Part shown: in pieces, positions 1 to 64,000 of the stretch
Position numbering within the stretch: position 1 is the first letter of the stretch
Layout of the letters: each line of letters opens with the position of its first letter
Assembly (NCBI GenBank): GCA_965262725.1
Contig: OZ253555.1
Span: 3,392,001-3,456,000, forward strand
Reading direction: 5' to 3'
Length of the DNA: 64,000 bases
From: Dehalococcoidia bacterium
GTDB taxonomy: Bacteria > Chloroflexota > Dehalococcoidia > UBA2979
Program-made: the position numbers and the translations under genes
The notes under the pieces: generated by a model
Database searches by the model: none
The model's input: only the letters and a program-made list of their open reading frames with translations
Told to the model about the DNA's origin: nothing

Positions 1-1225
1 CAGGGGAGGTCTCGTCGTTTTCGCTCAACCATCCGTGCCTCAGGATGTGGTCCGTATTCGCGCCGGGCAGGGTCCCTGCCGTGGTCGCGATCGGGGTCTT
101 TGAGTACTGAAACGGCAAACTTCCGAACGGCAACAGCGGCAGCGGCGGGAACTGCCCGATGACGGGGTACGCGAGCACCTCTGCGGTCTCATCGTCTCTG
201 GGGTACTGGAGCCAGACGAAGAGCCCGCTCGCCCGCACCTGAGGCTCGTCCATGACCTGGGTGTAGTCGAGGAAGAGGCTGACCGGGACCTTGGCCTTGC
301 GCAGCTGGATCTCCCACCATTTGGCCGTCTGGGTGGCGAAAATCCGGCCCAGCGCGTCGTCCACGAGTTCGCGGTTGTGCACCCGACCACGGTTCGTCCT
401 CAGCTCATCATTCTGCCCCAGATCCTCGGCACCGATTGCGCGCCAGAGGCGCCACCACTGGTCATCCCTGACCACGCCGACCGCGAGCCAGCGGCCGTCG
501 CGGCAGCGGTAGGCCCGGTTGGGCACGGTCGTTGCCGTCCCACTACCCATCCGTGCCGGCACGTCGCCCGTGGCCAGAAACTCCGCCAGGCGGCTCAACT
601 GGATGTTCACGGAGGCCCCGATCTGGTGGGAGAGCAGGCTCAGGCCACCGCCGGTCCGTTCGCGTGCGAGCAGCCCCAGCAGCAACGACACGGCGATGTG
701 CAGGCTGGCGTTGAAGTCCCACAGCGCCGGCCAGCGGAGGATCTCCGGCTCACCGCCTCGCCGACCATTGATCGCCACGGAACCGCTGAAGACCTGCGTG
801 ATACTGTCGGCGCTGCGTCGCTGAACATAGGGACCCTCGCGTCCCCATCCTGGGAAATTGCCGTAGACGAGCCGCGGGTTGCGTTCCAACAACCGATCAC
901 GGCCGAGGCCAAGGCGCTGGACCGTACCCCAAGTCATGTTCTCGGCGAAAATGTCGGCTTCACCGAGCAGACGGTAGGCCGCCTCCAACCCCTCTGGTTC
1001 CTTGAGGTCAAGGTAGAGGCTCCGCTTGTTCAGATGGACCGTCATGTAGAGAGTCGAGAGGCCGCGGATGTTGGGCGGCGAGCCCTGGTAGGCCGGGGGC
1101 CACCAAGGACCCTGCTCCACCGCCACGACCTCGGCACCCATGTTCGCGAGAATGCCCGTGGCAAAGGGGCCGACACCCACGATCGTGAGGTCGAATACCT
1201 TGACACCGCTCAGTGGTCCGGGCAC
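1..1225 (-). CDS. Family III CoA-transferase (CaiB/BaiF), runs off the window edge
   Basis: Own translation of minus frame from GTG 1225 (GGAGAA RBS): PGPLSGVKVFDLT..GPFATGILANMGAEV..HLNKRSLYLDLK..PNRAYRCRDGRWLAVGVVRDDQW; no stop before position 1. Confidence 0.9.
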   Translation of the reverse strand, partial: MPGPLSGVKVFDLTIVGVGPFATGILANMGAEVVAVEQGPWWPPAYQGSPPNIRGLSTLYMTVHLNKRSLYLDLKEPEGLEAAYRLLGEADIFAENMTWGTVQRLGLGRDRLLERNPRLVYGNFPGWGREGPYVQRRSADSITQVFSGSVAINGRRGGEPEILRWPALWDFNASLHIAVSLLLGLLARERTGGGLSLLSHQIGASVNIQLSRLAEFLATGDVPARMGSGTATTVPNRAYRCRDGRWLAVGVVRDDQWWRLWRAIGAEDLGQNDELRTNRGRVHNRELVDDALGRIFATQTAKWWEIQLRKAKVPVSLFLDYTQVMDEPQVRASGLFVWLQYPRDDETAEVLAYPVIGQFPPLPLLPFGSLPFQYSKTPIATTAGTLPGANTDHILRHGWLSENDETSP

Positions 1226-1321
1226 GGCTTTTCTCCGTTCGCGCCTGGCCCGGCGGCCAGGCGGCGCTATTGGCGCCGGGCGGCGACGCGGTAGCGAGAT
1301 CTCAAATCTGCGCCACCCTCC

Positions 1322-2506
1322 TCAGTCGAGCGCCTTCAGCAGCATCGAGCAGTTCTGGACGCCCGCCCCGTTCGAGACGACTGCGATCCTGGCATCAGGA
1401 ACCTGCCTGACGCCGGCTCGCCCCATCAGTTGATCGGCCGCCTCGGCCGCGAACCCCATGCCGTGGACCCGCCCCTCTGACAGCATCCCGCCGTGCGGAT
1501 TGAGCACGGGGCCGGGGCCACTGCTGCCGAGCTGCAGGGCGTCCCCGACGAGGAAGTCCTTCGCCTCCCCGACATTGACGAAGCCAAGCGCCTCGAGCCA
1601 GTTGACGGTCAGGATCGTGAAGCCGTCATAGAGACAGGCGACCTGCACGTCCTCGGGCCTGATGCCGGTTCCTTCGGCCAGCTCCCACATCTCCCGGCTG
1701 CAATAGGTGGCGCCCATGTTGCTCATGTCATCCCAGAGCATCGTCTCGGTGCGCGGCCCCGTCTTCTGAGAGCCGGCGATGATCGAGACGGGTCGGTTCG
1801 GCAGGTGCCGAGCCCGATCAGGGGTGGTGATCACGACCGCCGCGTATCCATCGACCGGGTAGTCGCAGTCGAAGAGACAAAATGGCTTGGAGATCCAGCG
1901 AGAATTGAGGTAGTCGTCCATTGTCAGGGGCGATCGCGCGAGCGCTCGCTCATTATCGCCGGCGTGCTTGCGGGCGGTGACGGCGATATGGCCGAAGGTC
2001 TCGCGGGGCGCACCGTACTTCCACATGTAGCGGCTCATCCAGTGCACGAACGAGAAGCCGGTCCCCCCGAAAGGTGCCGACCACTGGCCCTCCCCGCCGA
2101 TCCGCGGTGGGCGAGGCATCCCGGCAAAGGGGTCTCGGCGCGAACCGTTACCTCTGGGCTTCATGCTGCCCATCACCACCACGGTGTACTTGGACGCGCC
2201 GTACTCCACGGCCATCGCGGCCTCGATCATGCTAAAGGTCGCCGTCACCTGGGGTAGGCCCATCTGCCCGTACCAGCTGACGTTTGAGAGACCCAGGGAC
2301 TCGCGTAACTGATAGCCGTTGAGCAGACCCATCTCGTTCGTAGCAAGCCCGTCGACATCCGCAGCCGTCAGACCGGCGTCCCTGATCGCCGCAACACACG
2401 CATCGGTTGCGAGCGTGGTGGCGGTCTTGCCGGAGTCGCGGGAAATGATGCTTCTTCCCACACCGACGATACAGGCGTTCTTTTGGTCGCCAAGGTTCAG
2501 TTTCAT
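1322..2506 (-). CDS. SCP-x/Ltp2-like thiolase-family protein
   Basis: IVGVG N-terminus, LFDCDYPVDG, LYDGF, NPHGGMLSEG motifs; adjacent to a DUF35 gene. Confidence 0.88.
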   Translation of the reverse strand: MKLNLGDQKNACIVGVGRSIISRDSGKTATTLATDACVAAIRDAGLTAADVDGLATNEMGLLNGYQLRESLGLSNVSWYGQMGLPQVTATFSMIEAAMAVEYGASKYTVVVMGSMKPRGNGSRRDPFAGMPRPPRIGGEGQWSAPFGGTGFSFVHWMSRYMWKYGAPRETFGHIAVTARKHAGDNERALARSPLTMDDYLNSRWISKPFCLFDCDYPVDGYAAVVITTPDRARHLPNRPVSIIAGSQKTGPRTETMLWDDMSNMGATYCSREMWELAEGTGIRPEDVQVACLYDGFTILTVNWLEALGFVNVGEAKDFLVGDALQLGSSGPGPVLNPHGGMLSEGRVHGMGFAAEAADQLMGRAGVRQVPDARIAVVSNGAGVQNCSMLLKALD

Positions 2507-2513
2507 CTGAGGG

Positions 2514-2951
2514 CTACTCCTCGTCTCTGGTCATCGGCCGGAATAGAGGGAGCGACGCCTCCAGCTCGCCATCCGCGGTCATGATGTCGCGGAACGCCAC
2601 CTCGACACGCAGGCCGATCACCAGCTGATCTTCAGGGCAGTCGACGATGTTGGTCATGACCCGCAACCCGGGCTGTTCGTCGAGTTCGACGAGCGAGACG
2701 TTGTAGGGCGGCTGGAACCCCGGCGCCGTCGGCATGTTTACGATCGTCACGGTGTAGACCGTCCCCTTGCCACTGACCTGAACGCTGCCAACCTTGGTCG
2801 ACCAGCACTCCGGACAACGCGACTTGGGCAGATGGATGTAGAAGCCACAATCATCGCAACGCTTGAAGATCAGTTCGTGTCGCTTACAGCCCTCCCAGAA
2901 ATCGCGGCTATCATCGTCCGGGATCGGGATCGGCCCCTCGTATTGACTCAC
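2514..2951 (-). CDS. DUF35 Zn-ribbon/OB-fold protein (thiolase partner)
   Basis: FWEG..CDDC..CPEC, GKGTVYTVT, VELDEQPGLRVMTNIV; GTG start after G-rich RBS. Confidence 0.9.
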   Translation of the reverse strand: MSQYEGPIPIPDDDSRDFWEGCKRHELIFKRCDDCGFYIHLPKSRCPECWSTKVGSVQVSGKGTVYTVTIVNMPTAPGFQPPYNVSLVELDEQPGLRVMTNIVDCPEDQLVIGLRVEVAFRDIMTADGELEASLPLFRPMTRDEE

Positions 2952-3028
2952 TGCCCCCCCTCCCCTTGAGCTGCTCGGCCGGTCGGCGATCGAAACCGAG
3001 CGACCCGCAGTGCCTGCCCAGCGACCCA

Positions 3029-4123
3029 CTAATCGAAGGTGATCACCGACCGACCGACGATCTGCCGGTCCTGAAGCAGTTGATGCATCTTGGGTGTGTC
3101 TTCAATCGGGAATCTCTCGGAGATGACGGCCTGAAGTCGCCCCGCTTCCATCAGCCTGAAGGAGCGCAGCGTGTCGGCGTACATGCCGCCGGTACAGCCG
3201 GTGAGGACGGCCTCCCGCCAGAACAGCCACGGTACCGGGAAGCGCGCGTATTCGTTGTTGATTTGGCCGACGAAGACGTAGCGGCCGTAGTAGGCCAGAG
3301 CGCGGAAGCCGCCAGCATTGAAGGTCGATCCGCCGACCGTGTCGATCACGTAGTCGGCCCCATGTCCGTCGGTCAACTCCATCACCTGGTCGTGTAAGGG
3401 CCCGTCCGAGCTGCAGACGACTTCATCAGCGCCGTATTGCTTGAGGATCGGGATCTTGGATTCGGTCGTCGTTGACGCGATCACGCGACCGCCCGTGAGC
3501 GCTGCCAGTTGGAGCGCGTGGATCCCCAGCCCTCCGCCGGCACCCAGCACCAAGATGTTGTCGTGGGACGTCGGCTCCTTGCCCTCGAGGTAGATCCCGC
3601 GCAACGGCGTACCGATCGCACAGCGGACGATCGAGGCCTCCGCGAAGCCAACGGTGTCCGGTATGCGCATCACCGCGCGCTCTGGAGCGAGACACAGCTC
3701 GGCGTACCCCTCGGTGACAGTGGGAACCGTGTCGGTGCACCTCACCGCAAGCCCGGTCTGACAGTTGTCGCAGACACCGCAGTGGGAGCCGCCGCTGGGT
3801 GCCACGCGATCCCCAACCCGGTGTCTCGTCACGCCCGGCCCGACAGCACGCACGATGCCTGCCACTTCGTGCCCGAGGATCAGGCAGCGCCTCCGCACCC
3901 AGTTGCCATTCTCCCTGATCTCGTGCTCGCGCGCGTTGGCGAGGCCGATCGCGGCGCCACCCCTCGTCATTGTGCCGTCGCGCTCCACCAGGTCGTGCCC
4001 ATCGATCGCTGAGGCCTTCACCTCGATCAGGACCTCCCCCGGACCAGGCGGCGGCGGATCCTCTATCTCCACGACCGTGAGGTTCTCGGGCGGGCCGAGT
4101 TCAAACAGCACACATGCCTTCAT
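3029..4123 (-). CDS. Zn-dependent medium-chain alcohol dehydrogenase
   Basis: GHE motif, CGVCDNC..C structural Zn site, GAGGGLG Rossmann motif. Confidence 0.88.
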   Translation of the reverse strand: MKACVLFELGPPENLTVVEIEDPPPPGPGEVLIEVKASAIDGHDLVERDGTMTRGGAAIGLANAREHEIRENGNWVRRRCLILGHEVAGIVRAVGPGVTRHRVGDRVAPSGGSHCGVCDNCQTGLAVRCTDTVPTVTEGYAELCLAPERAVMRIPDTVGFAEASIVRCAIGTPLRGIYLEGKEPTSHDNILVLGAGGGLGIHALQLAALTGGRVIASTTTESKIPILKQYGADEVVCSSDGPLHDQVMELTDGHGADYVIDTVGGSTFNAGGFRALAYYGRYVFVGQINNEYARFPVPWLFWREAVLTGCTGGMYADTLRSFRLMEAGRLQAVISERFPIEDTPKMHQLLQDRQIVGRSVITFD

Positions 4124-4177
4124 AGCTCCCTCTCCCTGTGACAGCGGCCCCTCGACCAGACCAGCGGGGTCGCCAGA

Positions 4178-5152
4178 TCAGTATAGATAGCAGGCGACCC
4201 AGTGCCCCGGCTCAAGCTCCTGAAAGATGGGGCGTGTTCCCGAACAGACCGGCATCGCGACCGGACAGCGGGGATGAAAGCGGCAACCGCTGGGTGGATT
4301 GAACGGACTCGGTACCTCGCCCTTGACGATTACACGCTCCTTCTTCGTGTCGGGATCATAAGGCAGCGCGCTTGAGAGCAACGCCTGCGTGTAGGGGTGG
4401 AGGGGGTTTGAGTAGACCAACTCTGCCGGGCCCATCTCGATGATCTGCCCGAGATACATCACCGCGATCGTCTCGCACATGTAGCGAACGACCCCGAGAT
4501 CGTGGGCGATCATGAACAGGGTCAGATTGTAGCGCTGCTGAAGATCCTTGAGCAGGTTCATAATCTGAGCGCGGATCGAGACGTCCAGCGCCGAGACGGG
4601 CTCGTCGAGCACGAGGAACTTCGGCTCGCACGAGAGCGCCCTGGCGATCGCGATGCGCTGGCGCTGCCCGCCACTAAACTGATGAGGGAAGCGGTAGAGG
4701 AAGTTGCGATTCAGTCCAACCTGCTCCAGCAGATCGGCGGCGAGCTCTTTGGCTCGATCCTTGGTGAGATTCCGGTTGATGATCGCTGGCTCGCTGATGA
4801 TCTCCCAGACCGGCATGCGCGGGTTCAGGGATGAGTAGGGATCTTGAAAAACGGGCTGGACCGCCTTCCGGTAGTCGCGGAGCCCATCCCGATCGAGACG
4901 ACTGATGTCCTGTCCCTCGAACTCGATGACGCCCTCAGTGAGCGTCTCGATCAGCAGCAGCAGCCTCGAGAGCGTCGTCTTGCCGCAGCCCGACTCGCCA
5001 ACGAGGCCGAACGTGTCGCCCTGATGGATCGTGAAATCGGTACCATCCACCGCCTGAACGTAGCCGACCACCTTCCGCCGCACGACACCCCTCGTGACCG
5101 GGAAGTACTTCTTGAGCCCCCGCACCGCAAGCAGCGGTGGCACCTCGTTCAT
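4178..5152 (-). CDS. Oligopeptide/dipeptide-type ABC ATPase (OppF/DppF-like)
   Basis: GESGCGKT, FSGGQRQR, LDEP, HPYT, GCRFHPRC. Confidence 0.95.
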   Translation of the reverse strand: MNEVPPLLAVRGLKKYFPVTRGVVRRKVVGYVQAVDGTDFTIHQGDTFGLVGESGCGKTTLSRLLLLIETLTEGVIEFEGQDISRLDRDGLRDYRKAVQPVFQDPYSSLNPRMPVWEIISEPAIINRNLTKDRAKELAADLLEQVGLNRNFLYRFPHQFSGGQRQRIAIARALSCEPKFLVLDEPVSALDVSIRAQIMNLLKDLQQRYNLTLFMIAHDLGVVRYMCETIAVMYLGQIIEMGPAELVYSNPLHPYTQALLSSALPYDPDTKKERVIVKGEVPSPFNPPSGCRFHPRCPVAMPVCSGTRPIFQELEPGHWVACYLY

Positions 5153-5315
5153 GAGCTACCACCCTCCCGCCCGACCGTGAAATCGGTACCACCCACCGCC
5201 CCAACGGGGCCGATAACCTTCCGGCGCGCGACAGCCGTCGTCACCGGGAGGCACGTCTTGAGCCCCCGCACCGCAAGCAGCGGTGACGCCCCTCTCATGA
5301 GCTACCACCCTCCCG
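5031..5315. repeat. Diverged tandem duplication (146-bp period) of the oppD stop/oppF 5' end
   Basis: 5031-5169 aligns to 5177-5315 without indels, about 20 substitutions by hand count. Confidence 0.9.
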
Positions 5316-6300
5316 GGAAGAGACAGGCCGCGTGGTGACCGGAGCTGACCGGGGCAAACTCCGGATAGGCCTCGCTGCACTCCGGCTGCGCCTTGGGACA
5401 CCTCGGGGCGAAGCGACAGCCGGGCGGCATCTCGCGGGGGTCGGGCGGCTGGCCGTCGATGCTCTCCAGGCGCTCGACGCCCTCAAGCCTCGGCAAGCAG
5501 CGCAGCAGCGAGATCGTGTACGGATGCGCCGGGTTGCGGAAGACCTCCCTGGTCGTGCCCGACTCAACGATCCGCCCCGCGTACATCACGCCCACCCGCT
5601 CGCACATCCGGGCGACAATCCCCATATCGTGCGTGATGAAGATCAGGGCAACCCCTGTCTGCTGCTGGACCTCCTTGAGGAGCTCGAGGTACTGGGCCTG
5701 AATCGTCACATCAAGGGCGGTTGTCGGCTCATCGCAGATCAGCACCTTGGGCGTGGTGGAGATGCCGATGGCGCCCGCGATGCGCTGGCGCATGCCGCCG
5801 CTGAACTGGTCAGGATAGTCTCGAACGCGTCGCTCTGCGGCGGGGATGTTGACGAGCCGGAGCAATCGAAGCACGCGCGCGAATAGCGACTTCCCGCGCA
5901 CACCCTCGTGAATCCTCATCGCCTCACCGACCTGATAGCCGATCGTGAAGGTCGGATTCAGGGCGGTCATCGGGTCCTGCATGATCATGGAAATCTTCTT
6001 GCCGCGAATCGCCCGCATCTGGGAGTTGCTGAGCTCGGTCAACTCTTCACCGTCAAGCATTACCGAACCCGAGGAGATCCGGCCGGTCGCCGCGATCAGG
6101 CGCAGGATGCCCATCGCCGTGACTGACTTCCCGCAGCCGGACTCCCCTACAATCCCCAGAGACTCTCCCTCGTCGACGTAGAAGCTCACGCCGTCGACAG
6201 CGCGCGACGGCCCGGTCTTCGTCTTGAACTCCACGTGGAGATCCTTCACCTCCAGGAGATGGGAGGAATCTGAGTTCGGGGACCGCGGCTCTTCTGACAA
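5302..6300 (-). CDS. Oligopeptide/dipeptide-type ABC ATPase (OppD/DppD-like)
   Basis: GESGCGKS, QDPMTALNP, FSGGMRQR, DEPTTALD; TTG start with GGAG RBS. Confidence 0.95.
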   Translation of the reverse strand: MSEEPRSPNSDSSHLLEVKDLHVEFKTKTGPSRAVDGVSFYVDEGESLGIVGESGCGKSVTAMGILRLIAATGRISSGSVMLDGEELTELSNSQMRAIRGKKISMIMQDPMTALNPTFTIGYQVGEAMRIHEGVRGKSLFARVLRLLRLVNIPAAERRVRDYPDQFSGGMRQRIAGAIGISTTPKVLICDEPTTALDVTIQAQYLELLKEVQQQTGVALIFITHDMGIVARMCERVGVMYAGRIVESGTTREVFRNPAHPYTISLLRCLPRLEGVERLESIDGQPPDPREMPPGCRFAPRCPKAQPECSEAYPEFAPVSSGHHAACLFPGGW

Positions 6301-6310
6301 TGCGTACTCC

Positions 6311-7198
6311 CTACAGCGTCTGGAGACGTGGATCGAGACGGTCACGCAACCAGTCGCCCAGCGTGTTGGTCGACAGGACGGTCACGAAGATCGCGAACCC
6401 CGGGACGATCGAGAGCCACGGGGCCGATGTCAATTGGGCCCGCCCCTCGGAGACCATGCCCCCCCACGACGGGGCGGGCGGGGGAATACCGACACCGAGG
6501 AAGCTGAGCGCCGCCTCAAAGAGGATGACGGTGCCTACTTGCAGGGTGGTGATTACGAGCACGGTCGGGAGCACGCCCGGCAAGATATGCTTGATCATGA
6601 TCCGCGTGTTCGACGATCCGGCGCAGCGGGCGAGCGTCACGAAGTCCTGCTGCTTCAGTGCCAACACCTCCACCCGCACCTGGCGCGCCGTCGGAGGCCA
6701 GATGAAGAGCGTAATGATCAGGATCACGTTGAGGAAACTGGGGCCAAAGATCACCGCCATCAGGATCGCCAAGAGGAATGCCGGAAACGCGATCAGGATG
6801 TCGACGGTGCTCATGATCATCGAGTCCCAGATGCCCCCGAAGAACCCGGCCACTAACCCCAAACCGACGCCGATCAGCGTCTTGAACACCAGGATCACCG
6901 CAACGACCGAGACCGAGATTCGCGCACCGTAGACCACACGACTCAGCTGGTCCCGCCCGTGGATGTCCGTTCCCAGCGGGAAGCGTGTCGTGCCGCCACC
7001 AAGAACTGGTGGCTCGAGACTGTTCCGTAGCTCCCCGTGCCGTTCGCTGTGCGGGGCGATGAGTGGTGCGAACAGCGCGATCAAGACCAGGCTGACGATG
7101 ACCGCGAGCGAGAGCGCCGGCAGAATCGGTATCGCAAATCGCGAAGGCGCGGCGACCATAATGGCCGGAGCCTTGTCGAACCCGCTGTCCATGGTCAC
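6311..7198 (-). CDS. ABC permease (OppC/DppC-like)
   Basis: PLGTDIHGRD, EAALSFLGVG, GDWLRDRLDPR. Confidence 0.95.
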   Translation of the reverse strand: MTMDSGFDKAPAIMVAAPSRFAIPILPALSLAVIVSLVLIALFAPLIAPHSERHGELRNSLEPPVLGGGTTRFPLGTDIHGRDQLSRVVYGARISVSVVAVILVFKTLIGVGLGLVAGFFGGIWDSMIMSTVDILIAFPAFLLAILMAVIFGPSFLNVILIITLFIWPPTARQVRVEVLALKQQDFVTLARCAGSSNTRIMIKHILPGVLPTVLVITTLQVGTVILFEAALSFLGVGIPPPAPSWGGMVSEGRAQLTSAPWLSIVPGFAIFVTVLSTNTLGDWLRDRLDPRLQTL

Positions 7199-7249
7199 GA
7201 ACAGGTCCTCCAGAGTGGTGCGACGTTGCGCATGCTCATCCTCAGACGG

Positions 7250-8164
7250 CTAGTGCTTGATCTTTGGATTGAGGTAGACGTAGAGGATATCGACGAGCAA
7301 GTTCCCGAATATCACCCATGAGCTGAACAGCAAAACGATCGCCTGCACGAGCTGGAAGTCACGGTTATTGACTCCCTCGAGTACCAGCAGCCCGATACCC
7401 GGCCAGAAGAAGACCGTCTCCACGATCACTGACCCACGGATCAAGCCGAGAAAGACGAGCGATGCATAGGTCAGGATTGGCAGCGCGCCATTCTTGAAGG
7501 CGTGCCTCCACAGCACACTCGTCTCACCGACCCCCTTGACGCGAGCGAGCCTGATGTAGTCGTTGCTGAGTACCTCAATCATGCTCGAGCGGGTGATCCG
7601 CATCAGGCCCGCCACCGGGCCCCAGCCGAGCGTGATCGCCGGAAGAATCAGGTGCCGCCACTCCCCCCGGCCACCAGACGGCAGCCAGTTCAGCCAGACG
7701 GCAAAGACGAGGACCAGCATGATCCCTAGCCAGAAGTTCGGTGCCGCCTGCCCCATCACGGCCAGTAGGCGAGCGCCGGCGTCGAGCCCCGAACCCCGGA
7801 ACGCCGCAGAATAGACGCCGACCGTCAGTCCCAGCAGCAGCGTGATCCCGTAGGCCGCAACAGCCAGCTCCAGCGTCGCCGGCAGCCTCGTAGAGACCAA
7901 CTCCGATACCGGGACCTGGTAGCGGAGCGAGATCCCGAAGTCGCCACGAGCGGCTTGCGATACCCAGCGCCAGTACTGCTCCGGGATTGGTCGATCGAGG
8001 AGCAGCAGTCTCCGCATCTCCAAGTACTGCTCACGGGGCGCCTCATCCGAGATCATCATGCGGGCGGGGTCGCCGCTCAGCCTCACCGTGCCGAAGATCA
8101 CGACGGTGATCACGAACATCGCGAAGACGGCATGGATGATCCGGTTGAGGATGAACGGTCCCAT
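7250..8164 (-). CDS. ABC permease (OppB/DppB-like)
   Basis: GDFGISL, RLPATLEL, ARVKG, VETVFFWPGIG, DILYVYLNPKI. Confidence 0.95.
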   Translation of the reverse strand: MGPFILNRIIHAVFAMFVITVVIFGTVRLSGDPARMMISDEAPREQYLEMRRLLLLDRPIPEQYWRWVSQAARGDFGISLRYQVPVSELVSTRLPATLELAVAAYGITLLLGLTVGVYSAAFRGSGLDAGARLLAVMGQAAPNFWLGIMLVLVFAVWLNWLPSGGRGEWRHLILPAITLGWGPVAGLMRITRSSMIEVLSNDYIRLARVKGVGETSVLWRHAFKNGALPILTYASLVFLGLIRGSVIVETVFFWPGIGLLVLEGVNNRDFQLVQAIVLLFSSWVIFGNLLVDILYVYLNPKIKH

Positions 8165-8167
8165 GGC

Positions 8168-9004
8168 TCAGCGCGCCAAGAATGCTCGAACGGCCCGCTC
8201 AAAGCGGACTGGCTGGTCAACAAGGATGCTGTGCCCGGCCCCCGGGACCTCCACCGCGGTGGCGCTCGGCATCACCGTGAGCATCCGCTCCATCGTCTTG
8301 CGGCCGAGGATGTCGCTGTCCTCGCCGCGCAGGATCAGAGTCGGGCAGTTGATCCTGCCGCACGACTCCCAGAGGAACGGGATCTCCCTGCCACCGGCCG
8401 AGCCGGTGATCCAGAGGAGTTCGGGGTCATGCCGCCAGACCAGCTTCTTCGCCCAGTTGAGCCGGAGGCCATAGTCGATCGAACGCTCGATCTGCTTTCG
8501 TGAACTATTGAGGTTCCGCAGTCGGAAGTACTCTCCGGCCTCCTCGCGGCTGCGGAATGCAAGCGGGCGCTCTCCACCGACACCCGCCATCACAGTCTTC
8601 GCACCGCTCCGTTCGATCTCCGGTCCGGAGTCGACCAACACCAAGTGCCTTAGTGAGCCGGGGTGCTCGGCCGCGAAGGGCATCGCATTGCGGCCTCCAA
8701 GGGACGCCCCGACAAGATCGAACCGCCCGAATCGGAGTGCCCGCCCGAACTCAAAGATGTCGGAAGCGAACGCGGTTACTGGATAACCCTCGGAAGCGTG
8801 CTCGCTCTCGCCGTGACCGCGCTGGTCGAGGGCGAAGACACGGAAGTCGCCGCGCACTTGCTCGGCAAAATCATCCCAAACGTGACAGTTTCCCGAGATA
8901 CCGTGCAACAGGAGCAGGACGTCATCGCTCGGCCCACCCCAGTCTAGGTAGTGGAGCCGGAGACCATTGACCCCAACGAAACAGTCCGCTGGTGCGGCGA
9001 CCAT
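8168..9004 (-). CDS. Alpha/beta-fold hydrolase
   Basis: LHG, DQRGHGES, GASLGG nucleophile elbow, GAGH. Confidence 0.9.
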   Translation of the reverse strand: MVAAPADCFVGVNGLRLHYLDWGGPSDDVLLLLHGISGNCHVWDDFAEQVRGDFRVFALDQRGHGESEHASEGYPVTAFASDIFEFGRALRFGRFDLVGASLGGRNAMPFAAEHPGSLRHLVLVDSGPEIERSGAKTVMAGVGGERPLAFRSREEAGEYFRLRNLNSSRKQIERSIDYGLRLNWAKKLVWRHDPELLWITGSAGGREIPFLWESCGRINCPTLILRGEDSDILGRKTMERMLTVMPSATAVEVPGAGHSILVDQPVRFERAVRAFLAR

Positions 9005-9008
9005 CCGG

Positions 9009-9053
9009 TCTCCCCTAGCTCCCTGTCTCTATCTCCCCTAGCTCCCTGTCTCT
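9009..9053. repeat. Perfect 22-bp direct repeat x2 (TCTCCCCTAGCTCCCTGTCTCT) covering the hydrolase RBS
   Basis: Copies at 9009-9030 and 9032-9053. Confidence 0.9.
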
Positions 9054-9140
9054 CTTCCGAATGGCCGCGCCCGCAGGGAGCCGATTGCCTGCGGCGCTCC
9101 GCGCCAGCAGGCAATCGCTCCGAGCAGATCGCCCCGAGAA

Positions 9141-10874
9141 CTACTTCGGGTACACGAACTCAAGATACTGGAGCGGGCCACGTCGCGGCGAGACCTGCTC
9201 CCATGACCCAACGTTCGGGCCAACACCCTGAGTGAGGTGGAGCGAGGCGATCGGGATCGTGGGGTATGACCTGTAGATCTCATCACCCAGCTCCCGCTCG
9301 AGCTGAATCTGCCGCTCGATATCAGTCTCCTTGTTGAGTTGCTCGCAGAAGACATCGAAGTACGGGAGCTCAGTGTGGGTGAGCGTCGCGAAAGTCGGTC
9401 CACCGTGGAGGCAGGCGTAGCGGGTCGGGCGGACGATCGGGCCGCCCTCGAAGGACCACGTCCAACCGCCTTCATCACCCGTCGTGCGGTCGCCGAGCAT
9501 ACTCCGCAGGCCCGGGCGATAGTCAGCCTGGTTCCGGATGACGTTGCAGCCGAGGTTCGCCTCCCACATCTGTGCCACAGCCTCACCGATGTCCGGGCCG
9601 TAGACCTGACCATTGATCAGCCAGATCTTGATGTCGAAGCAATCGGGGTATCCCGCGTCCGTCATCAGCTCCTTAGCCAGCTCGGGATCGAACGGATCTG
9701 GCGTCCAATCATCGTTCCACCACGGCAAGCCCGGCCTGATGAATGAGAAGCTCAGTGCACCCGGTTCGCCGTAGCCGAACAGAATCTTGTCGACGATCGC
9801 CTGGCGATCCACCGCGAGGCTGAGCGCCCTGCGAACCTGGATCGACCGCTCCGACATCGGATCCTCACCGGCCCACGGCAGTGATGGGTCGTAGTTGGGG
9901 CGAGTGGGGTACAGACCGCCGAACGCGATGAAGGGCTCAACCGCGTTCTGAGCGACCGCAATCCTGATTCCGGCGGCCTCGAGCTCACTCACCAATCGCG
10001 CCGGCACCTGCGCAATGTCTACCTCACCGGTGCGCAACATCGCGGTCCGGGTCGAGTCATCCTGAACGTTGAGGTAGACGATCTCGGCGTATCCGGGGGT
10101 CACCCTGTAGTGGTCCTCGACTGCCTTGACCGTCATGCTCACGCCGGGCACCTGCGAAACGAACTCGTATGGGCCCGCGTAGACCGGGTTGCGCGCGAAC
10201 TCGTCCTCGCCCACCTCCTCGAAGTAGGCCTTCGAGAATGGGCGCAGCGTCCGTCCCCCGTCGTCGGGTGACATCACACGAAAGACCTCGATCGGGTTCA
10301 TCGGGTTCGGTTGGTGGATGTTGAGTGTGAGGTCATCCACGACCACGAGGTTGTTCGGGTCCTTGCCGTAGAAGGCGGTGATGATCGACGTGTTGGCGTT
10401 GACCGACCCCTCCTTCAGGAACTCGGTCATTGTGAACTTGAGATCCTCGGCGGTTACTTCGCCGTAGCCCTTGTGGAACTTGATGCCCGACTTTATCTTG
10501 AAGACCCAGTCCACGCTTCCATCGGCGTTCTCGGTGCCTTCAAAACTCTCAAGAATGGCGCCGTTGGTCGGGGTATCGGTCTCCCAGTCCCACCAGACGA
10601 TCGGCTCGGCGATCACGGCCAGAGCGGCCTCGCCGGTGGCTGTACGCAGCAGGAAGCGTTCGCTGCCAAACCCCGCGATTACCGTAAGTGTACCCTCGGG
10701 CTCGCGGTCTCCAGCCGCCGCAGCCTGCGTCGGTGCGGCGGTAGTCGCTGGAGGCGCGTCGTCATCATCCCCGCAGGCGGCGGACACCACCACCAACGCC
10801 ACGATCACGCTCCATAGTGCAGCGCGCCGGAACCCCGTCCCTAGCCTCGTGCCAATCTCTGCTACACGTCCCAC
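9141..10874 (-). CDS. ABC substrate-binding lipoprotein, family 5
   Basis: Lipobox SAAC, GIKFHKG, GPYEF, VRRALSLAVDR; GTG start 8 nt after AGGAG. Confidence 0.9.
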   Translation of the reverse strand: MGRVAEIGTRLGTGFRRAALWSVIVALVVVSAACGDDDDAPPATTAAPTQAAAAGDREPEGTLTVIAGFGSERFLLRTATGEAALAVIAEPIVWWDWETDTPTNGAILESFEGTENADGSVDWVFKIKSGIKFHKGYGEVTAEDLKFTMTEFLKEGSVNANTSIITAFYGKDPNNLVVVDDLTLNIHQPNPMNPIEVFRVMSPDDGGRTLRPFSKAYFEEVGEDEFARNPVYAGPYEFVSQVPGVSMTVKAVEDHYRVTPGYAEIVYLNVQDDSTRTAMLRTGEVDIAQVPARLVSELEAAGIRIAVAQNAVEPFIAFGGLYPTRPNYDPSLPWAGEDPMSERSIQVRRALSLAVDRQAIVDKILFGYGEPGALSFSFIRPGLPWWNDDWTPDPFDPELAKELMTDAGYPDCFDIKIWLINGQVYGPDIGEAVAQMWEANLGCNVIRNQADYRPGLRSMLGDRTTGDEGGWTWSFEGGPIVRPTRYACLHGGPTFATLTHTELPYFDVFCEQLNKETDIERQIQLERELGDEIYRSYPTIPIASLHLTQGVGPNVGSWEQVSPRRGPLQYLEFVYPK

Positions 10875-11039
10875 TTCAACAACTCCTAATCGCAGATCTA
10901 CGAGCCTTGGAATCTCGGGCGCGCGAGCCCGGCTGGGCACGTCCGTCCGCCCGGGAGCCTACAGTACCACGAGCGTCTTGTCGCGCACAGCGTTGCGGAA
11001 GGAAGCTAGGGACCGAAACGACTGCCCTGCCTTCGTCGC

Positions 11040-11155
11040 GACCCCCGATGCTCGGGAGCATCCCGCGAGTCGCGACCACACTTACTGTCTTCGGGTTCCA
11101 CGTGCCCGGCGACGCGCTCCGCGACGTGCTTGATCCACGGCTGCGTGGAGCCTGA
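11040..11155 (+). pseudogene. C-terminal remnant of a second OppC-type permease
   Basis: TTLTVFGFHVPGDALRDVLDPRLRGA* resembles the OppC C-terminal GD.LRD.LDPR signature; no matching upstream frame. Confidence 0.6.
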
Positions 11156-11268
11156 TCGCGGGGTCGGCCGCGTTCGCGGGTGGCCGGGCGGGCTACCCCC
11201 TAGCTCTGCGATGACCGACCAGATATCTGGCCGCCCCATCCGGTGGGCGATGCTGTCCGTCGCCGTCG

Positions 11269-12429
11269 TCAGTACGAGCGCGGCAAGCCGAGTACATGCT
11301 GGCCGAGATAGGCCAGGATCAGGTTGTTGTTGACCGGCGCAATTGACCACAGGCGCGTTTCACGGAACTTCCGCTCCACATCGTTATCGACGTCGAAGCC
11401 AGCGCCGCCAAAGGTGTCCAAGCAAACATTCGCGGCCTGCCATGCGGCCTTCGAAGCGAGCAACTTCGCCATATTCGCCTCCGGGCCGCAACTTTCGCCC
11501 CGGTCGAACTTCTCCGAGGCCCGGTAGCGCACGAGGTCTGCCGCCTCCAGGTCAGCATGGGCCGCTGCGATCGGGAACTGTACCCCCTGATTCGCTCCGA
11601 TCGGCCTCCCGAACACAACCCGATCGCTCGCATAGCGAACGGCCCGATCGATGAACCAGCGACCGTCTCCGAGCGCCTCAGCGGCGATCAAGATCCGCTC
11701 CGCATTCCACGAGTCGATGACGTACCTGAATCCTTCGCCCTCGTCGCCGATCAGGTTGTCCCGCGGCACCACCAAGTCATCGAAAAAGAGTGCGTTCGTG
11801 TGCTGATTGATCATGAGCCTGAGCGGCTGGACGTTTATCGCGGAGGTCTGCTCGGCAAGGTCCACTACGAAGGCGGAGAGACCCCGCGTCTTGTCGTCTA
11901 GGTCGGTGTAGGGTGTCGTGCGGGCCAGCAATACCATCAGATCTGATTGCATCACGCGCGAGATGAAGACCTTCTGCCCGTTGATCCGGTAGCTGTCGCC
12001 GTCGCGCACGGCCGTGGTCGCGATGCGCGTCGTCTCCGAACCCGCCTCCGGCTCCGTCACCCCGAAAGCCTGTAGCCGGAGCTCCCCGCTCGCGATCCGT
12101 GGCAGGTAACGCTCCTTCAGCGCGCTGCTGCCGTGTCTCAACAGAATTCCCATGGTGTACATCTGGCCATGGCACGCCGACGAGTTCCCTCCGGATCGAT
12201 TGACCTCCTCGAGGATCACGCTGGCCTCGGTCAGGCTCAGGCCGGCTCCGCCGAACTCCGTCGGAATGAGCGCCGACAACCAGCCCAGCTCGGTCAGCTC
12301 ATCGACGAAGGCCGTGGGATACTCGCGCTCCCGATCCAGCTCGCGCCAGTAAGACGACGGATACTTGCGGCAGACCTCGCGGATCGCACGGCGTATCGCC
12401 TCGACGCTTGCCTCGTGTCCGGTGACCAT
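11269..12429 (-). CDS. Acyl-CoA dehydrogenase
   Basis: AFGVTEPEAGS, NGQKVFIS, NAERI, FGRPIGANQGVQF, ERKFRETR. Confidence 0.95.
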   Translation of the reverse strand: MVTGHEASVEAIRRAIREVCRKYPSSYWRELDREREYPTAFVDELTELGWLSALIPTEFGGAGLSLTEASVILEEVNRSGGNSSACHGQMYTMGILLRHGSSALKERYLPRIASGELRLQAFGVTEPEAGSETTRIATTAVRDGDSYRINGQKVFISRVMQSDLMVLLARTTPYTDLDDKTRGLSAFVVDLAEQTSAINVQPLRLMINQHTNALFFDDLVVPRDNLIGDEGEGFRYVIDSWNAERILIAAEALGDGRWFIDRAVRYASDRVVFGRPIGANQGVQFPIAAAHADLEAADLVRYRASEKFDRGESCGPEANMAKLLASKAAWQAANVCLDTFGGAGFDVDNDVERKFRETRLWSIAPVNNNLILAYLGQHVLGLPRSY

Positions 12430-12450
12430 TGCTGACTCCAGTACGACCGC

Positions 12451-13270
12451 CTACATGCCGAGTCGCCGCTTCGCATCCCCGTCCGCCACGAGCGCCCGCT
12501 CGTCGTGGCTGAGCGGCAGCGGGCGCGTCACGCGCGGATACACGTTATTCTTCGGGTACGCGGGCCAAAGCCGCGAGTCATCGACATAGCTCGCAAGTGC
12601 CAACGGGACGATCGACACGCCGACCGCGCTCTTGCTTGTGCCCGTCCTCGATCTCCGCGACCACCGCCTCCACGCCCCTAAGCGCGGGAGCGACACCGAG
12701 AAAGTGTGGCGCCTCGCTGGGCGCTGATCCCGACGGCCCCTTCGTTGTCGTCGATCATCCGCTGAGCCATCAACTGCTGGATCTCCCGCTCGACTGCCAC
12801 GCGCTGCGTCAGATCGGACGGCAACTCCCGCTTGCCGATGCGCGTCTCGAGCAGGAAGCGGGTCGACGTGTACACCAGCATCACACTGTGGCTGGTGCCG
12901 GTACGGTCCATCACCGAGCAAGTCATCGACCGTGCCGCTGCGGGCCGCCTCCGCGTGGGCAATCGACCGCTGCCAGTTGGGACCCCACTTCGCGCTGGCG
13001 ACCGGGTGAATGTGGATGAACTCAGGATCTGCCATCCTGGCTGCTCCTGCCCGTACGGCCGGGGTATGGATCCTGGTGCGAATATACACGGCGGAGCAGC
13101 GAGTCGAACCGCCCGCCCCGCATCGCTAGGCTTCCCCCGGTTCGGCAGCTGAATCAAATGGAGCGGAAAGAACTGCCGGATGTTCACCTCCGCTATCCAG
13201 TTGACGTCGCGAACCGCGGTCCGAGCGGCGCCAGCGCGACCGGGCGCCTGAGACCGCGAAGCCCAGTGCT
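12451..13270 (-). pseudogene. Degraded, frame-broken coding remnant(s), family unresolved
   Basis: Protein-like pieces in several frames; the end ALVADGDAKRRLGM resembles an amidohydrolase C-terminus. Confidence 0.3.
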
Positions 13271-13456
13271 GATCGATCATGTCCACAGCGAGCCTCAGCG
13301 ATTGGGAACGGACTACCCGGGACGAGCCGCGTCCAGACGACAAACAACAGGACGGCGGCCGTCATGCGTGCCGCGTTACCCCTCCTGGTCGCATTCCGGG
13401 TGAGGAGCTCCGTTCTCCGCAACGGGGTCAGGACCTCGAGGTGATTGTGTCCAGTC

Positions 13457-13487
13457 TGGTGGACCTGAGGGGGCTCGAACCCCTGAC
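13457..13487 (-). other. 3' fragment of tRNA-Ala (att-like scar)
   Basis: Minus strand GTCAGGGG-TTCGAGC-CCCCT-CAGGTCC-A-CCA = T arm, acceptor 3' strand with U70, A73, CCA; 5' half absent. Confidence 0.8.
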
Positions 13488-13716
13488 GGTGTCACCCGGC
13501 AACGTGCAGTTCGTGCACATCGAGCCGTTCATCCTTGAGGCGGTGCGCACCGATGCCCTCCTCGTCCCCACCCCGCTCATGCGTGATTGGCAGTTGCAGA
13601 CCGGGCCCTGGCTGTTCATCGTCGGCCGTGGCGGCGCCGTCACCGCCACCTTCGAGGGCGTCGCCTCGCCCGAGGAGGTCCGCGGCGCCCTCGTCGCAGC
13701 CATCAACTCGCGGTAG
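13488..13716 (+). pseudogene. C-terminal fragment of a thioredoxin-fold protein
   Basis: VQFVHIEP..WQLQTGPWLFIVGRGGAVTATFEG; the recognisable part starts right at the tRNA fragment. Confidence 0.6.
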
Positions 13717-13799
13717 AGCCGCCGCACGCTCCCGGCACGCCGTCGGGGCCAGCCTGCGTCCCCACCGCGAATCGCGAGCGAGGGGTCAGGAGACGGACC

Positions 13800-14138
13800 A
13801 TGGACATCAACGCGAAGCGTGACGGGACGACCGTCATCGCCCGGCCTGCAGGGCGTCTGGACAGCTTCACCGCGGGCGAGTTCCAAGAGGCCGTGGAGGC
13901 GGCGATGGAGGACACTGACCGCGCCCTGATCCTGGACTTCCAGGACGTCCCCTACATCAGCAGCGCCGGGCTGCTCGTGATCCTGGTCACGGCACGGACC
14001 CTCCAGGGAAACGGCGGTGCGCTGGCGCTCTGCTCGCTCGCTACGCCCGTCCGCGACGTATTCGCGATCAGCGGCTTCGACGCCATCATCCCGATCCACA
14101 CCTCCTGCAACGATGCCCTGGCTGCGGTTGCGGGCTAG
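13800..14138 (+). CDS. STAS-domain anti-sigma factor antagonist
   Basis: GRLDS, LILDFQDVPYISSAGL, VRDVFAISGF. Confidence 0.93.
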   Translation: MDINAKRDGTTVIARPAGRLDSFTAGEFQEAVEAAMEDTDRALILDFQDVPYISSAGLLVILVTARTLQGNGGALALCSLATPVRDVFAISGFDAIIPIHTSCNDALAAVAG

Positions 14139-14471
14139 CTCGCGCGGTCAGGACACCGGCGCATGCGTGGTCCGCGGGGCTCTCCCTCGACGCACGCACC
14201 GGCGAGGAGTCAGGCCGCCATATCCGCATCGCCACGGATTCGAAGGAAGAGATCTGTCACTTCTCTACGGGTCGATTCTTCATCGACCGATCGGCGTTCA
14301 GGACGACCGGGCGAGTCCCGCTGGATGGTGTCGGCACCCGCCCGCCGTGGATGTACTGTTCGCTCGCGCCGCCGCCGAAGTGTTGTTCGATCCGATCGTC
14401 GCACGCGTTCGGAGCGCGCAGCGGCGCGGGCAGCTCGTCGTTGTTCCGGAACAGCAAACCGCAGGCGCCGC

Positions 14472-15690
14472 TCAGGACTCGATCAACCCCTCCTGTGGCG
14501 AGGTCCAAGGCAGGGCGTAGAGCGGGGCGATCTGCGGGGCACGCGGGATCGGCAGGTCGCCGAAGGGGACGTCGATGACCACCGGCGCATTGCGTGCCAG
14601 CGCGGCGGGGAGGAGTGTCTTCAGCTCCATCGGGTCGCCCGCCCTCATGCCAACCGCACCGAAGGACTCGGCGAACTTGACCAAGTCCGGGTTGTGCAGG
14701 TCGGTCCCGTAGGTTCCGCCGAACAGCTCGTGCAGGTCGCGGGCGACGTTGCCGTATGAGTCGTTTCGGAACACGACGGTGGTGACGTTGATCCCGTGCT
14801 GGACTGCCGTGGCGAGCTCGAAGGCGTTGAAGAGGAAGCCGCCGTCGCCAACCATGCAGACCACCGGGCGATCGGGCTTCGCCACCTTGACGCCCAACGC
14901 CGTCGGAAACGAGTAGCCGACGTTGAACTGGTAGCCGGAATCGATGTACGTCTTCGGGTGGTTCACCTTGTAGTGCGTACGGGCGTAGTAGCCGAACTGG
15001 GTCACGTCCCAGACGATGAAAGCATCCTCCGGAATGCTGCCCTGGATCGCCTCCAGGACCGGGTACTGCGGCTCCTTGAGCCTGATGTCGTAGTAGGCAA
15101 TCAGGCTGCGCGCCGCGCTGACCGCCTCGGCGGGCGACGGGCGCTCGCCCGCACCGGCTTCGTCGAGGTGGGGAAGCATCGCTTCGATGGTCGCCCGGGC
15201 GTCCCCGTGCAGCGGGAGGGTGTTGGACTGGATCCGCATCAGCTCGCTGTCGTCCACGTTGATGTTGACCAGCGTGGACGCGTTGCCCGCCGGGTTGCCG
15301 AGCGAGAACCGGGCGCCGATTCCGATCACGACGTCGGCGGACTGCATCACGTCGAACAACTGGTTCATCTCCTGCCGCTCGCCGCGGGGGCTGAAGCATG
15401 AGCCGTATGAGAGCGGATGATTGTCCGGAATGGTCCCCTTGCCACCGCTGGACGTGACCACGGGGATGTGCGTCGCCTCGACCAGCCTGACGAGGGCATC
15501 TTCGGCGTTCGATCGCGCCACGCCGCCGCCGGCGTAGATCAGGGGCAGACGCGCCGCGGCGATGACGCGGGCCGCCTCCCTGAGCTGGTCCGGGCTCGGG
15601 ACGATCGGCGACACGGGTGCCGGATCCCACAGTTCGACTTCCTCCCGTTCGACGCCGGCCTCGGGCGGCATCTCGGATAAGGGACGGGAG
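14472..15690 (-). pseudogene. ThDP-dependent enzyme (acetolactate synthase-like) lacking its N-terminal PYR domain
   Basis: PLIYAGGG, GDGGFLF..N ThDP motif; similarity appears to begin near RPLSEMPPE and no N-terminal HE motif is present. Confidence 0.75.
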
Positions 15691-16232
15691 CGGTACGAGC
15701 CGTCGGCAGTGGCGTTCACCCCGAAGGGTTCCCCGACGGCGCCCCACCCCCAGCGGGCGCCTGGCGCGTCTAACCCTCGGATCGGACGGATCCATGGCAC
15801 CCGGACGACTGGTCGGGCCGCGATCTCATCATCGAGATTTCGATGTTCGAGGGTCGTTCCTCCGCATCGAGTCTGCCCTATTCGACTTCTCGACGAGAGA
15901 GTCGATCGAGGCCTGTAGATTGCCAGGACCGTTGAGATAACGACACCTGAGTCTACGGCGAATAAGTGCAGTATCTGTGGAAGGATCGGGACCGAACGTG
16001 ACCTGCCCTACCGAGCAGATGTGTAAGGTGGATCTGCCGGAGACCCGCGCCGCCAAGAGTGAGCACTGGAGCGGGTCGGAGCCCGGATGGGCGGGCACTG
16101 GCCCGAGCACGCTCCGCGACCGGTCACCTTTCCGCCGGGTGCTCCGGTGAAGTGAGACGAGCGCGGATCGGTCGCGATGCGAATCCTCCCCGCCCGCACG
16201 CACGGCCGCTTCGCGCAGGGAAGGAGCTAACG

Positions 16233-16778
16233 GTGGCAACGGAGAACGAAATCCGGGACCTCGTGAAGAAGATGCAGTCCGAGCGCTCTACCCTGCTCGG
16301 GCTCATCGAGGGAATGGACGAGGGGGCGGCCGAGCACCGGCCACCGGAGGCCGACGGCGAGGCCGGCTGGTCGGTGAAGGAGCAACTCGCTCACCTCGCG
16401 CAGATGGAGACGACCTACCGCGCGTGGGTCGAGCGTGCTCTGGCCGAGGAGCGCCCGAACCTTGACGACGGCACCTCCCCCGACCCGGTCGCTCACCCGC
16501 TCGAACGAGCCCACGAAGCGAGCGTGGCCGACCACGCGGCCGAGCTCCGGCTCCAGCGCGAGCGCACGCTCGGCACGATCGGCCGGATCGACCCGGAGGC
16601 GTTCGAGCGGACCGCCGTATCCCCGCTCTTCGGTGAGTTGGCCGTGATGCAGTGGCTCCGCTCCTACTATCGGCACGACCGCATGCACCAGGCCCAGATC
16701 GAGGGACGACAGTCGGACTACCGGCCGCGCTTCACCGATGGCGTCGAGCCGGACCAGCGGATCGCCCGTGACCGCTAG
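16233..16778 (+). CDS. DinB-family protein
   Basis: WSVKEQLAHL and HDRMH metal-binding His pattern; GTG after AGGAG. Confidence 0.85.
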   Translation: MATENEIRDLVKKMQSERSTLLGLIEGMDEGAAEHRPPEADGEAGWSVKEQLAHLAQMETTYRAWVERALAEERPNLDDGTSPDPVAHPLERAHEASVADHAAELRLQRERTLGTIGRIDPEAFERTAVSPLFGELAVMQWLRSYYRHDRMHQAQIEGRQSDYRPRFTDGVEPDQRIARDR

Positions 16779-17200
16779 CAGCGACCCACCGGCGCCGGCG
16801 CGAACGGAACGATGAAGCGACCCATCACGTGCGCGTCGAGCGCCCGAGGGTCGCGAGGGAGATCACCGGTTCGCGGAAGTACGCCAGGGCGTAGCTCTCC
16901 CGCGATCCTGGTGACCGCCGCTCCGTAGAGAAGGATCAGCCCTCGAGATGCGCCCACATCATCAGGACGACGGCGGAGGTGATCGGCCCGTCGACCGCGC
17001 TCGCATGTGGCCAGGCTGGTGAAGCAGAAGAACAATTGCTTCCCCGCTTCGACGAGAACGAGGGCGACCATCGCGCCGAGCGCGGCGCCCCCACACGTGG
17101 ACGTGTGGAAGTCGGCGGTAGACGATCGCGACCACCGCCGCGGTGAGCACGGGCGACGCGGTCGACACGGCGCCAACCAGGAGAAAGGCGACCGTCGACG
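16775..17200 (-). pseudogene. YihY/BrkB-family membrane protein C-terminal remnant, frameshifted
   Basis: IVYRRLPHVHVW / AALGAMVALVLVEAGKQLF / VVLMMWAHLEG / LILLYGAAV spread over frames. Confidence 0.65.
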
Positions 17201-17343
17201 CACCTTCGGTCGGCGAGGTCGCCGACTCCAGGACGCACTCCTCCGGCTGCGCCGTCACCTGCGGGTTAGGTAGCAGCCCACCCTCGGCCACGGAGGCCGG
17301 CTGATGCCGATGCCACCGGACGGGCACGCCCGGCTGCCCGTCT

Positions 17344-17742
17344 CTAGCCCAGGCGGCCCATCGCGCGGGCGGGCACGATCCGCATCGCCACCGAGCCGCG
17401 CTCGTCGAGTTCGCGATCGAGCGCGGAATCATCGTCCGAGGCCGGACTCCGGCTCCGGGCGAGGGCGCGCCGGATCGCCCCTCGCCGCTCGGCCCCACCG
17501 TCGAGGATCTCTGCCCGTCCATAGACCGTGAGGTAGCGCCCGCCGTCCTGGACCAGCAGCGAGACGTCGGCGCGGCGGCCGACATTTTGCGCCTTGGCGC
17601 TGCTTATGCCCGTCTGGAGCACGATGTCGGTCCCGTCGAAGTCGTAGGCGATCAGGGACTGCTGCGGTGAGCCATCACGCCGCCCCGTCGCGAGCGACGC
17701 GAAGCGGCACTCCCGCAGGAAGTCCACCTGCTCGGGTGTCAC
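17344..17742 (-). CDS. PPOX-class (probably F420-dependent) oxidoreductase
   Basis: ASLATGRRDGSPQ, AKAQNVGRRADVSL, YLTVYGRAE. Confidence 0.85.
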   Translation of the reverse strand: MTPEQVDFLRECRFASLATGRRDGSPQQSLIAYDFDGTDIVLQTGISSAKAQNVGRRADVSLLVQDGGRYLTVYGRAEILDGGAERRGAIRRALARSRSPASDDDSALDRELDERGSVAMRIVPARAMGRLG

Positions 17743-17847
17743 CGGCGCCCCCTTCTGGCGGCGACAGTGTCGCACGGAGCGGCGCCACCCGGTGGACGCA
17801 CCGTTACGATGCGACGGCCTGAGGCGGAGGCCGAGCGAGGGGTGCCC

Positions 17848-18987
17848 ATGACCGAGTACGTGCCGGGGAACTTCATGTGGTCCCAGGGCGTCATGTTCGC
17901 GATGGAGATGATGACCTGGGGAGGGGCGGCCGCCGGCGAGGTGCTCGGCGTGGTGGAGCGGCTCCTGCGCCGCGAGCCGGAAAACCGGGCGTGGTGGGAG
18001 GAGTGGAGCGCGGAGGCCGAGCGCCTCGAGCGCTGGGGCGACTCCGAGGCCGCCGCCGGCCACGAGCTCACCGCAGGCAGCCTCTACCTCCGAGCCGCGA
18101 CGTACTACTTCTGCGGTGAGCGCTTCCTCCCGCCGGGCGAGGAGAAACGCGCCTCTTACGAGCGCGTGCTGCACTGCTTCGCGCAGGGGACGGCCGCCCG
18201 TTACCCGAACCTCGCGCGGGTCGAGGTGCCGTACCAGGAGACGACTCTTCCGGCCTACTTCCTTCGCTCCGAGGTAGCGGGCGACGAGCCGGCGCCCGCG
18301 ATGGTCGTCTTCGACGGTCTCGACAACGCGAAGGAGCTCTCCGTCTTCTTCGCAGGGGTCGAGCTGGCGCGCCGCGGGATTCACACGCTTGCCATCGACG
18401 GGCCGGGGCAGGGAGAGACGCTCCGCCTCCGCGGCATCCCCAGCCGCTTCGACTATGAGGTGCCGGGCACGGCCGCCTTCGAGTACGTCGCCGCCCGGCC
18501 GGAGGTGGACCGCGAGCGCGTGGGGGTGATGGGATTCAGCCTGGGCGGCTACTACGCGCCGCGGGCCGCCACGTTCGAGAAGCGCTACGCCCTCTGCGTG
18601 GCGTGGGGCGGCCACTTCGACTACCACGAGGCGTGGACCGAGCGGCGCAGGCGCATCGAGTCGAGCGACTCCCGCGTCTCGGCGCCGGCCTTTCAACTCC
18701 CCTGGGTTCTGGGCGTCGATGACATGGATGCGGCGATGCGAGTGCTGGAGGACTTCCGCCTCGACGGAGTCGTGCAGCGCCTCGATCGGCCGCTACTCGT
18801 CACGCACGGTGAGGACGACACGGTCGTGCCGCTCCGCTTCGCGCATCGGCTGTACGAAGCGGCCGGCTCGGAGGTGAAGGAGCTGCGCGTCTTCACCGCC
18901 GCCGAGGGCGGCAACGAGCACTGCCAGGAGGACAACCGGCAGATCGGGGCGAACTTCGTCGCAGACTGGATCGCCGACCACATCTAG
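17848..18987 (+). CDS. Alpha/beta hydrolase, 2,6-dihydroxypseudooxynicotine hydrolase-like
   Basis: DGLDNAKE, DGPGQG, GFSLGGYYAPR, EHCQ. Confidence 0.85.
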   Translation: MTEYVPGNFMWSQGVMFAMEMMTWGGAAAGEVLGVVERLLRREPENRAWWEEWSAEAERLERWGDSEAAAGHELTAGSLYLRAATYYFCGERFLPPGEEKRASYERVLHCFAQGTAARYPNLARVEVPYQETTLPAYFLRSEVAGDEPAPAMVVFDGLDNAKELSVFFAGVELARRGIHTLAIDGPGQGETLRLRGIPSRFDYEVPGTAAFEYVAARPEVDRERVGVMGFSLGGYYAPRAATFEKRYALCVAWGGHFDYHEAWTERRRRIESSDSRVSAPAFQLPWVLGVDDMDAAMRVLEDFRLDGVVQRLDRPLLVTHGEDDTVVPLRFAHRLYEAAGSEVKELRVFTAAEGGNEHCQEDNRQIGANFVADWIADHI

Positions 18988-19026
18988 GTCGACGGCACGC
19001 AGCCCGGCGACCGGCCCCGGTGCACG

Positions 19027-19557
19027 CTACTCTGCGACGGTGGCCGAGTCGGCGCTCACCAGCACGAACGAGATCGCGCAGGGCTCCGTGCCGGGATTCG
19101 ACCACGCGTGGACGGTGCCGCGCTGGACGATGCAGTCCCCCGCTCGGAGACGGACCGTCCCCGTCTCGAGGTGCAGGTCGATCTCACCCGAGAGCACGAC
19201 CGCGAAGTCGATGCTGTGGGTCGCGTGCCAGCCCGATCGATAGTCGCGCATCGCGCCGCCGTCATCGAAGCGGCTCCTCGCGCCGTCGATCTGCTCGTCC
19301 GTGAGACCCTGCACCTCGTATGCCGGCGCGAAGGTGACGATGCGCCATTTCACGCCTCCCGGTGCGGGCGCGAGGACGGCGCGATCGACGGCGGCCGGAT
19401 CGGAACCACCGCTCAGCGGAGGCGGCAGCGCCTCGGCGGCCCACATCTCATCGTAGGTGGCGCGCCCGAGTTCAAGATGCCCCGGCGTCGGCCCGTCCGC
19501 CGACACGCTGGAGCGGCCCACGTCGTCCACGCCCGTCACCACTCGCCTGACGCTCAT
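19027..19557 (-). CDS. Cupin-domain protein
   Basis: RRVVTG, HATHSIDF, GDCIVQRGTVHAW. Confidence 0.88.
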   Translation of the reverse strand: MSVRRVVTGVDDVGRSSVSADGPTPGHLELGRATYDEMWAAEALPPPLSGGSDPAAVDRAVLAPAPGGVKWRIVTFAPAYEVQGLTDEQIDGARSRFDDGGAMRDYRSGWHATHSIDFAVVLSGEIDLHLETGTVRLRAGDCIVQRGTVHAWSNPGTEPCAISFVLVSADSATVAE

Positions 19558-19579
19558 CCGTCCCCCCGCCCCGCGTCTC

Positions 19580-20836
19580 TCATCCGCTTGCCGCCGACCC
19601 GCCCAGCAGATGAAGGATCGTGAGAGCGTAGACAGAGGTGGCGGTGACGAGATCGTCGACGCGCACGACCTCCCCGAATTCAGCATCGTAGGCGGCGTAC
19701 GCCCCGGCCTCGGTGCGGGAGATGCCGGCGGGCCCGTAGGTGATCCCCTGCGCGCCGAGATCGGCGAAGACCCAGTTGTCGCTCGACACACCGTATCGCT
19801 CAGCGTCCGGCTCGACCGGATCCGCACCGGTCACGAGCGCATGCGCAGCGCGGACCTTGCGCGGCAACTCCGCAGCGTGCCCCAGCTCGTAGCCGCGCCC
19901 AACCATGTAGACCGATGCCTCCAGCCGAAGCGAAGGATCGGCCGCGTTCAGCCCGGCGATCAGCTGGTCAAGTTCGCGGCGGACGGTGCGCACGTCGGCG
20001 CCAGGCAGCAGCATGACGTTCACGTAGGCGTCGCAGCGGTTCGCGACGAGGCTCGGCGTGGGCGGCGATCCCGCCTCGATCGCGCCGACATTCACGGTCG
20101 GCCGGATCCTCGGATGCGGGAACCGCCGCTGGTACTCGCTCTCCCACGCGCGGATGCGCGGGAGCACGCGCTCCATCGACGCGATCGCGTCGACGCCGTG
20201 GCGGCGGTAGGCGCTGTGCTGCGTCACGCCGCGGGTCGTCAGCCGCACGAACATGTAGCCGCAATTCGCGGTCTGCACGCGGAGCCCGGTCGGTTCGCCG
20301 TTGATGACGAAGTCCGGCATCAGGCCGTGGCTGGCGAGGTAGCGCGCGCCGTGGCCCGAGCCGCGCACGCTCGCGCCCTGGTACGTGCCGATCGGAGCGC
20401 GCTCGATCTCGCCGACGACGCCCGCCACCAGCAGCTCGCCGCTCAAGCGGACGTCTGCCGCGGCGAGCATGTGTGCAGCCATCCAGTAGCAGGGGAATGC
20501 CGACTTCATGTTCGACGCGCCGAGGCCGGCTATCCATCCGCCGCCGAGCATCTGCGCGGTTGGACGTCCGATGCCGGGAGCGGAGTCCATGTGGCCAAGC
20601 AGGAGGACGGAGGGACCGGGCTCCGCCACCGGCCGGCGCGCGACGACGTTCCGCCGGCCCGCTTCGACCTCCTGCAGCTCGACTGCGAGGCCGAGCTCGG
20701 CGAACCGCGCGGCGAGGTAGTCGCCCACGGGGCCCTCGGAACCGGTGGGGCTGGGAAGCTCGATGAGCGCGCGCGTCATGTCGACGAGCACGTCGCGATC
20801 GAGCCCGGCAAGAACGCGGCGCTCGAGGTCGTCCAT
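19580..20836 (-). CDS. M20-family deacetylase/peptidase (ArgE/DapE-like)
   Basis: SPTGSE, GHMD, GLGASNMK, GEPT. Confidence 0.82.
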   Translation of the reverse strand: MDDLERRVLAGLDRDVLVDMTRALIELPSPTGSEGPVGDYLAARFAELGLAVELQEVEAGRRNVVARRPVAEPGPSVLLLGHMDSAPGIGRPTAQMLGGGWIAGLGASNMKSAFPCYWMAAHMLAAADVRLSGELLVAGVVGEIERAPIGTYQGASVRGSGHGARYLASHGLMPDFVINGEPTGLRVQTANCGYMFVRLTTRGVTQHSAYRRHGVDAIASMERVLPRIRAWESEYQRRFPHPRIRPTVNVGAIEAGSPPTPSLVANRCDAYVNVMLLPGADVRTVRRELDQLIAGLNAADPSLRLEASVYMVGRGYELGHAAELPRKVRAAHALVTGADPVEPDAERYGVSSDNWVFADLGAQGITYGPAGISRTEAGAYAAYDAEFGEVVRVDDLVTATSVYALTILHLLGGSAASG

Positions 20837-20942
20837 CGACACCCCTGACCTCCGGACCGAGACGGCCCGGACTGTACTATCGACCGACCAAGAACGTCAG
20901 CCCGGTGCGCAGGCCGCGCCACCTTCGTGGGAGACCCGCCTC

Positions 20943-22160
20943 GTGAGCAATCGGATCAGCCGCCGCCGCGACAGCCAGCAGTGGATCCTCGACTGGCTGA
21001 CGAAGCGCAGCGGCCGTGTGCAGAACTTCGCCTACGACGAGCGAGTCGTGCCACCCGAGGTGAAGTCCTACGCGATGATCCCGCGCGTAGTCGAGCGCGC
21101 CGCCCGACACGTGGAGCAGGTCGCGCGGGGCGCCGAGGCTGCCGGACACCGCCGAAGCGCCCACGCGCACTACTGGCGCGCTGCGAGCCTCTACCGAGAG
21201 GCCCAGCACGCGATCTTCGCCGACGACGATCCCGAGAAGATCTACCTGCACGGCAAGCTGCTCGCCTGCTACGACCGCGTGATCGCGCTCTCGCCCTATC
21301 CCATCAAGCGCGTCGAGATCCCGTGGGACGGCGTCGAGCTGCAGGCCGTCTTCCACATGACCGGCGAGCGCGGGGCTCCGACGGTGCTCGAGGTCGGCGG
21401 GATGGACCACACCAAGGAGACGTTTCCCGACCCGACCGACAACGCCTTCCTCAGCCGCGGCCTGAACGTCCTCAGCTTCGACGGCCCGGGACAGGGTACG
21501 AGCAACATCCGCAAGATCCGCGTCACCGACGACAACTTCGAGAGGGCTGGGAGCGCGGCCATTGACTGGCTGATCGAGCAGCCCGAGGTCGATCCGGAGC
21601 GCATCGCGGTAAACGGGATCTCGATGGGGTCGCTCTGGGCGATGCGGATAGCGGCGGGCGACCGCCGCGTGGCGGCGCTCGCCACCGCGCTCGCCTGCTT
21701 CACGGCGAAGCGCGCGATCTTCGAGGAGGCGTCACCGCGCTTCAAGCAGGTCTTCATGTACATGTCCGGGATCGAGGACGAGGACGAGTTCGATCGGATG
21801 GCCGCTCGGATGACGATGGACGGACACGCCGGGAGTATCCGGTGCCCCTCCCTCACTGCCTTCGGGGAATACGATCCGCTCGCCCCGCTGGAGGAGGCGC
21901 TGCCAATCTGGGAGCAGCTACCGCGACCCCGTGAACTCTGGCTGTGGGAGGACGACTTCCACTCCTCCACGCGCGTCCACGGGCTCGGCGGCGAAGACGT
22001 GTATCACTACACGGCGGACTGGCTGCGCGACGCGCTTGACGGTCGCGTCGAGCCGGATCGCGACGTGATACGGGTCATCCCGCGCGCCAACGGTGCCGGG
22101 CCGTACGAACCGGCGGTGCGGGGCGTCTATCTCCCGGAGCGGCTCTCGACGGGAAGCTAG
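20943..22160 (+). CDS. Alpha/beta hydrolase (DHPON hydrolase/FrsA-like)
   Basis: GMDHTKE, DGPGQG, GISMGS, GEYDPL. Confidence 0.85.
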   Translation: MSNRISRRRDSQQWILDWLTKRSGRVQNFAYDERVVPPEVKSYAMIPRVVERAARHVEQVARGAEAAGHRRSAHAHYWRAASLYREAQHAIFADDDPEKIYLHGKLLACYDRVIALSPYPIKRVEIPWDGVELQAVFHMTGERGAPTVLEVGGMDHTKETFPDPTDNAFLSRGLNVLSFDGPGQGTSNIRKIRVTDDNFERAGSAAIDWLIEQPEVDPERIAVNGISMGSLWAMRIAAGDRRVAALATALACFTAKRAIFEEASPRFKQVFMYMSGIEDEDEFDRMAARMTMDGHAGSIRCPSLTAFGEYDPLAPLEEALPIWEQLPRPRELWLWEDDFHSSTRVHGLGGEDVYHYTADWLRDALDGRVEPDRDVIRVIPRANGAGPYEPAVRGVYLPERLSTGS

Positions 22161-22279
22161 CAGCGCCGGGAGACAAGCAGGGGCCCACGGGAATCTGCTG
22201 CCGGTTGAACGCGGGCGCGTCGCGGCCTGTCGACAAAGGCGCCTCACGACGGCATCGCCGACGACGGCCGAGCCCGGAT

Positions 22280-22660
22280 GTTCCGGCGTCGAGTTGAAGT
22301 TCCGCGGTCCGCAGCCTGGCTATCTCGCTGATGCGCAGACCGGCGTCGAGCATGAGCGTGAGGATCGCGTAGGCGCGCGCTCCTCAGCCCGACTTGATGT
22401 CGCAGGCGGCGAGCAGGGAGCAGCACACTGGACGGAATGGCTGGGCGGTTCTCTCCGAGTGCACCCTGCCACCCTAGGGCGTGGTACGCGTGCGCACGCC
22501 GCTCATGTATCCCGACGGTGACATCATCGACGTGTTCGTGCAGGCGAGGAGCGGGTGCTGCTCCCGGGCGTGCCGTGTCGTGTTCGGGGACTCTCCCTCG
22601 GTGCGGTTGTGAGAGTCCCAGTAGCCGATGAGATCCCGCAGCGACAGCTGCTCCAGCGGC
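22280..22660 (-). pseudogene. Tyrosine recombinase remnant
   Basis: NRTEGESPNT N-terminal piece and RAYAILTLMLDAGLRISEIARL catalytic-Arg box in broken frames; lies just past the tRNA-Gly fragment. Confidence 0.75.
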
Positions 22661-22691
22661 GAAATGGGAGGTCTCGAACCTAGAACCAGGC

Positions 22692-22714
22692 TCTCACGCC
22701 GCAATGGCGTGAGA
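22692..22714. other. Hairpin immediately 3' of the tRNA-Gly fragment
   Basis: TCTCACGCC-GCAAT-GGCGTGAGA, perfect 9-bp stem. Confidence 0.5.
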
Positions 22715-22716
22715 TG

Positions 22717-22763
22717 TGGAGCGGGAGACGGGATTCGAACCCGCGACCCTCTGCTTGGGAAGC
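22717..22763 (-). other. 3' part of tRNA-Gly(CCC), att-like duplication
   Basis: 44/47 identical to 60044-60090; begins near the anticodon loop, ends in CCA. Confidence 0.9.
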
Positions 22764-22962
22764 GGGCTCTTCTTCGTGCCCCCGAAAACGCTCCGTTTAG
22801 GTTCAAAATCGCCCGATTCGGCTCCCTCTGCACGGTCGAGGCAGTGGGTCGGCTCAGGCACGTCCTTCCAGTTTGGACGCAGGTTATCTGGTTTGGCTTC
22901 CGGTGCCAACGTGGTCCGGCACGAGCCGTAACCCGTGGTGTGCAGCAGTGCTTCCCACGTGC

Positions 22963-24105
22963 TCAGAACGAGGCCCTCCTACTCCTCGACCCGGAGGCCG
23001 CCAGCCGCAAGAACTGCATCCCGGTGAGCTTCAGCGCCTGCTTGCGGTACGCCCGTGAGCACCACTCGCGGCTGACGCCCAGCTCGCCGGCGATCTCGGT
23101 TACCCGCTTCCCCTCGACGTAGCGCGTGAGGAACAAGTGCAACGGCGCCTGAAGCGGTACCTCGCGGGCATGGTCGGCAGCGCGCTGCGCCGCATCCACG
23201 AGCAGCCCGCGCAGAGCCTGGGCCTCCGGCATCGGCGCCAGCGGGTTTGTCCGTTCTCGAACGGCCTCGAGCCCGGTAAGCCGTGAGTCCTGCAGCCAAT
23301 CGAGATCGTGGAGATGCCCGTAGGCCTCCAGCACGTGCTGCAGGAGAGCAGCATCGGGCCGAGAGCGTCGGGACATGACTCGAATCGCCCTGGCCGTGCT
23401 CGTGCCGATCGTCTGCACGCCAGACTCGGCTGGAGCCGAGAGAAAGGAGCTGACGGAAGTGAAGGTGACTCGGTCAATGAACTCCGACGACACGAGGTGC
23501 TGTGTCGCCTTCTTCAGGTCGGCGGCGGCTCTCGCCGTGTCCGCGCAGAGGAACACCTCGTCGAAGGCATCAATGTCCTGCAGATGCGAGTGCAGCCCGC
23601 CAGCGTCGCCGGTCACGATGACCTCGAAGGCGACGGACCGGGCTCCCTTCGGGTCTCCGCCGCCGGGGACCAGGACCGAGACATCCGGTGAATGGTCGGG
23701 CGAGTCGAGCCCTGGGCCGATCTCGACCGCCGCCTCAGGCCACGTGCGACGCGCGTACTCGGCGAGTCTGGTCGCGTAGTAGCGTCGTCGATAGGCACAA
23801 GGGCCTTGAGGCTGGTCTATGCGGACGTCAGCTGCCTCCAAGTGCTCTCGGCCGACGGGCGTGAGTTCGAGCAGCACAGCCTGCCCAGATCGATGGCCCG
23901 TCGAGACGCGATGCGGACGCACGCAGCCCAGTTCAATGAGACGTCGCCGGACCTGGACCCCGTTGTACCGGCTCAGGCCGAGGCGCTGATCGCGCTCCAG
24001 TGCCAGCGAGAAGGGACGACCGGCGACATCCTGGAGGTACGCGAACAATCGCTCGTCTCTCAGAGCCTCGACCGGCGGGTCCGGAATGGACAGTCTACCG
24101 CTCAT
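22963..24105 (-). CDS. Putative wHTH + PD-(D/E)xK-like domain + C-terminal sigma-region-4-like HTH protein
   Basis: RRRLIELG..LELTPVG wing, PDVSV..VAFEV motif, KRVTEIAGELGVSREW HTH. Confidence 0.55.
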   Translation of the reverse strand: MSGRLSIPDPPVEALRDERLFAYLQDVAGRPFSLALERDQRLGLSRYNGVQVRRRLIELGCVRPHRVSTGHRSGQAVLLELTPVGREHLEAADVRIDQPQGPCAYRRRYYATRLAEYARRTWPEAAVEIGPGLDSPDHSPDVSVLVPGGGDPKGARSVAFEVIVTGDAGGLHSHLQDIDAFDEVFLCADTARAAADLKKATQHLVSSEFIDRVTFTSVSSFLSAPAESGVQTIGTSTARAIRVMSRRSRPDAALLQHVLEAYGHLHDLDWLQDSRLTGLEAVRERTNPLAPMPEAQALRGLLVDAAQRAADHAREVPLQAPLHLFLTRYVEGKRVTEIAGELGVSREWCSRAYRKQALKLTGMQFLRLAASGSRSRRASF

Positions 24106-25943
24106 CGGTTGCCCGCCGCGGCGACTTCGCCCGATGGCGGGAGCGCGTGGCGACGCCGGTCTTCGTGCTGGTTCCGCCAGATCGGCCCCGCCAACCCTGC
24201 AGGATCCCGCTCGCCGCGCCACTCACATGTCATCACCAGCGCCAGGTCCGGCGAGACCGACCTCGCCAGGCGTGCCACGCGGGCCTCGGCGCGGCGGTCG
24301 ACGCAGACGAACACCAGCCCGGGCTTCTCAGGAAACGCCCCTCGCCACTCCCGGGCGGCGTAGTAGCGCCGGTACCCCTCGAACTTCGCGCGGTAGTCGC
24401 CGGAATCGAGCGTTCCGCGGTCGTACTCAAGGAGGAATGGTTGCGCCTCCACGCCGCGCACGAGCACACCCGAGGCGTCTGGACGGATCCACGCGATCCG
24501 CCCGTCCTCCGCCACGAAGCGGTGCGTCGACTCCGCTTCGTTTCGCCACTCCGCGAGGCGCCAGCCCGCGGCCCGGGCATCGACGGCCAGACGAGCGGCG
24601 AAGCGGTTCACGCCGAGCGTGTGCTCGCGGTGCCGGACCACTCGCCGGCGGGATGGCTGCTTCGCGGAGACAAAGGTCACTCCCCCGTGCCGCGCGAAGA
24701 TCGCCGGAGGGACGCCAGCCCGAACGGCGATCGACCGCATCCCCAGTTCCGTCAGCAGGTAGCGGGGCTCGTCGACATCGTTCATCCGGCGGGTTCCGGC
24801 TCTCTCCGGCGGTTCAGCGTCGGCACCGATCGCGCCGCACCGAGTGAGTCGCTCCAGGCGGCGCGTGATCAGTCCCCCGGTTCGCTCCTGAGCGCCGCGA
24901 GGTCGGCGATGCTCAGGAGCGGGTGCCGCGCCACCCATTCGATGAGGGTCTTCTCGGACGCGCTTGTCGCGAGCACGAGACCGGCAAGACGTTGCCGGTC
25001 CGGCCCCACCCTCCCGCTCGTCGCCTGATCGAACGCGCGCCTGCTCGGCGATGCGCCGCTGCGGCGGGGCGGCGGCGTGCAGTCGTCGAGCGCCCGCGCG
25101 ATCCGGACCGCGTCCAGAGCCGGTGCCTTCCCCCACCCGAGCTGCTCGACGAGCGGCGCCAGCGCGCGGCCCGGTCGCCACCACCGCGCATCGTCCGCGC
25201 CGGCTGCGTGCAGCTCCTCGCGGGTCGTGAACAACAGGTCGAGACACCCGGGGCCTGCCCCGTCCCGCTTCGCGAGTGCGTCCTCCCACACGCGCCACTC
25301 CCGGGCGGAGGGGCAGATCACGAGCACGGGCGGGAGTCCTTCACGGCCCCACCGCCGGTCGACACGGGCGCTCGCCGCGATCCACCCGGCCAGCCTCCTG
25401 CGGCGATGCACGTCCGGCGCCGACGCGCGGTCCCAGGCCACGAGGAACGGCGCGTGGAGCGGACCCGAGCGGAGGCAGCCGTAGCCCTCGGTGCCTGGGA
25501 GCCACCAGCGCTCGGCCGGAGGCACGGCAAGCGGGAGCGATCGCGCGTCGGCGAGTTGAGCGATACCCGGAGCTCTCAAGGTCGTCGGCGAGGTCGGCGG
25601 CGAAGCGATTCACGCAGGCGGTGATCTCAAGGCGGACCACCCGCCTCAAGAGATCGCGCGGGCGGACCGGGACGGCGTCCGCGAGCGAGGCGAGATCCCG
25701 TCCGCACGCGGCCGCCAGGGCCGGCACCGCCTCGTCCCGCAGGACGGCGAGTCGCCGCGGTTCCAGCTCCGGCGAGGCTGCCGCGACGGTCTCGACCCAC
25801 CCCTGTGCGGAGAGCAGGTGGATGAGCCGGCGGGAGTCGTACTCGTCCACGCCGAGCAGCCCGGCCAACTCCGGCTCGCCGCAGAGGGGGAGCCGTGCGA
25901 TCCACTCCAGAGCCCGCGCGAGACGCGCCGTCTCGTCACGCAT
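24102..25943 (-). pseudogene. Replication-relaxation (Replic_Relax)-family protein with tandem domains and two frameshifts
   Basis: HTLGVNRF, IRPDASG, LEYDRGT..RAKFEGY in the C-terminal unit; degenerate unit (ACVNRF, LVAWDR) N-terminally; frame changes near 25570 and 24880. Confidence 0.75.
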
Positions 25944-27460
25944 GGCGCCCTCGGTGATCGTGGCCGCGGTGGTCGTTGCCGCGGCGTGGTCGCCGGGGGG
26001 TCCGCGGGCTCTCGCGCTGATCCGCCGTGCTCGTCGGAGTCGTGTCGGCGTCACCCGTCCCGGCGGCACTTCCCTGCCCTGCCTCGGCCACCTCCTCCTG
26101 GGACTTCCGCTCGCGTCGATCTGACGAACGCGACGACGAGTGCTCCCAGAGCGCCTGCGTGATCTCCCGCACCACCTGCTCCCGCGGGCGGCCGACGCGT
26201 GCGGCGGAGCGCGCCGCGATCGCCCGGGCCCGGCCCGGGACGGTCGCGGGCGGCGGGTCGACCCGGAACGAGAAGGCCGGCGGGCGGGTGCGGCCGTCTC
26301 ACCAGCGCGCGTAGCAGGTGAAGTCGTCGAGCGAGACGAGGTCGGGGACCTCGATCCCGCCGCCGAGCTCCGGGGTGAGCCGGCGGGCGTCCTCGGCGCT
26401 GACCCCGAACACGGTGAGGCCGTCGGAGTTGGCGAAGATCGTCGGTGCGAGGTTGCGGTCGATGGCGTCGAGCTTCGCGAGCGACTGCGTCACCAGCACG
26501 AAGCTCGCGCCGTACTTGCCGAGCTCGGAGAGCATGCGCGTGTAGTCGACGGCGCCGAGCGTGCTCGACTCGTCGATGAGCCCGATCACCTTCCGCCGGC
26601 GCTCGGGCGGCAGCGCGACCTGCTCCTCGATCAGGAGGCCGAGCAGGTTAAGCAGCGTCGCCCCGACAAGCGAGGCGGCGCCCTCGCCGAGCGCGCCGAC
26701 GGCGGTGTTGACGACGAGCACGCCGCCGTCGCGCACGATCGCGCGCGGATCGAAGGTGGAGCGCGCCTGCCCGAAGACCAGGCGCGAGGCCTCGGTGACC
26801 GTGAAGCGGCCGATCTTCGAGGTGACGGGGTTCGCGGTCTGCTGCTGCAGCACGCGCCCCGCGCGGTCGTAGTTGTCGCGCCACCAGGCGCGCAGCGCCG
26901 GGTCCGGCACCTGATCGAGCACGCGCTCGCGCAGCTCCCGGTCGGTGAGGAGTGGCGCCACATCGAGCAGCGTGAACTGCGCCTCCCTCTCATACCCCCG
27001 GTTCGCGTCGAGCAGCGCGAGCAGCGAGGCCCGCAGCGCGCCCTCCATGCGCGGGCCCCAGTTGGCCGGCCAGAGGCGGTTCATCATCGTGACGATGTGC
27101 TCGGTCGTGCGGTCGCGGTCCGGGAAGAGCGAGACGTCGAGCAGGTTGAGGCCGACCGGCCGCTCCAGGTTCGCGAAGTCGAGGTAGGTCGTGCGGTCCG
27201 CCAGTTCCGACGGCACGGCGTCCAGCACCGCCTCGGCGAGGTCCTGGTGCGGGTCGACCACCACCAGCGCCGTCTCATCCGAGCCCCCGTCGATCCCCTC
27301 CATCACGCGGGCCGCGAGGTGCCTGAGCAGCGTCGACTTGCCGCGCCGCGTCTTCGCGACGATGAGCTGGTTGCGGTGCAGAAGCGGCGCGGGCAGGTGG
27401 ACGGGAGCGCCGCTTCCGTCCGCATCGGCGGCGCCGACGCGCGCGCCGCGCGCCGCGTGA
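25936..27460 (-). pseudogene. VirD4/TraD-like coupling ATPase, 5'-truncated, with in-frame TGA at 26299-26301
   Basis: Walker A AKTRRGKST, VDPHQDL, GLNLL, Walker B IDES, LVTQSLAKL; same frame continues past the stop to 25936. Confidence 0.8.
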
Positions 27461-27477
27461 CCGGGCGCCGGCGGAAG

Positions 27478-27666
27478 CCGCAGCTCAAGCGGCGCACGCT
27501 CACCAACCTCTACAACGCCCGCCCGGCGTGGCTCGCCCACCTCCACCGCGACCTCGACGCCGCCGTGTTCGCCGCCTACGGATGGCCGGAGGCGGGGGAG
27601 CTGGACGCGCTGGGGGACGAGGATCTGCTGGGGCGGCTGCTGGCGTTGAACCTGGAGCGCGCGTGA
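27478..27666 (+). pseudogene. C-terminal tail of an MmeI/YeeA-like (type IIL-like) DNA methyltransferase
   Basis: LKRRTLTNLYNARPAWLAHLHRDLDAAVFAAYGW..LLALNLERA. Confidence 0.8.
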
Positions 27667-27861
27667 CCGTGGCCGTCATCGACGCGGTCTGCGGCCGTAC
27701 GCGGTGCGGGTGACCCATCCCGCGAGAGAGACTGCGCTCCGCTCTATGTTCGAGTCGCGTTCTGAGGTAGACCGGCCTGCGAGATGCTGCCAACGTGTGT
27801 GTAGGGACTGGGCGACTCACCGGGTGCCTCCGGCCCGGACTCTGCCAGCGTTTGGAGCTTG

Positions 27862-28581
27862 ATGCCCAACCGAATGCGCAGCCGAGTTCTGTTCCTCGAC
27901 GACTCCGGGAAGCCCGGAGCTCGTGACGCCACGAAGGCCGTTGTCATCGGCGGCTTCTCCATCCCATCAGAGAACGTCCCCACCCTGAGCCGCAGAATCG
28001 CGGGCGCGAAGTCGCGCTTCTATCCGAACCGTGGGGATCCCGCCAACTGGGAAGTGAAGGCCAGGCGGACGCTCGTACCGAACGAGTGGAAGCGCTCAAA
28101 GAACCGTCAGTTCCTCGCCGAGGCCATGCGCATTCTGGGCGACCTCGACTGCACCGTATACACGGTCAGCATCGACAAGCGCCGGCTCATGCACCCGATG
28201 GAGCTCCGCACGACCGTGCCGCTGCAGATCCAGGGGCTTGTGGAGCACTTCTCGGTGGAGTGCACGACGCGGCACGAGACGGGTCTCATTGTGTCGGACT
28301 GGTCGAACCACGACCTCGATGCCCATGCGGGCCAGAGCGTGGGGAGCTTCGTGATCTCGCGCCACCTGCCGCTCCACCCCACCGTCTACTACGCAAACTC
28401 GCTGAACTCTCATCCGATCCAGGTAGCGGACCTCATAGCGGCTGTCCGACGCCGAGCGATCGAAGGCGATGCGAATCTCCAGCCACTCGACGATCAGCTC
28501 GCGGCCATCACCGGTCCGCACCGCATCGCGGCTACCACCCACACCGGTCGACCGTACACCAACAGAATCGTTCTAATCTGA
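27862..28581 (+). CDS. DUF3800-family protein (predicted RNase H-like fold), intact
   Basis: FLDDSG, WEVK, IVSD, IQVADLIA acidic motifs; GGAG RBS. Confidence 0.85.
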   Translation: MPNRMRSRVLFLDDSGKPGARDATKAVVIGGFSIPSENVPTLSRRIAGAKSRFYPNRGDPANWEVKARRTLVPNEWKRSKNRQFLAEAMRILGDLDCTVYTVSIDKRRLMHPMELRTTVPLQIQGLVEHFSVECTTRHETGLIVSDWSNHDLDAHAGQSVGSFVISRHLPLHPTVYYANSLNSHPIQVADLIAAVRRRAIEGDANLQPLDDQLAAITGPHRIAATTHTGRPYTNRIVLI

Positions 28582-28586
28582 AAGAG

Positions 28587-28616
28587 TTTACAAACGCGGG
28601 TGAGAGAGCCTAATAT
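28587..28616 (+). promoter_or_regulatory. Sigma70-like promoter directly after the DUF3800 stop codon
   Basis: TTTACA-N18-TAATAT, conspicuous in GC-rich DNA. Confidence 0.65.
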
Positions 28617-28621
28617 CAGCA

Positions 28622-28712
28622 GAGCCAGCCGGTTCGGCTAGTAGGCGTAAGCCGAATGCAGCCGACATACCGTGGCAATGGGACCCCGGAACGCACGGGG
28701 TCCCTTTTCTTT
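28622..28712 (+). ncRNA. Candidate DUF3800-associated structured small RNA (~90 nt)
   Basis: Nested stems GCCA/TGGC, CGGT/ACCG, TCGGCT/AGCCGA, AGTA/GAA loop-E motif, GGC-GTAA-GCC GNRA hairpin; bracketed by promoter and terminator. Confidence 0.7.
28680..28712 (+). terminator. Intrinsic terminator
   Basis: GGGACCCCG-GAACGCA-CGGGGTCCC-TTTTCTTT. Confidence 0.85.
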
Positions 28713-28974
28713 GCCCAGAAACCGCCTGGACTTGAGCTGTCTGATAGTAGTTGCCAGTTCCCGCGCGGCACCACGCTCGCTCGATCGACGCCGCCAGCCC
28801 CCGAGTTGAGGGGGTCCTCGTGAGAAAACCAACCGGTCTCAGGCGCATCCCGCTCTTCCTGCTCGTAATCGGCAGGGGTCCGCTCGCGCCGGCCGGGCGA
28901 ACGCCTGAACTCCCCGGTCAGTCGTCGACGGAGAAGATCACGAGGGACAGCAGTTCGAGTTCGGCAGACGGCTC

Positions 28975-29305
28975 CGGCACGGGGCTATCGCGCGTGACGG
29001 TGCGCCGCTACGTCGAGGCGGCGGAGGCGGCCGGCCTCACACCGGGCGGTCCCGAGCCGAGTGAGGAGCAGCTCGCCGCGCTGGCGACGTTGAGCCTCTC
29101 CGGCCCGCGGCCGGCCGAGGCGCCGAGCGAGGAGCTGCTCTCGCCCTGGGCGGAGCGGATCGAGCGCTGGCTCACGGCCGACCGCCTGCAGCTGACGCGC
29201 ATCCAGGAGCTCCTCGCCGGGCGAGGCTGCGAGGTTTCCTACACCACGCTGCGGCGCTTCATCCGGCGACGCGGCTGGCGTCACCGGCAGCCGGTGACCG
29301 TGCGC
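28975..29305 (+). pseudogene. IS21-family IstA N-terminal fragment
   Basis: GLSRVTVRRYVEAA..RLQLTRIQELL..VSYTTLRRF..TVR. Confidence 0.75.
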
Positions 29306-29728
29306 GCCCTCGCCTCCGCCGTGCAGGTGCGTGCCCGCGCCCAGCAGCAGCTGGTCTGGAATCGCACCCGCGAGAGCAACCGACTGCGCAGCGCGCTGCT
29401 GCAGTACTTCCCGGCCGCTCTTCAGGCCTTCCCCGACCTCGCGCACGCGGATGCGCTCTCGGTGCTCGCCGTCGCACCGGAGCCGCTCGCAGCGGCGAAG
29501 CTGACGCGGGCGCAGCTCCGCGCGGCGCTCAGGCGCGGGGGCCGCAAGCGCAACCTGGACACGCGGACGGAGGAGATCCACGAGAAGCTCCGCCTCCGGA
29601 CGCTCCACGTCGCGCCCGCCCTCAGTCAGGCGTTCGCCGACAGCGTGCTCGTCCAGGTCGGGCAGCTCCAGGAGATCAACCGGCAGCTCGAGGGACTGGA
29701 GTCGAAGCTGGCCGCGTCTACCGACTAA

Positions 29729-31168
29729 CTACACCGTCGCCAAACCTGTGGTCGGCGGTCCGGGAGCTCCGGTTCCATCCGCTTCGTGGCCTCCGAGCGG
29801 CACCAGCTGGTAGCCGAGCTTCCTGGCCCTGCGTCTCGCGTTGCGGAGGGCTCTCTCGTGGTGCTGCGCCTCGTAGTACTCGGCTCCGGCGTCCGTGTAC
29901 CCGTGTCCGTACTTCAGGCTCGAGTAGATGATCCTCGCCAGCTTGTGAGCCGTCGCAGTGATGGCCTTGGCTGGCCCCAGCTGCGCCTTCTTCCTCCGCA
30001 GGAACGCCCCCAGGGCGCTGTTGGAGCGGTGAAGACCGAAGGCGGCAAGACGCAGGGCCGCTGCTGCCCGGTTCGCCGACGGCGTGGTCCGGGAGCTGAT
30101 GACCTTGCCTCCGGTGACGCGGTTGTTCGGGCTCAGGCCCAACCACGATGCGAAGTGCTTCGGGGTTTCCCAGCGGCTCATGTCCACCCCGACCTCGCTG
30201 ACGACCTTCAGCGCCGTATGGGCGTCCACGCCATCGATGCGCGTCAGGTCCACCCCCGTCATCCGGTAGAGATGGCTCCGCACGTCGAACGCCGGCGCAT
30301 TCTTGGCGCGCTTCGACCGCTTGGGCTTCCCGAGAGGCGGCCGGGGGTCGCCGGAATCGTCCCACTCCTCCAGTAGCGCCTCGAGCTTCCCGTCGCACTC
30401 GGCGATCTTGCCCTGGTACACCCGGTAGAGATCCCGGGCCTGCGCCAGTTCGAAGAGGTGCTCCTCCCGCCAGTGCCCCTCCAGTGACCGGGCGATCATC
30501 GACGTGTCCGCCCGGATCCTCGGGTCACGCAGCTGCGCCAGCTTCACGGGGTCACGCTCGCCACCAATGACGGCATCAATGATGGCCAGTCCCGTCGCGC
30601 CGGTGATGTCGCTGATGACGTGCTGGAGCTTGACGTTCATCTGGGTCAGGGCCTTCTGCATGTGCTGAACGTGTCTGGCCGCGTCCTCGACCAGCAGGGC
30701 TCGCTGCCGCATGTAGCTGCGCAGTCGGCGGATATCCTCATCGGGACGGAAGGCTCCGGAGAGCAGCCCGTAGGTGTGAAGCTGCTGGATCCACTGGCTG
30801 TCCAGCACATCCGTCTTGCGGCCGGGCGCATTCTTGATGCCCCTCGGGTTCACCAGCAGCACCTCGAATCCCCGCTCCTCCAGCACTCCGAAGAGCGGGA
30901 TCCAGTACACCCCCGTCGACTCCAGCGCCACGGTCTCGATGCCGCACTCGGCCAACCAGTCCGCCAGGCGGTACAGGTCGCCCGTGAAAGCTGCGAACTC
31001 CCGCACCGGCGTATCGGAACGGTCCTCGGGGACTGCCACGAAGTGGCTCTCGGCGCCCACATCGATCCCGGCCGCGTTCAGGTTCACCCGGGACAGCGCC
31101 GCGGGCAGTACCGGCGGATCGCCCCGCGTTCCGTCGGCGCGCCGGGCACTCTCGCCTCGTGTCTCCAT
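29729..31168 (-). CDS. IS110-family DEDD recombinase
   Basis: AGIDVG, ALESTGVYW, GRKTDVLDSQW, FASWLGLSP..TGG, KAITATAHKLAR. Confidence 0.95.
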   Translation of the reverse strand: METRGESARRADGTRGDPPVLPAALSRVNLNAAGIDVGAESHFVAVPEDRSDTPVREFAAFTGDLYRLADWLAECGIETVALESTGVYWIPLFGVLEERGFEVLLVNPRGIKNAPGRKTDVLDSQWIQQLHTYGLLSGAFRPDEDIRRLRSYMRQRALLVEDAARHVQHMQKALTQMNVKLQHVISDITGATGLAIIDAVIGGERDPVKLAQLRDPRIRADTSMIARSLEGHWREEHLFELAQARDLYRVYQGKIAECDGKLEALLEEWDDSGDPRPPLGKPKRSKRAKNAPAFDVRSHLYRMTGVDLTRIDGVDAHTALKVVSEVGVDMSRWETPKHFASWLGLSPNNRVTGGKVISSRTTPSANRAAAALRLAAFGLHRSNSALGAFLRRKKAQLGPAKAITATAHKLARIIYSSLKYGHGYTDAGAEYYEAQHHERALRNARRRARKLGYQLVPLGGHEADGTGAPGPPTTGLATV

Positions 31169-31174
31169 CCTCTC

Positions 31175-31360
31175 GCCCCCTCCCCCACAGCGTGGGCGTG
31201 TGACCGGAGGGAGCCACGACCAGACCGACACTCTACCGAACGGGATCGCCCCGACGGGACGTCACCAGTGATGCAGTCGCAGGGCTCCCGGACCATGCTT
31301 TTGAACGGGCAGATCGCACCAACGATGTACCGGCCTCGGCCCGGTCATCACGCCTCGCCG
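31175..31360 (-). ncRNA. Predicted IS110 bridge RNA
   Basis: Upstream non-coding region with four segments matching target and donor junctions; TATAGT -10-like box at 31363-31368. Confidence 0.7.
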
Positions 31361-32189
31361 CGACTATACATCGCCGCTCGGCCCACCCCAGTTAGTGGCT
31401 TGCTGCACCGCCCGGCCGCCGGGGGTGGGGTGCTTTTGAGGAGCACCCGGACGCCGCGATTTACCTGTCGATGCCGGGCCTGGGGCCCGTGCTCGGCGCC
31501 CGGGTGCTGGGCGAGTTCGGGGATGAACCCGAACGCTTCGTGTCCGCGAAGTCCCGCAGGAACTACGCGGGCACGTCGCCGCTCACCATATCATCGGGGC
31601 GGAAGCGGGCGGTCACCGCGCGCCACGTGCGGAACCGGCGCCTCTACGACGCGGTACACCTGTGGGCGTTCTGCTCGCTCCAGGCGAGTCCCGGGTGTCG
31701 GGCGTACTACCAGCAGCGGCGGGCGCTGGGCGACGGGCACAACCAGGCGCTGCGCGCCCTCGCCAACCGCCTGGTCGCGTTCCTGCACGGCTGCCTGAGC
31801 ACGCGTCGGCTCTACGACGAGCAGGCGGCCTGGGGCGGCCTGAAGACTGAGCCTGCCGAGCTCGCCGCCTGACGGAGGTCGTTGAGCGCCTCGGCGGGCC
31901 CGGACTCATCCAGGGTCTGGAGCTCGTTGAGGGCGCAACATGGCGCGACGAGTACCTGCGCACCCCGCATCACGGGCGACCGGCAGCGGTCGGCCAGCCA
32001 CCGCATGTCCGCGAAGCCGACACGCATCTCACGCCGGCCAGGACCATCCTCTCCGGCGGCGTCGACCTCGGAACACCGCCGCGATCACGACTCTAGCACG
32101 GCGCTCCGGCCGCTCACGATCTCCTTCGCCTCGCGCACCCGACGCCCCGATCCGCTGCCCGGGTGGGGGCGCCCCTTGCGCGTTACGGA

Positions 32190-32400
32190 CATGGGGTGTC
32201 TTCCTCGCCCAGGCGCTCGGCTACTCAGCCGTCCGCTCCGGACGCACCGTCCGCTTCGCCCCGGCCGACCACTACTTCCGCGAGATGGCGCAGGCCCGCG
32301 TCGACCACTCGGCCGAGAAGGTCTTCCGAAGCTTCCTCGCCCCCGACCTGCTCATCCTCGACGACCTCGGGCTCCACCGGCTCAGCGCGCAGCAGTCGAG
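32190..32400 (+). pseudogene. IS21 IstB ATPase fragment
   Basis: FLAQALG..PDLLILDDLGL Walker B. Confidence 0.78.
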
Positions 32401-32838
32401 CGTGTCTCCCGCGCCGCCGGTAGATTCCATGCAGTCCTGCGCTCCGCATTAGCCGTGCCACCCGCTTGCGACCGCAACGGACGCCCTGCCCGAGCCGCAG
32501 TTCGGCGTGCACCCACGGCGCTCCGTAGCTGCCTCGCGACATGGCGTGGATCTCCACGATCTGCTCGCTCAGCGCCTGGTCGGCGACGGCGCGGGCCGAG
32601 GGCGCCCGCTCTTCCCACTCGTAGTAGCCCGCTGTCGAGACCGCGAGTACCCGGCAGGCCACCGCCACGACGACCCCGTCGGCGGCAAGCTCACGGACCA
32701 GCCGGTATCTCATTTTGGGAGCACGTTCTCGCGCGCGAAGAGGGCGGCGGCGCGCTTCAGAATCTCGTTCTCCATCTCCAGGGTGCGGTTGGCCCGGCGC
32801 AGCCGCACCAGCTCCGCCCGCTCGTCGCTCGTCATCTC
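32401..32838 (-). pseudogene. IS3-family fragment (OrfA end + OrfB start)
   Basis: ELVRLRRANRTLEMENEILKRAAALFA; CRVLAVSTAGYY..SRGSYGAP..GRKRVARLMR. Confidence 0.85.
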
Positions 32839-32899
32839 CCGGTCCACGGTTTTCTTGGACACCTGATTGGGGCAGGCTGCCCCGGCAGAGGAGGTGTCC

Positions 32900-33250
32900 A
32901 TGACCAGCTCCGCACAGGGATTGAACGAGCGTAGTGCGTCGCGAACGGAGCGCGGTCGCTTCTCCTCGCGACGGAAGAGCGAGGCGGTGCTGAGGCTGCT
33001 GCGCGGCGAGGAGTTGGACGCGCTCTCGCGCGAGCTGGGGGTGACCGCAGCGACGCTGTCGCAGTGGCGCGAGCGCTTACTCGCCGCCGGCCGGGCCTCG
33101 CTCACGAGCCGGCCTGCCGACGAGCGTGACGAGGAGATCCACCGACTGCAGGCGAAAGTCGGCGAGATCACGATGGCGAACGAGCTCCTGCTCCAGCGCG
33201 CGCATCAGCTGGAGGCAGGACTCCCTTTGGCACGCCGGAGGTCGAGGTGA
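32900..33250 (+). CDS. IS3-family transposase OrfA
   Basis: RKSEAVLRLLRGE..SRELGV..LQAKVGEITMANELL. Confidence 0.88.
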   Translation: MTSSAQGLNERSASRTERGRFSSRRKSEAVLRLLRGEELDALSRELGVTAATLSQWRERLLAAGRASLTSRPADERDEEIHRLQAKVGEITMANELLLQRAHQLEAGLPLARRRSR

Positions 33251-34149
33251 TGAGTCGAACCACCTCGCCCTCCACGGGACGGCCGTACGGCACGACGCGC
33301 ATCTGCCAGCTGTGGGAGGTCCCGCGCTCGACCGTCTACGAGCGGCGGGCACGGGCGCGACGGCCTCTGCGGCCAGCAGCGAAGCGCGGGCCGAGGCAGG
33401 CGTGGACGGACGAGGCTCTCACGGAGCAGGTCCGAGCTGTGCTCGCCGCCTCCCCGTTCACGGGCGAGGGCTACCGCAAGGTGTGGGCGCGGCTGCGGCT
33501 GGCCGGTGTGCGCACCTCGAAGGGCCGGGTGCTGCGGCTGATGCGGGAGGCGGGACTGCTCGCCCCGACCCGCGTCGGGCGTCGGCGCGGACCGCGGGTG
33601 CACGACGGGACGATCACCACCGAGCGGCCTGACGAGATGTGGGGGACCGACGCGACCTCCTGCCTCACCACCCGCGAGGGGAACGCCACCGTCTTCATCG
33701 CCGTCGATCACTGCACGCAGGAGTGCATCGGCATCCACGCGGCGCGACCGGGCACGCGCTTCGAGGCGCTGGAGCCGCTGCGGCAGGGGCTCCGGGAGCA
33801 CTTCGACGGCTACGAGGCGGACCTCGCGCGGGGACTCGCTCTCCGCCACGACCACGGCAGCCAGTACCTGAGCGACCACTTTCAGGAGGAGCTGCGCTTC
33901 CTCGGCATCCGCTCCAGCCCGTCCTTCGTAGCCGCGCCCGAGGGCAACGGCTGCGCGGAACGCTTCATCCGCACGCTGAAGGAGCAGCTGCTGTGGGTGG
34001 AGCACTTCGAGACGGTGGAGGAGCTACGCCAGGCGCTGCTCGCCTTCAAGCAGCGCTACAACCAGCACTGGCTCGTCGAACGGCACGGCCACCGCACCCC
34101 AGCCGCCGTCCGCGAGGCGCTCTCGCCGCGCACCGGGGCGGCCGCATGA
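33247..34149 (+). CDS. IS3-family DDE transposase OrfB
   Basis: WGTD, RHDHGSQY, NGCAERFIRTLKE. Confidence 0.92.
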   Translation: MMSRTTSPSTGRPYGTTRICQLWEVPRSTVYERRARARRPLRPAAKRGPRQAWTDEALTEQVRAVLAASPFTGEGYRKVWARLRLAGVRTSKGRVLRLMREAGLLAPTRVGRRRGPRVHDGTITTERPDEMWGTDATSCLTTREGNATVFIAVDHCTQECIGIHAARPGTRFEALEPLRQGLREHFDGYEADLARGLALRHDHGSQYLSDHFQEELRFLGIRSSPSFVAAPEGNGCAERFIRTLKEQLLWVEHFETVEELRQALLAFKQRYNQHWLVERHGHRTPAAVREALSPRTGAAA

Positions 34150-34189
34150 TTACCGCCAGCGATGTGTCCAAGAAACCAGGAGCGGTGCA

Positions 34190-34304
34190 AGGGCAGCGTC
34201 GGGAGGGCCGGGAGAGCGCGCTCCTCGTCTTGCCCACATGCCGCCGCGATGAGGGCGAGAGCAGCCGCCGAGACGAGCACCTGAAGGAGGCGATGCACAG
34301 TCAT
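34190..34304 (-). pseudogene. Lipoprotein N-terminus cut by the IS3 right end
   Basis: VHRLLQVLVSAAALALIAAACGQ lipobox; frame runs into the IS end. Confidence 0.55.
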
Positions 34305-34626
34305 CGCTCGATGCTAGCGGAACTCCGCCGGCAACCCGCCTAGCGGCGACAGACCGCACAGATTCACAGCGCGAGCGAATCACTCGCCCAGAGTCGAGCA
34401 AAGCTCCGGTCAGCGCGGGGACGTGCGCCGGCCTGCCGGTGCGGGAGTGGGCGCTGGCGCGTCCTTTTCCCCGATCGAAACGCGCGCGGGGTCGAGGACT
34501 GTTACTTCACACGCGGGCGAATCTCGTCGGCTTCCAACGCGCGGAAGAAGAACCGCATCCACGCCTCCCGGCGGCGCCGATGGGAGCGCGGCTCGGTCGG
34601 CCGCTGGAGTCGTTGGGCGTCACGCC

Positions 34627-34680
34627 CGGCGGCAATTCGGCGGCAATTGCGCGCGCCCTAAGCAATTGCGCAGCGCCTAA
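34627..34680. repeat. Short direct repeats 3' of tRNA-Ser (possible integrase arm sites)
   Basis: CGGCGGCAATT x2 (34627-34648); GCAATTGCGC..CCTAA x2. Confidence 0.55.
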
Positions 34681-34704
34681 CCGGCCTCTCTTAGATACGA
34701 AATG

Positions 34705-34792
34705 TGGCGGAGGGGGTGGGATTCGAACCCACGGTGGCGTGAGCCACGGCGGTTTTCAAGACCGCTCCCTTAAACCACTCGGGCACCCCTCC
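34705..34792 (-). tRNA. tRNA-Ser(TGA)
   Basis: GGAGGGG acceptor, GCGGT-CTTGAAA-ACCGC anticodon arm, long variable arm, TTCGAAT, GCCA end. Confidence 0.96.
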
Positions 34793-34853
34793 GCGTGTCA
34801 TTCTAGGTTCAGAGTCGGCAGTGTCACTCCACCGGGAAGCCACACGCGCCGGC

Positions 34854-34876
34854 TCTGACAGCCAATCTGACAGCCA
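34854..34876. repeat. TCTGACAGCCA x2 just past the integrase remnant stop (possible arm sites)
   Basis: Copies at 34854-64 and 34866-76. Confidence 0.6.
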
Positions 34877-34881
34877 CGGGA

Positions 34882-35030
34882 TCAGGAAGCGCCCCAGTAG
34901 CTCATCGATTCGCTCGTCGCGTCGCGAGTCGCAGTGAGCGTGACATGGCCGTATACGTCTGCGGTCACCGCGACCGTGCTATGACCCAGTACCTCCTGCA
35001 CCACCTTGAGAGGAACGCCCCTGTCGCACC
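34882..35030 (-). pseudogene. Tyrosine integrase C-terminal remnant
   Basis: GVPLKVVQEVLGHSTVAVTADVYGHV box II with catalytic Tyr. Confidence 0.85.
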
Positions 35031-35472
35031 GGACGTCGTTTTCCGTCCCACCGCGTCGCGACCCCGCCGCGACGTCGACACTCTCGTCGCAAGACTTATG
35101 CGCGGCGTATCGGGTGCACGTGCTCGGGCGGGAAAAGGGCGAGTGTCGATGAACGAGACTCCGGAGGGAACCCGGCGGCGCCCCGTCCACCTCTCCCATC
35201 CTGGGCTCTACCCCGCGGCGTCAGGGGGGGCGAGCTCACCGAGCCACGCCCGCCGAACGAGTTCGCCGCCGCGCTCGATGTAGGCCCACTTCTCGATGTC
35301 TTCGTCCTCGATGACCGTGGTGAGCACCCCTGCGACCCTCGCCGCGATATCGAGCTTGAAGCGCTCGTTGGCTGCTCTCCGCCGGTTCTCCGGGGGTCGC
35401 GGGCGTCTGAAAAGAGGGGCGCGGGAGCGCTGTGCGTGCCAGAGGGGGGCGGGCTCGGACGCCCGTTGGCCG

Positions 35473-35688
35473 CTACCCACGCTCTCGCTTGAGCAGTGCC
35501 TTTAGGGTCTCGTCGATCCGACGCTGCCGCGTCTCGAAACGCTTCGCCTCCTCGATCGCTCGCACGTACTCGCGCTGATGGCTATGGCTGAGCGCGCGCC
35601 ACGTCGTCAACCCTCGCGTATCATCCGGGAGTCGCGGAATCGTGCGGAGCGGTCCCGCCTGCGTCCCGGCTCTGGAGGGCGGCGTCAT
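35473..35688 (-). CDS. YdeI/OmpD-associated domain protein (probably a fragment)
   Basis: LSHSHQREYVRAIEEAKRFETRQRRI. Confidence 0.65.
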   Translation of the reverse strand: MTPPSRAGTQAGPLRTIPRLPDDTRGLTTWRALSHSHQREYVRAIEEAKRFETRQRRIDETLKALLKRERG

Positions 35689-35759
35689 GACCACGACCAC
35701 CCCCCCTCCTCCACGTTGGTTCGGCCGAGAAGTTGAAGCTTGAGCAGCCGAGGGTCGTG

Positions 35760-37055
35760 TCAGTGGCCGGGCGGCGGCGCAGGGGCAAGCGAGCGCCGAG
35801 CAGGCGCGCGCGCCAGCATTACGAGACCGGCTGCCGCCGCGCTCGCCATAGCCACCGCCAGCAAGATACCGTCGTAGCTCCCCGCGACGTCGTAGTAAGC
35901 CGTGAAGACGACAGGGCCTGAGGCGCCAAAGAGGAGTCGCGCGGGCATCACCGCGCTTCGCACCGCTCCCAGGTGGCGACGCCCGAAGAAGGTCGCCCAC
36001 ATCAGCTCCTGCAGCGGCACGTAGCCCGCCATCCCGACGCCCGCGGTCAGGAACCCGGTGACCGCGAGCGTCGTGCTGCCGGAGCGGGCCGCGCCGAGGA
36101 CGGTCAGCTCTCCGACGGCGATCGCCAAGAATGCGACCAGCGCGACGCGGCGCGGTTCGATCCGCTCCGCGGCGAGTCCCCAGAAGGGGCGCGTCAGTAG
36201 ACCCGGCAACGCGAGCAGCGATAGGAGTGCTGCACTCTCGGCGCGCGAGAATCCGGCGTCCGTCATCAACGGGATCGCCTGCGTCGCGAGGGCGATGAGC
36301 CCGAAGCCCACCAGCCCGAATGCCGCTACGAGGAGCCACGTGACGGGGGTCCGTAACGCCTCGCCGCGCGTCAATGACGTCTCGTAGTCCCATCGCTCGG
36401 CGTCGGCTTCTGCCGCCGCCGTTTCGCCGCACCGCCCGTCTGGGCGCAGCCCATAGTCTTCCGGCTGCCGCCGCATCAGCAGCGCCGCGGGAAGCACGAG
36501 GAGCAACGCGAGTATGGCCAGTGCCCGCCAGCCGGCTCGCCAGCCGAACTCGTCGACAATGGGCGTCAGCACGTTTGGGAAGACCACCCCCGCGAGCGAG
36601 AGCCCCACGGCTGCTATCCCGATGGCCCGTCCGCGGTGGCTGACGAACCACTTCGACACGACGACGTGCACGACCAGGGGACCCGCCATGCCGAGACCGA
36701 TCGGCTGAAGGAAGCCGCGGATGAGGATCCACTGCCACAGCTCGCGGACCTCGGCCGTCAGCAAGAGGGAGACGACCACGATGACCGTCCCCGTCAGCAT
36801 GAGAGAGCGCCCCCCGTGGCGGTCGATGACGCTACCGATCGCGACGCCGGTCGCCCCGGCAACGAACTGGCCGGTCGTGAACGCAGCGATGAACTCCGTG
36901 CGCGACCAGCCGAGCTCCTCGCTCATCGGCTCGAGGAAGACGCCGGGGATATAGCCGATGAGTCCGGCGCCCATCACGAAGTTCGCGACGAAAGCGCCCG
37001 CGACGATGTACCACCCGTAGTAAATTCGCGCGCCGCCCGCCGAGCTGGCCGTCAA
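35760..37055 (-). CDS. MFS transporter
   Basis: YYGWYIV, GSVIDRHGGR, SKWFVSHRGRAIG, multiple TM segments. Confidence 0.9.
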   Translation of the reverse strand: MTASSAGGARIYYGWYIVAGAFVANFVMGAGLIGYIPGVFLEPMSEELGWSRTEFIAAFTTGQFVAGATGVAIGSVIDRHGGRSLMLTGTVIVVVSLLLTAEVRELWQWILIRGFLQPIGLGMAGPLVVHVVVSKWFVSHRGRAIGIAAVGLSLAGVVFPNVLTPIVDEFGWRAGWRALAILALLLVLPAALLMRRQPEDYGLRPDGRCGETAAAEADAERWDYETSLTRGEALRTPVTWLLVAAFGLVGFGLIALATQAIPLMTDAGFSRAESAALLSLLALPGLLTRPFWGLAAERIEPRRVALVAFLAIAVGELTVLGAARSGSTTLAVTGFLTAGVGMAGYVPLQELMWATFFGRRHLGAVRSAVMPARLLFGASGPVVFTAYYDVAGSYDGILLAVAMASAAAAGLVMLARAPARRSLAPAPPPGH

Positions 37056-37240
37056 CCGCGCATCCCCCCACAGCCAACAGCGCTGCCTGCACTGCTCGGC
37101 GTGCCGCTCGCCTCCACAGCACATACCGTCTCTACCGCACCGAAGCTACCTCTGTGGCGAGGCCCCAGCCCCCCGGAACTCGCGACGGCCATCGTAAGAT
37201 GCGCCCTGGATTCTCAAGGCGCCTGCCCAAGGGGGATGTC

Positions 37241-37645
37241 ATGGTCCAGACTGCCGCGACACTCAGGCGGGGCTTCGTGCTGAGCCCGCACGGCAACATC
37301 GAGTACTTCGAGGTGGGCAGCGGTGAGCCGTTGATCATGCTTCACCCGACGCCCAGCTCGTCCATGGCGTTCCGGGAGGTGGCGCCGCCGCTCGCCGAGG
37401 ACGCACGTGTGATCGCGATGTCGACGATGGGCTTCGGGCACTCGGACCGCCCGCCGGACCCGTACACGACCCTCCACCAGTTCGCGCAGGCGGTCGTGTG
37501 GCTGATGGACGGCCTCGGTCTGGGGCGCGCGCACCCGAAGTTCCTCTCGACGATCCGCCGCTCGCGGGGCGTGCGCCTCCCCAACCGCGAGCCCGAACTG
37601 TGGGCGTCGGAGATCCGCGCGTTCCTGCGCGAGCCGGGCGTCTGA
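37241..37645 (+). pseudogene. Alpha/beta hydrolase paralog of 60604-61425 with in-frame internal deletion (~139 aa)
   Basis: Closely matching N-terminus to DGLGL joined directly to GRAH.KFL C-terminus. Confidence 0.85.
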
Positions 37646-37708
37646 TTCGACCCGCACGCTCATCTGCGATCCAGAGCTGATCGCCGAGGAGCTCGAGATG
37701 GAGGCGGC

Positions 37709-38800
37709 ATGGTCAGCGCGGACTGGGTGCATTCTTGGGATCCTGTGATCGCGGCGATCGGCCGCGACTTCTCCGGAGAGACCACGTCGGTCGCGGCCGA
37801 CGCTGTGGAGGCGGGGGCCGTTCGGCGCTTCTGTGAGGTGCTCGAGCTCGGGTGCCCGCTCCATCACGACCCCGAGGTTGCGCGTCGATTCGGATTCCGC
37901 GACATCGTCGCACCGCAGAGCGTTACATCGACCTGGGCACGGCGCGCTTCCTGGCGCCCTGGCGACCCAACTCGCTACCCCACCGCGGACGCGGACGTCT
38001 GGATCGCCGGCGAGATGCCGTCAGATCAGCTGCCGCTGTTGCCACAACCACCCGGAGCGCGCTCGTTCGTGACGGGCATCGAGATCGAATACTTCGAGCC
38101 GATCTGCGTCGGGGACCGGCTCGCCTCGAGCGGACGCCGGCTGGTGTCGGTGACGCCGAAGGAGACGAGTGTCGGCCGCGGCGCGTTCGTGACCTTTCAG
38201 AGCGAAGTTCGCAATCAGGCCGGCGCGCTCGTCGCGAAGATCAACAACGGTAGCTTCCACCACAGCCCGCGTCCGGGCGGCGACGTCGCGGCGATGGCAC
38301 CGGCCGCCGAGAAGCCGGCCGCGCAGCGGGTCGATGCGAACGTGGAGGCCGTCCCGGTTGACTGGACCTACCAGCGCTACTTCGAGGAGATCTCGGAGGG
38401 CGACCACGTCCCGCCGGTCGCACTCAACCTCACGACAGCCCGTCTCGTGGTCGAGGCAGGCGCCAACCTCGACTTCAGCCCGCTGCACCACAACTCGGCG
38501 GTCGCCCGTGCATGGGGTGCGCCGGCGATGTTCGCGAACAGCGTCTTCATCCAGGGCTGGTGGGAGCGAACCGTGCGCGAGTACATCGGGCTCGCTGGCC
38601 GCATCCACAAGCTCGGCCCGCTGCGCATGCGCGTCTTCAACACCGTCGGGGAGACGGTCGTGACCAGAGGCCTTGTGAAGCGCGCCTGGCATGAGCGCGG
38701 GGCGGGGTACCTCGAGCTAGAGATGCGCTCCGAAACCTCCCTCGGCGTCACGGTCGGTCCTGGCCCTGTGATCGTCTCGCTCCCGACGCGCTCGGGCTGA
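37709..38800 (+). CDS. Double hot-dog MaoC-like acyl-CoA hydratase
   Basis: GAVRRFCE, PICVGD, NLDFSPLHH. Confidence 0.85.
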   Translation: MVSADWVHSWDPVIAAIGRDFSGETTSVAADAVEAGAVRRFCEVLELGCPLHHDPEVARRFGFRDIVAPQSVTSTWARRASWRPGDPTRYPTADADVWIAGEMPSDQLPLLPQPPGARSFVTGIEIEYFEPICVGDRLASSGRRLVSVTPKETSVGRGAFVTFQSEVRNQAGALVAKINNGSFHHSPRPGGDVAAMAPAAEKPAAQRVDANVEAVPVDWTYQRYFEEISEGDHVPPVALNLTTARLVVEAGANLDFSPLHHNSAVARAWGAPAMFANSVFIQGWWERTVREYIGLAGRIHKLGPLRMRVFNTVGETVVTRGLVKRAWHERGAGYLELEMRSETSLGVTVGPGPVIVSLPTRSG

Positions 38801-38849
38801 GGCGGCGTGGTGAGATGAGGGAGGCGCCACGAAGCGAGCCCGTTCTCGG

Positions 38850-40070
38850 CTAGCCCCTGGGCAGCCCGAGCCCGCGCGTCGCTATGATGTTGCGCTGGAT
38901 CTCGGAGGATCCACCTCCGATGGTGAACGGGATCAGCGCAACATAGCTGTGCGCGAACGTTCCCTCCAGCGGCGCGCGGGGCTCACCGTCCCAAAGGTTG
39001 CCGTAGAGCCCCAAGACCTTGGTGCCCAGCAACGCGATCCGCTGTGAGAGCTCGGACCCGAAGAGCGACGAGACCGAAGCCTCGTAGTTAGGCACCTGAC
39101 CAGCCGCCTGGATCGTGATGATGCGCAGCGAGAAGTTCATCAGCACGCCGGCCTCGACGTAGCTCTGGGCCATTTGCTGACGCAGGGCGTCGAGCCGTGT
39201 CAGGCGCGAGCGCGCCGCTCCGGCCGGCGTCCCGACGTAGGTCATCAGCTTCTGCAGGATTCGCTCTGCGCTGACTGCCCCCGAGATGTTCGAGCGTTCG
39301 TTGTCGAGGAGCGTCATCGCGACGTACCAGCCGCGGTTCTCCTCGCCCACGATCTGGTCTGCCGGGATGCGCACGTCCTCGAAGAAGTCCTCGTTGATCT
39401 CGTGGCCCCACGCCGCATCGATGATCGGGCGTACCTCGATCCCTGGCGACCTGAGGTCCGCGAGCAGAAACGAGATGCCACGGTGCTTCGGCGCCTCCGG
39501 GTCCGTGCGGGTGAGCAACAGGATCCAGTCCGCGTAGTGCGCGTGGGTGGTCCAGATCTTCTGGCCGTTGATCACGTACTCGTCGCCGTCGCGCACAGCG
39601 CGCGTCCGCAATGACGCGAGGTCGGAGCCCGCTCCAGGCTCGGAGAAGCCCTGGCACCACACCACGTCTCCCTTGAGGATCGGCGGGAGGAAGCGGCGCT
39701 TCTGCTCCTCTGTCCCGTGCACGAGCAGGGCCGGTCCGAGCATCCCGATGCCGACGTTGCTCCCCACCCCGGGCGCGTTCGCGCGGGCGAGCTCCTCGTT
39801 CAGGATGTACTGCTCCATCGGGGCCAGGCCGCCGCCGCCGTAAGCCGTGGGCCAGTGTGGAGCCACCCAACGCTTCGACGCGAACGATTCGAACCACTCG
39901 CGAGCCGCCTCCCGCGCGCCCCTCTCGTCCGAGAGACGGTCGAGCGCCCACTGTGTGTAGGCCCGGTACTCATGCTGCGAAAGCTCGCGGTAGCGCTCAG
40001 GCATCCTCGCTATGAGCGCGCCCACCTCGTCGCGAAACGTCTCCTGCTCCGCGGTGTCGGTCCACTCCAT
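38850..40070 (-). CDS. Acyl-CoA dehydrogenase
   Basis: CQGFSEPGAGSDLASL, NGQKIWTT, LDNER, GGSSEIQRN. Confidence 0.95.
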   Translation of the reverse strand: MEWTDTAEQETFRDEVGALIARMPERYRELSQHEYRAYTQWALDRLSDERGAREAAREWFESFASKRWVAPHWPTAYGGGGLAPMEQYILNEELARANAPGVGSNVGIGMLGPALLVHGTEEQKRRFLPPILKGDVVWCQGFSEPGAGSDLASLRTRAVRDGDEYVINGQKIWTTHAHYADWILLLTRTDPEAPKHRGISFLLADLRSPGIEVRPIIDAAWGHEINEDFFEDVRIPADQIVGEENRGWYVAMTLLDNERSNISGAVSAERILQKLMTYVGTPAGAARSRLTRLDALRQQMAQSYVEAGVLMNFSLRIITIQAAGQVPNYEASVSSLFGSELSQRIALLGTKVLGLYGNLWDGEPRAPLEGTFAHSYVALIPFTIGGGSSEIQRNIIATRGLGLPRG

Positions 40071-40182
40071 CGCCGCCCCCCATCAACATCGCGAATCCTG
40101 AGCCCATCGGGCTTCGGCATGGCGCGCAGGGCCGCGCCGTCACGCAAGCCAGTCACCGTTACCCGGCTCCTGGGAACGGCCG

Positions 40183-41244
40183 CTAGCCGCTCGCCAGCGG
40201 CACGAAAGCATCGATCGCCCGGTAGAGATCCTCTTCGCTCTCGCGGGTTCGCAGCTCCCTCTCGTCGGGCGTCGCGTACGAATCGTGCAACGGGTACAGC
40301 AGCAGCGTATCGGCGCGCCCGTCGAAGCGCTCGCGCGCGATCTCCCGGAGCTCGGCGGGCGTGCCGATCAGGCACACCTCCTCGACCATCGCGTCGGAGA
40401 TGATCGCCTCCATCTCGCGGCCGTCGATCGGCGTGCCCGAATCCTGCGCCCGCTGCCAGACCGCGCGGATGGCGTCCCGCTCACGCGCCCAGCCGTGGAA
40501 CTCCTGGAAGCCGCCGTAGGCGCGCGTCGAGTAGTAGTTGGCGAGGTTCCGCTTTCCGCGGCGGTAGCCCTCTTCGCGGGTCGCGCCCCCATCGACGACC
40601 CACACCATCGGCATCGCGCACAGCTCGAAGTCGGCGCGGCTGCGGCCGCTCCGCGCGAGGCCGCGCTCGACCTCGGGGAGCACGACCGCGTCCATCCAGC
40701 GGGCGCTGAAGATGGGGTGGCCGACCAGACCGTCGCTCACCTCCCCGGCGACGCGCAGGTTCAATCGGTTCACGCCCGAGAAGTAGATGGGGGGCGGTGG
40801 GACTTCGCGATGGCGCGCACGCAGGCCGAAGCCTCCAGGCGGGTCCGCCGCGTAGAACTCTCCCTCGTAGCGGCCCTCCGTCATCAGCGCCCGGATCGCG
40901 CGGATCATGTCGCGGGCGCGGGCGGCGGGGCGGTCGAGGTCGACGCCCGCCATCCGCCGCACCTGGCCCTTCGTCTGCGAGCCGAGGCCGAGCACGAAGC
41001 GGCCGCCCGACATCTCCTGCAGCGCGAGGGCGGTCGAGGCGTGCAGGTACGGGGTGGCGTGGAACGTCGGGATGATGCCGGTACCGACGCGAATGCGCTC
41101 GGTGGCGTCGATGATGCGCATCGCGCCGATGTAGAAGCCGCCGGTCGGGAAGAACGCGGAGTCGAGCCCCGCGGCCTCGGCGGCCCGCGCCAGCGGCACC
41201 ATCTCCGAGGAGCGGGTGCCGACGATCTGAATCCCGATGCGCAC
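40183..41244 (-). CDS. LLM-class flavin/F420-dependent oxidoreductase
   Basis: ARAAEAAGLD, TERIRVGTGI, SGGRFVLGLG, AGEVSDG. Confidence 0.88.
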   Translation of the reverse strand: MRIGIQIVGTRSSEMVPLARAAEAAGLDSAFFPTGGFYIGAMRIIDATERIRVGTGIIPTFHATPYLHASTALALQEMSGGRFVLGLGSQTKGQVRRMAGVDLDRPAARARDMIRAIRALMTEGRYEGEFYAADPPGGFGLRARHREVPPPPIYFSGVNRLNLRVAGEVSDGLVGHPIFSARWMDAVVLPEVERGLARSGRSRADFELCAMPMVWVVDGGATREEGYRRGKRNLANYYSTRAYGGFQEFHGWARERDAIRAVWQRAQDSGTPIDGREMEAIISDAMVEEVCLIGTPAELREIARERFDGRADTLLLYPLHDSYATPDERELRTRESEEDLYRAIDAFVPLASG

Positions 41245-41273
41245 GAGGCCACCGCCTCAGGAGACGCGACGCG

Positions 41274-42128
41274 CTAGGAGGCGCCGGGCTTCGCCGTCCG
41301 CTCGTAGTCGGCCGTGCGTCCCTCGACGAAGGCCTTCATCCCCTCCATGCGGTCGTGGTCGGCCGCGGTCTCCTGGATCAGCTGCCGGCGCGTCTTCCGC
41401 CGCTCCTCCAGCTCCTCGGGCGGGTGTACGTTGCCGCTGCGCAGCTGCAGCTCGATCGAGCGCTGCTTCAGCTTCGCAATCGCGTCGGGCCCCATCCGCG
41501 TCGTCGCCTCGGCGAGCTCGAGCGCACGGTCCAGCACCTGCTCGCGCGGCACGACATCTGAGGCGAAGCCCCAGCGCAGGCACTCCTCGGCGGTGAAGCG
41601 CCGGTCCGTCATGGTGAAGGCGCGCGCGATCATCGGCGGCAGGTAGTGGAACATCACGTCGCCCGAGCCGACGTTGACCTTGGCGTGCGCGTCGAGGATG
41701 TAGGTGTCCTCCGCCATCACCACCATGTCGACCATCGTCACCATCTCGAGACCGCCGCCGACCGCCGGCCCGTTCAGCGCGGCGACGAGCGGCTTCTGGA
41801 TGATCCAGTGGTTGCACAGCCGCCCGAACAGCTCGTGGTCCGGGTCGTCGATCGGTCGCAGCGCCGAGGTGTCGCCGCTCCCGTACTGCCCCACGTACTC
41901 GTTGAGGTCACGGCCGGCGCAGAAGAAGCGGCCGGCGCCGGTGACGACGGCGGCCTTGATCTCGTCGTTCTCGTTGATCTCGTTCCAGCAGGCCCCGACG
42001 TCGCGGTGCATCTCCGTGTTCAGCGCGTTCGCGGACTCGGGGCGGTTGAGCGTGACGACCGCCACCTCGCCCCGCCTCTCGAACAGCGCCGCCTCCATGT
42101 CGTTCAGGTCGACGCCGTACAGGGCCAT
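41274..42128 (-). CDS. Enoyl-CoA hydratase/isomerase (crotonase) family
   Basis: TLNRPESANAL, FCAGRD, KPLVAALNGPAVGGGLE. Confidence 0.92.
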   Translation of the reverse strand: MALYGVDLNDMEAALFERRGEVAVVTLNRPESANALNTEMHRDVGACWNEINENDEIKAAVVTGAGRFFCAGRDLNEYVGQYGSGDTSALRPIDDPDHELFGRLCNHWIIQKPLVAALNGPAVGGGLEMVTMVDMVVMAEDTYILDAHAKVNVGSGDVMFHYLPPMIARAFTMTDRRFTAEECLRWGFASDVVPREQVLDRALELAEATTRMGPDAIAKLKQRSIELQLRSGNVHPPEELEERRKTRRQLIQETAADHDRMEGMKAFVEGRTADYERTAKPGAS

Positions 42129-42225
42129 GGCTCTCCTACCTCTCTCCCCCGACTTCGGGGTGGCGGCACGACGGTAGCAGAAGCGAGCGCGGCTTTGCGG
42201 AGCCCGCACGCGGACTCGCCGGGGG

Positions 42226-44616
42226 TCAGTCGTCACGGAGCGGCATCGCCCGCAACGCGCGGGGCTGGTCGAGGACCGCGCCGGACGCGCGGAGTGACGT
42301 GATCTGGGATGCGTTGAGGCCGAGGTCTCCTTGGACCACCTCGTCGTTGTGTTCGCCAAAGAGCGGAGCCGGCCGCGCTTGTGTCGGCGGCGGGGTCCGT
42401 GACAGCTTCCAGGGGAGGCCCTCGTAGCGCTGGAAGCCCACCTCGGGGTGCACGGTTTCGATCCAGTAGCCGCGCTGGGAGAGGTGCGGATCGCTGACCA
42501 GCTCCCAGTTCGCGAGCACGGGGCCGGCCGGCACGCCCGCGGCCTGCAGCCGTCGCGTCGCCTCGTTGTGGTCGAGGTCCGCGCTCCATGCCTCGATCGC
42601 GCGGTCGATCTCGTCGTGCGCCGCAAGGCGAGCCTCGGCGGTGGGAAAGCGCTCGGCCAGCTCCGGGCGCTCCAGCGTGGCGCACAGCCGCTGCCACTGC
42701 TCGTCGCTCTCGACCGCGAGAGCGAGCCAGCAATCGTCCCCGGCAGCGCGGTACGCGCCCTGCGGCGCGATACTCGGGGAGCGGTTGGCGAGCGGGCCGG
42801 CGACCCTCCCGTTCAGCCGGTAGTCCATCAGCGACTCGACGGCGAAGATCGCGCCGCTGTCCAGCAGAGGCACCTCAATGTGCTGGCCGCGCCCACTCCG
42901 CTCGCGCTCCATGAGGGCGGCGATGATGCCGATCGTCGCGTGCGTGCCGCCGATGGGGTCGGTGTGGAACGAGCCGGTCGCGTGCAGATCGCCGGGCCCG
43001 TAGCCGGTGCGCGAAACGACAGCCGTGGTGGCCTCCATGTTCGACCCGGCGGCGCGATACGAGGCGAGAGGGCCCTCCGAGCCGAAGGCCGGAATCGAGC
43101 AGCTGATGAGGCGTGGATTGCGTCGTTCGAGTTCATCGAAGGGGAGGCCGAGGCGAGGGAAGACCCCCGGGCTGTTGTTCTCGACGAGCACGTCCGCGGT
43201 CTCGATCAGTCGCAGGAACAGCTCCTTGCCCCCCTCAGTCTGCAGGTCGAAGCAGACGCTGCGCTTGTTGCGATTGAACTGATGGAAACCGTGCCCGCGG
43301 TTCAGCGCGTAGGGCCAGCTCTGCCCCGCCGGGTAGTGCCACGAGCGGGTGGCCTGCGCGATCGGCGCGTCCACCACGATCACGTCCGCCCCGAGGTCGG
43401 CGAAGTGCATCCCGCAGAGCGGGCCCGCCCAGCTGTTGGTCACCTCCACCACCCGCAGTCCGCTGAATGGAAGCGCGTCGTCGCTCCGCTCCCCGGGTCG
43501 CGCAGCAGTCTCCCCAAGCGGCTGGTGGGCTCCTAGGAGCGGCGCCGCCACTTCCGTGCCCGTCCGGCTCCGCGACATCACCCACGGCGGCCCGGGCAGC
43601 TCGAGTGCTCCGGCGAGCGGATGGTCCACGGCCTTCCACCATTGGCGAGCCGCGAGTTGCGACGAAGCGGCGAGCTCCGCGATCGAGTCGACCGGGGTCA
43701 CCGCGTTGATGCGAAGCTCCTGAGCGCGTTCGTGCACCTCGGCCTTCGTTCGGCCTGCCACCCATCCCGCGAGGTCGGCGAGCAGCTCCGACCGTGCCTC
43801 GGGCCAGCGGGCCGGGTCCTCCCACCGCGGGTCGTCGGCTCGCTCCGAGTCGCCGATCAGCGTGTAGAGCTGCGGACGGGGATACGCCACCAGGAGCAGG
43901 CCGTCGGCACAGGCGACCAGCGTCGTGCCCCGTCGCTTGTCGACCTTGCCCTCCTGCATCCAGTTCGAGAGAAGGAAGACGTGCGCGCTGACCATCGACT
44001 CGAAGGTCGAGACGTCGACGTGCTGACCGACGCCGCTCCTGCGCGCGTGCCAGAGCGCGGCCAGCGCGCCGGCAGCGAGCTGCATGCCGGCGTGGAGCTC
44101 CGCCTGGTAGCCCGGCATCATCAGCGGTGGCTTCCCGGGCGCGCCGCAGAAGTACATCCAGCCGCCCATCGCGTAGTCGACGATCTCGGAGCTGAGCCGG
44201 CTCGCGTAAGGGCCATCCAGTCCGAAAGGCGAGTGCGACGCGTACACCAGCGACGGGAAATCCGCCGCCAGCTCGCGGAATCCGATGCCATGCGAGTCCA
44301 TCACGCCGGGGCCCGCCGTCTCCAGCAGGATGTCCGCTGTCGCGAGTAGGCGCTTCAGCTCACCCCGCCCGGCGGAGCTGTGTACGTCAAGGACGACGCT
44401 CTCCTTGCCGGCGTTGAGAGCGAGGTGCAGCCCGCCCCGCTCGGGTTCGGGCAGGTCGTCGGCGAAGGGCCCGAGCCGCCGGAGGCGATCTCCGCCCGGC
44501 GGCTCGACTTTGAGGACGCGCGCGCCAAGGGCGGCTAGCAGCCATGACCCGTAGCCACCGGCGACGCCCTCGGTGCAGTCGACCACGACAGTGCCAGTGA
44601 GCGGGTAGTCGGCCAT
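42226..44616 (-). CDS. Tandem two-domain family III CoA-transferase
   Basis: Two CaiB units: LNAGKES and FNRNKRS, each ending in AP.LG/FG.H. Confidence 0.92.
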   Translation of the reverse strand: MADYPLTGTVVVDCTEGVAGGYGSWLLAALGARVLKVEPPGGDRLRRLGPFADDLPEPERGGLHLALNAGKESVVLDVHSSAGRGELKRLLATADILLETAGPGVMDSHGIGFRELAADFPSLVYASHSPFGLDGPYASRLSSEIVDYAMGGWMYFCGAPGKPPLMMPGYQAELHAGMQLAAGALAALWHARRSGVGQHVDVSTFESMVSAHVFLLSNWMQEGKVDKRRGTTLVACADGLLLVAYPRPQLYTLIGDSERADDPRWEDPARWPEARSELLADLAGWVAGRTKAEVHERAQELRINAVTPVDSIAELAASSQLAARQWWKAVDHPLAGALELPGPPWVMSRSRTGTEVAAPLLGAHQPLGETAARPGERSDDALPFSGLRVVEVTNSWAGPLCGMHFADLGADVIVVDAPIAQATRSWHYPAGQSWPYALNRGHGFHQFNRNKRSVCFDLQTEGGKELFLRLIETADVLVENNSPGVFPRLGLPFDELERRNPRLISCSIPAFGSEGPLASYRAAGSNMEATTAVVSRTGYGPGDLHATGSFHTDPIGGTHATIGIIAALMERERSGRGQHIEVPLLDSGAIFAVESLMDYRLNGRVAGPLANRSPSIAPQGAYRAAGDDCWLALAVESDEQWQRLCATLERPELAERFPTAEARLAAHDEIDRAIEAWSADLDHNEATRRLQAAGVPAGPVLANWELVSDPHLSQRGYWIETVHPEVGFQRYEGLPWKLSRTPPPTQARPAPLFGEHNDEVVQGDLGLNASQITSLRASGAVLDQPRALRAMPLRDD

Positions 44617-44647
44617 CTGCGAGCGCGGCCTTACTGTTGCAAACTGC

Positions 44648-45877
44648 CTAGCCGCGTGGCAGACCGAGGCCCCGCGTCGCGATCACGTTGCGCTGGATCT
44701 CGGAGCTGCCGCCCGCGATGGTGCCGGGGATGCCGCGCACGTAGCCGTGCGTGAACGACGCCTCCATCGGGGAGCGCGGGTCGTCCTCGTCCCACAGGTT
44801 CGCGTAGAGCCCGAACACCTTCGTCCCGGTGCGCTCTACGCGCTGCGACGCCTCCGACCCGAACAGCTTCGCGACGGATGCCTCGTGATTGGGAACCTGA
44901 GCCTGGCTCTGGATCGTGATGATGCGCAGCGAGAAGTTGTGCATCACCCCCGCCTCGACGTAGTGAGCGGCGATCTGCTGTCGCAGGGAGTCGAGCTCGC
45001 TTACCCGCGAGCGCGCAGCGCCCTGGTCCGTGTGGAGGTAGCGCACGAGGCGATCGAGGCGCCGCTGCTGCGACACCGCGCCGGTGATATTCGAGCGCTC
45101 GTTGTCGAGGAGGGTCATCGCCACGTACCAGCCGCGGTTCTCCTCCCCCACGATCTGGTCCGCGGGGACGCGCACGTCCTCGAAGAAGTCCTCGTTGATC
45201 TCGTGCCCCCACGCGGCGTCGATGATCGGTCGAACCGATACCCCCGGCGAGCGGATGTCCATGAGCAGGAACGTGATCCCGCGATGCTTCGGCGCCTCAG
45301 GGTCGGTTCGACATAGCATCAGGATCCAGTCGGCGTAGTGCCCGTGCGTCGTCCATATCTTCTGGCCGTTCACGACGTACTCGTCGCCGTCGCGCACCGC
45401 GCGCGTTTGCAGCGAGGCGAGATCCGATCCGGCACCCGGCTCGGAGAAGCCCTGCGCCCAGATCACCTCACCCCTGAGGATCGGCGGGAGGTAGCGTCGC
45501 TTCTGCTCGTCCGTTCCGTGGACGATCAGTGCCGGGCCGAGCATGCCGATCCCAACGTTGCTGCCGACCGTGGGGAGGTTCGCTAGCGTCATCTCCTCGC
45601 GGTAGATGTACTGCTCCATAGGGCTGAACCCGCCACCCCCGTACTCGGTGGGCCAGTGCGGCGCGACCCAGCCCTTTTCAGCGATCGCAGTGAACCATTC
45701 GTCCGCCGCTTCGACGCTGGTCGACTCGTTCGAGGTGCGATCGACCTGCCACTGGAAGAACGCGCGACGGTGGTTGCTCTCCGCGAGCCGCCGATATCGC
45801 TCCGGTGCTTTGGCGGCGATCAGTTCACGCGCCTCGCTCCGGAAGGCCGCCTGATCGCGCGTGTCATGCCAATCCAT
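44648..45877 (-). CDS. Acyl-CoA dehydrogenase
   Basis: Same motif set as 38850-40070. Confidence 0.95.
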   Translation of the reverse strand: MDWHDTRDQAAFRSEARELIAAKAPERYRRLAESNHRRAFFQWQVDRTSNESTSVEAADEWFTAIAEKGWVAPHWPTEYGGGGFSPMEQYIYREEMTLANLPTVGSNVGIGMLGPALIVHGTDEQKRRYLPPILRGEVIWAQGFSEPGAGSDLASLQTRAVRDGDEYVVNGQKIWTTHGHYADWILMLCRTDPEAPKHRGITFLLMDIRSPGVSVRPIIDAAWGHEINEDFFEDVRVPADQIVGEENRGWYVAMTLLDNERSNITGAVSQQRRLDRLVRYLHTDQGAARSRVSELDSLRQQIAAHYVEAGVMHNFSLRIITIQSQAQVPNHEASVAKLFGSEASQRVERTGTKVFGLYANLWDEDDPRSPMEASFTHGYVRGIPGTIAGGSSEIQRNVIATRGLGLPRG

Positions 45878-46125
45878 GTCGTGCTCCGACTCTTCCAGTT
45901 CGCGATGGTGCCGACCACAAGGTAGGACCGCATAGGCCGCCGCGAGCGTGCATCACGACCGGATGATACTGCGGGACGCGTGGCGCACCCGGCAACCGAA
46001 TGCGCCGAACTCGATCCGCCCGCGCCAGCGCAGCGTCGACCGTTCGAGCAAGGCGGTCAGGAGCCCTCCTCGCTATCGCGAGGTCGAGGCTACCCCGGCG
46101 CGCCCTCGAAGCTGACGGCACCCTC

Positions 46126-47100
46126 TCAGACGGCGTCGAAGTCGACGTTGCTGAGAGCCTCCTCCGCAGCCTTGAAGCAGATCCCATCGCGCTCCTCTTC
46201 GGTGAAGTTGATGCCGTGGCGCGCGCCCCAATCCGGGAGGTTCTTGAAGATGTCGGTCCAGACCTCGGTTCGGCCGCGCGCCCTGCTGCCGACACCCGCC
46301 TGCGGGAGATCGGTCCCCCACACTATTCGGTCGGGGCCCGCGCGGTCGAGAAACGCGCGGACAACCTTGAGGAGCTGAGGGATGTTCCCCTCGTCCACCG
46401 CGCCAGTGACCTGCCAGTCGGTCAGGTCGAGCCAGACGTTGCGCTTGCCCGACGCCGCGATGAGACCGCGCCAGTAGGTGGCGGTCTCGAAGGGTCCGGA
46501 GAGGTTCGCGTGCCCCATGATGATGCGAAGGTCGGGGTAGCGGCGGGCCACGAGCTCAACCCATTCGGCCCACGCCCAGATGTTGCCGCCCGTGTGGATC
46601 AGCACCGGCACGTCCAGCTCGATCGCCTTCTCGTACATCGGGAAGCAGCGCTCGTCGTTGGCCTGGTAGCCGTTGGGCGGGTAGACCTTGAGGCCAACCG
46701 CGCCGTGGCTCTTCACCATGTCGTCGAAGATCGCGACGGCGCGCGGACGGCGCGGGTCGACGCCCGCGAACCACCACAGCTTGCCGGGGTAGCGAGCGGC
46801 GGCCTCGGCGGTCTTGCGGTGGAACTCCTCCACGTCCAGCTGGTTGTCCTCGGCGGGGCCGTAGGCCAGACCCCAGTCGAGGCAGAGGATGATGGAGTGG
46901 TCGATGCCGTAGTGTTCCATCTCCGCAATGGCGCCGGAGCCAGACTCCTCCATCGTGGGCGACTGCTTGATGCGGTCGAGCACCTGCTCCTTGGTGCGGC
47001 CGGTGCGCCGCGCGAGCTCGGCGGCGTTGTTGCCGAGGTGGCTCGGCGGGAACCAGTCGAAGCCCCACAAGTGCCGATGGACATCGATCAGCTTGACCAT
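46126..47100 (-). CDS. Amidohydrolase_2-family protein
   Basis: IDVHRH, GLKVYP, VLIHTG, IMGH, WGTD. Confidence 0.9.
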   Translation of the reverse strand: MVKLIDVHRHLWGFDWFPPSHLGNNAAELARRTGRTKEQVLDRIKQSPTMEESGSGAIAEMEHYGIDHSIILCLDWGLAYGPAEDNQLDVEEFHRKTAEAAARYPGKLWWFAGVDPRRPRAVAIFDDMVKSHGAVGLKVYPPNGYQANDERCFPMYEKAIELDVPVLIHTGGNIWAWAEWVELVARRYPDLRIIMGHANLSGPFETATYWRGLIAASGKRNVWLDLTDWQVTGAVDEGNIPQLLKVVRAFLDRAGPDRIVWGTDLPQAGVGSRARGRTEVWTDIFKNLPDWGARHGINFTEEERDGICFKAAEEALSNVDFDAV

Positions 47101-47168
47101 GATTCGCGGACCTCACGTATGTCAGCCGGTAGGCGCCCCCCGGGGCGGTGTTCGCGCCACCAAGATTG

Positions 47169-48023
47169 CTAGCCGGTGCCGCCCTTGACGGGGCGCTCGT
47201 ACTGCGATTCGCGCTTCTCGACGAAGGCCTTCATGCCTTCCATCAGGTCGTGGTCGCTGGCCGTCTCCGCCCTCTGCGCGCGCACGGTCGTGCGCCGCTC
47301 CTCGCGGAACTCGGGCGGGTGGAGGTTGCCCGACGCGAGCTGGAGCTCGATAGAGCCCTGCTTGAGGCGCTGGATCGAGTCCGGGCCCATCCGGCTCGTG
47401 GCCTCCGCGACTTCGATCGCCTTCTCGAGCACCTCATCCTTCGAGGTCACGTAGTTGGCGAAGCCCCACGTGTGGCACTCCTGAGCTGTGAGGCGGCGGT
47501 CCGTCATGGTGAGCTCGCGCGCGATCATCGGCGGCAGGAACGTGTTCATCGAGTTCATGCCGCCGGCGTTGATCTTCGCGTGCAGGTCCGCGATGTAGGC
47601 GTCGTCAGCCATGACGATCATGTCGCACATGATCGCTACCTCCAGGCCGCCGCCCACCGCCGGGCCGTTGAGGGCGCCGATCAGTGGCTTGCGCACATGC
47701 CAGTGGTTGGCGGTTGCCCCGAACATCTCGTTGTCGGGGTCGTCGATCGGCCGTAGCACGTCGGCCTCGCCCGCCCCGTAGGTGCCGACGAACTCTTTGA
47801 TGTCGCGCCCGGCGCAGAAGAAGCGGCCTGCGCCCGTGACGACGGCGGCGCGGATGTCGTCGTTGCCGTTTATCTCCTCCCAGCATGCGGCGATGTCGCG
47901 ATGGATCGCTGTGTTCAGGGCGTTCAGCGACTCCGGCCGGTTCATTGTGACGACCGCGATGTTGCCACGGAGCTCGAAGACGCCGGACTCCATGTTGCTC
48001 AGGTCGACGCCGTACAGTGCCAT
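47169..48023 (-). CDS. Enoyl-CoA hydratase/isomerase family, paralog of 41274-42128
   Basis: Same length (855 nt), shared MALYGVDL start and motifs. Confidence 0.92.
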   Translation of the reverse strand: MALYGVDLSNMESGVFELRGNIAVVTMNRPESLNALNTAIHRDIAACWEEINGNDDIRAAVVTGAGRFFCAGRDIKEFVGTYGAGEADVLRPIDDPDNEMFGATANHWHVRKPLIGALNGPAVGGGLEVAIMCDMIVMADDAYIADLHAKINAGGMNSMNTFLPPMIARELTMTDRRLTAQECHTWGFANYVTSKDEVLEKAIEVAEATSRMGPDSIQRLKQGSIELQLASGNLHPPEFREERRTTVRAQRAETASDHDLMEGMKAFVEKRESQYERPVKGGTG

Positions 48024-48069
48024 CTCGATCCTCCTCGGCCTGCTGCAATCCAGTTTCGCTAAGTCCTGC

Positions 48070-49296
48070 TCACCCTCGCGGAAGCCCCAGCCCGCGGGTC
48101 GCGATGACGTTGCGCTGAATCTCCGGAGTCCCGCCGCCGACCCGCGCTGCGGAACGCGCGTAGCTGTGCGCGTAGGACGCCTCCATCGGCGCTCGTTCGT
48201 CATCGGGGTCCCAGAGGTTGGCGTAGAGGCCGAACACGGAGGTGCCGGTCCGCGCGAGACGCTGGCGACCGTCGCCACCGAAGAGGTGCGACACCGACGC
48301 CTCGTAGTTGGGGATCTGGCCAGCGCGCTGCATCGTGATGATTCGCAGCGAAAGGTTGAACATCACCGCAGCTTCGATGGAGCGCTCGGCGATCTGCTGT
48401 CGCAGCGAGTCGAACTGGCTCACTCGGGATCGCCTGCGGCCCACGTCGGTGGCGAGGTAGGCGATCAGGCGCCCGATCTCGCGCTCCATCGCGATCGCCC
48501 CGCTGATGTTGGAGCGCTCGTTGTCGAGCAGCGTCATCGCGACGTACCAGCCGCGGTTCTCCTCGCCCACCCGCTGCTCGGCGGGCACGCGAACGTCCTC
48601 GAAGAAGTCCTCGTTGATCTCGTGGCCGCCGGTCATGTCGATGATCGGGCGGATCTCGACCCCGGGCGACCTCAGATCGACGAGCAGGAAGGTGATGCCA
48701 CGGTGCTTGGGAGCTTCTGGGTCTGTCCGCGTGAGTAGCAGGATCCAGTCCGCGTAGTGCGCGTGAGTGGTCCAGATCTTCTGGCCGTTGACTACGTACT
48801 CGTCACCGTCGCGCACCGCGCGCGTCTTGAGCGAGGCGAGATCGGAGCCAGCTCCTGGCTCCGAGAACCCCTGACACCAGACAGCCTCACCCTTGAGGAT
48901 CGGGGGGAGGAATCGCCGCTTCTGCTCGTCGGTGCCGTGCACGATGAGCGCCGGGCCGAGCATGCTGATGCCGACGTTGCTCCCGACGCCCGGCGCATTC
49001 GAGCGGGCGAGCTCGGCGTTAAGGACGAACTGCTCCATCCAGGAGAGGCCGCCCCCGCCGTACTCCCTGGGCCAGTGCGGCGCGCCCCAGCCCTTCTCGG
49101 CGAAGGCCCCGAACCACTCGGCGGCGGCCTCTCGGGCCCCGGGCTCGTCGGAGATGCGATCCCGAGCCCACTGCGCATAGGCGCCGTAGTCGCGGTCGCC
49201 CCGCGCGAGCTGCGAGTACCGCTTGGGCATGCGCGCGATCAGCTCGCGCACCTCGGTGCGGAATGACGCCTGCTCAGTGGTGTCGGTCCACTCCAT
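48070..49296 (-). CDS. Acyl-CoA dehydrogenase
   Basis: Same motif set; closest to 38850-40070 (MEWTDT start). Confidence 0.95.
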   Translation of the reverse strand: MEWTDTTEQASFRTEVRELIARMPKRYSQLARGDRDYGAYAQWARDRISDEPGAREAAAEWFGAFAEKGWGAPHWPREYGGGGLSWMEQFVLNAELARSNAPGVGSNVGISMLGPALIVHGTDEQKRRFLPPILKGEAVWCQGFSEPGAGSDLASLKTRAVRDGDEYVVNGQKIWTTHAHYADWILLLTRTDPEAPKHRGITFLLVDLRSPGVEIRPIIDMTGGHEINEDFFEDVRVPAEQRVGEENRGWYVAMTLLDNERSNISGAIAMEREIGRLIAYLATDVGRRRSRVSQFDSLRQQIAERSIEAAVMFNLSLRIITMQRAGQIPNYEASVSHLFGGDGRQRLARTGTSVFGLYANLWDPDDERAPMEASYAHSYARSAARVGGGTPEIQRNVIATRGLGLPRG

Positions 49297-49563
49297 CGGT
49301 CCGACCTTCCATCGCCGTGGATGGTTCGCCACGCCTCACCGAGGCTCAGCACGGGATGCCGACCTCAAAGGCCAACCCGCCGGCGAAGTAACCGGACGGG
49401 GACGCGAGGAGACGCCCGCGTGGACACTCCCGAGCTGGCGCGAAGCTAGCACATCTCTCATGGGATTTACAGACGTAGTAAGGAGTGGGTGGCTCGTGCG
49501 GCGAACGAACCGAGCGCGCCGCCACGCGCGAGACGGCCGAACGGAAGCGGAGCCCGACTCTTC

Positions 49564-50511
49564 GGCTTTGTCAGATCCCAGGGCGCCTTGAGGGGTAGCC
49601 TCGGCCTCACGATAGCGAGGAGCTGCCCGGTGACCTGTCCGCATTGCCTATCGAAAGCAACGTCACGCCGTCGAGGCCGTACCGAGCTCGGCTACCGTCG
49701 GTTTCGGTGCCGTTCCTGCCAACGCCGCTTCAATGAACGGACCGGGACCGCCTTCAACGACATCCGATTCCCGTCCGACATAGCCATGCTCGCCGTGCTC
49801 TGGCGCCTGCGCTACAAGCTCAGCTTCCGCGACGTGGCGGAGCTGCTGCTCGAGCGCGGGTACGTTCTGACCCACGAGACGGTGCGCGACTGGGAAGCGC
49901 GTTTCGCGCCACTTCTCGCAGAGCGGCTTCGCAGGAAGCGCCGCGGCCGGGCCGGGGTTTCCTGGTACATCGACGAGACGTACGTGAAGGTCGGGGGCCG
50001 ATGGTGCTATCTCTACCGGGCGATCGACGGCGACGGGCAGCTCATCGATTCGATGCTCAGCGAGCACCGCGACAAGCACGCGGCACGGCGCTTCCTCCGC
50101 AGGCTGGTCGACGTCGCCGAAGCTCGACCGCTCCGGGTCACGACGGATCGTCACCCCGCATACCCGCGCGCGGTTCGGTGGATCCTCGGAAGGAAGGTCG
50201 TGCACCGTCGTGAGCAGTACCTGAACAACTTCATGGAGCAAGACCACCGAGGCGTGAAGCAGCGCTACTACCCGATGCGTGGCTTCGGGAGCTTCGCGTC
50301 CGCGGCGCGCTTCTGCTCAGCGTTCGATGAGGTGCGCGATTTCTTCCGGTCTCGGTCACGCCGCGGCGAGGTCGTCTCGCTCCCGCAGCAGCGGCAGCTC
50401 TTCGCCGCGCGTTGGCGCTCGCTGGTCTCGGAGATGACGGCGGCCTAGCTGGAGCCGCGGCCCGCTGCCTGAGAACGTGCCGCTCACTACGCCCTCAGAT
50501 CTGACGCTACC
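49564..50511 (+). mobile_element. IS6-family element
   Basis: Imperfect IRs GGCTTTGTCAGATCCCAGGGCG / CGCCCTCAGATCTGACGCTACC. Confidence 0.82.
49630..50448 (+). CDS. IS6-family DDE transposase with N-terminal Zn finger
   Basis: CPHC..CRSC, WYIDETYVKV, YLYRAID, TTD, NNFMEQDHR. Confidence 0.93.
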   Translation: MTCPHCLSKATSRRRGRTELGYRRFRCRSCQRRFNERTGTAFNDIRFPSDIAMLAVLWRLRYKLSFRDVAELLLERGYVLTHETVRDWEARFAPLLAERLRRKRRGRAGVSWYIDETYVKVGGRWCYLYRAIDGDGQLIDSMLSEHRDKHAARRFLRRLVDVAEARPLRVTTDRHPAYPRAVRWILGRKVVHRREQYLNNFMEQDHRGVKQRYYPMRGFGSFASAARFCSAFDEVRDFFRSRSRRGEVVSLPQQRQLFAARWRSLVSEMTAA

Positions 50512-50715
50512 CCTCAGACGTTCTGAGCTAGGACCGCCGCACTTCCCCCGGTTGGGGGGTCTTCACGAGGGTTACGTTGGATAGGCCCTATGCCTCGCCC
50601 TGGCGGGGCGCGATGGTCAACACCCCCGTCATGGCCATCGCTCTAGAATGCGGGCACGCTGCATCTGCTGTGGAAGCGCTCCGAGGACATCCCGAGGTCC
50701 TAGACTGCGGACCTC

Positions 50716-52011
50716 ATGGATGCGCCACCACTGTCATCGCAGTTGGGGCGAGGCGGCGCCGTCGCGGGGGCGCCGCCAACCGAACGCGCCCCCGCACCAG
50801 GCCAGGGCGGCACCTTCGATTCGCTTCGACTGCCGCTCTTCCGGTGGTTCTTTCTCTCTCAGATGGGCCAGTCGGGCGCGATGCAGCTGCAACAGTTGTT
50901 GCGGGGCTATCTCGTGTTCACCCTCACGGGCTCCTTCGCCGCTCTCGGTGTGATGTCGCTCGCGCAGGCGGTCCCGATGCTCTCCTTGTCGCTCGCCGGC
51001 GGCGTCCTAGCCGATCGTCTGCCCAGGAAGCACATTGTGCAGGCGGGTCAGATGATCAACGCGACGAGCGCCGGCTTGATGGCTCTGCTCGTCGCAACAG
51101 GCTGGCTCAGAGTCGAGTACCTGATCGCGAGCGCTGTGCTGCAGGGCGTTGTCATGTCGCTGATGATGCCGGCGCGACAGGCGATGATCCCTGATGTTGT
51201 TGGTCCCAGCCGGCTCATGAACGCGATTGCACTCAACAGCGCGGGCATGCAGTCGATGCGACTCTTCGCCCCAGGCCTTGGCGGCGCCCTGACAGCGTTG
51301 GCGGGGGCCGACTGGGCGTACGGACTCACGGCCGCTCTGTACCTCGTAGCTATCGCTGCGATCGTGCCGCTTCCTCTGGCCCTAGAGGGCGACCGCCATC
51401 TGAATGAGCGCCTCAGCGCAGTGGGCGACGCTGTGCGGGGGCTGCGCTACGTCGCGGGCGACCCCACGTTGCGAGTGCTGCTGCTCGTTAACCAGGTCAC
51501 CGTGGTCCTCGCGATGCCATACATACTTCTCCTCCCGGGGTTCGTCGAGGAGGTCCTCGGCGGTGGCGCCGGCGAGCTGGGGTTGATGATGAGCATCACG
51601 GGGATCGGCTCAGTCGCTGGCTCACTCGCGATTGCGTCCCTCCCGGATCGCCGGCGAGGGATGCTGTTGATGGGCAGCTCGGCGTTCTTGGGAGTCGCGC
51701 TGCTCGCGTTCTCACTGTCTGACACGTTCTGGCTAAGCGCGCTTCTGATGATCGGCGTGGGCTTGGGCAGCGCAGTACGAATGGCCGCGTCCAACGTGCT
51801 GGTACACGCATACGTTGAGGATGAGTACCGAGGAAGGGTCATGAGCGTTTACATGAGCCAGTTCAGCTTGTTGTTCATCGGGGCATTCTTGATGGGGCTG
51901 TTGTCGGAGACGTTCGGCGTGCAGGCGGTACTCGCCGTCGTCTCCGCCGCCCTCACCGTCTTCTCGCTCGCGGTCATTGTCCTCGTCCCACGCATGCGCG
52001 AACTGCAGTAA
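50716..52011 (+). CDS. MFS transporter (MFS_3-like)
   Basis: GGVLADRLPRK, PARQAMIPD, YRGRVMS. Confidence 0.9.
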   Translation: MDAPPLSSQLGRGGAVAGAPPTERAPAPGQGGTFDSLRLPLFRWFFLSQMGQSGAMQLQQLLRGYLVFTLTGSFAALGVMSLAQAVPMLSLSLAGGVLADRLPRKHIVQAGQMINATSAGLMALLVATGWLRVEYLIASAVLQGVVMSLMMPARQAMIPDVVGPSRLMNAIALNSAGMQSMRLFAPGLGGALTALAGADWAYGLTAALYLVAIAAIVPLPLALEGDRHLNERLSAVGDAVRGLRYVAGDPTLRVLLLVNQVTVVLAMPYILLLPGFVEEVLGGGAGELGLMMSITGIGSVAGSLAIASLPDRRRGMLLMGSSAFLGVALLAFSLSDTFWLSALLMIGVGLGSAVRMAASNVLVHAYVEDEYRGRVMSVYMSQFSLLFIGAFLMGLLSETFGVQAVLAVVSAALTVFSLAVIVLVPRMRELQ

Positions 52012-52171
52012 GTGGAGCGCGCATCCCGACTCAGAAGCGACCCGCAGCCTTCCCCCCAATCCGCCCACGCGCCACTGCCTTCCGACTGGGCCGGGGGCGG
52101 CGGATGCGCAACACGGATAGCGGCGATACGCTTCGAGACCGAACTCGAAGCGGGACCCGGAGGAGGCAGTC

Positions 52172-53398
52172 ATGGACTGGGAAGACGCCCCCGACCAGGC
52201 GCGATTCAGGCGCGAGGTCCAAGGCTTCCTCTCGACGAGTCTGCCCGCCCGCTACCGCAAGCTCGCCGAGAGCGACGCCGTCCACGAGGAGCAGCCCTGG
52301 CAGGCCGACCGCCTCTCCGAGAAGACAGAGGAGCGGGCGGTCGCAGACGAGTGGCGGCGTGCGCTCGTCGAGCGCCGCTGGGTCGCTCCCGCATGGCCGG
52401 AAGAGTACGGGGGCGCCGGTCTCGGGGTGACGGAGCAGTTCATCCTGAACGAGGAGATGGCGCGCTCGGGTGCGCCGCTCGTCAACAGCACCGCCGTGAA
52501 CATGCTGGGCCCGTCGGTGATCGTGCACGGGACGGACGAGCAGAAGCGTCAGCAGCTCCCGCTCATCCTCTCGGGCGAGCGGGTCTGGGCGCAGGGCTTC
52601 TCCGAGCCTGGCGCAGGCTCGGACCTCGCCTCGCTCTCCACCCGTGCCGTCCGCGACGGCGACGAGTTCGTCGTCAACGGGCAGAAGATCTGGACGACGC
52701 TGGCCCATCAGTCCGACTGGATCTTCGCGCTCGTCCGGACCGACCCGGACGCTCCGAAGCACCGCGGCATCAGCTTCGTACTCGTGGACAAGCGGATGCC
52801 GGGGGTCACGGTGCAGCCCCTGATCAACGCCGCGTGGATGCACAACTTCAACGAGGTCTTCTTCGAGGACGTGCGCATCCCGGCAACGAACCTCGTGGGC
52901 GAGGAGAATCGCGGGTGGTACGTCGCGATGACACTTCTCGCCTTCGAGCGTTCCGCCGTGGCGCGCGCCGTCCGGCTAGAGCGAGGTGTGCAGAGGCTCG
53001 TCGACTATGCGCGGAGTGAGCGTGGGAGCCGCCAGGCCCGGCTGAGCCAGCTCGACTCGGTGCGGGCGTTACTTGCTGACCGCTATATCGAGACGCAGGT
53101 GCTCTACAACTTCTCGCTGCGGATCATCTCGATTCAGGCGGCCGGCGGCGTGCCGGATTACGAGGCCTCCATCTCCAAGGTCTTCGGCTCCGAGCTAGCT
53201 CAGCGCATCACGCACTCGGCGGCGAAGCTCTTCGGGCTCTACGGTGAGCTCTGGGACCAGGAAGCTCCGTGGGCGCCCATGGAGGGCTCGGTGGCGCAGA
53301 ACTACGTTCTCTCGATCCCGAACACGCTCACGGGCGGCTCCTCCGAGATCCAGCGCAACGTGATCGCCACCCGCGGGCTCGGGCTGCCGCGCGGCTGA
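52172..53398 (+). CDS. Acyl-CoA dehydrogenase
   Basis: AQGFSEPGAGSDLASL, LAFER, GGSSEIQRN. Confidence 0.95.
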   Translation: MDWEDAPDQARFRREVQGFLSTSLPARYRKLAESDAVHEEQPWQADRLSEKTEERAVADEWRRALVERRWVAPAWPEEYGGAGLGVTEQFILNEEMARSGAPLVNSTAVNMLGPSVIVHGTDEQKRQQLPLILSGERVWAQGFSEPGAGSDLASLSTRAVRDGDEFVVNGQKIWTTLAHQSDWIFALVRTDPDAPKHRGISFVLVDKRMPGVTVQPLINAAWMHNFNEVFFEDVRIPATNLVGEENRGWYVAMTLLAFERSAVARAVRLERGVQRLVDYARSERGSRQARLSQLDSVRALLADRYIETQVLYNFSLRIISIQAAGGVPDYEASISKVFGSELAQRITHSAAKLFGLYGELWDQEAPWAPMEGSVAQNYVLSIPNTLTGGSSEIQRNVIATRGLGLPRG

Positions 53399-53412
53399 GC
53401 CGAGGAGCCGAG

Positions 53413-54567
53413 ATGATCACTGACGCGCAGATCCACCTCTGGGAGGCCGACCGGCCGGATCGGCCGTGGACCGACATCAGCGAACCGAATCTGCCGGAGC
53501 CTTTCGGTCCCGAGCGAGTGCTGCCGATCCTCGACGCGGCGGGCGTCGACCGGACGATCATCGTCCCGCCCGGGTTCATGGGCACCAACAACGAGTACGC
53601 GCTCGAGTGCGCGGGGCGCCATCCGACCCGCATGGCAGTGATGGGGCTCATCAACCCGGCCGCGCCGGACGCTCCGGAGCTCGTGGAGCGATGGCGAGAG
53701 CAGCCGGGAATGCTCGGGATCCGCACCCACGTCCACCCGCGTCTGCGTGCGTTCTGGGGCTCGGACGACGCGGCCGACGCGTTCTGGGCGGCCTGTGAGA
53801 AGGAAGCACTGCCCGTCGCCATCTTCAACGCCGGCGCGAAAGACTACGTGGCGCGCATCCTCCGGGAGCACCCCGGGCTGCACCTCGTGATCGACCACAT
53901 GGGATTACCGATGGCGATGGCGGAGCTCGACTCGCTCGAGCACGCGGAGATCCGGGCCACGCTGGAGTTCGCGCGATACCCGAACGTGGCGGTCAAGGTC
54001 AGCACGTCGCCGATGTTCGTCGCGTCGCCACACTCCACCGAACTCGTGCGGCGGCTCCGCGACTCCTACGGGGCCCGACGGATGCTCTGGGCCACCGACC
54101 ACACGCAGGCTCTCCGGCGCGGCGAGGACCGCTACGAGGACGCGCTCGACTTCGTGCGGGGGCTCGCCTTCCTCTCCGAGGACGAGAAGGTGTGGATCCT
54201 GGGGCGCGCGGCGGCGGAGTACCTGGGGTGGCCCGAAGGAGCGCCCTCGACGGCGAGCCCCAGCGAGCGGCGGACCTCCACCGTGAGCGATAGCGAGCCC
54301 CGAATAGAGGTCGCGCGGCGCGGCGGCGGCGAGTTCTCGGTGCGCGTTGAGGACGGAGCGAGCGCGAGAGAATACGACGTGACCGTCCCGAAGGCGTTGG
54401 TGGAGGAGCTCGGGGTCTCGGCCGAGCGCCTCGTGGAGGAGTCGTTCCGCTTCCTGCTCGAGCGTGAGCCGAAGGAGTCGATCCTCCAGAACTTCACGCT
54501 CCCGGTCATCGAGCAGTATTTCCCGGAGTACCCGCAAGAGATCCGACGCCGGCTCCAGATCACCTAG
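53413..54567 (+). CDS. Amidohydrolase_2 protein reading in frame into a ~94-aa small domain (GTG at 54283)
   Basis: DAQIH, IDHMG, WATD, ILGRAAAEYL, then linker and ESFRFLLEREPKESIL..YFPEY. Confidence 0.8.
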   Translation: MITDAQIHLWEADRPDRPWTDISEPNLPEPFGPERVLPILDAAGVDRTIIVPPGFMGTNNEYALECAGRHPTRMAVMGLINPAAPDAPELVERWREQPGMLGIRTHVHPRLRAFWGSDDAADAFWAACEKEALPVAIFNAGAKDYVARILREHPGLHLVIDHMGLPMAMAELDSLEHAEIRATLEFARYPNVAVKVSTSPMFVASPHSTELVRRLRDSYGARRMLWATDHTQALRRGEDRYEDALDFVRGLAFLSEDEKVWILGRAAAEYLGWPEGAPSTASPSERRTSTVSDSEPRIEVARRGGGEFSVRVEDGASAREYDVTVPKALVEELGVSAERLVEESFRFLLEREPKESILQNFTLPVIEQYFPEYPQEIRRRLQIT

Positions 54568-54734
54568 ACAGGGCCAGCCGCTCGGGCGCACTCGGGAGCA
54601 CGCCGCCGACATGCTCACGCGTCCAGATCCTCGCCCGGCGTGGCAGACTTCGCCCGACGAACCGCGGGGCACCTGCAGTTCACACACGAGCAAGATGGCC
54701 CTCTCGGTCTGAGGACGACGAAACGCGGGCATTC

Positions 54735-54985
54735 GTGACCAGCGAGCGCGGTGGCGGACCACTCGCGGGAACGGTAGTCCTCGACTGCGCTGACAGCATG
54801 GCCGGCGCGTTCGCGACGCGGCTGCTCGCCGACCCGGCACGCGCGTGCTGGTCATCGAGCCGCCGAATGGCGGGCGGCTCCTCTCGGTCCGTTCCCCGCG
54901 ACCGCCCCGATCCCGAGCGCGGCGGGCTGCACCTGGCGCTAGACGCTGGGAAGGAAAGCGTCGCGCTGGACCTCAGCCGGCAGAA
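54735..54985 (+). pseudogene. Family III CoA-transferase N-terminal remnant, paralog of 42226-44616
   Basis: PLAGTVVLDC..PERGGLHLALDAGKESVALDL vs PLTGTVVVDC..PERGGLHLALNAGKESVVLDV. Confidence 0.8.
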
Positions 54986-55013
54986 CGGGCAGCGCAGCCA
55001 CGACCGCCAGTGG

Positions 55014-56057
55014 CTAGACCGCACTCGGCGCGCATGCCTGCATCACCGCGCGCACGGCGTCGAGCCCCGGCCGCCCAGGCACGACGCGAACGAGCGCGAC
55101 ATCGAGACCAGCGCCCAGCGCCTCGAAGTGCTCGCGTGCGCCCGCTGGCGCCCCGAAGTACCCCACACTCAGTAGCAACTCGTCGGTCGCTGCGTCGGCG
55201 ATCTCGTCTGCGGAGGCCCCTGCGCTGCGCCGCTCGTCGAGCTCGGCGAGTTCGTCGGCGAACCCCATGCGCTCGAAGTGCGGTCGGTATCCGAAGCGGC
55301 GGTCGCGGGCGCCGACCTCCGGTCCGAGCGCATAGCCAACGGTGGCCCGCGCAAGTGCGCGGCGAGCGACGGACACGTCCTCGTCGACCGACACGCGTAT
55401 GTACTCGACGAGAGGCAGGGTTCCCGCGAGGCGACCCGCACGTGCAGCCCCCACGTCGACGGCTCGCCGCGCATCGGCCACCTGGGCTGCAGTGCACCAG
55501 TTCAGGCAGATGCCGTCGGCGACCTCCCCGCCGAGGTCGAGCATCCGCGGACCGAGCGCGCCCAGGTAGACCGGGGTTCGAGGAGGCGGCTCTATCCCGA
55601 GACGCTGCCCGTGGACGGCCAGCCCAGGGCCGTCGTAGTCCACGGCCTCCCCTGCCAGGAGGGCGCGAATCGTCGTGAGGTAGTCCCGCATGATCGCGAG
55701 CGTCGAGTTCGTCCGGAAGCCCCATCGCCTCCCGGAACTCCGGTCGATAGAGGCCACCAGTGCCGATCCCGAGCACGAACCGACCGTCGGTCATGGCACC
55801 GAGCGTCCCGGCGCTCTTTGCGAATCCCATCGGCGTCCGGTAGGCGACGGGTGAGACCGAGATCCCCGTCGAGAGTCCGCCTGGCTTCACGTCGCAGCTC
55901 GCGCGCCAGCGCAGTGCGCACAGCTGGAAGGAGTCCAGGCCAGCTCCCTCCGGAGTCCACAGCTGCTCGTAGCCGAGCTCCGCCGCTTCGCCTGCGAGGT
56001 CGACTGGTCCTCGAGACGAAGCCCGAGCGTGAAGTCGAGCCCGAGCCCGATTCGCAT
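55014..56057 (-). pseudogene. LLM-class oxidoreductase with two frameshifts
   Basis: MRIGLG / AAELGYEQLWTPE..GRFVLGIG / PVYLGALGPRML..ADG in three frame segments. Confidence 0.8.
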
Positions 56058-56077
56058 GGACAGTCCCTCCCTGGACG

Positions 56078-57415
56078 CTACTTCTCGGCCAGGAGTCGCA
56101 GCGCGATCGCCTCGGCAAGGCATGCGCGCTTCAGCTCCCCGAGGTCCTGGCTCTCATCCGGAGCGTGTACCGCGCTGGCCGGATCCCCGACCCCGGTGAG
56201 GAGTATCTCGGCTTCCGGATACGCGGCGGCGAGCGCCGCCACGAGCGGAATCGAGCCTCCAATGCCCACCTCCACGGCCGGACGACCCCATGCCTCCGCC
56301 AGCCCCTCGCGAAACGCCGCATAGGCCGGGCCGCTGGAGTCGAGCTCGAAGGGCGCTCCCTGGACGCCCTCGGTGACGACGACCTCGGCCCCCCACGGCG
56401 CGTGCGACTCGAGGTGACGCCGCAGGGCCCGCATCGCTCGCTCCGGATCGTCCCCCGGGGCGAGCCGGACGCTGACCTTCGCGCGTGCTGAAGGCAGGAG
56501 CTGGTTGATCGCGTCGTCGATGCGCGGAGCGTCCAGCGCGAGCACCGAAATCGCAGGCTCCATCCAGAGACGCTGCGTGACGCTGCCATCGGCGAGCAGC
56601 TGTACGCCCGGTAGCACTCCTGCCTGCTGGCGGAGCTCCGCCTCGCTCAGCTCCACGGATGGCGCCTCTCCGGCGGTCAGTCCCTCGACTGCCGGTCGGC
56701 CGTCGGCTTCGTGGAGCGTGGCGAGAAGACGGGCGAGCGCCGTGAGCGCATCGGGCACAGGGCCGCCGAAGAGGCCGCTGTGCACGCCGCTCGTCAGCGT
56801 GCGGACCTCCACGACGCAGTCGACGATCCCCCGAAGCGAGGTGGTGAGAGCGGGCTCGCCGACACGCCAGTTCAGCGAGTCCGCGACTACGACGACGTCC
56901 GCGGCGAGCCGCTCTCCGTGACGCTTGAGGAACTCCGCGAGGTGAGGCGAGCCGATCTCCTCCTCGCCTTCGACGAGCACCTTGATGTCGACCGGCGGCG
57001 CGTCAGCGAGGGCGCGGAGCGCCCCGAGGTGAATCGCGATCCCGGACTTGTCGTCCGAAGCGCCGCGACCGTAGATGCGGCTGCCGCGCTCAATCGGCTC
57101 GAAAGGCGGGGTCGTCCAGGCGCGCTCGTCCCCCGGCGGCTGGACGTCGTAGTGCGCGTAGAGGAGCACGGTCGGCGTCGCCGTCGGGCCCGCCACCTCC
57201 CCGAAGACGGCCGGCGCGCCGCCGTCAACCTCAAGCAACTCGACTCGCTGCATCCCGACGTCGGAGAGGAGATCGCGTGTCAGATCGGCTGCGGGGCGGA
57301 GGTCGCCTGACGGAAGGCCAGCCGCGCTAGCGGATGGAATACGGATGAGGCTTTCGAGCGCGCCCTGCGTGAGCGAGAACCCCTCATCGACGCGAGCGCG
57401 GAGATCTTCGTGCAC
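56078..57415 (-). CDS. M20-family dipeptidase
   Basis: LYAHYDVQP, GRGASDDK, EGEEE, HSG, HAPDES. Confidence 0.92.
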   Translation of the reverse strand: MHEDLRARVDEGFSLTQGALESLIRIPSASAAGLPSGDLRPAADLTRDLLSDVGMQRVELLEVDGGAPAVFGEVAGPTATPTVLLYAHYDVQPPGDERAWTTPPFEPIERGSRIYGRGASDDKSGIAIHLGALRALADAPPVDIKVLVEGEEEIGSPHLAEFLKRHGERLAADVVVVADSLNWRVGEPALTTSLRGIVDCVVEVRTLTSGVHSGLFGGPVPDALTALARLLATLHEADGRPAVEGLTAGEAPSVELSEAELRQQAGVLPGVQLLADGSVTQRLWMEPAISVLALDAPRIDDAINQLLPSARAKVSVRLAPGDDPERAMRALRRHLESHAPWGAEVVVTEGVQGAPFELDSSGPAYAAFREGLAEAWGRPAVEVGIGGSIPLVAALAAAYPEAEILLTGVGDPASAVHAPDESQDLGELKRACLAEAIALRLLAEK

Positions 57416-57431
57416 GGCGAGATGCTGGCGC

Positions 57432-58532
57432 TCAGGCCCCGCGCGTTGGGAGAGAGACCACGACCGGGCCGGGGCCAACCGAGACGCCGCGAGAGATCTC
57501 GCTGCGCATCTCGAGCTCGACCAGGCGATCGCCATCTTCGTCCCAAACCCGCCGCACGACACCGCTCGTCACCACCGTCTCGCCGACGGTGTTGAAGACA
57601 CCCATGCGCATCGGGCCGACGCGGCGCACGCGCCCGGCGAGCCCGATGTACTCGCGGACCGCGCGCTCCCACCACCCCTGGATGAAGATGCTATTCGCGA
57701 ACATCGCCGGTGCACCCCACGCATGGGCCACATTCGAGTTGTAGTGGACGGGGCTGAAGTCGCGGTTCGCGCCCGCCTCGACGACGAGGCGAGCTACGGT
57801 GAGGTTGATGGCGACCGGCGGCACTTCGTCGCCGACTTCGATCTCCTCGATGTAGCGCTGCTTCGCCCAGTCAGCGGGCGCGGCGTCCACGGCAGCTGCC
57901 CGAGCATCGCTGGGCCCAGCGGCCGGTTCCTCAGCGGCGGGTCTCCTCGCGACCGAATCGGCGTTCGGATGCGGGCTGTAGTGGAAGCCAGAGTTGTTGA
58001 TCCTGGCGACGAGCGCCCCGTCCTGGTTGTGGACCTCGCTCTGAAGCGTCATGAACGCGCCGCGGCCGACGCTGGTCTCCCTCGGCGTCACCGACAGGAG
58101 ACGGCGACCGCTCGATACGAGCCGGTCCCCGACGCAGACCGGCTCGACGTACTCGGTCTCGATGCCCGAGACGAAGGACCGCGTCCCAGGCGGCTCGGGC
58201 AACGGCGGTAGCTGCTCCTCGGGCGTCTCCATGCTGATCGGAGCGTCCGGCTCCGGCGTCGCGTAGCGCGTCGGATCGCCCGGGCGCCAATGGGCTCGCC
58301 TCACCCAGGTCGAGACACCGCTCGCCGGCGCGACGATGTCGCGGAAGCCGAACTGACGCGCGACTTCTGCGTCGTGATGAAGCGGACACCCGAGCTCGAG
58401 CGCCTCGCAGAACCGCCGGACAGCCCCGGCCTCCACAGCGTCGGCTGCGACCGACGGACTCCCGCTGGAGAAGTCGCGGCCGATCGCTGCGATGGCAGGC
58501 TCCCACGCTTGCGTCCAGCTAGTCGTGGTCAC
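57432..58532 (-). CDS. Double hot-dog MaoC-like acyl-CoA hydratase, paralog of 37709-38800
   Basis: Collinear high similarity; NRDFSPVHY. Confidence 0.85.
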   Translation of the reverse strand: MTTTSWTQAWEPAIAAIGRDFSSGSPSVAADAVEAGAVRRFCEALELGCPLHHDAEVARQFGFRDIVAPASGVSTWVRRAHWRPGDPTRYATPEPDAPISMETPEEQLPPLPEPPGTRSFVSGIETEYVEPVCVGDRLVSSGRRLLSVTPRETSVGRGAFMTLQSEVHNQDGALVARINNSGFHYSPHPNADSVARRPAAEEPAAGPSDARAAAVDAAPADWAKQRYIEEIEVGDEVPPVAINLTVARLVVEAGANRDFSPVHYNSNVAHAWGAPAMFANSIFIQGWWERAVREYIGLAGRVRRVGPMRMGVFNTVGETVVTSGVVRRVWDEDGDRLVELEMRSEISRGVSVGPGPVVVSLPTRGA

Positions 58533-58728
58533 GACCCCTCCAGACCCTACCTCGGTGCGCCCCGGGGTCTTCATACCATCCGGGGGGCACGGCCGATCAG
58601 CCAGCGCGCCTCGTCGGTGGAGTACGCCGTCCCTCCGACCGGAGGGTTCGCGCGGATGTGCGCGTCGCCTACTCGGCCGACACGACCCATCGAATAGACT
58701 GGCGACCGGCGAGCAGCAGGAGGAGCCG

Positions 58729-58929
58729 CTGGCGACTGACCCACCGCCTGCGAGCGAAGAGGTCGAGAGGTACGCCCGGCAGACGGGGCTGATCAACCTG
58801 ACGTCGGACCAGATGGAAGAGCTCCGGCAGGCGGCCGCATACGCGCGTGATCTGCTCGCGAGGCTACCTCGCGACTTCACATTGACCGATGAGCCGGCCC
58901 ACATCTTCCGCGCAAGCGATGACGCATGA
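58729..58929 (+). CDS. Small GatC/AtzG-like amidase partner protein
   Basis: 66 aa ending DEPAHIF; AGGAGG RBS before CTG; stop overlaps amidase ATG (ATGA). Confidence 0.6.
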   Translation: MATDPPPASEEVERYARQTGLINLTSDQMEELRQAAAYARDLLARLPRDFTLTDEPAHIFRASDDA

Positions 58930-59939
58930 CCGCGCCTGATCTCGCGTGGCTGACGATTGCGGGGGCTGCGAGCCTGATCCGCGACCGAAAGCTCTCGCCC
59001 GTCGAGTACGTCGAGGCGCTCTACGCCCGCTCCGACACGCTCGACAAGCAGGTCAAGAGCTACCTCTGCGTCACCCGCGACGTCGCGATGCACGAGGCGA
59101 AGCGGGCCGAAGCGGAGATCGCCCGGGGTACCTACAAGGGCCCGCTTCACGGCATTCCCTACGGCCTCAAGGACATCTTCGACTACGCGGGCGTTCCGAC
59201 GACCGCGCACTCCAGGCTGCTCAAGGACAACGTTCCCGATCGCGACGCGACTGTCACGGCCAAGCTGAAGGAGGCGGGCGCGGTACTCCTCGGAAAGATG
59301 GCGACTCACGAGTTCGCGCTCGGGGGGCCGTCCTTCGACCTCCCCTGGCCGCCGCCGCGGAACCCCTGGAACCTCGACTACTTCACCGGGGGATCGTCCA
59401 GCGGATCGGCCGCCGCGGTGGCCGCCGGGTTCATGCCTGCAGCGCTCGGCTCGGACACGGGCGGGTCGATTCGCGGTCCGGCATCCCTATGCGGCCTGGT
59501 CGGCATGAAGCCGACCTACGGCCGCGTCAGCCGCGCGGGCGTCGTGCCCCTCGCTCACAGCCTCGACACTGCCGGGCCGCTGACGCGCACGGTGGAGGAC
59601 AGCGCCCTCGTGCTGAACGCGATCGCGGGCCACGACCCGCGCGACGTCGCCAGCGCCGATGTCGCGCGGCCTGACTTCACCAGCGACCTCCGAGCCGGCG
59701 CACGGGGGCTGCGGGTCGGCGTCGTCCGCCACTTCTACACCCGCGACATCGAGCCAGACGCGGAGGTGCTGCAAGGCGTCGAAGACGCAGTCGACGTACT
59801 CACCCGGCAATCCGACGTCGTCCTGCTCGCCGTGCGTCGGCGGATTGTCCGCTCCGAGCTGAGGCTCGGTTCGAGGCAGGCGCGCCGTCGCATGCGGGCC
59901 CACCAGCGATCGTCGGAACTCGATACCGGCGCGTTCTAG
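58926..59939 (+). pseudogene. Amidase-signature enzyme, C-terminally truncated
   Basis: [28 protein letters not shown]; family-like sequence ends near 59810. Confidence 0.82.
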
Positions 59940-60043
59940 AGGCGGATGGGATATTGGCGCCCCACGACCTCGACCGCGCGGGGAAGCAGTGCAGCCGCAA
60001 CGGCGCGCCGCTCTACCTTGACCAGCACTCCAGTAAGTGAAGT

Positions 60044-60119
60044 TGGAGCGGGAGAAGGGATTCGAACCCTCGGCCCTCTGCTTGGGAAGCAGATGCTCTG
60101 CCGACTGAGCTACTCCCGC
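60044..60119 (-). tRNA. tRNA-Gly(CCC)
   Basis: GCGGGAG acceptor, TCTGC-TTCCCAA-GCAGA anticodon arm, TTCGAAT, TCCA end; 76 nt. Confidence 0.97.
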
Positions 60120-60353
60120 GTCCGCGAGCGAGGGCTGGGATTCCGCCGCGGCGACGCCGAGCGGCAACCGAGCGCAAGCACAATGGCCGGCGCGCCCAGC
60201 CGAGCCCGCACGCATCCTAGCAGGCGCCACTACCGGCAGTCGTGCCATCCGAGCTCGCTCGCTTCACGTGAGACGCACGGTTGCAGGCTGTACTCGGCAA
60301 CTCATCCGGGGGGTGCAGCGCCGATGGCGCGCGGTAGCCTCCGGCCACTACAC

Positions 60354-60396
60354 AAAAAACGAACCGCGCACCCCGTGTACTCGGGCTGCGCGGCTC
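60354..60396 (-). terminator. Intrinsic terminator
   Basis: GAGCCGCGCAGCCCG / CGGGGTGCGCGGTTC followed by GTTTTTT. Confidence 0.8.
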
Positions 60397-60466
60397 TGAG
60401 CCGACCATGAGCTGCCCGCCCCGGAAGCTTCGAGCAGCTTCGCTTCCGTGGCGCCCCCGCCGACCT
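60354..60466 (-). ncRNA. Candidate structured RNA with pseudoknot and intrinsic terminator, class unrecognised
   Basis: Closing stem, 11-bp hairpin whose loop is complementary to the following strand, then terminator; TATCCT -10-like box at 60473-78. Confidence 0.5.
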
Positions 60467-60603
60467 GATCGCAGGATAGTGCACCGGCGCGGCGATTGTG
60501 GGACGCCCAAGCCCCAACTTCTCCACAGTCCCCGAACAAGTCATCGACTGCCCCGCCGATGGATATGGGCGCGCAGCACGAGCGTCTTGTTACGCCAGGC
60601 CGG

Positions 60604-61425
60604 CTAGACTCCCGAATCTTGCAGGAACGCGAGGATCGCCTGCGCCCACGGCTCCGGGTCGCGGTTCTCCAGGCGCACGCCACGCGAGCGCGGGATCGTG
60701 GCGAGGAACTTCTCGTGAGCGCGCCCGCGCTCGCTGTCCTCGGTATGCATCACCAGGGTCGGAGCCGCGATCGTGGGAGTCGCGTCCCACGTCTCGTAGC
60801 GGCACATCGCGTAGGTCGCCGCGCCCTCCCAGCCGGTGGAGCCGTAGACCTCCGCTCCCTCGTCCGAGTTGACCATCAGGTTGCTGACGAGCCACTCGGT
60901 AACCCGGCCGAGGTCCGCGCCCTCGCGGTTCCCGCCCACCTTGTTCCACAGCTCGATCAGGTGACTCCCGTCCGGCTGCTCGGGGATGTAGCGGTGGACA
61001 CGCTCGTGGACGGCGCGTCTCGCCGGCGTGTTCCAGTTGAAGACTTCCTCCACGACTAGCCTGTCGACCCGGTCCGGCCAGCCCGCCGCGACCTCGAGGG
61101 CGATCTGCGAGCCGGTCAGCAGGCCGTAGACGTTCGCCTGCTCGAGTCCGAGACCATCGAGCAGCCACACCACCGCCTGTGCGAACTCGGTGAGCGTCGT
61201 GTAGGGGGCGGGGGGCCGGTCGGACTGCCCGAAGCCCATCGTCGACATGGAGATGATGCGAGCATCGGCGGCGAGCAGCGGAGCGACGTCCCTGAACGCC
61301 ATGCACGTGCCGGGCGTCGGGTGCAGCATCACGAGCGGATCGCCCGTGCCCATCTCGAAGTACTCGATATTCCCGTGTGGGCTCAGCACGAATCCGCGCT
61401 TCAGGCCCGCTGCCGCCGTCACCAT
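60604..61425 (-). CDS. Alpha/beta-fold protein with non-canonical elbow (GLLTG)
   Basis: MLHPTP, GFGQSD, YGLLTGSQIA, IAAPTLV. Confidence 0.85.
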   Translation of the reverse strand: MVTAAAGLKRGFVLSPHGNIEYFEMGTGDPLVMLHPTPGTCMAFRDVAPLLAADARIISMSTMGFGQSDRPPAPYTTLTEFAQAVVWLLDGLGLEQANVYGLLTGSQIALEVAAGWPDRVDRLVVEEVFNWNTPARRAVHERVHRYIPEQPDGSHLIELWNKVGGNREGADLGRVTEWLVSNLMVNSDEGAEVYGSTGWEGAATYAMCRYETWDATPTIAAPTLVMHTEDSERGRAHEKFLATIPRSRGVRLENRDPEPWAQAILAFLQDSGV

Positions 61426-61481
61426 GTCGATCCTCCCCGGCTAGCGCTCTCGCCATCCTAGCTGACGGCGTAGCGGCCGCG

Positions 61482-62768
61482 TCAGGACGTACGCGAGATC
61501 CGCGACATCCCGAGCACGAAGAGGCCGAGCACGATCCCGCAGGTGCCGATGGTGGGACGGGCCCCGTACACATCGGTCAAGAGCGAGAGCGGCAGCACAC
61601 CTATCGGCAGCATCGAGAACGTCAGCATGTAGATGCTCATCACCCGCCCGTGGAACGCCGGCCGCGTCCTCGAGAGCACGGCGGTGGTGTTGAAGGAGAA
61701 GAACGCCATCGAGCAGAGGCCGACAATCACGAGCACGATGTTGGCGAGCCAGAAGTTCGGGGAGAAGGCAAAGGCAGCGAGGGCGGCACCGAAGCCGGCA
61801 CCGGCCACCACCTGGAAGTGCGGCGCGTTTTCATGGTCGGCGTAGTTCGCGACGAATAGGGAGCCGACGAGGGCGCCGATGCCGGCCGTCGTGTACATCA
61901 GTCCGAGTCCCTTCGGGTCGACCCCGAAGACCGTCTCCTGGAAGACGGGCAACAGCAGCTGGTAGGGGAAGCCGAGCACGATCGGGACCGCGGCGGTGAT
62001 GATCAGGGTGGCAACGAGCCGATTCTCGACGAAGACGTAGCGCAGGCCGCCGCGCATCTCCTCGAGCATTCCGGTAGGCGGTCGCGGCTCCGCCGGCCGG
62101 ATGTCGGCTGGACGGATCGAGGCGAGCAGTGCCACCACGCCGGTGAAGCAGACCGTCATCAATCCGTAGACCCAGGCGGCGCCAGCGGTGGCGAGCACGA
62201 CGCCCGCCACCGACGGTCCGATGATGAACGTGAGGTTCATGGCGGTGTTATTGAGGGCGATGGCGTTGCCGAGATCGCGCTCCTCGACCAGCTGCGGGAT
62301 CAGCGCCTGACGGGCCGGCCCGAGGACCGAGAACATCGTTCCCTGCCAGAGAGCCGCCAGAAAGAGGTGCCAGATCTCCAGGGCGCCGAACACGATTAGG
62401 AGCCCGACCGAGAGACCCATCACGCCCTGCCCCGCCTGGACAGCGATCAGCAGGCGGCGGCGATCGTAGCGGTCGGCGATCACGCCGCCGACGAGCGAGA
62501 GCAAGAGCATCGGCCCGGCCCAGCCGAGCGTGACCTGCCCGATGGCGGTCGCAGACCCCGTGAGCTGGAAGGCGAGCCAGCCACGCGTGACGAAGTTCAT
62601 CTGGTTGCCGAGGAATGCAACCATCTGGGCGAGCCACAGCAGACGGTATCCGCGGTACGAGAGCGAGCGGAACGTGCGTCGGAAGGCGGAGGGGGCGGGG
62701 GCGGGCGGGAGCGGCGAGGCCGGAGCTGCCTCGCCACGCTCCGGCTCCAGCATGGGATCAACCGCCAT
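61482..62768 (-). CDS. MFS transporter (MFS_3-like)
   Basis: GGVIADRYDRR, PARQALIP, HGRVMSIY. Confidence 0.9.
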   Translation of the reverse strand: MAVDPMLEPERGEAAPASPLPPAPAPSAFRRTFRSLSYRGYRLLWLAQMVAFLGNQMNFVTRGWLAFQLTGSATAIGQVTLGWAGPMLLLSLVGGVIADRYDRRRLLIAVQAGQGVMGLSVGLLIVFGALEIWHLFLAALWQGTMFSVLGPARQALIPQLVEERDLGNAIALNNTAMNLTFIIGPSVAGVVLATAGAAWVYGLMTVCFTGVVALLASIRPADIRPAEPRPPTGMLEEMRGGLRYVFVENRLVATLIITAAVPIVLGFPYQLLLPVFQETVFGVDPKGLGLMYTTAGIGALVGSLFVANYADHENAPHFQVVAGAGFGAALAAFAFSPNFWLANIVLVIVGLCSMAFFSFNTTAVLSRTRPAFHGRVMSIYMLTFSMLPIGVLPLSLLTDVYGARPTIGTCGIVLGLFVLGMSRISRTS

Positions 62769-62895
62769 CGCTCCGTCCAACCCACTTGTCAGACTACACC
62801 CGCGGCCCGCACCGCGAGTGCCGCTCCGGCGGCTAGAATCATCTCCTCCCGGGCACTCGGTACGGAGCTGCCCAGGCCGCGAGAGGAAGGGACCG

Positions 62896-63378
62896 ATGGC
62901 AGACGACCCGATCAGCGCCGCACTGTCCGAACAGGTCTACGGTCTCGTCGTGATCGGCTCGATCTCGGCGGAGGGCGAGCCAAACGGGATGACCGCGAAC
63001 TGGGTCACGCAGGTCTCCTTCGACCCGCGGATCGTTGCCATCGCCGTCCAGAACGACGCGCACACCCGGCGGAATGTCGACGAGACCGGGGTCTTCTCCG
63101 TCTCGATCCTTCCCGCCGTCCCCGCGGAGCTGGTGCTGAAGTTCACTCGCCGGTCGACCAGCGGCGAGAGGCGCCTCGAGGGGGAGCCCGTCTCCTCGTT
63201 TGGGAGCGGAACCCCGGTGCTCGACGCGGCCATCGCCTGGTACGAGTGCCGTGTGGTGGACCGGGCCGAGCCCGGTGACCACGTCGTCTACTTCGGCGAG
63301 GTGACTGGCGGCGCGCCGGGGCCAGCCGAGGGTGAGGCCACGACACTCGCGGCCGTCGGGATGAGCTACGCCGGGTAG
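62896..63378 (+). CDS. Flavin reductase-like protein
   Basis: NGMTANWVTQVSFDP, AWYECRV, GDHVVYFGEV. Confidence 0.92.
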   Translation: MADDPISAALSEQVYGLVVIGSISAEGEPNGMTANWVTQVSFDPRIVAIAVQNDAHTRRNVDETGVFSVSILPAVPAELVLKFTRRSTSGERRLEGEPVSSFGSGTPVLDAAIAWYECRVVDRAEPGDHVVYFGEVTGGAPGPAEGEATTLAAVGMSYAG

Positions 63379-63601
63379 GGACCACACGTGCGGCGGCGAG
63401 CGGGCGCGCCCACGCCGGGGACCTCTCGCGCGGCGCCTCTCGTGGCCCACTGGGATCGCGCAGTTCGGCGCGACCGGTCCTGGCTCTTCGCCTGACACTC
63501 GCCTGGCCCGCCGAGCGCCGTCGACGCGCGTCGTCCGAGCCGTCAGTCCCTTGTTGGTAGTCCACGCGGTGCTAGTGTGACGGCGCGGGAGGGGGTCGGG
63601 T

Positions 63602-64000
63602 GTGGCTCTGATCGAGACGACGAGCCTCACCAAGCGCTATCCCGCCGTCACCGCGCTCGACAGTCTCTCGCTCGAGATGGAGCCGGGCATCATCGGTCTG
63701 GTGGGGCCGAACGGCGCCGGCAAGAGCACGCTCATCAAGATCCTGCTCGGGCTGGTCGACGCGACTTCAGGCAGTGCCGAAGTACTCGGCCTCGACGTGG
63801 CGCGCGACGGGCTCCGCGTGCGGGAGCGCGTCGGATACATGCCGGAGCACGACTGCCTGCCGCCAGATCAGTCGGCGACCAACTTCGTGATCCACATGGC
63901 GCGAATGAGCGGCATCCCGCCCTCTGCCGCCCGCGAGCGCGCCGCCGAGGTGTTGCGCCACGTCGGGTTGTTCGAGGAGCGCTACCGCCACATCGGCGGC
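63602..64000 (+). CDS. ABC transporter ATP-binding protein (partial, runs off window)
   Basis: Own translation: LTKRY..ALDSLSL..GLVGPNGAGKSTL..VGYMPE. Confidence 0.92.
   Translation, partial: MALIETTSLTKRYPAVTALDSLSLEMEPGIIGLVGPNGAGKSTLIKILLGLVDATSGSAEVLGLDVARDGLRVRERVGYMPEHDCLPPDQSATNFVIHMARMSGIPPSAARERAAEVLRHVGLFEERYRHIGG

Follow-up and report, generated by a model that had tools for sequence, protein, structure and literature searches.

The element at positions 29720-31434 (minus strand, 1715 bp) of the window, the 64-kb stretch of DNA analysed here, is very probably an RNA-guided insertion sequence of the IS110 family, active or recently active, whose guide RNA has an AG core and the layout described below. 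We fixed its ends by comparing four copies (99.7-100% identical) with two empty sites of the same genome, and they coincide with those implied by the original prediction. The empty sites carry one CT (plus strand; AG on the element strand), whereas occupied sites carry one on each side of the insert: an extra copy of the 2-nt core flanks the element and nothing beyond the core is duplicated. At one occupied locus the element forms a head-to-tail dimer, and a single CT is common to its two copies. Read on the element strand, TCAAA (31435-31439) is the left target flank (LT), which equals the opening 5 nt of the left target guide 7-mer and lies inside the transposase gene of an outer IS110-family IS; it is followed by the left-junction core copy (31433-31434; AG on the element strand, CT on the plus strand), located from the empty and occupied sites and from the dimer. 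Comparison of copies with empty sites then delimits a non-coding left end (LE) of 264 nt (31169-31432), whose first 2 nt, RD+1 and RD+2, are CA (31432-31431), and, beyond the gene, a right end (RE) of 9 nt, TTAGTCGGT (29720-29728), whose last 5 nt are the left donor half-site. The right-junction core copy (29718-29719), placed by the same comparison, precedes the right target flank (RT) ACGCGG (29712-29717), which reads ACGGGG at one occupied site; all these features lie on the minus strand. The core-only duplication (a single CT, empty versus occupied) and the use of the same site at three loci are IS110-family traits, and an LE of 264 nt upstream of the gene with an RE of 9 nt downstream is the layout of the IS110 group as opposed to the IS1111 group. 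The distance from the stop codon to the core is 9 nt, as predicted.

The gene (29729-31168, minus strand) encodes a transposase/recombinase of 479 aa plus stop, identified by Pfam, NCBIfam and its DEDD residues. Pfam returned PF01548 (RuvC-like DEDD, E 3.1e-22) and PF02371 (Tnp_20, E 6.1e-12), and the NCBIfam model NF033542, 'IS110 family RNA-guided transposase', scored 255.5 bits against a cut-off of 140. The IS621 motifs GID, E-TG and KTD--D (chain 8wt6_A) have their aligned counterparts in D36, E83, D120 and D123, residues kept in 76/76, 80/80, 79/80 and 80/80 relatives, respectively; overall similarity to the IS621 protein is remote (E 5.8e-6). T352, in the motif NNRVTGGK, aligned with the IS621 nucleophile S241 in a weak domain alignment (i-Evalue 0.67), residue 243 of the IS621 chain being taken as S241 by our own count. 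Among 80 relatives this position is threonine in 51 and serine in 29. The reading frame is open in all four copies, and an RNA model matches upstream of it (below), in line with the predicted intact IS110-family element with an upstream guide RNA.

A covariance model, R1, has its sole match in the window at 31200-31338 (minus strand, 119.3 bits), which delimits the core of the guide (bridge/seek) RNA. Applied to 80 independent metagenome loci that had been left out of its building, R1 gave 77 full-length matches upstream of the gene and 2 truncated ones. The hand-built structure on a MAFFT alignment had 88.1% of cells paired, compared with 77.1% after shuffling and 44-61% in slid controls, with double changes in 18 of 23 pairs; on the metagenome loci these values were 91.0%, 69.6% after shuffling, and 20 of 23. 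On the minus strand, the structure comprises a hairpin Hb (helix 1, GGUGC-GAUCU-GCCC, 31307-31320) between the right and left target guides, with 96-98% of cells paired and both-side changes in 3/4 pairs, and a long-range helix P (helix 3), both sides of which change in 7/7 pairs. The 5' strand of P (P5', GG..GGGAGCC) occupies 31283-31294 and its 3' strand (P3', GGCUCCC U CC), placed by covariation, occupies 31206-31215. Between the two strands lie a linker, CUGCGACUGCAUCAC (31268-31282), and, 5' of the donor guide, a hairpin Hb2 (helix 4, 31242-31266; 91-93% of cells paired, both-side changes in 8-9 of 10 pairs).

Several other structures were discarded. A single-sequence fold of 31160-31440 was not better than shuffles (z -1.24) and its long-range pairs found no support in relatives; column-wise covariation on the raw MAFFT alignment recovered short fragments only and was replaced by the hand-built structure and covariance model. 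We also dropped a helix UGGUGC:GCAUCA, which pairs in close relatives only and reflects a direct repeat of the motif in both halves, a 5' hairpin sequestering the variable block, which forms in this element and is absent in the relatives L009 and L010, and a helix GGCCG:CGGCU. An Rfam search of 29000-32500 with E up to 1 found no bridge-RNA family; a sub-threshold match to Ms_AS-4 in the outer IS and a spurious lncRNA match were dismissed.

Upstream of the RNA core, a candidate extended -10 box, TGTATAGT (31363-31370, minus strand), falls where TGTAnnnT is conserved in aligned Dehalococcoidia relatives, a conservation from which we infer a putative promoter element; a sigma-70 scan of 29650-31500 found no full consensus promoter. 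RNA-library contigs from two sequencing runs cover 31182-31343, and one contig of 195 nt aligns over 31183-31311 with 3 differences. Such contigs, which carry no readable RNA ends or strand and come from libraries in which DNA may be present, weakly support transcription of the guide RNA. Bins that these libraries leave uncovered (e.g. 31344-31424 and 31101-31181) were given no weight.

Two 7-nt segments of the RNA, defined by sequence identity and covariation, match the DNA at the element's junctions. The left target guide (LTG), UCAAAAG (31298-31304, minus strand), is LT followed by the AG core, and the left donor guide (LDG), UCGGUAG (31233-31239, minus strand), is the last 5 nt of RE followed by AG. 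The corresponding plus-strand repeats had been noted before, CTTTTGA at 31298-31304 and 31433-31439 and CTACCGA at 31233-31239 and 29718-29724, and both are present. By themselves, such single-locus 7-mer matches are only suggestive. Counting both strands of the window, TCAAAAG occurs twice, both times at this element, against 1.08 expected, and the 3.67-Mb genome contains 25 occurrences; TCGGTAG occurs 5 times in the window against 4.97 expected, and at that background frequency its recurrence inside a 264-nt end is about a 1-in-100 event. At the level of sequence, the test across orthologues is decisive for both guides. Guide-flank covariation was assessed over 167 orthologue rows. Of 53 loci, 36 had the cognate 7-mer of the LTG about 115-155 nt upstream, and 40 of 45 had that of the LDG just past the stop codon. 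Non-cognate pairings scored in 10 of 2688 cases for the LTG and in 4 of 1848 for the LDG. The target-left and donor-left guides of the original prediction are thus borne out, as is its AG core on the element strand, which the empty and occupied sites define and which stands in both guides in 163 of 167 rows; three further rows have AA in both, a coordinated change. On one scaffold, 84 distinct LTG 7-mers occur. In L009 and L010 (90% and 86-87% aa identity) the donor guide is kept, and the target guides differ and match the flanks of their own loci.

Directly 3' of the LTG, the dinucleotide CA (31296-31297, minus strand) equals RD+1 and RD+2. Across 105 loci the post-LTG dinucleotide reproduces the element's first 2 nt at +1 in 103 and at +2 in 97, with mutual information of 0.64 and 1.31 with RD+1 and RD+2; these bases had played no part in finding the element ends. 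No equivalent handshake was seen on the donor side, where the 2 bases after the LDG agreed with RT in 38 and 33 of 131 loci, which is chance level.

We then located the RNA segment that follows the right target flank. The relevant signal lies 5' of the LTG, in a variable 8-nt block, GUACAUCG (31323-31330, minus strand), that precedes UUGGUG and is our candidate right target guide. In the RT scan this block (31330-31323) reached z 8.5, with a complementarity of 0.524 against 0.380 after permutation (n=131), and 41 of the 131 loci had at least 3 contiguous pairs, where 500 permutations gave 7.3 (maximum 16). A family of 10 copies (G001) has flanks TCAA or TCAT, as its block UUGAC predicts. The fit is far from uniform: 56 of the 131 natural right flanks are unpaired at +1 in the standard register, and some loci fit only via a 1-nt shift or a bulge. 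In this element C31324 stands opposite the core G and U31325 opposite RT+1, and the block pairs with its own right flank at these two positions only. The last two letters of the block are C-A, so that of the core only G can pair; an A stands opposite the first core base in 118 of 131 loci. As for a right donor guide, exact complements of core plus RD, mutual information and the parallel with the target module (GCAUC-A ahead of the second UUGGUG) gave nothing consistent, and offset scans nothing significant (best z 3.5). The sole hint of RD pairing comes from the fourth base 3' of the LDG, a partner for RD+1 in 85 of 105 loci.

The three occupied loci share one site, CTCCTCAAA-AG-ACG, in the transposase gene of another IS110-family IS. 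TCAAA is found in 3/3 occupied sites and TCAAG in 2/2 empty ones, the difference being the base adjoining the core. Copies of the outer IS differ from each other at dozens of positions and the inserts at 6. The predicted target, TCAAA-AG-WCGC, therefore holds for its TCAAA-AG half, with empty sites reading TCAAG-AG; its WCGC half is unfounded because the right-flank signal maps to 31330-31323 and not to GCGACU. Some 12 further sites in the genome, GT-TCAAAAG-ATTGTCC, are an even closer match to the left guide, yet are empty, and the guides described here therefore do not account for the observed site specificity. Two joints were seen in contigs of sequencing runs. In run X4, a joint of 29716 to 31432 (side 33, 90% likeness) resembles an empty site with the TCAAA allele and C for A at RT+1; it may come from another strain or a repeat and is a lead only. 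In run X1, 29719 is joined to 31436 with a C between, matching the C-allele empty site.

These data bear on three other readings of the locus. The original prediction described an IS621-type bridge RNA with two internal loops and the order target-left, target-right, donor-left, donor-right, GCGACU (31280-31275) being the right target guide (RTG) and GUGGCU (31217-31212) the right donor guide (RDG). The underlying string matches exist: AGTCGC at 31275-31280 matches GCGTCT at 29714-29719 at 5 of 6 positions, amid GC-rich sequence and with no recurrence in relatives, and AGCCAC at 31212-31217 is the reverse complement of GTGGCT at 31395-31400. With AG-ACGC, GCGACU would form 5 of 6 pairs, and it would discriminate against the 12 unoccupied TCAAAAG-ATTG sites; in the 10-copy family G001, the equivalent segment CGGCU fits AG-TC if one wobble pair is allowed. 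Against this, GCGACU lies in the linker, and the segment 3' of the LTG gave no covariation with right flanks (z 1.6, n=131), whereas the signal of z 8.5 lies 5' of the LTG. It ends in CT, the complement of the core, in only 23 of 131 relatives, though the core is AG almost throughout, and in the two closest relatives it changes (to CGGCU and CGAGU) without tracking their flanks. GUGGCU overlaps P3', one strand of a stem all 7 pairs of which show compensatory changes, the situation that the original prediction itself had named as refuting a guide segment, and its proposed partner lies 33-38 nt inside the left end, away from the donor junction. The covariation that the original prediction called for in relatives thus exists for the left target and left donor guides and is missing for the right target guide as named, and we consider its guide order very unlikely. 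Still less probable, to the point of being barely tenable, is that the 7-mers recur by chance, or as repeats in the DNA to which protein binds, and that the protein picks the target. The RNA here is predicted from sequence, its complex with the protein is putative, and TCGGTAG is, as seen above, not rare in the window; however, one of the two 7-mers corresponds to sequence beyond the element's end and varies, in 84 distinct versions, from one insertion site to another, the segment sits in a structure with many compensatory changes, and IS110 is a family with demonstrated RNA guidance (in the available texts of PMC11208160 and PMC11187229).

The remaining alternative concerns the history of the copies. 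The element could have entered once and then spread between copies of the outer IS by homologous recombination or gene conversion, in which case its site specificity would be overstated. All copies do occupy the same position of the same repeat, and c125 shares the right-flank alleles +157 and +175 with the 3476-kb copy while the rest of its flank belongs to another lineage. However, the lineage-diagnostic positions of c125 nearest the insert (-26, -34 and +220) are those of its own lineage, c125 lacks the private alleles of the 3476-kb copy at +104, +107 and +120, and numerous flank differences are private to the window copy and to the 3476-kb copy. In relatives, site-specific insertion is the rule. 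We regard spread by conversion as unlikely, although distinctly less so than the two preceding readings and conceivable for one locus; it bears on the number of insertion events only and not on the mechanism.

On the preferred reading, that of an RNA-guided element with an AG core, the left end would encode a structured RNA of roughly 140-190 nt. From 5' to 3' it would run from the 8-nt block ending in C-A through Hb, G-UU, UCAAA plus AG, and CA to the 5' strand of P and the linker, and on from Hb2 through G-UU, UCGGU plus AG, and about 17 nt to the 3' strand of P. Both 5+2-nt left guides correspond to top-strand sequence and would thus pair with bottom strands, as in IS621, and both end in AG, the shared crossover dinucleotide; in relatives, the block before Hb is complementary to the top strand to the right of the core. 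By analogy with IS621 and seekRNA work, the RNA would bind the recombinase and bridge a circular RE-AG-LE donor and the target, with strand exchange at AG. We tentatively propose, giving it somewhat less than an even chance, that the clade has a distinct bridge-RNA design. Its target module would be circularly permuted, with the top-strand guide before and the bottom-strand guide behind a capped hairpin, and its donor module would be nested in the helix to which the strand 3' of the target guide contributes. On the top strand the AG crossover would be read at G only, and many members would have a threonine nucleophile. A two-base 'bottom-strand handshake' after the LTG would pre-match the element's first two bases, and could lend stability to the LT-core-RD product, or else to the left junction while excision and tandem insertion take place.

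RNA guidance has been demonstrated for the IS110 family (available texts of Durrant 2024, PMC11208160, and Siddiquee 2024, PMC11187229). The element shares with IS621, ISEc21 and IS622 a DEDD plus Tnp_20 recombinase, a structured RNA from a long non-coding left end upstream of the gene, 5+2-nt guides equal to the top strand of the left target and donor halves with a shared 2-nt core, duplication of the core only at the target, and natural retargeting on a fixed scaffold. In the text available from Hiraizumi 2024, C47-U49 of IS621 precedes the LTG; a stem followed by a C-G-U-type linker likewise comes before each guide here, as CCCG-UU. The same text describes the core T as nearly invariant in IS621 and related orthologues, where the core is CT and not AG as in our element. 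Here a capped hairpin separates the two target guides and the top-strand one comes first, 5' of the bottom-strand one, which on sequence comparison would amount to a circular permutation of the IS621 target-binding loop. Unlike in IS621, the RTG is not on the 3' side of the LTG loop and does not pair with both core bases, A instead of U stands opposite the first core base, and no RDG is recognised. Helix P joins the segment following the target guide to that following the donor guide, and so nests the donor module in place of a second separate stem-loop. In the IS621 texts available we found no description of a post-LTG copy of RD+1 and RD+2.

A top-strand complement preceding a bottom-strand match is also seen in the IS1111-group seekRNAs of ISEc11, ISPa11 and ISKpn4, as given in the available text of PMC11187229. 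According to that text, IS1111 elements keep their non-coding region and RNA on the downstream side of the gene, and their ends bear subterminal inverted repeats of 7-17 bp. In our element the RNA precedes the gene, and the right end that follows the gene has 9 nt. Repeated insertion into one conserved repeat recalls ISPpu10, ISPpu9 and other repeat-targeting IS110 elements as described in available accounts, in which the target is a REP or intergenic repeat, whereas the repeat hit here is IS110-family transposase coding sequence. The parts consulted of PMC11208160, PMC11208158, PMC11187229, 10.1101/2025.05.14.653916 and 10.1101/2024.06.21.599552, and the outlines and abstracts of PMC13626964 and 10.64898/2026.08.31.748434, yielded no AG core, no top-strand-first guide order in an upstream RNA and no RD-matching dinucleotide after the LTG. 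Durrant et al. may already include the clade in their tables of orthologues and their covariation data, which would limit novelty. The protein, too, is unlike that of IS621, with 479 aa against 326-328 aa and, in the weak alignment mentioned above, a threonine at S241.

If the proposed design is true, the clade's recombinases would form an orthogonal family, reprogrammable by nature and with a core other than CT. Bridge/seek RNA recombinases are under development as programmable genome-rearrangement tools, and the characterised ones, IS621 and IS622, work best at CT or GT cores. A natural, well-populated clade that combines an AG core with another order of guides, one more covarying dinucleotide and frequent threonine at the nucleophile position would widen both the known design space and the range of addressable sites; comparison with it would also help to tell which features of the IS621 mechanism hold in general. 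At the scale of this genome, the locus would be a case of one RNA-guided IS disabling another at a fixed codon, with a single-base 'escape' allele in the outer IS copies that stay intact. Relatives retarget onto their own ends or each other's, which leads to tandem IS arrays in these symbiont genomes. The clade is spread among Dehalococcoidia sponge symbionts and, at 52-63% identity, occurs in many other phyla and on plasmids.

The element is located at window positions 29720-31434 on the minus strand, bounds that were given by the junction sequences of its copies and of empty sites. Searching the window's own 3.67-Mb genome (G000) with positions 29650-31500 returned this 1715-bp unit in four copies at 99.7-100% identity, namely the copy in the window, a second at 125 kb and two in head-to-tail arrangement at 3476-3480 kb, while at two places the flanks were joined with a 2-nt overlap, which is the empty form. 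The core, CT on the + strand and AG on the element strand, is single in the empty form, flanks the insert on either side and is present once between the units of the dimer. Nine nucleotides separate the stop codon from the AG at the right end, and the left end comprises 264 nt of non-coding sequence. The dimer (G000:C1:3476388-3479817, outside the window) consists of two identical units with one common core; the genome thus carries a ready-made donor junction of right end, AG and left end.

The element interrupts another IS110-family insertion sequence, hereafter the outer IS, of about 1.82 kb (window 29304-29719 and 31433-32209). The insertion point falls on a codon boundary, ...KLAAS|(F/L)EEHPD..., of its 408-aa IS110-family transposase. 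The outer IS copy of the window is also truncated on the left, where 416 bp can be aligned; intact, empty copies lie at about 1914.5-1916.4 kb and at 678.3-680.1 kb of G000:C1. The occupied sites all read TCAAA-AG, whereas both intact empty copies read TCAAG-AG. This C for T right after the + strand CT creates a guide mismatch adjoining the core and looks like an escape allele. The flanks of the three occupied outer copies differ between copies at dozens of positions, against six for the inserts, which argues for separate insertion events at the three loci. Gene conversion between outer IS copies, instead of fully separate insertions, is a partial alternative. G000 is full of repeat families, each counting dozens of copies that are 81-95% identical, and the outer IS is itself nested in another repeated element at several loci (for example, flanks at 1912-1918 kb). 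The Rfam family Ms_AS-4, an actinobacterial sRNA, matches window 31470-31551 on the minus strand with 46.9 bits (E 2.5e-5), below the gathering score of 50; this match runs antisense to the part of the outer IS that codes for Tnp_20.

The transposase gene (29729-31168, minus strand) encodes 479 residues and carries both domains of the IS110 family, PF01548 (residues 54-198 in the numbering of a longer 500-aa ORF) and PF02371. The NCBIfam model NF033542 ('IS110 family RNA-guided transposase') scores 255.5 bits for a cut-off of 140. The 479-aa frame is open in all four copies, which are 2-3 residues apart. The sole solved relative found by phmmer is IS621 (8wt6, E 5.8e-6). The four DEDD positions align with those of IS621 and are kept in 76/76, 80/80, 79/80 and 80/80 relatives. 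T352 (codon at 30113-30115, minus strand, counted from 31168) aligns with the IS621 nucleophile Ser241 in a part where the alignment is weak; this position alternates between T (51/80) and S (29/80) in the relatives. The element belongs to the IS110 family and is intact.

The original prediction had read four segments of the non-coding region as guides for the left and right target flanks and the left and right donor ends, in an IS621-like order and with an AG core. All four string pairs are present where it had placed them. TCAAAAG is rare, with two occurrences in the window, each inside the element, and 25 in the genome; TCGGTAG is not rare, with 5 occurrences in the window for 4.97 expected. 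Since a single locus cannot decide whether such strings are guides, we collected 80 related loci from species genomes, mostly MAGs of Dehalococcoidia (70-90% identity) besides members of other phyla (53-63%), and 80 more from metagenomes at 53-63% identity.

The upstream regions of these relatives share a fixed scaffold. From 5' to 3', a conserved (G/A)CCG is followed by an 8-nt variable block usually ending in C-A, a UUGGUGC...GCCCG hairpin, UU, 4-5 variable nucleotides with AG, 2 nt, UGG, a variable helix strand and a linker ending in GCAUCA. The second half consists of a longer hairpin, UUGGUGAC...GAUCCCG, then UU, again 4-5 variable nucleotides with AG, A(G/U)UG, about 13 variable nucleotides and the complement of the earlier variable helix strand. 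This structure of two hairpins and a long-range helix leaves 88.1% of cells paired versus 77.1% after shuffling, with both-side changes in 18 of 23 pairs, while slid controls reached only 44-61%. A covariance model built from 55 sequences has a single match in the window, at 31200-31338. It matched 77 of the 80 metagenome loci over its full length, plus two cut by contig ends. In these independent sequences 91.0% of cells were paired versus 69.6% after shuffling, and double changes were seen in 20 of 23 pairs.

Across the relatives, the variable segment and AG that follow the second hairpin match the terminal bases of the element's right end together with the core; those that follow the first hairpin match left flank and core. 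The cognate donor 7-mer was found at most 70 nt from the stop codon in 40/45 loci versus 4/1848 non-cognate pairings, and the cognate target 7-mer 105-160 nt upstream in 36/53 loci versus 10/2688; some of the misses are single mismatches. In a 10-copy family, for instance, the guide UAUUCAG faces nine sites TA(G/C)TC-AG and one site TATTC-AG. The merged set comprised 167 distinct model-aligned rows. Element ends were located on the left in 94 of the 148 rows that could be examined there, and on the right in 97 of 112. AG ends both guides in 163 of these rows and AA in 3. These counts identify UCAAAAG (31304-31298) as the left target guide and UCGGUAG (31239-31233) as the left donor guide, as originally proposed, and AG as the core of the clade. 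Each guide is unpaired and immediately follows a hairpin and a G-UU linker. The comparative evidence for these two guides and for the AG core is strong. The metagenome relatives L171 and L208 carry AA for AG in both guides, a coordinated core change. At another related locus, L078, the target-guide 7-mer occurs four times upstream (-387, -297, -206 and -115, a spacing of about 91 nt), and the target seems to lie inside a tandem repeat.

The two right-hand guides fared differently. GCGACU (31280-31275), proposed as the right target guide, has a linker position, and its complementarity to the right flank is 0.414 versus 0.396 permuted (z 1.6) over the 131 rows whose right flank is known; the last two letters of the equivalent segment are CT in 23 of them. 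An offset scan mapped the right-flank signal to the 8-nt block that precedes the first UUGGUG. When the base 3 nt upstream of this motif is set against the first base of the right flank, complementarity over +1 to +5 is 0.524 versus 0.380 (z 8.5; next register, z 4.5), and at least three contiguous pairs from +1 are found in 41/131 rows versus 7.3 (maximum 16) in 500 permutations. Base 7 of the block is C with almost no exception and would lie opposite the core G; base 8 is A in 118/131 rows, so that no pairing with the core A is possible. The block of the 10-copy family, UUGAC, predicts +1 to +3 or +4 of its right flanks, which are TCAAC (5, a second partial copy counted), TCATG (4), TCGAG (1) and GCCCA (1). 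Since this signal lies before the first hairpin, 5' of the left target guide, the top-strand target guide would precede the bottom-strand one, contrary to the IS621-like order first proposed. GUGGCU (31217-31212), the candidate right donor guide, was rejected: it shares bases with the 3' strand (31215-31206) of the long-range helix, which shows compensatory changes in 7/7 pairs, and its claimed DNA partner lies 33-38 nt within the left end. A segment complementary to the first bases of the element plus the core was searched for across the relatives and not found.

In the element itself, pairing of the block GUACAUCG (31330-31323) with the actual right flank, ACGCGG, is confined to the core G and +1. 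Three of the 25 genomic TCAAAAG sites are the element's own left junctions. The repeat AATCGGGT-TCAAAAG-ATTGTCC, which accounts for about 12 of the 25, fits the left guide over 9 nt, yet no copy of it is occupied. Since the block pairs at two positions only and better left-guide sites are empty, neither the left guide nor the right-target block appears to account for the preference for the outer-IS site. GCGACU as right target guide would account for it, but this segment fails in the two closest relatives as well as in the family-wide test. In the unoccupied repeat AATCGGGT-TCAAAAG-ATTGTCCACCAC, listed at 11 sites in G000 (for example C1:337235 and C1:3505518, both + strand), the guide match includes the two U's before the left target guide.

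The dinucleotide CA (31297-31296) that follows the AG of the left target guide repeats the two bases with which the element begins. In the relatives this identity holds for 103/105 rows at +1 and 97/105 at +2, over nine different dinucleotides (mutual information 0.64 and 1.31), and these bases played no part in locating the element ends. The bases after the left donor guide do not track the right flank (38 and 33 of 131 rows); the fourth base after this guide is the complement of the base that opens the element in 85/105 rows. The left target guide and the dinucleotide thus match the junction of left flank, core and element start over 9 nt. They could stabilise the bottom-strand product or, alternatively, the left junction when this acts as a substrate, be it in excision or in the insertion of a further copy.

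In the part of Siddiquee et al. (PMC11187229) available to us, IS1111-type seekRNAs have the top-strand guide first and the IS110-type ISEc21 has the reverse order; the element's RNA shares the former order and is opposite to ISEc21. Its target-guide order is also opposite to that of IS621. The handshake guides of IS621 are 3' of the right target and right donor guides and read the top strand (Hiraizumi 2024), and in the portions of the literature at hand we found no description for IS621 of a dinucleotide after the left target guide that matches the element start. The element would be expected to work like a bridge- or seek-RNA element. Its RNA layout, as deduced from sequence, is not that of an IS621-type bridge RNA, since guide order, core, nesting and the extra covarying dinucleotide differ, one guide moreover not being found.

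At least half of the sampled words of the element were found in 18 sequencing runs from several studies. Two metatranscriptome libraries of one study gave contigs that map to portions of the gene and to 31182-31343; one contig, of 195 nt, matches 31183-31311 with 3 differences. These contigs, which give neither ends nor strand, are compatible with transcription of the guide region.

In many relatives, the target guide corresponds to the right end of a related element. In 3 rows it equals the element's own donor guide, and there the element is flanked by a further copy of itself. Adjacent or 2-nt-overlapping copies form arrays in two other genomes. Examples of own-end or related-end targeting and of arrays are the relative loci L133, L151 and L188, as well as G004:C1:385672-388633 and G002:C1:465634-470650.
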